NCBI GenBank assembly: GCA_964016885.1
Contig: OZ024747.1
Coordinates: 17,484,001 to 17,548,000, forward strand
DNA from: Eledone cirrhosa
Lineage: Eukaryota
DNA length: 64,000 nucleotides
Direction of reading: 5' to 3'
Part shown: positions 1 through 64,000 of the stretch, in pieces
How the letters are laid out: each line of letters opens with the position of its first letter
Position numbering within the stretch: the first letter of the stretch is position 1
Made by a program: the position numbers and the translations under genes
The notes under the pieces: generated by a model
Seen by the model: only the letters and a program-made list of their open reading frames with translations
Told to the model about the DNA's origin: nothing
The model's database searches: none

Positions 1-10
1 TATATATATA

Positions 11-47
<37 letters not shown>

Positions 48-376
48 ATATATATATATATATAATTTATATATATATATATATAATTTATATATATATA
101 TATATAATTTATATATATATATATATAATTTATATATATATATATATAATTTATATATATATATATATATAATTTATATATATATATATATATAATTTAT
201 ATATATATATATATATATAATTTATATATATACTTTATATATATACTTTATATATATATATATATATAATTTATATATATATATATATATATAATTTATA
301 TATATATATATATATATAATTTATATATATATATATATATAATTTATATATATATATATATATACTTTATATATAT

Positions 377-415
<39 letters not shown>

Positions 416-515
416 TTTATATATATATATATACTTTATATATATATATACACTATATATATATATACTTTATATATATATATATATATATATATACTTT
501 ATATATATATATATA

Positions 516-559
<44 letters not shown>

Positions 560-635
560 TTTATATATATATATACATTATATATATATATATATACTTT
601 ATATATATATATATACTTTATATATAAATATATAT

Positions 636-670
<35 letters not shown>

Positions 671-685
671 TTTATATATATATAT

Positions 686-731
<46 letters not shown>

Positions 732-807
732 TTTATGTATATATATACATTATATATATATATATATACTTTATATATATATATATACTTTATATATAAA
801 TATATAT

Positions 808-848
<41 letters not shown>

Positions 849-1150
849 TTTATATATATATATCATTTTTATATATATATATATATACTTTATATATATA
901 TATATATATATACTTTATATATATATATATATACTTTATATATATATATATATATACTTTATATATATATATATATATACTTTATATATATATATATATA
1001 TATATATACTTATATATATATATATATATACTTATATATATATATATATACTTATATATATATATACTTATATATATATATATATACTTTATATATATAT
1101 ATATACTTTATATATATATATAAATAAAATGTATATATATATATATAATT
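1..1150. repeat. (TA)n compound microsatellite
   Basis: TA runs punctuated by AATT/CTT; ORF 735..1127 is a repeat translation. Confidence 0.95.
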
Positions 1151-1272
1151 TATCTACCAACTCATAATATTATAATATAAAATTAAATCAAAAATTGAAG
1201 TGAAGTCATTCTTTTCCTTTTTATTTAAATATACCTAACTGTCCCAAGGTTCTCACACATTTTCCAATATAA

Positions 1273-1308
<36 letters not shown>

Positions 1309-1344
1309 TTATATAGTGAGAGAGAGATAAAATGTGTAGCAACA

Positions 1345-1396
1345 GGAGCGGTGCCCCAGCATGGCCTCAGCCGGATCGCTGGAACAAAGAGTAAAC
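1345..1396 (+). mobile_element. SINE 3' tail fragment
   Basis: GGTGCCCCAGCATGGCCTCAGCCGGAT; an inverted homolog occurs at ~58190-58235. Confidence 0.5.
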
Positions 1397-2522
1397 GAGT
1401 ATATATACATACATAAATATATATATACATACATGTTTGAAAATGATATATACATACATAAATACTTATACATATATATAACTTATACATATATTATACT
1501 AACGATCATCAACACTACACAAATTTATCGTAAATATTGATTTAGTATATGATGCAAACCCAAAATAAGGTATTTTATTCCTGTATAATAATCTCGTATT
1601 CAACAAACATAATCTGAACAAAATCTAAGTGCATAACTTTAGATTCGTTAGCAATTTATTTTGGTTTTTTGTTCTATTGCTTTCACCCATCTGATCATAA
1701 ATTGACTTCCGATAAATTCAGATGGGTTTCAGCCGACAGCGGTTCAGGTCATCGCTAATTCACTAGCAACACCTAGTAGTAGTAACGGATAAGCGAAGAA
1801 ATATATCATTTCAGAGATCCTTTTGCTAGGTGAACTTAGCAATCCAGGTGAAAATCGATAAGTGATGAAAATAGTAAAGTGTTTTGCTGTCAGTTTTCTA
1901 TGGTAAATATCAAAATAAAACCAGGCCAATTTAGAATATCAGCAGCTTATTTGAGATGTTGTAAATACGTTTTCAAATCTCCGTTTCCTTAAAGTAAGAC
2001 CATGTTTGTACGTAAATGAATCGTTTCTCTGTCTTATTGACTAGAAACAAATAAGCTTACTAGTAGTATTACAAATGATCTATATTCTCCACTATATACA
2101 CCAGAAGAGTTAAAATCAGGCGATGAAGGAAACATATTAGTTGAACTGAACGAGCTGGAGAGTTGACAGAAAATTTAAAACAGTATAGTATTTTATGTTA
2201 TGATCCTATATCCAATTCTGAGCTCTGTATTAAATCGGAGTAGAACAAAAGTGATATTAGATCATGTGTGTGTCCGTATGTCTATGGGTGGCTGTGTGTA
2301 AGTGCTTGTGTATCTGTGTGTGTTTCTGATTCTGTATATTTAAGTGGGTGGTGGTTAGAATGTATGTAATGGAAGGTTTACGGAGAATGTAGCACGGTTG
2401 AAATTTCAAAAGTAAGTTCTACGTTTATGCAAAGACTACTGCAACGTATATTATCTATGACGTAAGCGAATAAAATTGGGAATATAACGGCGTAAGCCTA
2501 TATATATATATATATATATATA

Positions 2523-2708
2523 TAACAAAAGGGTGTTGCAAGATACCAGATGGACCATAAGGCACCTGAGTACTGAATACTTAGGGTAGTAGAGAGGGTA
2601 ATATGAAAAGAGTCACGACCCCCGACGGCTGAGCTCCGGTCATTTCGCCAGCATGATCCAGATATAGCTGTCGAAACGGATGGAGCTCAGCCGTCGCGGG
2701 CCTGACGT

Positions 2709-2716
<8 letters not shown>
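2523..2716. mobile_element. Hairpin-ended stub in (TA)n, probable Penelope-like inverted pLTR
   Basis: Imperfect inverted repeat ~2600-2716 (CGACGGCTGAGCTCC/GGAGCTCAGCCGTCG); homologous to 55689-55886; (TA)n on both sides. Confidence 0.55.
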
Positions 2717-2778
<62 letters not shown>

Positions 2779-3152
2779 GTGTATGTATATATATATATAT
2801 GTGTATGTATATATGTGTATGTATATATAGATATATGTATATATATGTATATATATATACATAAATAAATACATACATATATGTGTGTGTATATATATCT
2901 ATATCTATATTATATTATATGTATATATATATACAGACATATATATATATGTGTCTGTGTATATATCTATATCTATAATATATATATATATTTTATATAT
3001 ATATTTATATATATACACATACATATATATGTGTCTGTATATATATCTATAATATATATATAAATACATATATGTGTCTGTATATATATCTATCTATATA
3101 AATATATATATATATATATATATACATATATGTGTCTGTATATATATCTATC

Positions 3153-3220
<68 letters not shown>

Positions 3221-4121
3221 GTGTGTGTGTGTGTGTGTGTGTGTAAAAGGTAAACAAAAATAACAACACAATCGGTACAGTATATGCAAGACACAAGGTA
3301 GCAGAGCAATAATCCAATATATATCCATTCCAAAACAGTCTCAAACAAATTAATATAAGGAAATTTACTAAGTAACGTATAATTTCATTGATCCATGCTA
3401 AAAATAATAATACAGCGTTTTTCTATATCCTTTCTTATAGCTGTTTTCATGATTACTTTCTATTATATTGTATTTTTATATCTACCTAACGATTTTCGCG
3501 AAGTTTCTGTTGTTGCTTAATAGGGAAAAAGAGATTAAGTACATTTTAAAGTTGTGTTTTTCTACCCTCGTTCCAAATAGCTCCCGTACAAGCAAGAGAT
3601 TATTTACGGAGAAAAAATAGAACTTCATTATTGTTTTCAGCGGACTGTTATGAAACACGTTGCTTCGTTTAATGATATATTTTGCCAAGAATCTGTTTCC
3701 ATAGAATCTAAAATAATCTTGGCCTAATGTGGGGGAATTTTTGTTTGTTACATTTGCTAGTGAAAAAATCTTTCTCAATTTACTTGGCTAATATCCTGTG
3801 CTACTTTCATAAGAACTATTTAGATTATTTAATCTGAAGAACTTTTTTCTGAAAACATATAGACTAATATAAGTATTTTGATACGGATGGACTACACCAT
3901 GCTGACTACTGACTACCCCTAAATTTCCATCATGATGATGGAATGTGCAGTTGGTTTCCATTCGACAATTTCCTGACCATATTTTACACTTAAGATATTT
4001 TCTTTGCTTAAACTTTAATCTGTTATTTTAATACATATTTGCTCTAGGTTTCTTATATATTTGATACATAGTTATCCTTATTGAGCACTCTTTGGATTTT
4101 AGTCTTCAAATTTATTATTAT

Positions 4122-4159
<38 letters not shown>

Positions 4160-5555
4160 CAAGGAGACAACAAACAGAAGTTCAGAACGTCTTATTAGTT
4201 GCACTCATTACATTAGAAAGAGGAAAGACAGTTCGACGTGTCAGGCTTAAACCCTTCTTCGGTAGTACAAAATAGAAACAAGATCACAAGGGAGAAACAG
4301 AAAGAATGTCCAGTAAAGACACATAAAAACAAAACGAAAATGAAGAGGAAAAACAGGAATGCCGTTAGGTAGTCTTGGTAACGAGTAGGAACGCAAAGTG
4401 GAGTGTGTGTGTATTAGTATCTTTATATGTGTGAATATAAGTTTAAGGGGGTTTTATGTGTATGTGGGTGTACACGTGTGTATGTGTGTGGGGAGGGGGT
4501 GTAAGCCATCACGTGTTTTTAAAAGACGGCCATTGAAATCTGAAAATTGAAGTGAATTAATGGCTTCGGTGATTGTTTGACTTCAGAAAATAGTTTGATA
4601 TCAGGACGTATTAACCTCAGAATTGTAAACAGTGGGCCTCAGTGTGCATGCTGGACATTCATTGGTGATAAAGGAAGAAATTATAAATATATAACAGAAA
4701 CACATTATTGGTTTCTTTTGACTTATAACGAGTGCATATAATTCAGGATGAGAAATTATATGCAGTTAATTGTTATATTCCGAAAGGTATTAATGGTATA
4801 AGAAGTGATAAGTAGATTTCAACTCCGAATGGAAATTGCTTATTCTCAAGGACATATTGTTTGCTATATCTTGGTTAGTTTATATTCAGTATTAAGGAAA
4901 TAAAGTTTCTTTCATTATTGGTCGAGGATGGATGAAGTAAACAAATTCAACCATGAAAATATCTGAACTACGAACACAGTGAAGTGAATAGAAATACTGT
5001 AATGCATTATATTCTGGAGTTTTCCTCGTTTATCTTATAACAACCGAAAAGCTAACACAGCTAACACAGCGCAGCAGTGTCATTCATTTCACCCAATTCA
5101 CCTCACATATACCTTGAGAAAGACACGATCGCTATTTTATTCCTCTTCACTTTCTTCTTGTACAGCATAAGGCCTGTATGTTTAATCAAACAGAAACCGA
5201 TGATTACCGCAGTGAATGCTATAGAGCGAGAAATAATCAAGTCCGCGAGCAAGTTTCTATTCTTGGTTTTTAAAAAAATGGCTTTCGCTTCATAAACTTC
5301 GCAAATCCCCTTCGGAAAACAAGAAATATTCTTTACCCTATTTTCCCCGATGTTTGAAATATAGGTTCTTCGTTATTGAAGTAGTAATGACAGGAGTGTT
5401 GTAGAAAATCAAAATGCTTTTGAGTAAACGTTATAATCCCTGAAAACTAAAACCGTGAGATTTTTCGACTTCTCGTAGTAGGAAACACACTTCGCTTCTG
5501 TCGCTAATTAATACGCTTTAGAAATACATGGATGTTATTTTCTCAACCCTATGTG

Positions 5556-5862
5556 CTACTACTACTACTGCTACTACTGCTGCTGCTGCTACTGGTGCTG
5601 CTGCTATTATTACTACTACTACTACTAGTGCTGCTGCTGCTATTACTACTACTACTGCTACTGCTATTACTACTACTACTACAGCTGTTACTACTACTAT
5701 ACCTACTACTACTATTGCTACTACTACTTCTTTGCGTACGTATGCGTTTTTGTTGTTGTTGCTGTTGCTGTTGTTTCCGCTGTTGGTGCTGTTGTTGCTG
5801 CTGCTGCTGCTGCTGCAGTTGCTGCTGCTGCTGCTGTTGTTGTTGCGGTTGTTGTTGCTGTT
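5556..5862. repeat. (ACT/GCT)n then (GTT/GCT)n trinucleotide repeat
   Basis: Directly visible; explains the poly-T/L/C ORFs. Confidence 0.9.
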
Positions 5863-8239
5863 GAGTACGTCATTTATTTGGTATACCATACTTTAACTCC
5901 TTTATCTGAATTCATTCAATTAAACCAAATTATTTTCTTTAGTTGTTTATTATCTTTTCTTTATTGCGAATCTTTAGGGCAAGATTTTTTTCGTAGCTCT
6001 TTTATTATAAATAAAACCTCTTTGCCAAATGACCCAAAAGTCAGCTACCCCGAAATAGACTACACTTTGTTGATGTAAGTTAATAGACCGAAACACATCA
6101 ATATTGGATACCTGCCTAATTAAGACTGAGATAAATTCTTAATTTCTTGAATTATCTCCCATATTCCTTTAGAGTTGTTAAGAATTTCCACGAGCTTTTT
6201 CATTTACTTTCACCTATTAAGAGGAAGGTTTCACTTCATTAATAATTTAAGGGCTACAGAATTCAGTACATCGTTTATTAAAGTATTTATAAGGGTTTGA
6301 AACTTTGGGGTTGTCACATTTACTTACATTCCCAGAAAAAAAACATTGTAAATATCAGGACAGGGAAGTGTGATCAAACGGAGGATTAAATATCTTGGTA
6401 TTTTAAGAAATATACTCCTTTATTGATCAATACACTCAATAAGAAATTGAGCAACCTTTGCTGAGTCGAGATCGCAAAACTAGTTTTGTTTATAGTTGAC
6501 TCGCCTTCCGTTCGCTTACGCTGCTAAAGTTTTTGTGAATTGGTTTACATCTAATTTATCCTGTTTAATGAATTTAAAATATATCATTTGAATACGTTTT
6601 GTTTATATTAACTAATAATCTTTGAATTTATCGAATCTGAATGTCTTAACCATAAACTTTTATCATTCTTTACGTTTATAATATAATGAGATGAACAGAA
6701 TACTTCTTACTAAATCACCTCTGATAAAATTACTTGATAATCTGCACCAAATCAAATTTCATAAGGTCAACCAGTAATCTCCAACAAAAAAAGTATTCGT
6801 CCGGATCGATAAATCAATAATATATGCCAGGCAATATCTGACATTATGACTCATTCTTTTTCAGTTAGAGCGAAAGTAATATTTATCGAACATTACCATC
6901 GAACATATGACACTGAATTAATACGTTTTTCGATGCCATATGTGGCAGCGAATATTCGACGTCGGATAGAATATTTTGTCGTTTTCGTTCCAAATCTTCG
7001 AGTTCAAATTCATCATGCTGATTTTAACTTTGTATTTCATCATTTGGACAACGATAAGGAAATTACCTTTCCAATACTAGGGTCTATTCTTTTTCTAGCT
7101 CATTCTCTCCACTTTCTCTCACTCATTCTCTGGATGAAATCGGCTGTGATCAGACTTCGACAGGAATGGGCTCCACCAGGTTTTAAATGCCCAAAACACG
7201 TTTTATGTCTCTACCGTGCCTCTAGGACACATTACCCTTGCACTCATTGATATGACTCCGAATTTAAAAGAAGCTAGATGTAATATATTTTCCTCATAAT
7301 AAATGTTTCTCAGACTGTGGTATATTGATTGTATATTATGTATACTAGCAGATAACCATCCCTCGGGTGGTTTTCTGATAGCATGTGTAGTGTGTGTATT
7401 GATATTATACGCAAGTATATATACATGTAGATATGATACATCAAATAAAATCGTAATTGACAATATATAATACATAGAAATTGAGCGAAGACTACGTTAC
7501 ACTGTCTTATGTAATCAGTAACGTAATCTACGATACATTAAAAAAAGACGATATTATATATAAACTGCATTAAGAGAAAATTAGTGACAGAAAATTAGTA
7601 TGTTTATTTAAGCGATCGCCAACCGGCAGTGTTGACCATTCAGAAATTTTAAAGAAGTGAATCTTTAAAACAACAAAATATATTTAATCAATAACCACGA
7701 AATTAGGTAGATAAATTATGTAATATTCATTCAGTATTTCAGTATTTATTCAAAGTAATCCAACTTATTTTACTAATTGAATAAAAAAAATTATAAACCG
7801 TACGCAGTCTCGCGCTCCTCCCTTTATTATAGTTTAGATATTGGTTGGTTGGTCATGTGGTGGTAGCAGTTTTCTCATTTATTTCATATGTTTATCGAAT
7901 GAACCGGTGCAGTATGTTCGAGTGATTAAGCAGTTCACTTCGCAAACATGAGGACCTTGCTTCGACCCTATGGGTAGAATCTTAGGCAAGTGTCATTCGC
8001 TACTGCTGTGAGTAGACGCAAGCCATGTGAGTAAAACAGAGCAGACAAAATTGTTTCGAAGACCGTCGGATGAACTGCCCCTAGAATTCAACAGATCAGC
8101 TTAGTCACTCAATGAATCATGCCGAATTTCAGTTTTGATCACACTTGTCTTTGGAATGTTTAGTCAACTGCATGCTGTACCGTTGATCAAGAACTGGAAC
8201 ATTCATCTTCGAAACCAACAGAAATTCATTCCATATCAA

Positions 8240-8299
8240 GACTACTACTTCTACTACTACTACTACTTCTGCTGCTGCTGCCACCACTACTACAACTAC

Positions 8300-8333
<34 letters not shown>

Positions 8334-8620
8334 TGTTCTTTGCCCACATATTCCTGAGAGGGTCGTGGGGGTAGAAGCCTCAAACACACCTTCCAGTGGG
8401 TCCTATCAGAAGCAACCGTCTCCAACTGATCCAGTCGAGACCAGCCGAGCTCATGGATGTTATCTAACTATCTTGCTCGAGATCCTGGATGTTCTGTCGG
8501 TTGGTTTTGCAAATAAATCTCTCCAGCGATTCTTTCCTGAGACACTGTAACCATTCTAATGCTCTAATATGGTAGCTGTGATCTCTCAATCCCAAGTCAA
8601 GTGCAACATAATGCAATCTG
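8240..8620 (-). mobile_element. RTE-clade (Rex3/Expander-like) LINE 3' end with (AGT)n tail
   Basis: Minus translation VASDRTHWKVCLRLLPPRP resembles the Rex3/Expander C-terminal W..LLPPRP; followed by a trinucleotide tail. Confidence 0.6.
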
Positions 8621-8714
8621 ATATATATATGAGTTTATATTATATTTGTCTAACTTCTCGTGTTCGTTGCAATAAATGCCATGGCACGCTTCTGAATCAT
8701 TCTTCGCTGAATTA

Positions 8715-9004
8715 TCTATATATCTAAACAAGAGAATGTATGTCTGTCTGACACGCTAAAACTCGAGAACCACCCAACCGATTGTTTTCAAACTTTACAC
8801 ATGTAATACTTATGGTCCTGTGAGTGTTTTGAGCAAAATTATTTCAACATGTCAATGCCCTAGGGACCGCATTGGGCGATTTAGCGATCTCTCTCTATAA
8901 TTCTTAGTCTGTCTCTTTTTAGATAGATACATAGAAATAACGTTGCGTCCTTATAATATCTGTCTGTATGTCTGGCTGTCTGCATTACGACATTATGACG
9001 CTAA

Positions 9005-9040
<36 letters not shown>

Positions 9041-9068
9041 TTATATATAGTGTGTGTATGTATATACA

Positions 9069-9160
<92 letters not shown>

Positions 9161-9539
9161 CGTTTTTCGAAATATTTACTTCTGCGTTCACAGATTGATT
9201 TTTTTAGTTTCAGAGATCCCGTTATGGGTAAAAGCAGCGATTCTTTGCTTAAACTTTAATCTGTTATTTTAATATATTTATACATATATAATTATATATT
9301 CGTCTACAGATATTTTTGCATACACAATAACAAAATATAAACAAAAGTATTTATTTCGCGATAAAGTATTGATTTTATTCGCACGAAAAAAAAAACCCTG
9401 GTAATCTACGACGAATTTTTTTTATAAGCACCATCCAGAGGCCGAGGTCTTCCGTACTTCTGTGTACAGTTTCAGAAAGGAGGGATAAACATGCCAATCT
9501 ATGTTTAGAATCCCGAGCAACGTCGGGCCATTCTGCTAT
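8715..9539 (+). mobile_element. Non-autonomous Helitron-like element
   Basis: A|TC start (TCTATATATCTAAAC), GTCT repeats and CCGATTGTTTTCAAACTT near the 5' end; 3' hairpin CCCG-AGCAACGT-CGGG (9512-9527) followed by CTAT|T (degenerate CTRR). Confidence 0.6.
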
Positions 9540-9986
9540 TATTTAACTAAAAGTTCCTGCTTAGAATTTCAAATGTCAGCTATTATTTCGCTTGTGTTTA
9601 AAATGTGAGCGATAAAGGATTTATGCACCGTCATCTAATCACTGTAACGTAACATTCTATTATATTAAAATTATTACATCACAATCTATTGTCAAAAACC
9701 TTCATATCCTGGAGGTTTTATGTCGTAACATTAATAAGTTAAAAAAACATATATATTTAGAGCACAGCTATGAAATATGTTTCTTCGTTTAATGATATTT
9801 TTGGCAAAGAATTTGTTTAGCGGTAGGCATTATGTGTGTCAATGATTCTTCCATTTTTTCCTTCTATTTCTTTTTACTTTTGCATATTAAAGACCTTTCT
9901 CAAATTACATTGCTAAATTCCTCTTTTACTCTCTTAAAATTAATACGCAACAAAGAACGTATCAATTTTATATTTCACTTAGTTGT

Positions 9987-10440
9987 AGGGCGGATTGGCA
10001 GTATCGGTAGAGGATCGGACACCATGTTTTCAGCATAAAGTTACGGCCCTTTATGATATGAGCCCAAATTCCACCCAGGTTAACTTTGCCTCTCATTCTT
10101 ACGAGGTCGATAAAATAAAGAATCAGTGACGCACTGGGTCGATTTAGTCGACTTTCCCTTCCCCCAAAATTGCTGGCCTTGTGCTTATATATGAAACCAA
10201 TGTTATATTTCACTTAGTTGTAGGGCGGTGGATTGGCAATATCGGTAGAGGATCGGACACCATGCTTTTCAGCATAGAGTTACGGCACTTTATGATCTGA
10301 ACTCAAATCCCGCTGAGGTTAACTTTGCCTTTCATCCTTACGGGGTCGATAAAATAAAGTACCAGTGACACACTTGGGTCGATTTAATCGACTTTCTCCC
10401 CCCCAAAAAAATGCTGGCCTTGTACCTATATAAGAAACCA
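9987..10440 (+). mobile_element. Two tandem tRNA-derived SINEs (octopus OR/Meta-domain-like)
   Basis: A-box-like TGGCAGTATCGG head, degenerate B box (GAGTTCAAATC in better-preserved copies), core TTGCCTTTCATCCTTACGGGGTCGATAAAATAAAGTACCAGT; units 9987-10200 and 10222-10440. Confidence 0.8.
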
Positions 10441-11514
10441 TATTTCACTTAGTTGTCAATGTTGTTGTTTTGGGGTACCAGGTCAACTCTGATCGATTCG
10501 AGCTATGACGAAAGGTATTATAGCCATGACCATACCATCTTTTTATCATGTATAGTTTATCTAATGAAAACATTGTCCAGTGTGTGAGCATTTGTGTACA
10601 GAAATGGTCGGCGTGATTTGATGGCGATTCCCTTGCATTCTCAAGCAGATTGAGTGGACCACATACAAGCCCCATTGCTGCTTTATGATTACAAACAGAT
10701 ATCAATAATTATGAATATATCAGCTACGTTAAGAATCATGCACCTCTTCGATCGATACATTGCCAGACGAACGAATCAGATGTAGACAGTAATTTTTATA
10801 TTACAGATTCATTGTTGTTGAGCTGTGTTAGAAGCAATGATGCTTACATTTTGTTTTACATAGTCTATATAGTTACTAATCGCTACCAAGCGAAATGCAG
10901 TTATAAGTAGCGGGATGAAAGTAAAATTAATGAGTGTTCCGTTAAACTATACTAATGCGTATAACGACACTTAGAACAGAAAGGTTTCCGTTCGATCAGC
11001 TTGTCCAAATTATAAAGAAAAAAAGGATACAGACTTCTGAAAATGAGAAAGAAAATGCAATCACATCATTATAACTGGGCTTGAATGGTACTAAAACACG
11101 TTAGTCAAATATATGTCAAATGTTTAGCCCACCATGATTTAAAACTCTTTGAATTACTGTATACTTAAATCATTAAATTAGAGATGGAATGAAACGAGAA
11201 AGAAGGGACAAAGCGTGTCCGATCTTCAACAATCCGACTGGACGCTGACACCCAAATAATGTATTGGTTACCAGTGTGCTAAGGATGGAAACGGTATCTT
11301 CTAGAAGACACCACAGCAACTACGCGGCAAACAAACAACAGGACAATGGGTTATTAACGAAGCATAATAAGGGACGAGTTATGAGACTATGTGTAATTGT
11401 TCCGTGTATGAATATAAATAAGTAATGTAATAATTTTGCTCTCTTCCTCCGATTGAACACTGCTTTCCTATTCTTTTTCATACCTACGGGTATTGTTACA
11501 TACACATACACACA

Positions 11515-11518
<4 letters not shown>

Positions 11519-11607
<89 letters not shown>

Positions 11608-11608
11608 C

Positions 11609-11644
<36 letters not shown>
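11519..11644. repeat. (GA)n microsatellite
   Basis: Directly visible. Confidence 0.95.
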
Positions 11645-11765
11645 TCTGTAATGCTGCGACCGGGAAAACCACTAATCATAGGAGACTCAATGCATGGGGA
11701 GATGTACAGAGTGGGTACAGAGATATTTTAAGTCTCATATATATATATATATTATGGATGTGTGT

Positions 11766-11861
<96 letters not shown>

Positions 11862-12392
11862 ATCTGTACATATACAAATACACACACACACACATATATA
11901 TAAATATACATAATATATATATGTGTATATATATATATATATATGTGTATATATGCATATATATACACATATTTATATATATATATATATATAAATTTAT
12001 ATATTTATATATATATATATATATATGTGCTTGTGTGTGTGTGTGTGTTTGTATATGTACAGACACATACACGCATGCACACATACACACACACACACAT
12101 ACACTATATATATATATATAATGTATATAATGTATGCGGTGACAATGAAGAAACTAATACAATATATATCCATGTTTACATCTGTCTTCATACTATTGAT
12201 GGCGTATTGTTTTCATGAGAATCCCTTGCAGAGAAGCATGACGTTAAGTAAGAAGCATTATCAATGCTACGTCCGGTGTATACTTAAAGATTCAAAATCA
12301 AACCTCCGTTACAATTCTATAAAAGCTTTCAATATAATGTCGTAGTTATTGCTTTTGTTATTTTTAGTTAATACAGCGCCAATAATGATAGA

Positions 12393-12734
12393 GTTAGTAG
12401 TAGTAGTAGTAGTGGTAGTGGTGGTGTTATTGTTGTTAGTGGTGGTGGTGTTATTGTTGTTAGTGGTGGTGGTGGTGGTTTTAGTAGCAGCAGTAGTAAC
12501 AGTAGTAGTAGTAGTAGTAGTAGTGGAGGCGTTGTTGTTGGTGGTGGTGGTGTTGGTGGTGGTGGTTTTAGTAGCAGCAGTAGTAACAGTAGTAGTAGTA
12601 GTGTTGTTGTTGTTGGTGGTGGTGGTGATGGTGGTGATGGTGGTGGTTTTAGTAGCAGCAGTAGTAACAGTAGTAGTAATAGTAGTAGTGTTGTTGTTGT
12701 TGTTGTTGTTGGTGGTGGTGGTTTTAGTAGCAGC

Positions 12735-12769
<35 letters not shown>

Positions 12770-12812
12770 TGTTGTTGGTGGTGGTGGTGGTTTTAGTAGC
12801 AGTAGTAGAAGC

Positions 12813-12863
<51 letters not shown>

Positions 12864-13010
12864 TGTTGTTACTAAGTGTCATGTTAGTTATAACAATACA
12901 AAGTTGTGTTACAAATGATGATAATGACGACGACAACGACGATGATGATGATATTAATGATGATAATAACAACAACAAGAACAACAACAACAATAAAAAT
13001 AATAATAATA
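12393..13010. repeat. (GTA/GTG/GTT)n trinucleotide repeat tract
   Basis: Directly visible; the poly-Val ORF is an artefact. Confidence 0.9.
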
Positions 13011-13012
13011 AT

Positions 13013-13160
13013 TTGTGATTTAGGCACAAGGCCAGCAATTTGAAGGGATGGGGTAGTCGATTAAATCGACTCCAATGCATTACTGGTACTTTATTTTATC
13101 ACCCCCCATAAGGATGAAAGGCAAAGCTAACCTCTGCGGGTTTTTAAATCAGAATGTAAA
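13013..13160 (-). mobile_element. Partial tRNA-derived SINE (same family as 9987)
   Basis: GGCACAAGGCCAGCAATT...TACTGGTACTTTATTTTATC...GGATGAAAGGCAAAG. Confidence 0.75.
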
Positions 13161-13334
13161 GAGTTGTTTTGATTTGTGGAGCACTTTTCCTGATTCATGT
13201 CTGCACAGGCGTTTGTGCCAGCGCCTGTGTGTGTGTATGTGTTTTTGTGTTTGTCAGTCATGTCTATGCGTTTTATGTGTGTGTAGGTTTGTATCTTTTG
13301 CTGTTTGTGTCTTTTTATTTTTCCTATTCTGTCT

Positions 13335-13470
13335 TCAGTTGTTAAGTTGCGGGTCATAACTATTCCACTCGTCTTTTCTGTTTAGGCTAGGTTTATCTTT
13401 TATTATATTTGTCGCCTCCCTGATATGTCTGAATATTGTGCCAGTTCTATGAGTAGATAGGATCTTTATA
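13335..13470 (-). pseudogene. Penelope-like GIY-YIG endonuclease C-terminal fragment
   Basis: Manual minus translation IKILSTHRTGTIFRHIREATNIIKDKPSLNRKDEW fits KIL...R.I.EA..I....P.LNR. Confidence 0.6.
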
Positions 13471-13741
13471 TAAAGACAAGATGGAGTAGAAGATTGAGAC
13501 CAGAACGAATACGAGGCATAAAACAGAGGAGGTCACAGAATGTGTAACGAATGACTAATGAGCAGTAAATATAAAGATAAAGTGAAAATTATATGATGTA
13601 TGTGTTTCTTTCTATTGGCAATATTGACAACATGACCATCCACAATACCGGATTCAACACACGATCTCACATCAAGTATCTTGCAGAACTAATACATAAG
13701 AGCATATATATATATAATCTCTCTATCTCTCTCCCTCTCTC

Positions 13742-13773
<32 letters not shown>

Positions 13774-14143
13774 CATGGTGGCTGCCAACTCGTTTTCGAG
13801 TACGGCCACTACTTTATATCCATGTAGGAGAACTCCTACCAATGCGCTGAATGAGTGACATTTTAGTCCAGCCAGCAACTTGAAAACTCTGGTACAAACA
13901 CTACACTTGTGACAATTATTGACACATAGTGCTGGGCCCATGGTACCATGTGACGACAAGTGCAGAGAGATCTCCAGATATAAAGCAATGCCTGTGCTGT
14001 GAAGCTTTTATAGTGAGCAAAGGCACTGCACAAAGCCAGTCCCACTCTCTTAACCAAGATGATATTTACCAAAAAGAAGAACAAGTCAACATCATTGGAT
14101 ACCATCAGGGTTGCAGGTGTTATATCAGAGTTTTCCTTCTCCT
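13774..14143 (-). mobile_element. Bipartite RTE-derived non-autonomous element, family B (5'-truncated)
   Basis: Near-identical to the 3' part of 34852-35462; embedded in (TACA)n. Confidence 0.85.
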
Positions 14144-14180
14144 ACATACATACATACATACATACATACATACATACATA

Positions 14181-14382
14181 CATGATGGCTGCCCCCTCGC
14201 TATCGAGTATGGCCATTGCACGAGAAAAAAAAAATAATAATAATATATATATATATATACACATACACACACACACACATACACACACACACATACATTA
14301 ATAACAATAATAATAACAACAACAACAACAACAATATACATATATATATACACACACACGCACACACATAAGCATATCTACA

Positions 14383-14423
<41 letters not shown>

Positions 14424-15105
14424 TAGCAACTAACAGCGCTGCGATCGCATGTGGCTTTCTAGCCCAGCCAATGATCTAAAATGTCTTGCACAGAGTCGGC
14501 AACCAAAACATTCACTGGGAATAGTCGGCTGTGGTTGGAGTTCGTGTACTTTTGCATGTCGCTTGAAATCTCCTGCTGATTTACATTCTCTACCACATGT
14601 TTGGCAAGCATGATGAGTAGCATCTCCAACAGCAGCCTGGTAGTCAACCACTGGTCTTACTTTATGACTGCGAAGATGACTTTCGAGTCCAGCTTTGCTT
14701 AGGCAGAGTCTCGCACATACGCTGCATGTCAGCACCATAGGAGGACCCTCGCCGTCTGGAAGTGCAACAGCAATGCCCTTCCTCACATCCCGCTTTACTT
14801 TCTCGTATGCGATTCGAGATGCCTCAAAAGCAACTTTTCCCTCATATACAATCTTTCTCCATTTATTACGACAGCAGCAATATTCTCCCATGTATCAGCA
14901 GAGATGTTAGCGTCTTTCAGAGAGGCTTTCAAGGAATCCTTATACCTCTTTTTTGGTTTATGTGGCGGTCGTTTTCCTTTAACCAACTCTCCATAGAAGA
15001 GTTGTTTTGGTATTCTAGAATCCTTCATCCTGGCAAGGTGACCACTCCAACGGAGTCGTTGCATAAGCACAAGAGCTTCTATACTGTCACCGATAGAGCT
15101 TTCCA
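14181..15105 (-). mobile_element. RTE (BovB-like) LINE 3' end with three C2H2 zinc fingers and microsatellite-interrupted 3' UTR
   Basis: [29 protein letters not shown]....[14 protein letters not shown]-terminus, frameshift, then three CxxC-x12-H fingers; tail TCGTGCAATGGCCATACTCG..CGAG..GGCAGCCATC(ATGT)n at 14181-14225. Confidence 0.85.
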
Positions 15106-15193
15106 CATACATACATACATATATACATACATATACATATATATATATATATACATACATACATACATACATATACATACAATCATATATACA

Positions 15194-15228
<35 letters not shown>

Positions 15229-15233
<5 letters not shown>

Positions 15234-15333
15234 TGGCTGCCAACTCGTTTTCGAGTTCGGCCACTACTTTATATCCATGTAGGAGAACTCCTACTGATGC
15301 GCTGAACGAGTGTGACTTAGTCCAGCCAGCGAC
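15229..15333 (-). mobile_element. Family B element, 3' stub
   Basis: TGGTGGCTGCCAACTCGTTTTCGAG... matches the other copies. Confidence 0.85.
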
Positions 15334-15365
15334 TATATATATACATATATATATACATACATACA

Positions 15366-15397
<32 letters not shown>

Positions 15398-15479
15398 GAT
15401 ACATATATACATACATACATATATACATACATATATACATACATACATATATACATACATATATACATACATACATATA

Positions 15480-15543
<64 letters not shown>

Positions 15544-15789
15544 CATACATACATATACATACATATAATTTCATACGTCATTCAGACACTTGCACAAGAG
15601 GAAGTGATGATTGAACATCTAAAGTAGAAATATTTCATGGCTTCCATATTTTTTAAATAAGTTTAGTGTTCTTGTTGCTACTGTGTTTTTTTTTGTTTGT
15701 TTTTTTTTATGTGTGTGGGGGGGGGGGGTTTACTATGATTTTTTTAACTTTTGCAGCTGCTTCTCGCAATTTTAGTTGCTTTGTATGCT

Positions 15790-18610
15790 GTTATTATTGT
15801 TGTTACATTGTTGCAGTTGCTGTTATTATTGTTGTTACATTGTTGCAGTTGCTGTTATTATTGTTGTTACATTGTTGCAGTTGCTGTTGTTATTGTTGTT
15901 ACATTGTTGCAGTTGTTATTATTGTTGTTACATTATTGCAGTTGCTGTTGTTATTAGTGTTGTTACATTGTTGCAGTTGCTGTTGTTATTATTGTTGTTA
16001 CATTGTTGCAGTTGTTATTATTGTTACATTGTTGCAGTTGCTGTTGTTGTTATTGTTGTTACATTGTTGCAGTTGTTATTATTGTTGTTACATTGCAGTT
16101 GCTTTTGTTATTAGTGTTGTTACATTGTTGCAGTTGCTGTTGTTATTATTGTTGTTACATTGTTGCAGTTGTTATTATTGTTACATTGTTGCAGTTGCTG
16201 TTGTTGTTATTGTTGTTACATTGTTGCAGTTGCTGTTGTTATTGTTGTTACATTGTTGCAGTTGCTGTTGTTATTACATTGTTGCAGTTGCTGTTATTAT
16301 TATTGTTGTTACATTGCAGTTGCTGTTGTTGTTATTGTTGTTACATTGTTGCAGTTGTTATTATTGTTGTTACATTGTTGCAGTTGCTGTTATTATTGTT
16401 GTTACATTGCAGTTGCTGTTGTTATTAGTGTTGTTACATCGTTGCGGTTGCTGTTGTTGTTACATTGCAGTTGCTGTTATTATTGTTGTTACATTGTTGC
16501 AGTTGCTGTTATTATTGTTGTTACATTGTTGCAGTTGCTGTTGTTATTATTGTTGTTACATTGCAGTTGCTGTTGTTATTGTTGTTACATTGTTGCAGTT
16601 GCTGTTGTTATTATTGTTACATTGTTGCAGTTGCTGTTGTTATTATTGTTGTTACATTGTTGCTGTTGTTGTTATTACATTGTTGCAGTTGCTGTTATTG
16701 TTGTTGCAGTTGCTGTTGTTATTATTGTTGTTACATTGTTGCTGTTGTTGTTATTGTTGTTACATTGTTGCAGTTGCTGTTATTGTTGTTACATTGTTGC
16801 AGTTGCTGTTGTTATTATTGTTACATTGTTGCAGTTGCTGTTGTTATTAGTGTTGTTACATTGTTGCAGTTGCTGTTGTTATTATTGTTGTTACATTGTT
16901 GCTGTTGTTGTTATTGTTGTTACATTGTTGCAGTTGCTGTTATTGTTGTTACATTGTTGCAGTTGCTGTTGTTATTAGTGTTGTTACATTGTTGCAGTTG
17001 CTGTTGTTATTATTGTTGTTACATTGTTGCAGTTGCTGTTGTTATTAGTGTTGTTACATTGTTGCAGTTGCTGTTGTTATTATTGTTGTTACATTGTTGC
17101 AGTTGCTGTTGTTGTTACATTGCAGTTGCTGTTATTATTGTTGTTACATTGTTGCAGTTGCTGTTGTTATTGTTGTTACATTGTTGCAGTTATTGTTGTT
17201 ACATTGTTGCAGTTGTTATTATTGTTGTTACATTGCAGTTGCTGTTGTTATTAGTGTTGTTACATTGTTGCAGTTGCTGTTGTTATTATTGTTGTTACAT
17301 TGCAGTTGCTGTTATTATTGTTGTTACATTGTTGCAGTTGCTGTTGTTATTGTTGTTACATTGTTGCAGTTGTTATTGTTGTTACATTGTTGCAGTTGTT
17401 ATTATTATTGTTACATTGCAGTTGCTGTTGTTATTATTGTTGTTACATTGTTGCAGTTGTTATTATTGTTACATTGTTGCAGTTGCTGTTGTTGTTATTG
17501 TTGTTACATTGTTGCAGTTGTTATTATTGTTGTTACATTGCAGTTGCTGTTGTTATTAGTGTTGTTACATTGTTGCAGTTGCTGTTGTTATTATTGTTGT
17601 TACATTGTTGCTGTTGTTGTTATTGTTGTTACATTGTTGCAGTTGTTATTGTTGTTACATTGTTGCAGTTGCTGTTGCTGTTATTGTTGTTACATTGTTG
17701 CAGTTGCTGTTGTTATTAGTGTTGTTACATTGTTGCAGTTGCTGTTGTTATTATTGTTGTTACATTGTTGCAGTTGTTATTATTGTTGTTACATTGTTGC
17801 AGTTGCTGTTGTTATTAGTGTTGTTACATTGTTGCAGTTGCTGTTGTTATTATTGTTGTTACATTGTTGCAGTTGCTGTTGTTATTATTGTTGTTACATT
17901 GTTGCAGTTGTTATTATTGTTACATTGTTGCAGTTGCTGTTGTTGTTATTGTTGTTACATTGTTGCAGTTGTTATTATTGTTGTTACATTGCAGTTGCTG
18001 CTGTTATTAGTGTTGTTACATTGTTGCAGTTGCTGTTGTTATTATTGTTGTTACATTGTTGCAGTTGTTGTTATTGTTGTTACATTGTTGCAGTTGCTGT
18101 TGCTGTTATTGTTGTTACATTGTTGCAGTTGCTGTTGTTATTAGTGTTGTTACATTGTTGCAGTTGCTGTTGTTATTATTGTTGTTACATTGTTGCAGTT
18201 GTTATTATTGTTGTTACATTGTTGCAGTTGCTGTTGTTATTAGTGTTGTTACATTGTTGCAGTTGCTGTTGTTGTTACATTGCAGTTGCTGTTATTATTG
18301 TTGTTACATTGTTGCAGTTGCTGTTATTATTGTTGTTACATTGTTGCAGTTGCTGTTGTTATTGTTGTTACATTGTTGCAGTTGTTATTGTTGTTACATT
18401 GTTGCAGTTGCTGCTGTTATTGTTACATTGTTGCAGTTGCTGTTATTATTGTTGTTACATTGTTGCAGTTGCTGTTATTATTGTTGTTACATTGCAGTTG
18501 CTGTTGCTGTTGTTGTTGCTACATTGTTGCAGTTGCTGTTGTTGTTATTGTTGTTACATTGTTGCCGTTGCTGTTGTTGTTATTGTTGTTACATTGTTGC
18601 AGTTGCTGTT
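15790..18610. repeat. ~2.8 kb minisatellite with GTTACATT(GTT)GCAGTT core and variable GTT/ATT/GCT spacer
   Basis: Roughly 25-35 bp units; the overlapping Cys/Leu/Val ORFs are repeat translations. Confidence 0.95.
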
Positions 18611-19300
18611 GCTGTTGCTGTTGTTGCTGTTGTTATTAATGATGATGGTGATGATGATGATGATAATGATGATCATGTCGATGATCATGGCGTCAAAGAC
18701 GATGACGATGATAGGAGGAGGAGGAGGAGGGGAGATGTGATATACGATGATGACGATGACCATGACGATGACGACGATAATCATGATCATGATCATGACG
18801 ATGGCGATGGCGATGACGATGGCAATTGTTTCCAACTGATATGTTGTTTTCTTTATTTCGTGTATATGACTTTATGCAGCACTTTTTAAAGATTTCTCTC
18901 TGTTGTATCTTAGTGTTGTTGATGTTGTTGTTGTTGTTGCTGCTGTTTCTTTTGCTATTCATATTGGTGATTCGCGTTTAGTATTGTAATTCAATTGTTG
19001 TTAGTGTTGTTGCTGGTGGTGGTTGTGGTGGTGGTGGTGGTGGTGGTGGCGATGGTAATGGTTTTGGTGTTGGTGGTGGTGGTGATGGTGGTGTTGGGGA
19101 GGTGGTATTGGTGTAGGTGGTGGTGGTGCTGAGGTGGTATTGGTGGAGGTGGTTTTGGTGGTGGTGGTGGTGGTGGTGGTGGTGGTGATGATGGTGGTGT
19201 TAGTGGTGTTGGTGGAGGTGGTATTGGTGGTGGTGATGGTAGTGTTGGTGGAGGTGGTATTGGTGGTGGTATTGGTGGTGGTGGTGGTCTTATTGTTGTA
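18610..19300. repeat. (GAT)n and (GGT)n low-complexity tracts
   Basis: Directly visible. Confidence 0.85.
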
Positions 19301-21050
19301 ATGTATCGTTCTATGGCAATGTTTGTAGTTAACATATTCTTTGAAGGAGAAAACGACGGAAAAGAAAAAATAAACAATTATAAAAATAAACATTTATAAG
19401 AAAATACTTTTAAGAACAACATCAAGAGCAAAGGCAACAACAACAACACCAATAACGACAGCAGTAGTAACAACAACAGCAACGACAACAGCAATAACAA
19501 CAAAGACAGCAACAACAGTAGCGAAATACCTAATAATGATGATAAAACAACGAACAGGAAAGATTTAATGAAAGGCAGATAAGTTTTTAATAAAAGTTTG
19601 AATGAATGAAATGACGAATTTGAAGATCAAAAGAGAAAACAAAATTTAAAAAGAAATAATGGAATTTGTCGATAACTTATTTTAAAATGATGCAGTTTAC
19701 TTGTTTTGTTTTTGCTAGAATTATTTTGTTTGTTTATTTCTGTTTTTAAAAGAAAATGAACAATTTTCTGATAAAAAAAAAAAATGGACGTGTCGTGTTG
19801 AAAACGTTCTTCATAGTAGAATATCTCGTTTACTGTTTGTTACAAAGAAATATAATATTGATTTCTATCTTTGACACAGAAAATCAAATTTGTAAGGAAA
19901 CTGTGCAGTTGTTTGGCTCTACTCGTGTATTTTACTGGTACCATACACACGTAACTTATTAGATAAAGAAGGAATATTTCAGATAATATAATACTGAATT
20001 TACAGTCGCCAATGCGTAAAATAAACTAAATAAATTAAATAAAATCAAAGTTCATAGATTACTAGTTAGAGTGCTAGACGCACGATAGTAAGTCCTTGAG
20101 CAATACACGATTTATATAGCTATCTCTAGAACAGCGTCCTTACAATTTAAAGAAAAGACTTGTATGTGTAGGTGACTGTTGGTCCTCTACAAAACACCTT
20201 ACCTCGTGGAGGTAAAACCATGGTCTCTCAATCATCGCATTATAAACCATATCTAGTTATAACCGAAAGGAACCCTTTCTATTGTTGTTGTTAAATAACA
20301 TTTACGAAAGTCACAATGTTCGATAAACCTTTTCATTTCAATTTCAAATAGACTAGAGAACTGTCAGTGACTATTACAAGGTCTCGGATATGGTTTGCCT
20401 ATTAAGAAAAGTCACACCAAGCAATTATGTATTTCCCAGAATGGTTACCTCGTTCGTATGTTTGCAGCTCTCGGGTAAGGTCACTTCTAGAGACAGGTGT
20501 CACATTCGAAGATGGCGATTAATTACATCAACCACCCATGGACATTTACAACTACTTGCCAGCTAATGAGGCACTTCGTAATCGCTTTACCTGTTAAATA
20601 TAGCAAACAAATCTCCTTCGAATATCACCTTTAAAAATGGTACGCAGTATAATATGGTACTGAAATCCTTGTACATATAGCATATGGGATGAACACGGCT
20701 GAAACTAGATGTTAGCTCAGCTTGACAAGTACTAACCAGGTGGTTGAAAAACAATGGTGACAACAATATAGTGCGTTCAACAAGAAATCCTAAATGTGGC
20801 CTCTCAATTCATTTGAAATATCTGTCAAATATTCCACAAAGCACACTAAGTCTGTTATTGAAGTCCTGAGTACAATTGTTACGCTTTCTCTTTCGAAGCA
20901 GTGTGGAATCTGCGTTTGAAAATCATATACTTAAAACATTCCAGCGCGTCTCGTTTCTAATCTCAAAATAGAGACAGATGGTGTAGCCATTTCTGTTGTT
21001 TATGTGATCTGTGTATACAAATTCATACACATCCATACACATACGTGTGC

Positions 21051-21104
<54 letters not shown>

Positions 21105-21145
21105 GCATGTGTATGGATGTGTATGAATTTGTATATACATATATA

Positions 21146-21184
<39 letters not shown>

Positions 21185-21759
21185 TTATATATATACATAC
21201 ACACACATATATATATATATAGTTATTTATTTATTTATTTTTATATATATATAATCATGTATAAATAGATATGTGTGTACGTTTGTATGTGTTTGTATGC
21301 GTTCGTGTCTCTGTATGGATATGTTTTTTGTGCTCCTATGCATACTTAAAAATATTTGTGTATGTATACACTATTCACCGGCGTTTACCTCAAGTTGAAA
21401 TGGATTATCTTCTTACAACATCCTACTTAATCAATACAGCAAGCTTTACACTGCTTGTCACGTATAACTACTTAACCCATAATTCCAGTGAAACCTACCT
21501 TATCACATCGTATTGCAATCTACAGGAACAAGTTTCAACTTAAGCGAAAACAAAACAGAAAAACATAAGGATGAAAATAGAAATAAATTTACGCAGGAAA
21601 CTCGAGGAATATAAAAAGGAAACATCATAAAAAGTGTGATTTACAATAGCTAGACAACAGGATCAATTAAAGTGTGAAAATACTCAGGACTTATTTCCCA
21701 TCATATTCGTGACTTTGCATTCTTACAATTTTACTGGTCGATGTATTTTATATATATAA

Positions 21760-21960
21760 GGTCGATGAGGTTAACTTTGCCTTTCATCCTTACGGAGGTC
21801 GATAAAATAAAGTACCAGTAATGCACTGGTTAATTGCTGGCCTTGTGCCAAACGTAGAAACAATTATATATATAAGGCGGCGAATTGGCAGAGTCGTTTG
21901 GACGTCGGTTAGAAGACCTAACGGTATTCATCACGGCTCCCTGCTGCCTGAGTTCAAATG
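21760..21960 (+). mobile_element. SINE fragments (3' half, then a tRNA-like head)
   Basis: SINE core at 21770-21865; GGCGGCGAATTGGCAGAGTCG...GAGTTCAAAT at 21876-21959. Confidence 0.65.
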
Positions 21961-21999
<39 letters not shown>

Positions 22000-22660
22000 A
22001 GGGGCGGTATTTGTATGTATGCAAAACGTAAACGGAAACAACAAAGCAAACAACACAATGCAATGAAGAAATGTATTAGATTAACGATTGATATAGTACG
22101 AAAATATTCTTTAGGTTTCGGACATTAGTCTTTCTCCAGAAGATTGAATGAGAAATGAAATATGAAATAGAATGATAGAGAGTGAAAAGAGGAAGAAACG
22201 GAAAAAAATTGCGAAAATAGCGAAATATATATATATATATTGTTATACTTGGGGAGGGTCATGTTGTTGTAATAATATTGCCAGAAATAATAACAGAACA
22301 CACTCACTGTTTGGTTGGTTTTCGCTTCTGTATCTTTTATATATCCATAGTTAATTTATTTGGCAATCAACTTTTATCATTGATTGACCAACGGTTAAAG
22401 AAATACAGATATAAATATATATATATAGTCTATCAAAGTTCTTTCGTTGCACATCTGCAACATCATCAGTGATATTATTATTATGTTCCCTCCTATTGTA
22501 TTTAAGTTTAAGCAAAGAATCGGTGCTTTTACCCTTAACCTGATCTTCTGAAACTAATCTTATTTTAATAAATATTTGCTCTACGGTTTTTATTAATGTA
22601 TATATATATATTATCCTTATTGAGCCCTCTTCGGATTTTATTCTTCACATTTATTATTAT

Positions 22661-22715
<55 letters not shown>

Positions 22716-22718
<3 letters not shown>

Positions 22719-22817
22719 GGTGTCCTCGCAAAAATGTATGCATAGTTCAACAGCATTCTAATAAATATTCCCAGTATAGATAATCAAAATGTGTGTACAT
22801 TTTTGGGGACATCCTCG
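22716..22817. mobile_element. Tc1/mariner-derived MITE
   Basis: Imperfect TIRs CAGGGTGTCCTCGCAAAAATGTATGCA / TGTGTACATTTTTGGGGACATCCTCG with TA on both sides. Confidence 0.6.
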
Positions 22818-22998
<181 letters not shown>

Positions 22999-23816
22999 AA
23001 ATTACGTATTTCTAAAGAAACACGGTAATATATATATATATATATATATTAGTAATTACTCTCAGATACACATATTTAACTTTATTTAGTTTATTGCACG
23101 ACAATGTCGAATTTTTAAATAATTTCAACCACATGCGCATATTACAAAACCAAAACCAAAATTTACGCTCTTGTTTTTTGTATTATTTCTATCAAGCCCA
23201 TATTACTTTCGATTTGCAGAGTGTAAAAAGTATCAGCTAGAATTGCAATTTTATGTATGTTCTATATATATCGTAGCTCATAGGAAGTGTAATATATAAC
23301 ATAGGATACCATCGATTTACATGCACGAATGCCCAATACATTGAAGCTACTTACAGACTTTAATTGGACGGCAATACTGCATTCTATCATTCTATACGAG
23401 ACTTCATTTCCTGTCTCCTTATTAATTTGAGATGTAAATATTCCTACTACCCCTCCATATAATACTTCTCCTTTTCACACTTATCTCTCATTAATCACCC
23501 CCCCCCCCCCATCTCTCTCTCCGCCTCTGACTCTCTGTCTCTATCTTTCTTTCTACTATGTATCTTTCGAGGACAATCCTAAAATCGTTTCCCAAGTGCT
23601 GTATATATCATGTTTCCACTGTTAAACCGAAACGACCACGATGTGTATCATACATTCTAACATTGAAGAATACACTTTGACTATGTTATGTATATTTATA
23701 TATATATCGAGTCACAAATACACAGACACACACACATCCTACGCACAAATATATTCTTATATATATAGTGCTCCCATACATACGTATATGCATATTTATG
23801 TATCTATGTATCTATG

Positions 23817-24080
23817 AATGCTGTCGGAGATGCTGCTCATTATACTTGCCAAGTATGTGGAAGAGAGTGTAGATCAGCAGGAGGGCTCAAACGACATGCA
23901 AAAGTACATGAAGTCCAGCCACAGCCGGCTATTGCCAGTGGTTGCCAACTCTGTGCAAGACATTTTAGAACATTGACTTGGTTAAAAAGCCATTTGATAG
24001 CAACACCTTTAGTTATTAATATATATGTGTGTTCTTTTTTTTTTCGTGCAATGACCATACTCGATAATGAGAGGCAGTCA
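23817..24080 (+). mobile_element. Second RTE zinc-finger 3' end (same family as 14181-15105)
   Basis: AVGDAAHYTCQVCGRECRSAGGLKRHAKVH...CQLCARHFRTL..LKSH, then tail TCGTGCAATGACCATACTCGATAATGAG. Confidence 0.8.
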
Positions 24081-24120
24081 AAAAACGAGGAGCCGTGCTT
24101 ATATATATATATATATAAAT

Positions 24121-24325
24121 ATAGTATAAAAGTTTTAATATAGATGAGATTCTACAGGACTGTTTCATACTTGAGAAAGCATCAGATCCCTGATGATTTC
24201 TCAAGAATGAAACAGTTCTAGACCTGTAGAATCTCTTCTATATTAAAACTTTTATACTATGTTTTGAGTACCTTACTTACTGGGGTTACCTCCGAATCAA
24301 CCCGGAATAACCATGCGCCTTCACT
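24121..24325. mobile_element. Penelope-like inverted pLTR stub with partial hammerhead cores
   Basis: Inverted repeat 24121-24260; CTGATGA (24190) ...GAAACAGT at the apex; (TA)n flanks. Confidence 0.6.
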
Positions 24326-24329
24326 ATAT

Positions 24330-25718
24330 ACTTAAATATATATATATATATATATACTTACATATATATATACACATATATATACTTACATATATATATA
24401 CATATATATATACACATATATATATACATATATATATACACATATATATACTTACATATATATATACACATATATATACTTACATATATATATATACACA
24501 TATATATACTTACATATATATATATACACATATATATACTTACATATATATATATACACATATATATACTTACATATATATATATACACATATATATACT
24601 TACATATATATATACACATATATATACTTACATATATATATACACATATATATACTTACATATATATATACACATATATATACTTACATATATATATATA
24701 TACACATATATATACTTACATATATATATATATACACATATATATACTTACATATATATATACACATATATATACTTACATATATATATATATACACATA
24801 TATATACTTACATATATATATACACATATATATACTTACATATATACTTACATATATATACTTACATATATACATATATATATACATATATATATATACT
24901 TACAAATATATATACATATATATATACACATATATATACTTACATATATACACATATATATACTTACATATATATATACATATACACATATATATACTTA
25001 CACATATATATACATATATATGCACATATATATACTTACATATATATATACATATACATATATATATATACATATATATACTTACATATATATTTATATA
25101 TATATACATATATATACTTACATATATATATATATACATATATATACTTACATATATATATATATACATATATATACTTACAGATATATATATATACATA
25201 TATATACTTACATATATATATATATACATATATATACTTACATATATATATATATACATATATATACTTACATATATATATATATACATATATATACTTA
25301 CATATATATATATACATATATATACTTACATATATATATATATACATATATATACTTACATATATATATATACATATATATACTTACATATATATATATA
25401 TACATATATATACTTACATATATATATATATACATATATATACATACATATATATATATATACATATACATATATATACTTACATATATACATATATACA
25501 TATATATACTTACATATATATATATATACATATATATACTGACATATATATATATAGATATATATATACTTACATATATATATATATATATATATATATA
25601 CTTACATATATATATATATATATATATATACTTACATATATATATATATATATATATACTTACATATATATATATATATATATATACTTACATATATATA
25701 TATATATATATATATACT

Positions 25719-25750
<32 letters not shown>

Positions 25751-25777
25751 CTTACATATATATATATATATACTTAC

Positions 25778-25808
<31 letters not shown>

Positions 25809-26058
25809 TATACGTACATATATATATACATATATATACTTACATATATATATACATATATATACTTACATATATATATACATATATATACTTACATATA
25901 TATATACATATATATACTTACATATATATATACATATATATACTTACATATATATATACATATATATACTTACATATATATATACATATATACACTTATA
26001 TATATATATACTTATATATATATATATATATATATACTTATATATATATATATATATA

Positions 26059-26091
<33 letters not shown>

Positions 26092-26170
26092 TTATATATA
26101 CTTATATATATATATATATATACTTATATATATATATATATATATATACTTATATATATATATATATATA

Positions 26171-26203
<33 letters not shown>

Positions 26204-26264
26204 TTATATATACTTATATATATATATATATATACTTATATATATATATATATATATATATATA

Positions 26265-26307
<43 letters not shown>

Positions 26308-26327
26308 TTTATATATATATATATACT

Positions 26328-26367
<40 letters not shown>

Positions 26368-26395
26368 CATATATATACACATACATATATATACC
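24330..26395. repeat. ~2 kb TA-based compound satellite (TA)n-CTTACA
   Basis: Directly visible. Confidence 0.95.
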
Positions 26396-27156
26396 GTAAT
26401 TTTTAATTTTTAACTTTTAATGTATAATTTTCCTCAATTCATTTTTATATTTATCCTCAAAGGCTCTCTAAAATTTTAACTCTTCGAAGGGTCTCTCGGA
26501 AGAAGTTCCTATTGGAAATAGTAAAGGGGCCTTTTCTGAGAGATTTATGGAAGGCCCTCTGAATTAACCTCTAATTGATTAGTTTCTTTCAACCTAGTTT
26601 TCAATTCAGTTTTCTGAATTTTGTAAACGTGATCTCGGGGGAAGAAGGTTTTTTTCTTTGGAAATCCGAGGAATTTTCAAAGATACAACCTAGGCATAAT
26701 AGGTACAATAATCTAAGCAATTTAAGCAATTTAATTAGGGAGCAATTCAAGGAGTTTATCAAGTTGGGCAAGATTAAAGAAAGTGGTAACTAAGAAAATA
26801 CATAAGCAAAAAGACAATAATCCTAAAATGTATCCTTAAGAAGGTACAAGGTAGCTTCCGTGATCTAACCCTGTATTATCACAAAAAAACATTCTAAAAT
26901 TATTAATACAGGATTAGAAATTATTACAAAATCATTACAAAATTATCACAAAATCATTACAAAATTATCAAATCATCACAAAATTACCACAAAATCATTA
27001 CAAAACCATCAAATTATCATAAAATGATCGCAAAATTATTACAAAATGATCATAAAATTATTGCAAAAATATAACAGGATGAACATTACTGGTGACCGTG
27101 TGGGCGCGATATATATATATACATATACATATATATATACATATATATACATATAC

Positions 27157-27188
<32 letters not shown>

Positions 27189-27257
27189 ACATATACATAC
27201 ATATATATATATATATACATATACATACATATATATATATATACATATGCATATATA

Positions 27258-27351
<94 letters not shown>

Positions 27352-27359
27352 AGTATGTA

Positions 27360-27640
27360 GTGGTGGCGCATGGCTTAGTTGTTAGGGCAGTAGGCTTGCA
27401 ATCGAAAGGTTGTCAGTTCAATTCTCGGACCGGGTGATGTGTTGTTTTTTTGAGCAAGACACTTTATTTCACGTTGCCCCAGTTTACTCAATCTGAAAAT
27501 GAGTACCAGCAATAGCTGGAGGTTTAACCCTGCGATGGACTGGCGTCCTGTCCAGGGGGGGGGGGGGGGGTCTTGTACTCTCAGTCGCTTCACGCCATGA
27601 AACCGGGATAAGCACCGGCCAAATGGGCCTTCTGGCTTAA
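27360..27640 (+). mobile_element. tRNA-derived V-SINE-like element
   Basis: A box TGGCTTAGTTG, B box GTTCAATTC, V-domain-like CCTGCGATGGACTGGCGTCCTGTCCAGGG. Confidence 0.7.
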
Positions 27641-27678
27641 GACAAAGAGATGTAAGTATATATGCATATACTTACATA

Positions 27679-27840
27679 CATGGACACACTGGAAGAGGAA
27701 AACCAAGGTTAACGTATGTTGATGCCCTAAGGACAGACACTGGTCTGTTGGAGACGCAGGACATGACAGCGATAATGAGGGAGAGAGACCGCTGGAGAGA
27801 ACTCGTCCATGGAATTTTACCCGCCCTAGATAGATAGATA
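27679..27840 (+). mobile_element. RTE/RTEX-like LINE 3' end with (TAGA)n tail
   Basis: Translation GRGKPRLTYVDALRTDTGL...IMRERDRWRELV. Confidence 0.6.
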
Positions 27841-28085
27841 TATAAGAACGCCTCCTGCGTTTTTGTGCGACTTTCTGCTTCTTGGGCAACTGATATACTC
27901 AACTATTATTATAGTTAACTTCATTGTGACCACAGTAACTCCAAATTTATGATTTCCCAGTGCTGCAGAAGTCAACCAATCTTGTTTGTATATATGCATA
28001 TATATGTGCGTGTGTGTATGTGTGTATATAAATATATACATATATATTTATATATATATGTATATAAACATATATGTATATATAT

Positions 28086-28146
<61 letters not shown>

Positions 28147-28313
28147 TATATATATGCATATATATGTGTGTGTGTGTATGTGTGTATATAAATATATATA
28201 TATATTTATATATATATACAAATATATGTATATATATATGTATATATATATATGTATATATTTATATATATATATACATGTATATATATATGTATATATT
28301 TATATATATATAT

Positions 28314-28371
<58 letters not shown>

Positions 28372-28859
28372 TTATATATATTTTCTTATATATATACATA
28401 TGCGACCAAGTAGACATAAGAATTAAAATCACTGTTACTTTTGATCACTGTGAAAGTGATACAGCTAAATTATAGTCATAAGTCCAATCTTAACTAGTCG
28501 TTTCCTTCGTTTTCTTATCGCAACAACCTCAAATATTTCGTCTTCCGTTTGAATTGCCATTCATCGCACACAAGATTATGTATAAATATATATATATACA
28601 TATGTAGTGGATGTTCATATATATATATATAAATATATATATATAAACCTATAACTTACATGCTTACGTATATATGTCTATGTCTATGTGTGTGTGTGTG
28701 CGTGTATATATATATATACACGCACACACACACACATAGACATAGACATATATACGTAAGCATGTAAGTTATAGGTTTATATATATATATATATATATAT
28801 ATAAACCTATAACTTACATGCTTACGTATATATGTCTATGTCTATGTGTGTGTGTGTGC

Positions 28860-28926
<67 letters not shown>

Positions 28927-29689
28927 TATATTTGTATGTGTGTGTGTTTGTGTTTATGTGTCCTGGTGCAGGAATGTGAGAGTATAGGTTGGAAATACTC
29001 AAAGGTGGCGGTACACTTATGCAAGGGAAACTGCGGCCAGATTATATTGACAAGTCCTATGTTATTATATTGATTAGCATTAAATATCAGCTGCGGTGGC
29101 ATAGTGTGATTGAAGTATTTTGTTCATTGAAACATGCTGATGCTTGAGCAATTATAGGGTTTAGAAGCACTGAGAAAATTCTCTCACTAGACTTGCCTCA
29201 TTAACAGTTTCTTTATCGATTGCTTCTCGTCGAAATCTCACAGTTTAACCGTGACTATACAATTCTTTTTTAGAACTTGGCTCAAGGATATAATTTATCG
29301 ATAATGAAATAATTTAATACATAAAAGACATAATAGGGAATATATTTCTCGTGTTATTTTTTTATTTTTATTATAATTTTTGTTTTCTACGTGTTAAAAT
29401 TCTTTATATTACGTTATTTTACGTATTTGTTTTTACTTTTTCTGTTTAGGTATTTTAAGCATCGCTTGTAAGGCCATGCTACAGCACAACCCTTAATGTA
29501 TAAATTTGTGACATGAAATGAAAAGGTTAAAATGTCTGCTAAGTTCAACAGCTTGACTTTTACGAGCTTTATATTATTTTTGTTGTTTCGCCTTGTTTCC
29601 ATTCTTTATGATTGGACATGATTGGACGTTTAGTTATATTTCATAGATTTATTATAATTTTTTATGTGTATGAGAATAAAACAATCAGA

Positions 29690-30180
29690 CCCAGACACAC
29701 ACACACACGTACACACACAAACAGACACACAGACACAAATACATACACACACATACGTACACACACAAACACACACATACACACGTACACACAGACAGAC
29801 ACACACGTGCACACACAAACACACACAAACATACACACAGACACGTACACACAGACACACACACACACGTACATGCACACACATACGTACACACACAAAT
29901 ACACACATACACACACACGCAGATGCACACGTACACACAGATACACACACACACGTACATACACACATACGTACACACACAAACACACAGAGAAACACAG
30001 ACACACACACACGTACACACAAACGCACACACACACACACACACACACGTACACACACAATACCACACATATATATACACACACATAGTACACACACAGA
30101 CACACATACACACACATAGACGCATTCTATGCCCAGATTTATATACACACACATCTGTACACCCATACACATACGCGTAC
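29690..30180. repeat. Degenerate (CA)n tract
   Basis: Directly visible. Confidence 0.9.
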
Positions 30181-30728
30181 AATGAGACTAGAACTTTATT
30201 TTTTGTCAGATAAAAACATAATTCGAAATTGTAAAAAAAAGATGTGAAAAGATTTCAAGATTGATTTTATTCATATTTTTATATTTCAACCTTTTTTTCA
30301 TATAGCAAAATTCCTAATAACAGTAAAATTTAGTTTCTCTCTTTCGAGGAGAATAAAGTTAAAGAATCGGGATTTGTACTTCCATTGTGGAGATAGAATA
30401 TCTTTTGTTTTTACTATTCAGTATCGAGGCATATCCAAATAAACATATTACGATTAACCCATTATTGTCCATCATATAAGCGCACATTTTATTTAAATGA
30501 CAATACAATAGGATTAATGTGTTCTTTAAGACGATAAAATGCATCATGTTTTGCCTTTAGTTACGGAAATGTTAAACAATAAGAGATTTTTTTCCATATT
30601 TATACACACACACGCGCACACACACATGCATCCATCTCTCCCTCAATCCGTCCATCCATACATATATGCATACATACATACACACATACACACATACACA
30701 CATCCATCTATCCATCCATACATACATA

Positions 30729-30998
30729 CAGTAAAAATATGTAATACATTCCAAAACATTTGCATCTAATAACTGCATATACACATGTACAGATACAAAG
30801 CTTATGCACATGCACACATACAACTCAAAACATACACATCCACACATGCAATAACATCCATATCTACACATGCATGCATGCAGACATGCATACATATCTA
30901 CCTAGTTGATGTTGTGTAAATTCTAATGAGAGAGTCTTGTGTCTATGTGAAACCGACTCTCTCTTTTGGCAAAATTTTTTGAAATTATAAAACCAGAA
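30729..30998 (+). mobile_element. R4/Dong-like LINE, heavily 5'-truncated (last codons plus 3' UTR)
   Basis: Near-identical to 32796-33060 (VKIC.TFQ plus 3' UTR); (TACA)n-like flanks. Confidence 0.85.
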
Positions 30999-31014
30999 CA
31001 TATATACATACATA

Positions 31015-31357
31015 CATGGTGGCTGCCAACTCGTTTTCGAGTACGGCCACTACTTTATATCCATGTAGGAGAACTCCTACCGATGCGCTGAACGAGTGTG
31101 ACTTTTAAGTCCAGCCAACGACTTGAAAACTCTGGCACAAACACTACACTTGTGACAATTACTGACACATAGTGCTGGGCCCATGGTACCATGTGATGAC
31201 AAATGCAGAGAGATCTCCAGATATAAAGCAATGCCTGTGCTGTGAAGCTTTTATAGTGAGCAAAGGCACTGCACAAAACCAGTCCCACTCTCTTAACCAA
31301 GATGATATTTACCAAAAAGAAGAACAAGTCAACATCATTGGATACCATCAGAGTTGC
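31015..31357 (-). mobile_element. Family B element (5'-truncated)
   Basis: Near-identical to the other copies. Confidence 0.85.
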
Positions 31358-31413
31358 ATGCATACATACATATCTACATACATACATATATACATACATA
31401 TCTACATACATAC

Positions 31414-33060
31414 AACCCAATCTAGCAACATTGTCATCAATGGTCTAACTGTTTCACCAATATCTGATGAGGACTGCTACAAATACCTGGGGATAGATGA
31501 GAACATATCCTATAATGGTATCTGTAATAAAGAACGCGTAACCAGGGAATACTACACCCGATTAAGAAAGATCTGGTCATCGGAACTCTCTGCGCAAAAC
31601 AAAACGGTGGCTCACAATGTGTTTGCTGTGACTGTCCTAACACCAACGTTTGGAATACTCAATTGGACGATAGACGAAATCCGAGCAGTTGATGTTGGAA
31701 CTCGAAAAATACTGAACAACACCGGAAACTTCCACATCAACAGTGACATAGACCGCCTTTACTTGCAACGTAAGCAGGGAGGCAGAGGCCTAACATCAGC
31801 CCAGACAACATTTGAATGTCGCATCATATCTCTCTGACAACATCTACAAACCTCGAAGCGTAGGAGTTCATTTCTCGAGCAAGTCTATCTGCATGAAACA
31901 GCTAAGATCATGAGAATTGGGAAGGAACTCCTTGAGAGATATTCCCTGTGTGATAATCAAAAACTCACACCCAGGGATGTCGCTCAGCAGTATCGCAGTG
32001 AATCGATGGATGAAAAACTGCATGCCTATCAGCAAAAAATCACGCATGAATATGTTGCCAGGAAGCTCCAGAGTGAGAGTAATATAGATAAGGAAAGTAG
32101 TCTACCTTGGACCAACAACCGCTATATTGGCTCCCACTTTGAAGGATACGCTTTTGCAATCCAAGAACAGGAGATTAGCACGAAATACCTGATTCACAAA
32201 AGAGATAGGGATGCAGGCAAAACACCTAGATGTGATAACAAGTGCAGACTCTGCAGAACTAACATCGAGGATGTCACCAATGTCATCAGCAGCTGCCCAA
32301 AGATGTCATCGCGGTACTATCTACCTATGAGGCATGATGTAGTGGCCAAAACACTGTACAATGCAGTTCGTAAAAGAGATAGCCCCGATAATAAACACAT
32401 TAAAAGCTACAACAATGTGGAAGACATCCATGTACATAATATGAAAGAGTACTGGTGGAATGTTCCAGTAAAAACCCCAATAAAATGCAGGCATAACAGA
32501 CCAGATATTATGATATGGGACAGGGAGAAGAAAACATGCACAGTAGTGGAAATTAGCTGCCCAGCAGATGCCAATATAATATCAAAGATTAGTGAAAAGG
32601 AGAATATTTATGCAGAACTGATGAGAAATCTGCAGATACTCCACCCTGATTACACCTTCAGATTTATGCCGGTGATTATTGGGGCACTGGGATATGTTAG
32701 TAACTGCCTCAATACAAATCTTGAGAAGCTAGTCTTCACGGGAACAGAAAGAACACAACTAGTTAGGAAACTACAAGTACAATCCATTAATGGAACAGTA
32801 AAAATATGTAAAACATTCCAAACATTTTGCATCTAATAACTGCATATACACATGTACAGATACAAAGCATATACACATGCACACATACAACTCAAAATAT
32901 ACACATCCACACATACAATAACATCCATATCTATACATGCATGCATACATACATATCTACCTAGTTGATGTTGTGTAAATTCCAATGAGAGAGTCTTGTG
33001 TCTATGTTAGAAACCGACTCTCTCTCTATTGGTAAAACTTGAAATTATAAAACCAGAAGA
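31414..33060 (+). mobile_element. R4/Dong-clade non-LTR retrotransposon, 5'-truncated (RT end, Zn knuckle, RLE)
   Basis: YKYLG, DRLYL.RK.GGRGL, IQEQ, CRLC..C, RHD, RPDI, EISCP, KENIY; one in-frame TGA at 31835-31837 splits two same-frame ORFs; (ACAT)n tail. Confidence 0.92.
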
Positions 33061-34451
33061 ACATACATACATACATACATACATACATAAATATATACAT
33101 CATACATACATACATCCATTCAACCATCCATCCATACATACATACATGCATACATATATACATATATAGATACATACATACACATGCATACATACACACA
33201 CATATACATGTATAAAAATATGTGTGCTTATGTGTCACTGCGTGTATATGCATATGTAAGTATATGTATTTATATATATATGTGTTTGTGATTCTTTGTG
33301 TGTCGGGTGGAGAGAGAGGGTGGAGAGGGGGAGAGAGAAAGAGAGAGAGAGAGAAATATAGACACGTTGCCGTTAGTTACGGAAATTTCAGACAATATCT
33401 GAATTTGTTACATTGATATTTTACTATACAAATGAAATAAAGGTAGTAGAACCAGAGTTTTGTGACTCTCAGAATAGTAAAGTACTGATATAGAATAATT
33501 AATAACTTATTTAGTGGCTTACTAGCGTAAGAACAGCTTTCATTTAAATCAAAAGTACTTTGTATAAAATATGTTGATTTAGATCAATTTGATCAAGTGA
33601 TAAGCGTTAATGTATATTAATTAGAGCAATTAAGAACATAATTAATAACTTTTGTCTTTAAAAGAGTGTGGTTTTCTTTTAAATTCAAAATAGTTTAAGT
33701 AAACAAAATGGTTTTAAAACGATTTCATGAATTGGTCAGCGCCTATGTAAATTATTCTTCTACATACAGATCAAAATATAATTTATCTAATCAATTTTTT
33801 TATACTGTCATAAGTGTTTTTTTTTATGTGTATTCATTTTCATGTTCAGTATTAAGTCCTCTTTCTCATATACGAAATCAGCTTTCTTTTTATATTGAGC
33901 AAATTTTGCTTGCTGGTGAAAATGTTTTATCGTGCAATAATGAAGCTCTGGGTGAAGTTGGACCCTGTATATTTTATATTTTCATTCTATTCATGTAGAC
34001 AACAGAGGGGTCACTTTAAGTCATGTTATTGTTATCAAATAATTTATTATTGTATTCCTAACTTCAAGATAAATGTACACCACGGAGTCAGTTTCTTCCT
34101 CTATTTGTAAGTAATAACATTTTGTACCTATCTCAATGTCGCATTTCTTTAATCTCCTATGTCGCTGATGCTGTCGTGCTAAGCCATATTGTTCGTAATA
34201 TATTTTTGTATACTAAGTTCCCGTTTAAGATTGATAACATTACACGCTTGATACAAAGTTGCTAATGGAAGTGATCAGAAGAAAAACAAGTTATTTAGCA
34301 TATCCGGTAACTGAATTAAAGTTGGCGATAGCAATCATCGTAAATTGAATATATAATATTTCACACCATATGTCATAGCTAACGGCGAATGTCTCTCTGT
34401 GTTTGTATATTTGTTTGTATATATGTATGTATGTATAATTCTAGGAAAATG

Positions 34452-34812
34452 AAAACTGATATAACACCTGCAACCCTGATGGTATCCAATGATGTTGACT
34501 TGTTCTTCTTTTTGGTAAATATCATCTTGGTTAAGAGAGTGGGACTGGCTTTGTGCAGTGCCTTTGCTCACTATAAAAGCTTCACAGCACAGGCATTACT
34601 TTATATCTGGAGATCTCTCTGCACTTGTCATCACATGGTACCATGGGCCCAGCACTATGTGTCAATAATTGTCGCAAGTGTAGTGTTTGTACCAGAGTTT
34701 TCAAGTCGCTGGCTGAACTAAAAAGTCACACTCGTTCAGCGCATCGGTAGGGGTTCTCCTACATCGATATAAGGTAGTGGCCGTACTCGAAAACGAGTTG
34801 GCAGCCACCATG
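34452..34812 (+). mobile_element. Family B element (5'-truncated)
   Basis: Ends GAGTTGGCAGCCACC(ATGT)n. Confidence 0.85.
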
Positions 34813-34851
34813 TATGTATGTATGTATGTATGTATGTATGTATGTATGTAT

Positions 34852-35462
34852 GTCAGGTCACCAGTTGGTGCTACTGGTAACATGTATCCCAGTACAACCT
34901 GTCTCATGGTCGGGTCGTTGGCGACTAAACTGGCAACCCCACCAAGGTTTCTTGGTGAGGAGGGTGGCTTTGGACATCCTGCAGGACTAAAAACAAAACC
35001 TGTCAAAGGGCAAAGGAGCTCTTAAGAGTCAATGGCCATCCAAAATCACTGGGAGAGATGACCCCTTAGCCTTTGTCAAGGCAGAATTCTAGGAGAAGGA
35101 AAACTCTGATATAACACCTGCAACTCTGATGGTATCCAATGATGTTGACTTGTTCTTCTTTTTGGTAAATATCATCTTGGTTAAGAGAGTGGGACTGGCT
35201 TCGTGCAGTGCCTTTGCTCACTATAAAAGCTTCACGGCACAGGCATTGCTTTATATCTGGAGATCTCTCTTCACGTTTCATCACAGGGTACCAATGGGCC
35301 TAGCACTATGTGTCAATAATTGTCACAGGTGTAGTGTTTGTACCAGAGTTTTCAAGTCGCTGGCTGGACTAAAAAGTCACATTCGTTCAGCGCATTGGTA
35401 GGGGTTCTCCTACATGGATATAAAGTAGTGGCCGTACTCGAAAACGAGTTGGCAGCCACCAT
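34852..35462 (+). mobile_element. Family B element, apparently full length (~610 bp)
   Basis: Same 5' start GTCAGGTCACCAG as the 40206-40807 copy; contains C2H2 remnant [22 protein letters not shown]; (ATGT)n on both sides. Confidence 0.88.
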
Positions 35463-36584
35463 GTATGTATGTATATATATGTATGTAAGTTTGTATATAT
35501 GTATGTTTGAATATATGTCTATTTGTATGTATGTATGTATATATTTGGATGTTACATAAAAGATTAAGTTTAGTATATTGTTATTTTAATTGTTTAGTGT
35601 CTGTCAATGTTTGTATGCATGAGAAGTACATATATTTACATTACCAAATATATTTTACAATAATTTCTTAAATTCATGTACAAGGCAACTTCAGTTTATA
35701 GACGCAGATTAACATTCTATAGTGTTAATAAGACAAAGTCGTTTTGTGCACACTTTTAGAAACCTGTGCAAATAGTATGCTTTAGATTCCTTTACACACA
35801 TTACTTTATATGCTGATTTGCTGTAGGATATTTTACAAATAAACACACATTCTAAAGCAACCATGCTCTTTCCTCAGATTTCTCAAACGACGATATCTCA
35901 TTTAGCAAATATTCATCTCGAGACATCATTGGAAACCGCCAGAATGTCACAGCCTTATTTCGTGCAGAAATTGCATACGGTGACTTGATGTCAACTACTT
36001 TTTAAAACAGTGGGTGGAATCGACAATGCCTTCACTGCGATCTGCTGGAATGGATATTGTATAGAAAGAATTGTATCGTAACAGAACTGTTGTATTACTG
36101 GTCTAGCAGAACTACGACACACAATAAATCGGCCACACGACTATGTAAGACTAAACAACAGTTATATACTAAGATAGTATATTACTTAATATTTTCTCTA
36201 TTAAAATAAGTAGAAAACCCGTATATCTTCATTAAAAAGAATTTTCATTGGAGTACTTAATTGTGCAGTTAATATAATTCTGTACGTCAGTAGTATAAAT
36301 ATTGGGACTATGGAATGCTCAGCCACTTAAACGTTAATTTCTCGAGCAGGCAGTACTGTTGATTGATTCAACCGGAGCAGTCGTTGTCGGAAAGAAACAG
36401 AGATGTTACAACATCTCTGTCTGACAACCGATCCAGAGGTATATTATATTATTATCGTCTGTGATCCAGAAACCTTTGGTAATGGAGTAGTTATATTTTG
36501 TGTTGTTCACTTTCTAATTAAATAGCTCTGTTCTATATGTAGAGCACTCTTTTTTCCTTTGCTTTGCTTTCAGAATGACCTAAC

Positions 36585-36637
<53 letters not shown>

Positions 36638-36706
36638 TTGCAAACAGACTGTACTGAAGACAGGATATTTTGCATTGATATGATTGTATTATATATGACT
36701 ATAGTT

Positions 36707-37120
36707 AATAATTGTTTCTAATTTTGGCACAAGGCCAGCAATTACGCAGTGCATTACTGGTACTTTATTTTATCGACCCCGTAAGGATGAAAGGCAAAGT
36801 CAACCTCGGCGATAGTTAATAATTGTTTCTACTTTAGGCACAAGGCCAGCAATTACCCAGTGCATTACTGGTACTTTATTGTATCGACCCCGTAAGGATG
36901 AAAGGCAAAGTTAACCTCGGCGATAGTTAATAATTGTTTATACTTTAGGCACAAGGCCAGCAATTACCCAGTGCATTACTGGTACTTTATTTTATCGACC
37001 CCGTAAGGATGAAAGGCAAAGTCAACCTCGGTGGGATTTGAACTCAGATCGTAAAGGGACGTAACTATGCTGGAAAGCATGGCGTCCGACCCTCTACCGA
37101 TACTGCCAATCCACCGCCCT
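36707..37120 (-). mobile_element. tRNA-derived SINE with tandemly triplicated 3' half
   Basis: One full unit plus two ~110 bp repeats of the core and tail. Confidence 0.8.
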
Positions 37121-37524
37121 TGATAGTTAATAATGAAATGGAAATAGCAAAGGAAACTGCAGTGTGCTTACTGGTTTATGGAGGAAATTAAATATAAGAA
37201 TACTGTATGGAAGGGCCCATCATTTGTTGCATGCATACTTGTACACTCCTAATGGATTATTTTTTTAGAACCCATTATGTCTGAGAATCTGAAACCTAAA
37301 GTATGGGTTATAACTTGTAATATATGATCTAAATGTAATAACTTGTAATATATGATCTAAATGGAGAATAGGTGGTAAAAACACCTGTCCATTACCATAA
37401 AATTTGAATGGAGTATTCAGATTTAGAACATTTCTCATCCATATTTTCCACGTTGTTTATTTCAGTTTTATGTTATTTAAAGCCGTCAATTGTCTGATGT
37501 TTTGAAAGTATCTGGACAATTGGA

Positions 37525-37572
<48 letters not shown>

Positions 37573-37884
37573 TATATATATCATATATATATTATATATA
37601 TATACACATATATATTATTTATATATATCATATATATATTATATATATATACACATATATATATATATTATTTATATATATCATATATATTATATATATA
37701 TATATACATATATATATATACATATATACATATATATATATATACATATATACATATATACATATATACATATATATATATACATATATATAGAGAGAGA
37801 GAGATATATACATATATACATATATATGTGTGTGTGTGTGTTTGGCCGTGTGCGCATACATGTGTAAGTGTGCATATACATGGA

Positions 37885-38098
37885 TTCGCAGCTTCGGTAG
37901 AGCGTCGGACAACATGATTCGTGGTATAGAGTTACGGCTCTTTATGTTCCTGAGTTCAAATCACGTCGAGGTTTAATTTTACCTTTCATCTTTACGGGGT
38001 TGATAAATAAAGCACCAGTAATGCACTGGGGTCAATTTAATTGACTTTTCCCCCTCCCACTTCAAATTGCTGACATTGTGCCTAAATTAGAAACAATT
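37885..38098 (+). mobile_element. tRNA-derived SINE
   Basis: GAGTTCAAATC B box and family core. Confidence 0.7.
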
Positions 38099-38099
38099 A

Positions 38100-38630
38100 T
38101 TATTATTGGCATCCCTTGGTCTAGAAAGATCTGCACCTAGAGAATCTTTTAACAGTTGCTGATAACGGTGCAGTGTTGTGCAGTACAGGCCCACGCGGAT
38201 CTCACAGTCCCGTATGAAAAGATGTTATTTGAAGAGGCTCTCATTTGGTGTTACAGTGTGTTATATTCCTCCAGAGGCGTTTTTCCTCAGCGGCAAATTT
38301 GCATTCCCGTGCGTAATTCTCGTCTCAAGCTTCGGCCATCATTTGTGGTCTATTCCAATCTTTAGGTGTTCAGGACTATTAACTTCATATCGTTCTTGCT
38401 GATGACATTGCAACGAAGAGGAAGTTATCCACAAGCTCTTGTGCAGTTGTTCAGCTCCACATACAGTAGATATTTTTGGATCCTCCCTGTACAGCATAGG
38501 ATGTACGTGACCTAAACTGTGCAGACACATTAAATCATACCTGGCTACTACCAGCATGTCGAGTGTCTGAAAAAATACTATATATTTTTCCCCTGTGTTA
38601 TTTACTAGACTATACACACTAAACATCCAT
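38100..38630 (-). mobile_element. Degenerate RTE/BovB-like LINE 3' end
   Basis: Minus-strand remnants AAEEKR and RDCEIRVGLY (RDC.SRIGL-like); ends GGGATGCC(AAT)n. Confidence 0.5.
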
Positions 38631-39292
38631 ATGCCAATTCCGGTTTGTTGTTTGTTCTTGTGACGCTAAACTCCGCCGACTGCGCATTAACATGAGATAT
38701 CTCTCTCACCACAAAGTTCGATCACCAGCAGCAGAGCTAAAAGAGCAAAGATCAAGTCCATTAAAGATTCAACTCAAAGATTCGTTTGTTATTTACGTAT
38801 GTACTACTAACAGTTTGGCATTGCTGAAAGTAATGCTGGTTTAGTTATATATCAATATTTTTAATATTCTTATTAATTGATTTCATTATCGATCGGTTGA
38901 TATTCGGTGTATTAATTTTATTTATAACCTTAATTAGTCTTTCGGTATGTATAATTATTTTTGATATTTTTTATTAAATGATTTGATTAATGATTTGTTG
39001 ATACTAGTTGTATTAAATATATTTGATAACCCTAATCAATTTTTCAGTTAATGCCACTATGCGACTTGATCTGAATGAGAATTCTCTGTCTCTGAAATTG
39101 ATTTCAGTTAGCAATAAGTAAGATAGTGTCTTACACGTGTTACTATGGTATAAGGGCGTAAAGTATCTTGTAGTAATATGGTAATATGATTTCGTAAGTT
39201 TACTAGTATATATTTATACATATATATATATGATTAATCACCTCATTTACACAGACGAGAAAACTATATATTCACGACTGTTCTCAAGTCCG

Positions 39293-39812
39293 GTCAGTAG
39301 TTGCAGGTGGGGAAAGGACCGTCCTGATGAAGACCAGTCAAGTCTGAAATGCGTAGACGGTTGTCACCCTTGCTTCTGCAACCCAGTACAACCTGCCGCA
39401 TGGTCCCACCAAGTTTACTTGGTGAGGAGGGGTATTTTGTACACCCTGCAGGACAAAAAACCTGACAAAGGGCGGAAGAACTCATAAGAGTCAACGGCCA
39501 TCCAAAAGTGTGTAAGTAAACCACTGGGAGTGAAGGATCCCCAGCCTTTGTCCGGGCATTCTTCTAGGAGAAGGCAACTCAGGAAACGGGATAACTCCGA
39601 TATAAAACCTGCGGTTCAGTAGTTACCGATGATGTTGATCTTTTCTTCTTTTCGTGTTATAGAAACTGTCGCTCAGAGAGTGGGATTGGCTCAGTGCACA
39701 GTCTTTCCTCACTTTAAAAAATATCTTCACGCACAGGCATTGCACGATAGAATTATTTAATAATGGTATATCGTGCAATGGTCATACTCGATAACGAGGG
39801 GGCAGCCATCAT
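39293..39812 (+). mobile_element. Bipartite RTE-derived element, family A (hammerhead-bearing)
   Basis: From 39383 colinear with the family B 5' module (CCCAGTACAACCTG, CTTGGTGAGGAGGG, GAGTCAAYGGCCATCC, GATGTTGA, GAGAGTGGGA, GCACAGGCATTGC); 3' tail matches the RTE ZnF LINE tail. Confidence 0.8.
39318..39361 (+). ncRNA. Type I hammerhead ribozyme
   Basis: Stem I ACCGTC/GACGGT, CTGATGA, stem II AGAC-cagtcaa-GTCT, GAA, quasi-palindromic stem III ATGCGT, H17=A. Confidence 0.85.
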
Positions 39813-39945
39813 ATATATATATATATATATATACATATATATGTACATTTCTTCAAAAATTAAAAATATGTTCGATATACTCTACTAATGTATTGAGTAT
39901 CTTTTTAACTGTGGACAGTTCCCGATACCCATCGGAAATCTCTCC

Positions 39946-39999
<54 letters not shown>

Positions 40000-40042
40000 T
40001 ACATACATACATATATATATATACATATATACATATATATAT

Positions 40043-40077
<35 letters not shown>

Positions 40078-40205
40078 CATATATACATACATATATATAT
40101 ACATACATATATATATATACATATATATATATACATATATACATATATACATACATATATATATATACATATATACATACATATATATATATACATACAT
40201 ACATA

Positions 40206-40807
40206 TATGGTGGCTGCCAACTCGTTTTCGAGTACGGCCACTACTTTATATCCATGTAGGAGAACACCTACCGATGCGCTGAACGAGTGTGACTTTTTAG
40301 TCCAGCCAGCGACTTGAAAACTCTGGTACAAACACTACACTTGTGACAATTATTGACACATAGTGCTGGGCCCATGGTACCATGTGACGACAAGTGCAGA
40401 GAGAACTCCAGACATAAAGCAATGCCTGTGCCGTGAAGCTTTTATAGTGAGCAAAGGCACTGCACAAAGCCAGTCCTACTCTCTTAACCAAGATGATATT
40501 TACCAAAAAGAAGAACAAGTCAACATCATTGGATACCATCAGGGTTGCAGGTGTTATATCAGAGTTTTCCTTCTCGTAGAATTCTGCCTTGACAAAGGCT
40601 AAGGGGTCATCTCTCCCGGTGAATTTTGGATGGCCATTGACTCTTTGCCCTTTGCCAGGTTTTGTTTTTAGTCCTGCAGGATGTCCAAAGTCACCCTCCT
40701 CACCAAGAAACCTTGGTGGGGTTGCCAGTTTAGTCGCCAACGACCCGACCATGAGACAGGTTGTACTGGGATACATGTTACCAGTAGCACCAACTGGTGA
40801 CCTGACA
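40206..40807 (-). mobile_element. Family B element, apparently full length
   Basis: Reverse-complement match to 34852-35462. Confidence 0.88.
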
Positions 40808-41640
40808 TATATATATACATATATATATACATATATACATACATATATATATACATATATACATACATATATACATATATATATACATATATATATACAT
40901 ATATACATACATATATACATATATACATACATATATACATATATATATACATATATACATACATATATATATACATATATACATACATATATATATACAT
41001 ATATATATACATATATACATACATATATACATACATATATATATACATATATATATACATATATATATACATATATATATACATATATATATACATATAT
41101 ATATACATATATACATACATATATATATACATATATATATACATATATATATACATATATACATACATATATATATACATATATACATACATATATATAT
41201 ACATATATATATACATATATACATACATACATATATACTTATATACATATATATATACATATATATATACTTATATACATATACATATACTTATATACAT
41301 ATACATATATATATACTTATATACATATATATATACATATATATATACTTATATACATATACATATACATATATATATACATATACTTATATACATATAT
41401 ATATACATATATATATACTTATATACATACATATATATATACTTATATACATACATATATATATACTTATATACATACATACATATATATATACTTATAT
41501 ACATACATACATATATACATATACATACATATGTATATATATATATACATATAATATATATACATATATATAATATATATACATATAATATATATACATA
41601 TATATAATATATATACATATAATATATATATATATAGAGA
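40808..41640. repeat. (TACA/TA)n compound microsatellite
   Basis: Directly visible. Confidence 0.95.
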
Positions 41641-41818
41641 GAGAGATATATTTTAACTTTAATTATATCTCATAAAATAATACAACTGGCTTTTCCACAT
41701 AATACATATTGTTAGCACGCCAAACACTTAAATTGGGTTTATATTAAAATATAACCTAATGTTTGTTGAGTGAGATGGTTACCAGTCAGAGATTAGCTTT
41801 AAACTATCTCTGTTATTG

Positions 41819-41871
<53 letters not shown>

Positions 41872-43594
41872 TATAATATATATACATATAATATACATAT
41901 GTATAATATATATATATATATATATATGCATATATATAGGAGTGTTTTTCCTTGTATATCGCGCTTTCTCTTCATGTCTTACTAATTCTACTTCGTGACG
42001 TATTGATCCGTATGAGTGAGTACATTACTTTATAGAGGTTATTGGAGTGAGGAACGGTGATTTGTTTTAAAATTATTCTGGAACAAGAGAATTTATCTAT
42101 CGCATATATACATATCGACGCATTAACATTATTGCAATACCTTCTCATATATAGGGAGATAGAGACTTCAATATGTGTGAGTGTATGTGTGTGTGTTTGT
42201 GCATGTATATATATATATATACATGCACAAACATATATATATATAATAGTATTACGTATGCATATATATTCATATATGTATATAAACAGCATTATCTTTT
42301 TCTGGAAAAATAATTGTTAAGTATTTATTTATTCCTAAACAAATAACTTAATAAAATTCAGTGGGGAAATTGCTGAATATCTGAAAAAATATGACATTCC
42401 TGCAGTTCGCATTGTTTAAGTACTTCATTTGAAAGACATGCACACAAAAAAAAACATAGAAAAAAAACTAAAGAAGAATTTAAAAAGAAAGAAAAAATTA
42501 GAGATTTATAGGAAGAAGGAAAGAAAAAATCGAAATGAAACAATTCAAATGGAATGACATGGCATTAAATTAACATGTCAATAGATGTGAATCTTGTTAC
42601 AGAAACGAAAAAAATTATAATACTGCTTTCAGTGAAGAAGAGCAGTGGCATTTTGAAAAAAAAAATCAACTACAATTTGCTAAACTAACACAAACTGCAC
42701 ACTAAATACATTCACATTAGCGGCTTCGAATGTTATTAGAATTATACATTAATCATTATAATAGAGACACATTCTTTGTAAAGAAAATATGTCTCCCAGG
42801 ATCCATGTTTCATAACGGATATTTTAAAATAAAATATTCCATTGTTTTGCATGAGATTATTTGTCTTTTTTCTACTCCTTAGTGTGTATGGCTTCATAAT
42901 TAAATCAGTATTTATTTTATTAAAATTTATTTTGCTATTTAATATTATATTTTAGTTATTTATTAGTTTCATCTTTTATTCGTTCATTTGTATTTTATTT
43001 TCTGATGAACTTTAATTCTTGAAATTCAACCTCAATGTAAAGACGTTTTATTAAAATACCAGGGTGGAGCAAAGTGTATTTATTCAATTATCTTTATTTA
43101 TTTCGTTACTTATGGACCCATGCCGTCAATAATGGTGGCAATAGCGTTGAACGCATTTAACGTTTGGTGTCCCGGATTAGTATTCTATATATTCCAGATT
43201 TACCAGGTATACAAACTGGGAAAATTTGCCTTTTCATAAAATAATATTTTGCATCAGAGAAACCTCATATTTTATACTGACACATAGAAGCGATCAGAGA
43301 TGAGAAACATGTTGTTTAATAAATACATAAATTTTCATAATAAATACATAAATCTTCAGCATATATGATTAAAAGTATGAATGATTTTGAAGAAATAACT
43401 ATTCACTTACTGTAGTAAGATTCCATGAATGGGTATCGAACTCGAATGCAGAACTTAATGCTTGTGAAATGAACTCCTTAACTATTCGGCTATGCTGCGT
43501 CAACAACCACTCAATAACTGAATAATTAACAGGGTTCGTCACACCACACCATCCCATCCAGGCACTGCACAATTGTTTATATATGTTTAAAATA

Positions 43595-43791
43595 TTGGTT
43601 TCTTATATAGGCACAAAGCCAGCAATTTTGGAGGAAGGGAGAGTCGATTAAATCGACCCCAGTGCGTGACTGGTACTTTATTTTATCGTAAGGATGAAAG
43701 GCGGGATTTGAACTTAGATCATAAAAGGCCGTAACTGTATGTTGCAAAGCATGGCGTCCGATCGTCTACCGATACTGCCAATCCACCGCCC
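43595..43791 (-). mobile_element. tRNA-derived SINE
   Basis: Family head and core with internal deletions. Confidence 0.75.
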
Positions 43792-44689
43792 TGTATATGG
43801 TCAAAATATTAAAGCCTGATGCAATCCAGTGCGCATGGTTGTAAACGAGTATTTTGTGGTATTGTATCTTCCCAGCTTTGATCCTTTTATTTTATATAGT
43901 GTCATAGGAACAATTTCTATCTGGCGAGTTCCGCCCCTCTCTAGGAATGAACGCAGTCAAATTCTTTCAGAGGAAATCTAACAGACACAACGAGAGATGG
44001 AAATATAAAAGACAGAATGTGTGAGGGAAAGGAAGAATCAAATCTATTACTCGATTTGTACTTATTTATCTACTTCGAAATTATGAAAACGAAGTTTCTA
44101 TCATTTAGGTATAAAAGGTGTTTCACAAATTATATAAAATAGTAGTATACATCTTAAAGCAATATATTTAATGTCATCATTATCAGTAAGAGATAAGCAG
44201 TGATATACATCAACAGTTCTTGTAATCAATTTTCGAATGGAACGTTAGGTTATCTCGTGATGAAATGAAGCCAAGGGTGTAGTTCGTGCGTCAATTGTTT
44301 CAGATAGATTAATGAAGGAGAGTTCATTGATAATAGCAAGTTAATATTATCACTCGATATCAGAGATTGTAATGTAATTGAAGAGACTTTTTTCAATTAA
44401 TGAGATTTTAACACGTCTTTATGATTCAATATTATAAACTATCATTACCCATTAGCCATCTACTTAATCCTATGCAATAAACCCGTCATATAACACCAGT
44501 TCAACGAAAAGCACACACAAAAACTCGTATTGACACTGCTGGATATGTCATGTATCCATGATTGGATGCAAACGAAGCTGGTAATAGTTATGCTAATAGT
44601 TATATTAACTTCAAAATATTTCGCAATGTCAGCAATTTTAGTAGAAGAAACAACATCAATCCTTTAAACCTACGCCAATACTTGACTAC

Positions 44690-45460
44690 AACTTTAATTT
44701 ATTGACCTCAAGGTTAAAGACATAATTAACAATGTCGTGATTCGAACTCAGAATTTAAATTGCTGCACAAAGCCAACAATTATCCCAGTGCATTACTCGT
44801 ACTTTATTTATTAACCCCGTAAGGATGAAAGGCAAAGCTAACCTCGGCGGGATTTGATCCCAGAACGTAAAGGGCCATAACTTTATACTGGCCTTTAATA
44901 ATAATTTCTACAATAGGCACAAGGCAAATTTTGAGGGAGGGGAAAGTCGATTAAATCGACCCCAGTGCATTACTGGTACTTTATTTTATCGACCCCGTAA
45001 GGATGAAAGGCAAAGCTAAGCTCGGTGAGCTTTGAACTCAGAACGTAAAGGGTTATAACTCTATACTGGCCTTTAATAATAATTGTTTCTACATTTGGCA
45101 CAAAGCCAGAAATTATCCCAGTGCATTACTGGTACTTTATTTTATCAACCCCGTAAGGATGAAAGACAAAGTTAGCCTCGGCAGGCTTTGAACTCAGATC
45201 AGAAAGGGGCGTAACTCTGTGCTGCAAAGCATGTTGTCCGACCCTCTACCGGTACTGCCAAACCACCACCTTGCCTTTGATAATAATTGTTTCTACTTTA
45301 GGCACAAGGCCAGTAATTTGAAGAAGAGGAGAAAGTCGATTAAATCGGCCCCAGTGCAATACTAGTACTTTATTTTATAGACCAGGTAATAATAAAAGCT
45401 AAAGCTAATGTCAGCGGGATTTGAACTCAGAACTTAAAGGGCCGAAACTCTATGCCGCAT
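44690..45460 (-). mobile_element. Head-to-tail cluster of ~4 SINE units
   Basis: Core TACTTTATTT...AAGGATGAAAG.CAAAG recurs at ~44800, 44980, 45130 and (degenerate) 45365. Confidence 0.8.
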
Positions 45461-46924
45461 AATAATAATAATAATAATAATAATAATAGTTTCTTACAAA
45501 CCAGCGAAGTAAAAAAATTGTCGGAGGAAGCAGTCAGTTATATCACACCCAGTAATTGACTCATATGTATTTTACCGGCCCAGGAAGTCAAATTTTACCT
45601 CGGTAAAACTTGATCCCCAAACGTAGAGAGATAGAACAAATATCGCAAATCATTTTGTCCTACACATTAAATATTCTGTTAATACGTCACATTTGATAAT
45701 GGATTCTGATTGAGGCATAAGGCCATCAATTTTAGGGAGGGAAATTCGATTAAATCGACCCCAATGCATTTCTGGTACTTTATTTATCGATCCCTTAAGG
45801 ATGAAAGTTATAAACACATAGTTCCATATGTGTACGAAGTATAACTTATCCATGTATCTAGTACCAAGTTAAACAACTAACTACCAATTTACAATGTTAG
45901 AGACAATGGTTCGTTGTGATTTACATGACAATATATTCAGCATTGGAGATGAATTATTGCTAAATAGGAGAAACCGAACATGACCCATAATAATAATGAT
46001 AATAATAGTAATATAAATAACATTACATACAAGTAGATTAGATCTACCATTGTACTTGACTGTTACTAGGTTTATCCATTAGAACTTATATGGACGTAAC
46101 TAAATACTATTAAGCATGTTGTCTACGTCTCTCCTTCTCTCTATCTCTCTCCTTCTTTCCTCTATCACTCTCTCTTTCCCCCTCTCTCTCTCTTTCTATC
46201 TATTTATCTATCTCTTTCTCTTTCTCTCTGTCGTTGTTGTGTGCTCTCATTGACAGTCCTTTCCGTCCAAAGCTTCGCCCGGAAGGAAGCTGCACAATCA
46301 TCAAATTACATAAACCTCGAAATAGAAACAAGCATATACGGAATATATGATATAAACAAAAGAATATAATGCACAGTTGTGTATTGATTATAAGGAAAAA
46401 GTAGAACATACAGCTGAATATAAAAAATATAGCAGATGCAAAAATTAACCCTTATACTTTCAATTCAGTTACACACATCACACGGCCCATCCTTGACATA
46501 TAACGCGTTCTTTCCCAGGGCTGGAAGAAAAGAGGAAGGTCAAGGAACTGCAGATGACATAACTTTGGGGAACACAGTGGAGACCTAGAATGAGCTCGGC
46601 TGATTGGAGAAGAACAGATCAGTTATTAGAAGAATGTTACCGCGGTTCTATTCGCTACGTGGAGCGAAAGGATCTTTGTAAATGAGAGATAACGTAACAC
46701 GGCGTACTCAAATTGTTTTCTATCCAGTTACATTCTATAACTACGAGGGTTTACAAAACAAATGAGAACAATGGTAAATCTATACAGGAAATAATTAAAC
46801 AACCAATTACAAACACATCTGCACCCACTAAAATACAAAAGAACCAGAAGCTCATCTAAATAATACAAATATGTACCAACACGTGCATGGAAAACCATCA
46901 TATAGATAAATAAACAAATAATAA

Positions 46925-47102
46925 TAATTGTTTCTACTTTAGGCACAAGGCCAGCAATTACTCAGTACATTACTGGTACTTTATTTTATCGACCCCGTAA
47001 GGATGAAAGGCAAATTTAACCTCGGCGGGATTTGAACTCAGACTGTAAAGGGACGTAACTATGCTAGAAAGCATGGCGTCCAACCCTCTACCGATACTGC
47101 CA
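46925..47102 (-). mobile_element. tRNA-derived SINE
   Basis: Family consensus match. Confidence 0.8.
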
Positions 47103-49057
47103 ATAATAATAATGGCTTCTGATTTAGGCAGAAGGTTGAAAGTGTCACCAACAGTCGTGAGGGATAGGAAACCTAAATGTTGTTTAGTGGGGTGGCTGTT
47201 GTAGCGGGTGTTGCTGGCCACTGTCCGCGGCAATACATATGCCATTTTGTCCGCGGAGCGCTGCCGAAACACTACTCTGATCTAGATCTAGGCGTAGGGT
47301 ATGTCACCTTCTCTCCTCTCCCCTTTCTTTCGTTCTTTAAGAATCCTTGCCCACCCACCCCCTTTTCCTTTTTGGCTTTGTTTTTTTAACTACTATTATC
47401 AACATTGGACTATTTTGTTTTTCATTATGTATATATCATTATATAATTCTCTCTATTTATAATACAACATTTTACTGCTTACGTCTTACGTCAGAGGAAC
47501 CTAAATGTACATTAAACCAAACGAAAGGATTAGAAAAGACAGTAAAAATCAAATTACCCCGTACCAATATTGAATATTATTACATTCAGTTTCCACCACG
47601 GAAATCTCCTTTTATCGATTAGATTCATCCTTAAATTCTTAAGAAGTGGCAGGATTTGAACTCGAGAATGTGAAGAGCCAGTATAAATACGTAATTTTAT
47701 CTGACACCCTACTAATTCTGCCAACCGATTACTTTCAAGTGGCAATAATCAAACAGAATTACAATGGGAAACAATGTTACAAACTGTAAATGTTGAAAGC
47801 TTTCAAACGAATATGGAGATTGGGTGGGGCAAACGAGTCGCAGTGCTGTGCTATCTAGGCAGGAATAACTAGTAAAAATAAGAATATTTATAACCAAAAT
47901 GAACATGAACAGATGAGACAAAGTTGTCCAAGAACCAAAACTGAATAAATCAATCATGTTAAAATGAATATTGTGTAGCCGTAAGGAATATCTCGAACGA
48001 ATATTGATAATAAGCAGAAGTGAGTTGACTTATAAATAACATAATGGAAACGATGAACGTTCAATCACTCTTTGTGTTAATTCGCATCTTGAATATGATA
48101 ATCTGGATGTTGCATGAATATATAAAACGAGAGCCAGGATAATAGATGCCGTAAACAATGATACAAGAATATTTTGACGAAACTAGAATTCTGTAGATTG
48201 CCTATAAACTTTCATATTTGGAGTGGACACTTACGTTAAGATGAAATAAGATATTTTTATTCCAAACGTAACAATATAGGTCAAAACAAGAGCTGTAAAC
48301 AATCACAATAAACAGTGACACAGAATCTTCACATAACCCATACCTATTCATACATACCAGAACAAATATAAACAAATAGCAAAATAGATAAAATTAAATA
48401 CATAATTAGGGGAAATCTAAAATGTGCATGAGGACTGATACTCACAAGAAAACAAAATTCTGAACGAACAAACAATATGATTGCTAAATACCACAGAGCT
48501 AGTATTATCTTTGAAGAAACACACAACCTCATAATTGCTTTTCCGTCCCAATAATCCGAAATGTGTACCCTGAAACTTATAAGTTAGAGAGTTTATATGT
48601 TCTAGGTTTCTGTGCTGTGAATTGAAATTCCTCTGAGATCAGTTTTGTCTTTTATCTTTTTGTAGTCGATAACTTAAAGTACCAATCCAGGGAGGTAATT
48701 GCTTGAATGGTTAGTGTCAGACAAGATACCCTGTGGTATTTGTTCCGGTTTATTGTGATATGAAGCCTACTTATGAATTAGACATTATCCGTTGCCTAAT
48801 TTAACAATAACACCTAGTCCTTAAGTGCTTTTAGTGAAATCCAGACTATGGCCAGCATTGGGATCAAGCTGTCTGATTTAAGGATGGATCCCTCCATATC
48901 CCTCGCATATACTAGCTTCAGAAGACCTATAATGAATCATGGACCCTGCCAGTATCCTTCCTGACTAAATAGTTTTTTTTTATTGTGTCGATTTTTATGC
49001 TTTCTGCATGAAATATATTAATAATAGCTTGGCTTTGAAACTTACATTATTAAACAT

Positions 49058-49243
49058 AATAATTGTTTCTACTTTTGGTACAAGGCCAGCAATTATCTCA
49101 GTGTATTACTGGTACTTTATTTTATCGACCCCGTAAGGATGAAAGGCAAAGTTAACCTCGGCGGGATTTGAACTCAGACCATAAAGGGACGTAACTGTGC
49201 TTGCAAAGCATGGCGTCCGACCCTCTACCGATACTGCCATCCA
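49058..49243 (-). mobile_element. tRNA-derived SINE
   Basis: Family consensus match. Confidence 0.8.
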
Positions 49244-50326
49244 ATAATAAGCCCACATCTACTTACTGTAAACAATGGATATTGGGTTGCTCAAACTTCT
49301 ATGAGAAGAAACTAAAACCTAACTAAATGACATCATGTCATAGTAAGTAGAAATACATTGGAGAATTAGTCACTAGATGCATCATCCCTGAAAATAAGAT
49401 AGGATGATGATGATAGCTGAAATGCCTGTGATCATACTTTTTCTTTCTGAATCAGATGAAAATAAAAACCTTGCACTTTCCTTTTAAATATGCAAATACA
49501 TATAAGCTAAGTGTCAGAAACAAACTATTTCGATATTGTTATAAAAGACAAGATGCCTGCTGCCTTGTGTACTGATTGATTATAATACCCAAAAGCAACT
49601 TTTTAGTGATAGAAATAGGAAAAATTTACAGATAAAAATAAGACTTGAAGCGATATACCAAAATACTGAAAAACAAAACCAAATATATCTAAACTCATTC
49701 AAAATACTAAGCATGTAGGAAATTGAAAAAGAAGAAAACTAAAACTTCAATATAAATATTTCATATAAACCTGGAAAATAAGCCCCAAGATATTGAACAT
49801 ATTCGCACGAAATAATGTATATGAGTTATAAAAGAAATTTTCGAACATAAATCCACTGTCAATGTAGAAATCCGATGTAGGTGTACACTAGTGAAGCAAT
49901 AATAATGATCAAATGATTTAGTTTTTGTTGGTATTTCTCTTTCACAAGGACGACGAATTCAGAACATTAGACGAATACAATACCAACGGGTAGGGATATT
50001 TCATCAAGTGTGATATGAAAGAACAACAAAAATAAACAATAAGATATATAAATATAGCAGGTATTTGACACTTGTTTATATCCCCACAATGTTTATGGTT
50101 TTCCCCCTTTCCTTTCTCTCCTAAAAAATTATTATTTCCTCTTTAGGTATTTTCCTTTCCAATGAAGGATTAGCATGTGACAGGTTAAGACATTTTGTCC
50201 TTACCTTCCAACTGTTATGCTAATATACTGTTATTGTAGTGTGTTTTTTCTTTCTTGTAGAAACGCACACACACACATAGACATGCGTGTATGTGTTTGT
50301 GTCTGGTACGTGTGTGTATGTGTGTG

Positions 50327-50388
<62 letters not shown>

Positions 50389-50423
50389 CATGTGTGTGTG
50401 TATGAATATATTTCTATATGTGA

Positions 50424-50758
50424 AGGTGCATGTCTTAGTGGTTAGAGAGCTGGCTTGCAATTGTGAGGTTGTGAACTCGATTCTCGGATCGGGCGATGTG
50501 TTGTGTTCTTCAGCAAGATACTTTATTTCACTTTGTTCCAGTTCATTCAGCTGTAGACAAGAGTTACGGCGGCACATGTGCCCAGCTGTAACGGTCTTTG
50601 CCTTTCCCTTGGACAACATCGATGGCGTGGGGAGGGGAGTCTAGTATCTATGTAACAGTGGTCTTCTACAAACAACCTTGCCTGGACTTGTGCATCGACG
50701 GGATACTTTCTAGCTCTATGGTCATTTGTGACCGAAGCACGTCTTTACCCTTACCCAA

Positions 50759-50760
<2 letters not shown>
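50424..50760 (+). mobile_element. tRNA-derived SINE sharing its head with 27360 but with a different body
   Basis: CTTAGTGGTTAG...GGCTTGCAAT...TTCTCGGA..GGG.GATGTGTTGT...AGCAAGA.ACTTTATTTCAC shared; sequences diverge after ~50555. Confidence 0.65.
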
Positions 50761-50843
<83 letters not shown>

Positions 50844-53073
50844 GAAAATGCTTTCGAATCCAATTTTAAATATTAGATGAGGTACAATGATTAAAATCTA
50901 TCACAAGTACTTGATATGTGATAGCGGGAGAGACGAAGGCAATGACAGTGGGAGTTTGGTTCCATTGTGTTCAGACCTGGTGTATTTGTATATATATTTA
51001 ATTCTAGATTGTAATGATGTGCCCCATTCTTTTTTCTTGAGATCCTTAACAGAAACGCTGACGATTAGAATTATTATAAAACGTTAATTATATCCAGTAT
51101 TATAAGAATAAATATTATGAAATATAATATTAAAGAATATCTTACTTGTAAATAACAACTTCTTTTAGTCACGCTACCCACACAAAATCTCATGACTTAC
51201 CTGTAATTAAAAAGAAAATATATATTAGCTTAGGATTTAGTTGTGGTTATGTTGTATTTTGTGTTTGTATTAGTTAGACAACTTTGTAAAGAAATTGACA
51301 CGGTATTCTTATTGTTCATGATGTTGTGTAGTCCTGGGGCTCTTTTCATTGGATATATTCCATTCGTGACTAGCCCCTCTTTTTAAAGATGTCAATGATT
51401 ACATTATCTTATGTGTGTATACATACCTAGGGATGTTTGGATAGGATTTAAATTAATTGGTTGCTATGTTTAGCAAATCAAACGTCCAGATCTCTATCCG
51501 TCATTTGGTGACCACTTTTGTAAAGTAAGGATGTGTACTTAATTTTTGTTTATTTAGAACCATATCATATAGCGTGTGTCCCGTTTAAGATGGTATGGCA
51601 TGTTCTGAAGGAGATCCGAGTCATATTTATAGTAATTAGCCTGACCATGTGTATATCTGAAAATGATTCCTTAATATATAAATATATATTTAGGATGAAA
51701 TTAAAGCTACCTATGGTGTACAGGCTATCCTAATCTAATGACTACTACCGGTAACTTTTAAAATCGTTTCTCACCTACTTTCCACTAAAATGAACGATGC
51801 ACAAGGGAGATATCTATATGCAAAGATCCAAAACAATGTATTTAAATTATAGGCCTTATATATGATGCCAAATATTTGAAAAGAATAATGTATGACATAT
51901 TTTTCCAATAGCATGAACATTATTTTGTATAAAAATCAGTTTGAAGTCGACATAATAGAAAACATCTTCCAAGAAATTCTCCGTATCAGCTCTTAAGCAA
52001 AATCTCCGAAGCAGAAGTAATTTTCTTACTTGTGAAAGATTCGTGTGCAACTAGGCAAGAGAGATACATGAACTGGAAGACTTTCGATATTGTCATAAAA
52101 TAGTTGCCAGAACTATACAGAATTGGATTTGTTAAAACTAGAAATAAAGAAAGGGAAATGTGGAAAGTGTCCGTATAAGGTAGTAACAGCAGTGTGTAAA
52201 GTTATGTAAATATCTGACATAGTCTTGTGGAACTAAGTGAATTATTACATTTTATTTTTTCTCTGTTACTCATTCAAATACTTCGAAAACCATAATTACC
52301 TTCTTAAGACAAGTATTTGCCTACTGAGAATCATAAGCAGACGACCTGGAATTATGATTCGATTTCGTCATTTTCTAGTCCAATAAAGATAGTAAAGTTT
52401 GCTCTCACTGCTATCTTTGACGAATCTTACAAAGGGATCTCATATAGATTTTCAGTTGTGCATATCAAAGAATAGGTGGGAGACGACTTAAAAAGTTAAC
52501 GTTAACGTTCATTAGACTAAGCTAGATTATACGCCATAGATGGTTTTCAGTACCCTGTGAATCTTATGTGGTTACTTCACATTCCATATATTGCTGTCAA
52601 ATCTCTCTCAAATCAGAAAAAGACATTTTGAATAATGCAGCATTCGGATAGTATTCTTCAAACAGAAATATCCGCTATCAAAAGAAAAATATACGCCAGA
52701 GATACAAACACTTTAATATAATCTATTACAATATATGCTTTGCTGACCAGTCAACATTCTTAGAACATTCAAGCTAATATTTGTTACTTACGAGCGTTTC
52801 TCAAAAGAATTAATCCGATCCAAGCAGATATAAACATTGTAGGGATTGAGAACGTACTTAACTATGTCTCCTGAGCATCATACTAAATTTCGGAGAGAAT
52901 AATGTATTGGTCTATCTGCTTATTTGCTCTGTATTTTGCGAATATTCAGTTGTATCCACCCAAGGCACTTAAATATATATTACCCATCTTCAAATTGAGA
53001 GTAATAGGGAGCAGGATCGAGACATTTTCTGTCATTTTGCTAGTGTTATATTCTCCTCTAAGTAATACTACAA

Positions 53074-53165
53074 TAATGTTTTCTACATTTGGCACAAGGC
53101 CAGCAATTACCCAGTGCATTACTGGTACTTTATTTTATCGACCCCGTAAGGATGAAAAGCAAAGT
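53074..53165 (-). mobile_element. SINE 3' half
   Basis: Family core. Confidence 0.75.
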
Positions 53166-54184
53166 TTACTACAATAATGGAAATCAATCAACATTTTAGA
53201 TATCCCTTAAGGAACAGGGATTTCTTAATTTAGTCAATAATTGAATATCCTTCAGGCGACGTATAATTTAAAACCCACGGTGTATGATCATCTTTAAATG
53301 GCTTCTTAAACATTTTTATCATGTCAAACTAAATGCGTTCTAAATTATTCTTTATAAGGTTTAGCTTTTGTTAGCTCCAAACTGATTTTCACTGATTGAC
53401 TAATTTCATCCTTAATAGTTATTTCTAGGATTGGCATAAGACCGGGAATGGGAAAGTCGCATGTATCGATCCCAGTACTTAACTGGTACTTTATTATATT
53501 CACCTTGGAATGAGGAAAGATAAAATTTACCTTGGTGAGATTTGTACCACAATTATATATTTCAATGCATTTTGTCCGGCGATCTAGCGATTCTACCAAT
53601 CTACCGCCCTATTTTCTATAATGTAATGGAAAATTTCAAGTAGTATCCACAATATTGTTGTCACACTTTAAGAACCAATTTCCAGGGAATTAATATTTAC
53701 AATTCCCAATATAATAATTACAATATGGTATCGGAAAAGAGACAAAAAACAACAACCAGAAAGTGTAATATATGTTGTATCAACAAATACATCATCGTCC
53801 TCGTACTTGTAAATATTACTTTAGACGCTTTTACCCGCAAGCAATTTTTCACATTTCTACGTTGACGAAAATAAATACCCCAGAGAACTGTTCTGCATAC
53901 TAAATACCAATACGGTAGCATCTCACATGTTAATATAATGAGCTGAGAAGATCGATCAACTGAGTTTATCCAAGAAATTATTAAACAAAGAAATACAGTC
54001 TACAGCAGCACGCAAAGGAGATACGTCAAATAATAGTAATTGATCTAAATTTATGGAGAATATAAGAGTTGCACATTGAAATAGTAGATATTTATATAGT
54101 GAACCGATAAATTCAACAGGCCTTCTTAGAGAATTATATTTTACTTAGTTGACATGGCGAAAAGTGAACAATGTATATTATATT

Positions 54185-54375
54185 GGGTGGTGGATTGGCA
54201 GTATCGGTAGAGGGTCGGACGGCATGCTTTGATGCATGGAGTTGCGGCCTTTGCTATTCTGAGTTCAAATCACGCCGAAGTTAAATTTGCCTTTCATCCT
54301 TACGGGTCGATAAAATAAAGTACCAGTAATGCACTGGTTAATTGCTGGCCTTGTGCCAAAAGTAGAAACAATTAT
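54185..54375 (+). mobile_element. tRNA-derived SINE
   Basis: Family consensus match. Confidence 0.8.
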
Positions 54376-54457
54376 ATTATATTATACTATATTACACTGA
54401 TTTCGAAGATGACAATGATTTCGGAACCTATTAGCAGGACCGGTTCCTTGATTTAAA

Positions 54458-54549
<92 letters not shown>

Positions 54550-54554
<5 letters not shown>

Positions 54555-54752
54555 ATGAAGGAAATTCTTTGGTACAGTGAGATATATTTGAAAAAAAGAG
54601 AAGAATGACTTCACTGGTGGTTGGTGTTCTTTGATAATTCAAATCTTTACAGTAAGTCGTTATTGATATTATTCCTGTATCAATAACGACTTACTGTAAA
54701 GATTTGAATTATTAAAAATATCAACAACCAGTGAAGTCATTCTGTTCTTTAT
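54550..54752. mobile_element. Hairpin-ended stub in microsatellite (Penelope-like architecture)
   Basis: Inverted repeat ~54600-54745 with a 9 nt loop; abuts TA. Confidence 0.45.
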
Positions 54753-55634
54753 ATATATTCGTAGAAATGCATACGTGTAACTGTTGAACAGAATGCGTGT
54801 GTCTGGAGAAATGCCTGTATGTGTTGAATCAGGTGCGTTTGCGCGTTTGGGTATCTGTTAAAACGGCTTGACAGCGTTTAATGTATGAATCTATTAACAA
54901 AGTTGAAATGTAATTTTTAGAAAGATAACTATTTTAGGAGTAAGAAATAATTTAATTTATTGAAGTACTACATATTCATTTCTCTCAGAAAAGGCCAGAA
55001 TATTACTAATTAAGTCACAAAATATTAACGAAGGAGTGAATTTATTTTAAAAAAAGAAACGAAACATTTTCTTCCTCCATGAGTTATTTTAGGAGGAAGA
55101 TGTTATCTAATTTAATGGATTATTGCATATTCATTTATTTGGAGACAAAGTTCAGAAGATTGCTATATAGGAAATGTAACTCTGTCGCTATTAGTAAGTC
55201 AGGCACGAAATAATATTTGAAGAGGGAATAGAAAAAATGTCGAATTCTCTTCGAATTTCATACTTTGCTATGACAATAAGCCATCTTCGTCCTGTCTAAT
55301 GAAATCGATAAACGATATATCAAACAAATTATTTAGGTGATATAGTTGAGTAGCATGCCCTCCTTTGAGATCGTGTTTAATATGGTCACAAAGACAACTT
55401 CTAACCAGTAAAAGCCTAAAGAATGTATATGTACATGCTGATATTCCCCTACCTCTGATTATGAATTACAAACATGTCAATTCATTTATTTGTATAGAAA
55501 ATCCTACCATTTAAAACACACACTTCCAATACATACAAACACATCCATATAGATATATATAGATATATATATATATATCGTCGAGTGCTCCAATCTGCAT
55601 ACTGAGGTGTCGGTAAACAACCAACATATACTCA

Positions 55635-55688
<54 letters not shown>

Positions 55689-55690
<2 letters not shown>

Positions 55691-55881
55691 CGAAGGAAAT
55701 GTGGTAAGGAACCAGGTGGACCATAATGCACCAAAGTACTCAATACTTAGGGTAGTAGAGTGGGTAATAGGAATGAGTAGGACCCCGACGGCTGAGCTCA
55801 AGCCGTTTCGACGGCTAATTCTGGACGTCCAGAATTAGCGGTCGAAACGGCTTGAGCTCAGCCGTCGGGGTCCTACTCGTT

Positions 55882-55886
<5 letters not shown>
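55689..55886. mobile_element. Hairpin-ended stub in (TA)n (homolog of 2523-2716)
   Basis: Near-perfect ~120 bp palindrome 55767-55886 centred on GGAC|GTCC. Confidence 0.6.
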
Positions 55887-55949
<63 letters not shown>

Positions 55950-56221
55950 TATATGTATGTATGTATGTATATACACTTAGGACACTAGACCACCAACTGC
56001 CTACCTCTTACTACTACATGGTATAAACAGTATAGTTAGGCAAGATGCGACCATCCAAGACGCACACAAGTGAAGTGACCAAGTTCAAGATTTAAAGCCA
56101 CGCCACCTTTTTCTGTTCAGGGAATACAATTTACAATCTACATACACGTATTTTATGCTGACTCATAAAACTTCTGAATTTTTACCTACAGCAGTATTTT
56201 TAACACCCATTCATATAAATG

Positions 56222-56284
<63 letters not shown>

Positions 56285-56288
<4 letters not shown>

Positions 56289-57493
56289 GAATAGATAACC
56301 GCACTAGAGATCACGACCCCGGCGATGGTGACCACTGTAGATTACTCGAACTATTCCCCTATTACAAAACCAACAAAGGCGACGGCCTACTACCAACGCC
56401 TTCCAACCAACATCTTCCTGTACATAAACATGGAAGAGGTAGGAAGAGTGCACCCGAGCATAAAGTGAAAGGGGCACTGAACGGGCGACTGCGCACTAAC
56501 ACACATCAGAGCGGTCACCTAGATGGAACCACCCGTAGCAAACGTACAAGGACAGGTAATCGCCACCGTAACGTCCTATGGTTCCCCCCCCCCCCCTACT
56601 CTCGGAGTGTGGCCTCCAACATACCCCGGATGTTCTTCGAAGCCTTAGAGAAGAACTTCCCGCCCAACCATAGGTATAGAAAAATTCTTAATAGGAACAA
56701 TATAAAAATATCCTTCTCTACTACTCCTAACCTAGCAGACATCTTAGGAACAACGAACCACAGTAAGATCACCAAGGCACAACACCTCGACTCAGACGCA
56801 CCTACACCTGACAATAACTATATCGGCCTTAACAACTCCCTAGCAGCATCCAATAGTGTTGGCAACGGCATCCGCAGACGCAACCAGCATAACCGCGAAA
56901 TGACTGGGAAACATGGAGGACATGACGTGCGGAATAACAATCGCACCACCCCGCGTGCTGTTGGTTGTAATGGTGGTAACGACAGCTGCGGTAGCGTGGG
57001 TAACAACGTAGGCAGCAACAATGATAGCCTTACCGTAGGAAATAGACGGAATCGCGACAGAAATTGCAACTGCCGCGACAGAGAACGCTGCCCCCTTAGA
57101 GGATACTGCTTGACTGATAGGGTTATATATAGATGCACTATAACTAGCCACAATAGCGTTAAACACTATATAGTGGCTACCTCCGGTCCGTTCAAAATTA
57201 GGTTTCGAACACATCTCCACTCTTTCACAAATAAAAAACTAAGACACTCCACTTCGCTCGCGGACTACATCACATCACTAAAGGACTTAAACATCAGCTT
57301 TTCCACGCACTGGGATATTGTCGGAAGGGCTGCACCGTACAACTTCAAGAGGAAATGCGATCTTTGCCTCATGGAGCTCTACCACATCATAACTGCACCC
57401 CACGATCTCATCAACAGCAGAGCTGAAACAGCGATAAGTTGTACACATCGCTTAAAAATATCCTCCTTCAGATGGGTTAAACATGAGGAGTGA
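56285..57493 (+). mobile_element. Penelope-like element, 5'-truncated: post-RT region, linker and GIY-YIG endonuclease (Hydra-group-like)
   Basis: VLWFPPPPYS..V..NI...F...LEKNFP..H...KILNRN.IKISFS, CNC-x5-CPL.GYC, VIY...YIV.T...FK.R...H..SF, CDLC..E, INSRAE....CTH; (TA)n flanks. Confidence 0.88.
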
Positions 57494-57497
57494 AATG

Positions 57498-57657
<160 letters not shown>

Positions 57658-57664
57658 TATATAC

Positions 57665-57728
<64 letters not shown>

Positions 57729-57904
57729 ATATATATATGAAGTAATTCCGTCGGAAAAGTCCAGGAAAAAAGAGTGCTCTATGTAGGTAACAGAGCTTAA
57801 TAGTTATGTAATAAACAACATAAGACAATAATTTCATTTACCAGTGGTTTCTTAAAAGCAAACAAATTTTGCTTTCAATCATCAGAATGAAAATATCCGA
57901 ATTT

Positions 57905-57987
57905 TTTCATCGTTACGGGGTCGATAAAATAAAGTACCAGTAATGCACTGGTAATTGCTGGCCTTGTGCCAAAAGTAGAAACAATTA
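57905..57987 (+). mobile_element. SINE 3' half
   Basis: Family core. Confidence 0.7.
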
Positions 57988-58360
57988 TTTTTTACAATAA
58001 TAATAATGAGGTGTATAAAACCACTAAATGGTTCAGTGGGTTTATACACCTCATTATTAGACTACAGGGTTATTCAAAAATATTGAACCGATTTCATAAC
58101 GCATTGCAATAAAATCGGTATATTATAGTCAAAAATATTAAGGTAAGCCCAGGTTGTTTCACGTAGCAACATCTGCAAACTTCCTATACTCTTTTACCTG
58201 TTTCAGCCATCCGGCTGAGGCCATGCTGGGGCACCGTATATATATATTTTTTTTAAACCCGAAAATATTTGGGATTATTAAATTTGCTAAGGTAACATTC
58301 TATCGTTATCTTGACACATTTAATTTTCTAATGCATTGTATGGCTTTTAAAATTATTCAA

Positions 58361-58420
<60 letters not shown>

Positions 58421-58428
<8 letters not shown>

Positions 58429-58748
58429 AGATCAAAAGATGGTTAAAGGAGTTCCATGTATTTTATTATGCGCATTTCAAAAACAAACATCATCATGCAA
58501 TAATATTTGTGTTTTCATCAGATAAAACAGGAGAACATGATATGAAGACTAAAAAACACTTGTGGATAGTGCAGTTTTAAATCAACATATCATAAATATA
58601 TATTGAAATGCGCATAATAAAATACATGGAACTCCTTTAACCATCTTTTGATCTTATATTATGTATACTCCAGTCCTACAAACTGTAGAGTGCTTCTTAT
58701 CCGATATCTGCATTGCTTTATTGTACTACAATAAAACTCACCTCCTAC
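58421..58748. mobile_element. Penelope-like inverted pLTR stub in (TA)n
   Basis: 60 bp perfect inverted repeat 58421-58480 / 58603-58662; AATAAA at ~58730; contains a hammerhead. Confidence 0.7.
58461..58527 (-). ncRNA. Type I hammerhead ribozyme (palindromic stem III)
   Basis: Minus strand: TTTTAT CTGATGA [long AT-rich stem II] GAA ATGCGCAT A ATAAAA. Confidence 0.8.
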
Positions 58749-58885
<137 letters not shown>

Positions 58886-59353
58886 AAAGAATTTGAAGGC
58901 CGACTGCACGCTCAGTTTGTTTCAGGTAACAACATCTGCAAGCTTCTTATGTATATATGTATGTACGTATGTTTGTATGCAAATATGTGGGAGGTATATG
59001 TTTAGAATGAGAGAGAGGGATTAACTTGATAATCAGACATGTCATTAATTCTTAAAGTTTCTCACCAGACGATTTTCCACTGTCTTTTAATTGTTTTAAT
59101 AATTGTCTACATTACTTACGTTATAACATCTTATCATTGATACGATATATACTTACTACGTTTCAATACTCTCATTGTTATTCCCATATGTTTAGAATTT
59201 CTTACATATTTTCATATTACTAACAATCAGATATCAATGTAAATCAATTTGTTGTTTTTGTTTCCGTCTTACAAGTAATATTATTTTGCAACTTATTCGA
59301 TTTAGTACATGTTCTGCGTGTTATGTTTTCTTTCAGTATGACATACTTGACCC

Positions 59354-59395
<42 letters not shown>

Positions 59396-59444
59396 GTGTG
59401 TGTGGGTGGGTGTGTGTGTGTGTATATATATATATTTATATATG

Positions 59445-59563
<119 letters not shown>

Positions 59564-59684
59564 ATATATATATATTTATGTATATATATATATATTTATA
59601 TATGTATATATATATTTATATATGTATATATTTTTATATGTATATATATTTATATATGTATCTATATATATGAACAATATATAT

Positions 59685-59726
<42 letters not shown>

Positions 59727-60263
59727 TGCACAATAAATTTTCTTCGGTGTTTCTCTTAACAGATTTTTGGTTAAGATATCTAAAGCATCATAGTATTTTA
59801 ATGTGACTGTATCTATCTTACAATCTACACATCGATAAAATCAAAAACGATCTTGGTGTTATTTTTTTTTGTCGCCTGATATAAATACTTTCATAACGAT
59901 ACTCTTGTTACCAAAGAATATACCACAAAACTGAAAAGTTAACTAAATAATCGCTTTATATCTTTATATATATATAGAGAGAGAGATAGATAGATATCGC
60001 ATATGTACGTACGTATATTTAATTATATATACACATACGTACATACATACATGCTATCATACATACATTCATGCATACATAAATACATACATATACACAT
60101 ACATACATACCTACCTACATGCATGCATACATACACACATACACACATGCATGCACACATACATACACACATACATACATACACACATACATACATACAT
60201 ACACACATACATACATACATACATACATACACACATACACACATACATGCATGCATACATACA

Positions 60264-60297
<34 letters not shown>

Positions 60298-60370
60298 CAT
60301 ACATACATACATACATACATACATACATACATACATACATACATACATACATACATACATACATACATAC

Positions 60371-61400
60371 AAAAGGTTGGCAACCATCTTGCTCAGGTTT
60401 ATGAGCATGAAAAAAAATATAATTAGAATAGCGACTGATCTGGAGGAGAGATATGGAATAAAGCCTGATATAAATCTCTCACCCAGAGAAATCGGAAGAT
60501 CCTACTCAATGTTCAAACAAGATGAAAAAATTGAGCAATTTACAGAAAAAGGTGTGCATGGATACTTGAGACGTAAAACACAGACCATAGAGGGGATAAA
60601 CCACTCAAAAAGCCTGGCATGGAGTTCCGACAAGTTTATGACATCACACCTTGAGGGATATCTCTATGCAATACAGGAACAAGAACTCCCTACCAAATAT
60701 CTGCTGCAGAAAAGGGGAGGGCCATCAGCTGACAATAAATGTAGGCTATGTAAAACAAAGATCGAGGATGTAAGCCACATTGTTGCCAGCTGCGAAAGAA
60801 TGTCATCTCGCTACTACCTCCCCATGAGACACAATGGGATAGCTAGAACCATCTGGAACGCACTTCGGAAAACAAAATTAACAACAAACGAGGAAGAATA
60901 TATTGAGAAAGATGGCACTAAGGAATACTAGTGGAACCTGAAAATAAAACCTGCCACCAAATTAAAGCACAACCGGCCTGATATTGTTGTTTGGGACCAC
61001 ACATTGAAAACGTGTTCTGTTGTGGAGATCAGCTGCCCACTTGATGTAAACGTTGTCAGAAAAATACAGGAGAAGGAGGACATCTACGGACCATTGACGA
61101 GGAGTTTACAAATCCAGTATTCAAGATACACCTTTAGCTTCATACCCATCATTATTGGAGCTACGGGTTATATACCAACCTGCTTGGACCAAAGTATGAC
61201 TGAACTAGGATTTGCCGACAAAGAGCGCAGCTCCCTAATTCATAGTCTACAAATGGCTGCGATAGCTGGCACCTTCAAAATTTGCAAAACATTCTTGCGA
61301 TTCAAGGAATGACAATTTCTTTTCTTTTACAACTTTGCCACCAGGAAGGTGGCCGGTCAAAAAAAATATACTCGAAATTAAGAGAAAGAGATAACATACA
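60371..61400 (+). mobile_element. Second R4/Dong-clade family, 5'-truncated (Zn knuckle plus RLE)
   Basis: EGYLYAIQEQ, CRLC....EDVSHIVASC, RHN, RPDI, EISCP, KEDIY; one in-frame TAG at 60929-60931; preceded by (TACA)n, followed by ACATACA. Confidence 0.9.
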
Positions 61401-62649
61401 TAGACGAAGTCTCTCGGTGAATAAATAAGAACATTTAAAAGGTACTAAACGCGTCCAGCTTAGCAGACGTAGGTATCTCTGCTCGATAATGACTTTTCTT
61501 TCGGAGTCTATAAACTGTGCTGATTACATATACAGGTATGAAAAGGTTCATCTATGTATGATGCCAAAATAAACAATGTTAAATACATCATTTACCTAGA
61601 TTTAAGAACTTTTAATCTATGTTGTGTAGACAATGGTAGAAAAAAATAATTATCCTAAACTTTATTTAGAATTATATTTTAACTCACATTCTATGCTTTA
61701 CATCGAACAATACATTATTTCTCCTTTTGAAGAAAATACGAAAGAAATAAACTGAATCATAAACATCGAATTGAGAATGTTCAGGTAAATCCTCACATGG
61801 ATTTAGTGATGCGATTATGTGACAAGATTTCCCTGAACAAAAATCCGTTCTGAACCCAGAGAATCTAATATCAATACACTGCTGTATAAACGTATACTTC
61901 CCAAAAAATGTAATGCATTTAAGTCTTTGCTTGGTGTAATAGAACAAGCTTTACCATTCTCTTTCTTTGAATGTATCATCGAACATTTCGTTCAATAGAT
62001 CATCTTTAAACCCTAAGTGAAGTTATTTATTGCTGAATCGTCCTTTAATTATTGACTTAGCAGTTGTTCTTATATTATCTGCTTGGTTAAAACATGCATA
62101 GCAAGTACATAAAACCTATAGCCTGATAAATGTGTCCGAACACGAAAGAGCCGAACCCCCACTGCCATCGCCTCCATCTCTATCGCCTTACCTACCTCTC
62201 TGTATTATGAGAAAATGGGGTCCTACGTGCTGGCAGCCCTAAGGCCCCGCCGGACAGAATGGAGAAGGCGTTTCCCCGGAGGATGGTAAGGGAGATACTG
62301 TGTAGTGAGAACAAACAAAAGAACACACGCATCGCGCAACATGTAAGGTTGGGACAGATTATGTAACTGGAACTAACTATCAGCAATCAGTAATATTTTT
62401 TTTACTAATTCTTCATGCTTTAGTTATTCTCGTGAGGGATTCTGTTCTAATCGTTTGCTTTAATATCTTGGCGAATCTACTCCTGTTGTTATGTGGCAAT
62501 TTTCTAAGTATTGATGTTTCATTTGGTTCTGATTATAGGTGCAAGGATATTTTCCTGCTGGTGTGAGTGATATGTTTTCTAATCTTGCTTCCTTTTCGCC
62601 CTGTGCCTCGACAGAAAGATGGTCTTACTCTCTCACTTTCTTGTCTCTA

Positions 62650-62900
62650 TAAATACATAAACACGTACATACATACATATATGCATAAACATACACGTAC
62701 ATACATACATATATATAAATATATATGCAAACATACACACATACATACGTACATAAACACGTACATATGTATGTATGTATACATGCATACATACATACAT
62801 ACAAACATACATACATACATACATACATACATACATACATACATACATACATACATACATACATACATACATACATACATACATACATACATACATACAT
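62650..62900. repeat. (TACA)n microsatellite
   Basis: Directly visible. Confidence 0.95.
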
Positions 62901-63898
62901 GGGTAAACACGTATACATGTATGTATAATTACATACACGAATTCTGTTTCCAATTATACTGTACTTCAAAGTCTTTGCTCGAACGTCCCAGTTGCAATAC
63001 GCTTCGTCTTTGCTTGGGAAAGTCTAGACTGACAGGCACGATCAAATTCATGTGCAGACATTTTGTTGGAAGTGTTATATTTTCAAATCAATTTTTCCTT
63101 TGCCCCGGTGGTATTGTGGTTTTGCTGACGGTTGGTTGTGTACATACTTTAGCGTCTAATCTCTCAAAGCACAGATAAAAATTTTAACAATGCCCAACAA
63201 TTACTAACTGTCTACGACAGATTATATGGTCTCAAAACTATATATTTGATGAAAACAAAGCTGAGCAGGTTTCTCTGTTATATATTGACAAAACAAGACA
63301 CAATAAAATTAAATATGGAATACAATAAACATTATCTTATAAAAGTATTCAGCAAAATATTTAGCTTTATCATATTTTATTTCATGAGTTTTATTTTCTA
63401 ATACCCAAAGCTAACTGCCAACACAAAACATTTTTTGTGGATATGAAGAAAAGATATATGATGATGGAGGCTTGAATTGTAAATATTAATTGATGCCAAA
63501 ATTGCTGAAAGATTACAGTACTGTTAAATTGAATGAACATAGATGTGAATTTATGTCGCTTAAAAAGCGACGTTAATATATATTTGCTGTTTCTCTATGA
63601 TTGCCTGTAATAAATGCTTAGAGTTATTTCCTCTGTCTGGTTGCAAACAACATAAGACTCAGTGGAGTTTATTAAATGCACTGTTGTTTAATGAAAATGA
63701 TTTACATTCGGGTTATTTAGGGATAAGTGTGTCTTCTGTCCTCAGCTTGTGTCACCATAAATATCACGTCTACCATTCATTTTTTACAAGTAAATTCATT
63801 TAAAAGTATTTGCCTACTGTTTGTATGCTTTGACAATCTATTCATTTAGTATTTCCCTCCCGCTAATCTCATATATGTCTTGCAGGTATGACTAAGGT

Positions 63899-63934
<36 letters not shown>

Positions 63935-64000
63935 ATAATAATAAATTTTTGAAGACTAAAATCCAAAGAGGGTTCGATAAGGATAAATATATATCAATTA

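Follow-up and report, generated by a model that had tools for sequence, protein, structure and literature searches.

Background

Bipartite non-autonomous RTE LINEs and SINEs derived from RTE, among them Bov-A, WALLSI3/RTESINE2 and MAR4_MD, have been described previously (Kojima 2018, PMC5786205), and they combine a conserved mid-UTR domain with an RTE 3' end and a microsatellite tail, the ORF having been deleted. The papers cited here by PMC or bioRxiv number were available in part, and statements about them refer to those parts. According to PMC5786205, such internally deleted derivatives arise 'for unknown reasons', the domain was proposed to be a regulator of transcription, and it was acquired independently several times, both by non-coding derivatives and by tRNA-headed SINEs, which are untranslated and carry no LINE 5' end. 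In stringent LINEs, including the RTE/Au SINE group, a short covarying hairpin precedes the tail and is regarded as a purely local 3' signal (PMC6007223, PMC5135761).

Pairing between distant ends has been linked to reverse transcription in Ty1 (Cristofari et al. 2002, cited through PMC6844567), which, unlike the target-primed RTE, is an LTR element that uses tRNA priming and strand transfer. R2 is closer to RTE in being a single-ORF non-LTR element, and its protein uses structured RNA of both ends, but this is described as sequential binding of the two RNAs and not as base pairing between them, and R2 belongs to another endonuclease class (bioRxiv 2023.04.07.536001); R2 likewise gives rise to bipartite derivatives (PMC5786205). 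Flavivirus genome cyclisation also joins complementary 5' and 3' elements that lie beside structured domains, although it serves the replication of an RNA virus with unrelated sequences and is an analogy only.

The two families analyzed here, A and B, lie in a 64-kb stretch of DNA (the window, meaning this stretch at its full length) and share with Bov-A and its like the mid-UTR domain, the deleted ORF, the RTE 3' end and the microsatellite tail, and with stringent LINEs the hairpin before the tail. The present reading differs from the earlier ones in that a helix formed with the 5' UTR adjoins this hairpin; the available account of bipartite RTEs in PMC5786205 includes neither 5'-3' pairing nor a pseudoknot. 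A search of the accessible literature, outside of which lie most subscription papers and all patents, including one on modified RTE UTRs, turned up no account of the 5' and 3' UTRs of RTE pairing with each other. The accessible parts of PMC13708176, PMC6007223, PMC3747384, PMC7245038, PMC4324840, PMC5135761, PMC2887409, PMC9115989, PMC13282606, PMC6844567 and bioRxiv 2022.11.04.512097 contain none. We consider it rather unlikely, but well within reach, that a prior description exists somewhere.

Two families of bipartite RTE derivatives in the window

There is nothing unusual about A and B as bipartite derivatives of RTE: both are non-coding, internally deleted RTE LINEs of an already known class. 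They occur as several dispersed copies in which an RTE 5' UTR is fused to the 3' end of an RTE and a microsatellite tail follows, the ORF being lost by internal deletion. The bipartite A element analyzed here spans 39381-39812 (+ strand), its 5' boundary being approximate. Family B includes a full-length copy lying in a TA/TATG microsatellite (34854-35461, +), a second full-length copy (40208-40804, -), three 5'-truncated copies (34437-34810, +; 13776-14144, -; 31017-31358, -), and a short 3' fragment (15231-15334, -) that contains only the 3' arm of the helix described below. Since the copies sit within TA/TATG repeats, any target-site duplication is masked.

The 3' end of A shows 95% and 87% identity to two coding RTE 3' fragments of the window. 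One of these (14182-15107, -) contains a decayed ORF end with three C2H2 fingers and a microsatellite, and the other occupies 23769-24074 (+). In these coding copies an expanded microsatellite separates the ORF end from the 3' arm (14224-14430, -; about 23997-24043, +), while the spacing from the arm to the terminal hairpin is unchanged; a similar expansion is known for RTE-2_OV (PMC9115989). An unseeded blastn search with B matched two coding relatives, L022 (E value 2e-5) and L005 (E value 0.004).

Searching for a Pol III head of tRNA, 5S or 7SL type, we found no tRNA in the window, and neither A nor B matched a head of these types in Rfam, where nothing reached gathering level for the A and B elements or for 12 coding loci. 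For a 5' HDV-like ribozyme there was likewise no Rfam match; with a loose descriptor the fits in B were all implausible, and A yielded no fit. When contigs and reads of a close organism were aligned to A, it proved to be a high-copy family there, and 1,693 reads contained a T-rich stretch ahead of the A 3' arm, as do the coding copies. Among the contigs and reads matching A, no record ran on past the 5' arm into coding sequence.

The helix in families A and B

The earlier note had proposed that a stretch behind the 5' module pairs with one ahead of the 3' tail in both families, placing the arms of B at 35244-35257 and 35417-35430 and those of A at 39738-39749 and 39769-39780 (all +), and all four arms were found there. 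In B all 14 positions are paired, including two G-U wobbles, and the helix extends to 16 bp when the arms are lengthened to 35259 and from 35415. In A all 12 pairs are Watson-Crick. The alignment of A with B runs right up to the 5' arms, which bears out their homologous position, and a comparison of A with B over 12 columns shows three two-sided and two one-sided changes, all of which leave the pairs intact, so that the sequence differs and the pairing is kept as had been claimed. The B helix does loop out the remnant of the parental ORF end, a C2H2 zinc finger (Pfam zf-C2H2, E value 6e-6) with its stop codon at 35324-35401 (+), in a loop of 159 nt; the loop of A measures 19 nt. Downstream of the 3' arms lie the terminal hairpins, at 35436-35449 (+) in B, where GGCAGCCA and the microsatellite tail follow, and at 39787-39798 (+) in A.

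The note had also stated that coding copies carry TCGTGCAATG in their 3' UTR, and both coding fragments do (14214-14223, -; 24044-24053, +). These A-type ends pair with the A arm at -20.2 and -20.6 kcal/mol and with the B arm at only -12.0 and -11.1 kcal/mol. The five B copies that have both arms all pair across the 14 columns. None of 150 dinucleotide shuffles of A produced a 12-bp Watson-Crick helix, whereas 16 bp with wobbles were reached in 6 of 150 shuffles of B, and B alone is therefore modest evidence. The arms are not better kept than the remainder among the B copies, with 3 changed cells of 140 versus 26 of 788 and 7 of 625.

In predicted ensembles the helix reached a probability of 0.93 or more in each 5'-truncated copy of B, three in all, and of 0.78-1.0 in A, but was near zero in both full-length B copies, including that at 34854-35461. 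In the latter two the 5' arm instead pairs with an upstream stretch, which is better by 9.6 and 5.4 kcal/mol. This competing stretch resembles an A-type 3' arm (about 35196-35211 and 35238-35249, +), and it may represent a switch between folds or a folding artefact. We did not take the local fold of full-length B as functional because it disrupts the covarying hairpin described below.

Coding RTE relatives and their 5' UTR domain

Starting from a C-terminal fragment we obtained one protein and from it 1,499 proteins, 47 of which were aligned; the alignment yielded 80 loci, the best 80 of at least 430 confirmed in metagenome contigs. Protein P0002 has one ORF with Exo_endo_phos, RVT_1 and C2H2 fingers, and the loci match most of its length. 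The RT tree has no named references, and the loci were assigned to the RTE clade from this order of domains and from the resemblance, judged by eye, of their UTRs to those of named RTEs in the available supplement of PMC5786205. The tested set consisted of 15 near full-length coding RTEs with a recognisable 5' domain and 3' end, none of them parents of A or B. Eleven form lineage 1 (L001-L005, L010, L014-L016, L019, L021), and four with a different 5' domain, recognised by eye ahead of testing, form lineage 2 (L006, L022, L023, L026). RT identity among the 15 ranged from 41 to 88%, with a median of 49%. Left out were L020 and L017 (same family as L019), those without a 3' end (L013, L018, L048, L061, L065, L073), those with a 5' UTR cut by the contig end (L008, L009, L012, L030), L025 and L040, in which the domain was not recognised, and the remaining fragments. 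No RTE was found in viral and prokaryotic collections.

Ahead of the arm lies a conserved 5' UTR domain. In B it occupies 35188-35241 (+), with a covarying hairpin at 35188-35222 and a likely pseudoknot, predicted between the hairpin loop (about 35202-35206) and 35237-35241. In A it spans 39679-39734 (+), with the hairpin at 39679-39713 and a likely pseudoknot of 39694-39697 with 39731-39734. Across 17 sequences of lineage 1 type, 89% of cells in the hairpin are paired, with two-sided change in 6 of 10 pairs; in the second stem that crosses it, 75% of cells are paired and 3 of 5 pairs show two-sided change. The family specificity of this second stem is borderline when own and cross pairings are compared (11,154 of 200,000 permutations), and 20 of 5,000 shuffles equalled it. 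In the four lineage 2 sequences an 11-bp stem covaries (two-sided change in 6 of 11 pairs), and none of the pairs in the 6-bp stem that crosses it does so; BovB displays two crossing stems by eye. We regard the domain as a likely H-type pseudoknot.

A profile search seeded with A, B and eight loci recovered the domain also in L013, L014, L047, L048, L015 and L016, which were not seeds. A domain-pattern search produced 19 matches, and no RTE protein accompanied any of them; the motifs were absent from the part of the PMC13282606 supplement available. In L047 (84-146, -) and L065 (178-243, -) the domain is inverted relative to the RTE coding part of the same contig, which reflects either 5' inversion or neighbouring copies. 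Ahead of its lineage 2 structure, the 5' UTR of L023 contains what by eye is the RTE-derived portion of the Ceph-SINE domain. In B a reading frame through domain, arm and loop is open in three copies (34383-34721, +; 31055-31444, -; 40297-41238, -), and in the copy at 34854-35461 a one-base insertion moves it into the zinc-finger frame. The open frame is likely incidental.

Coding RTEs match their own 3' ends

In the coding elements a mid-5' UTR arm, directly behind the covarying hairpin, complements a stretch of the same element's 3' end that lies 3.5-3.8 kb away. It lies 423-521 nt upstream of the endonuclease match, and in B about 390 nt inside the element. We compared the 42 nt behind the domain with the 40 nt before the terminal loop; these windows and the registers were fixed after inspection of the sequences, and identical ones were used for the cross-pair control. 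Mean duplex energy was -24.2 kcal/mol for own ends versus -13.6 +/- 4.6 kcal/mol for 154 cross pairs, and none of 200,000 permutations over 10 coding families equalled the own-end total. When A and B were added to the 15 coding elements, an unbroken helix of at least 8 bp was present in 13 of 17 own pairs compared with 32 of 270 cross pairs. In a fixed register of 10 columns, at least 8 pairs formed in 15 of the 17 own combinations, the exceptions being L004 and L019, versus 9 of 270 cross combinations. In a direct-repeat control, own and cross combinations scored nearly alike (means of 5.9 and 5.5 of 10).

The helix also keeps its position. In 14 of 17 cases (12 of 15 coding) the best helix stopped 9-12 nt short of the terminal loop, and its start lay 18-24 nt past the anchor of the domain in lineage 1 and 2-4 nt past it in lineage 2. 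All four lineage 2 elements fit, their own assignment being the best of 24 (8,466 of 200,000 permutations). Within the whole element, no window paired better with the 3' arm than the 5' arm did in 7 of 15 cases, and in 12 of 15 no more than 7 of about 180 windows equalled it; in the weak elements L001, L004 and L019, respectively 24, 17 and 47 of about 180 own windows pair equally well. Two-strand folding supported the helix in 8 of the 15, with a value of about 0.5 in L003 and little support in L001, L002, L004, L005, L019 and L026. L008, added afterwards, has an 8-bp helix better than every cross pairing, and L047, with its inverted 5' piece, has a 7-bp helix in register that is not better than cross pairs.

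A chance origin, in which matches were simply selected by eye, would find some room in the shortness of the helices, in the shuffles of B and in the post hoc windows, but we give it hardly any weight, given how seldom the identical windows succeed on cross pairs and that no permutation reached the own-end total. Also very improbable is a functionless mutational footprint, left when template switching or quasi-palindrome correction copied one arm into the other. It would account for two features of A that are missing from the coding 3' ends, the last 2 bp of the helix and the self-complementarity of the 19-nt loop. However, the arms of the coding elements are kilobases apart, in one fixed register that tolerates wobbles and bulges, and copying would not hold one position over families with 49% RT identity.

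As judged from these sequences, then, the helix is common to coding RTEs and is not special to A and B nor to this host. The earlier note had held that RTE RNA closes a 5' UTR-3' UTR panhandle beside the terminal stem-loop and that autonomous elements without the 5' arm would speak against it. The coding elements do have the arm, which matches their own ends rather than those of other families, and at the sequence level the joining of the two UTRs beside the stem-loop stands. The terminal panhandle does not: because the arm is internal and not at the RNA end, the pairing would form a large loop around the ORF. The note makes no mention of the structured domain ahead of the arm. We regard it as likely that the two arms pair in RTE RNA, and we are quite confident that the pairing is selected.

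Named RTEs and their derivatives

The pairings in the available supplement of PMC5786205 were read by eye and not computed. All nine coding Repbase elements for which both parts are displayed (RTE-3_AMi, RTE-1_PSi, RTE-11_AMi, RTE-4_PPo, BovB, BovB_VA, BovB_Plat, BovB_Ta and RTE1_LA) pair over 6-11 bp in the same place. Two-sided change is seen between RTE-3_AMi (CATGACATC/GATGTCATG) and RTE-1_PSi (CTTGACATC/GATGTCAAG) and again between BovB_VA (CCCTATGG/CCATAGGG) and BovB_Ta (CTCTATGG/CCATAGAG). The same helix is closed by WALLSI, MAR4_MD, Bov-A2, SINE-1_Pmo, MonoRep87 and SINE2_Gav, several of which have loops of a few bases, and the 5' part of derivatives often terminates at the arm (PMC5786205). 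The 3' ends of L002 (4540-4590) and L009 (3270-3300) resemble by eye the tail of platypus MonoRep87A/B, the origin of which is given as unknown in the same supplement.

Alternative roles might explain a selected pairing. It could serve the coding element in translation or in stabilising its RNA, as a closed loop or as a pseudoknot controlling initiation, and be inherited passively by the derivatives. The placement of arm and domain in the 5' UTR, at the distance from the endonuclease match given above, and a loop that spans the whole ORF would suit such a role. Untranslated derivatives (B, WALLSI, MAR4_MD and SINE2_Gav, the named ones as displayed in the available supplement) nevertheless keep family-specific arms, for which translation provides no reason although stability could, and we consider this explanation improbable. 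Only slightly less improbable is a late action that aids second-strand steps or 5' joining, either by tethering the 5' part close to the insertion site or through pairing in cDNA. R2 offers a precedent, in that 3' RNA is used in making its first strand and 5' RNA acts at the second, where it governs cleavage (bioRxiv 2023.04.07.536001), and the strand evidence is weak, G-U and A-C counts of 10 to 6 barely distinguishing RNA from cDNA. On the other side, the two fixed G-U pairs of B would be A-C mismatches in cDNA, and a helix that adjoins the terminal hairpin would presumably be opened early during reverse transcription.

A candidate two-ended recognition signal

The order of parts in these elements is structured 5' UTR domain, arm, ORF where present, counter-arm, about 10 nt, terminal hairpin loop and microsatellite tail. 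The reading that we somewhat favour is that the joined structure is a two-ended recognition signal by which the RTE protein selects RNA for copying. The helix would dock the 5' UTR domain, likely the H-type pseudoknot, against the terminal hairpin, and the docking would create a single composite binding site for the RTE protein, adjoining the start of reverse transcription. The reverse transcriptase would then unwind the helix in its first 40-50 nt. Internally deleted forms would persist as families only with both arms retained, and some of the internal deletions may come from the enzyme jumping over the base of the loop. Loops ranging from a few bases to 159 nt fit selection for keeping both arms. 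A role in recognition is argued because untranslated derivatives, including Pol III SINEs without a LINE start, keep the domain and arms in separate origins.

In plants, Au-like SINEs have only the RTE 3' end in common with their partners (PMC6007223) and RTEs frequently swap their 5' UTRs (bioRxiv 2022.11.04.512097), and these data, as far as available, argue against a universal need for the helix. A broader proposal for animals, to which we give slightly less than an even chance, would make the RTE retrotransposition signal one composite two-ended fold of 5' UTR pseudoknot, family-specific helix and 3' hairpin. Such a fold, undescribed for any LINE, could act as a check of template integrity and would explain the recurrent two-ended derivatives and SINEs.

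Other observations in the window

At 39318-39361 (+) there is a CTGATGA core with a 4-bp stem II, GAAA and a 6-bp stem I, which by motif we take to resemble a minimal type I hammerhead. Position 39353 is A in most contigs and reads, giving a palindromic stem III loop. Rfam returned no score for this stretch and its fold z was -1.6. Because its depth is far lower, we treat the repeat as separate from family A. The 5' end of B (34850-34918, +) allows a three-way junction and scored 20.7 bits (E value 0.42) with RF01415, far below gathering; its likeness to a flavivirus exoribonuclease-resistant element is probably due to chance. A nuclease-blocking head, if present there, would suit an uncapped RNA. 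Judging by motif, the decayed ORFs at 31500-32836 (+) and 60400-61312 (+) are presumably from non-LTR elements with a restriction-like endonuclease, and that at 56300-57493 (+) is presumably a Penelope GIY-YIG end.

Implications

The kind of element represented by A and B, and end pairing in Ty1 and flaviviruses, are already known, and what appears to be new is end pairing in a LINE clade. RTE-1_MD, together with its native 5' and 3' UTRs, already serves gene insertion in trans (PMC13708176, accessible part); a test system is therefore at hand, and its outcome would matter for how templates are designed. If the pairing rule is true, a coding parent of A is expected to carry CATTGCACGA behind the domain, and orphan SINE tails could be matched to their partner LINEs. 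The pairing is a candidate answer to why RTE, unlike most LINE clades, repeatedly yields two-ended derivatives, and if true it would, in a widespread clade with frequent horizontal transfer, change the view that LINE RNA is recognised by its 3' tail only.
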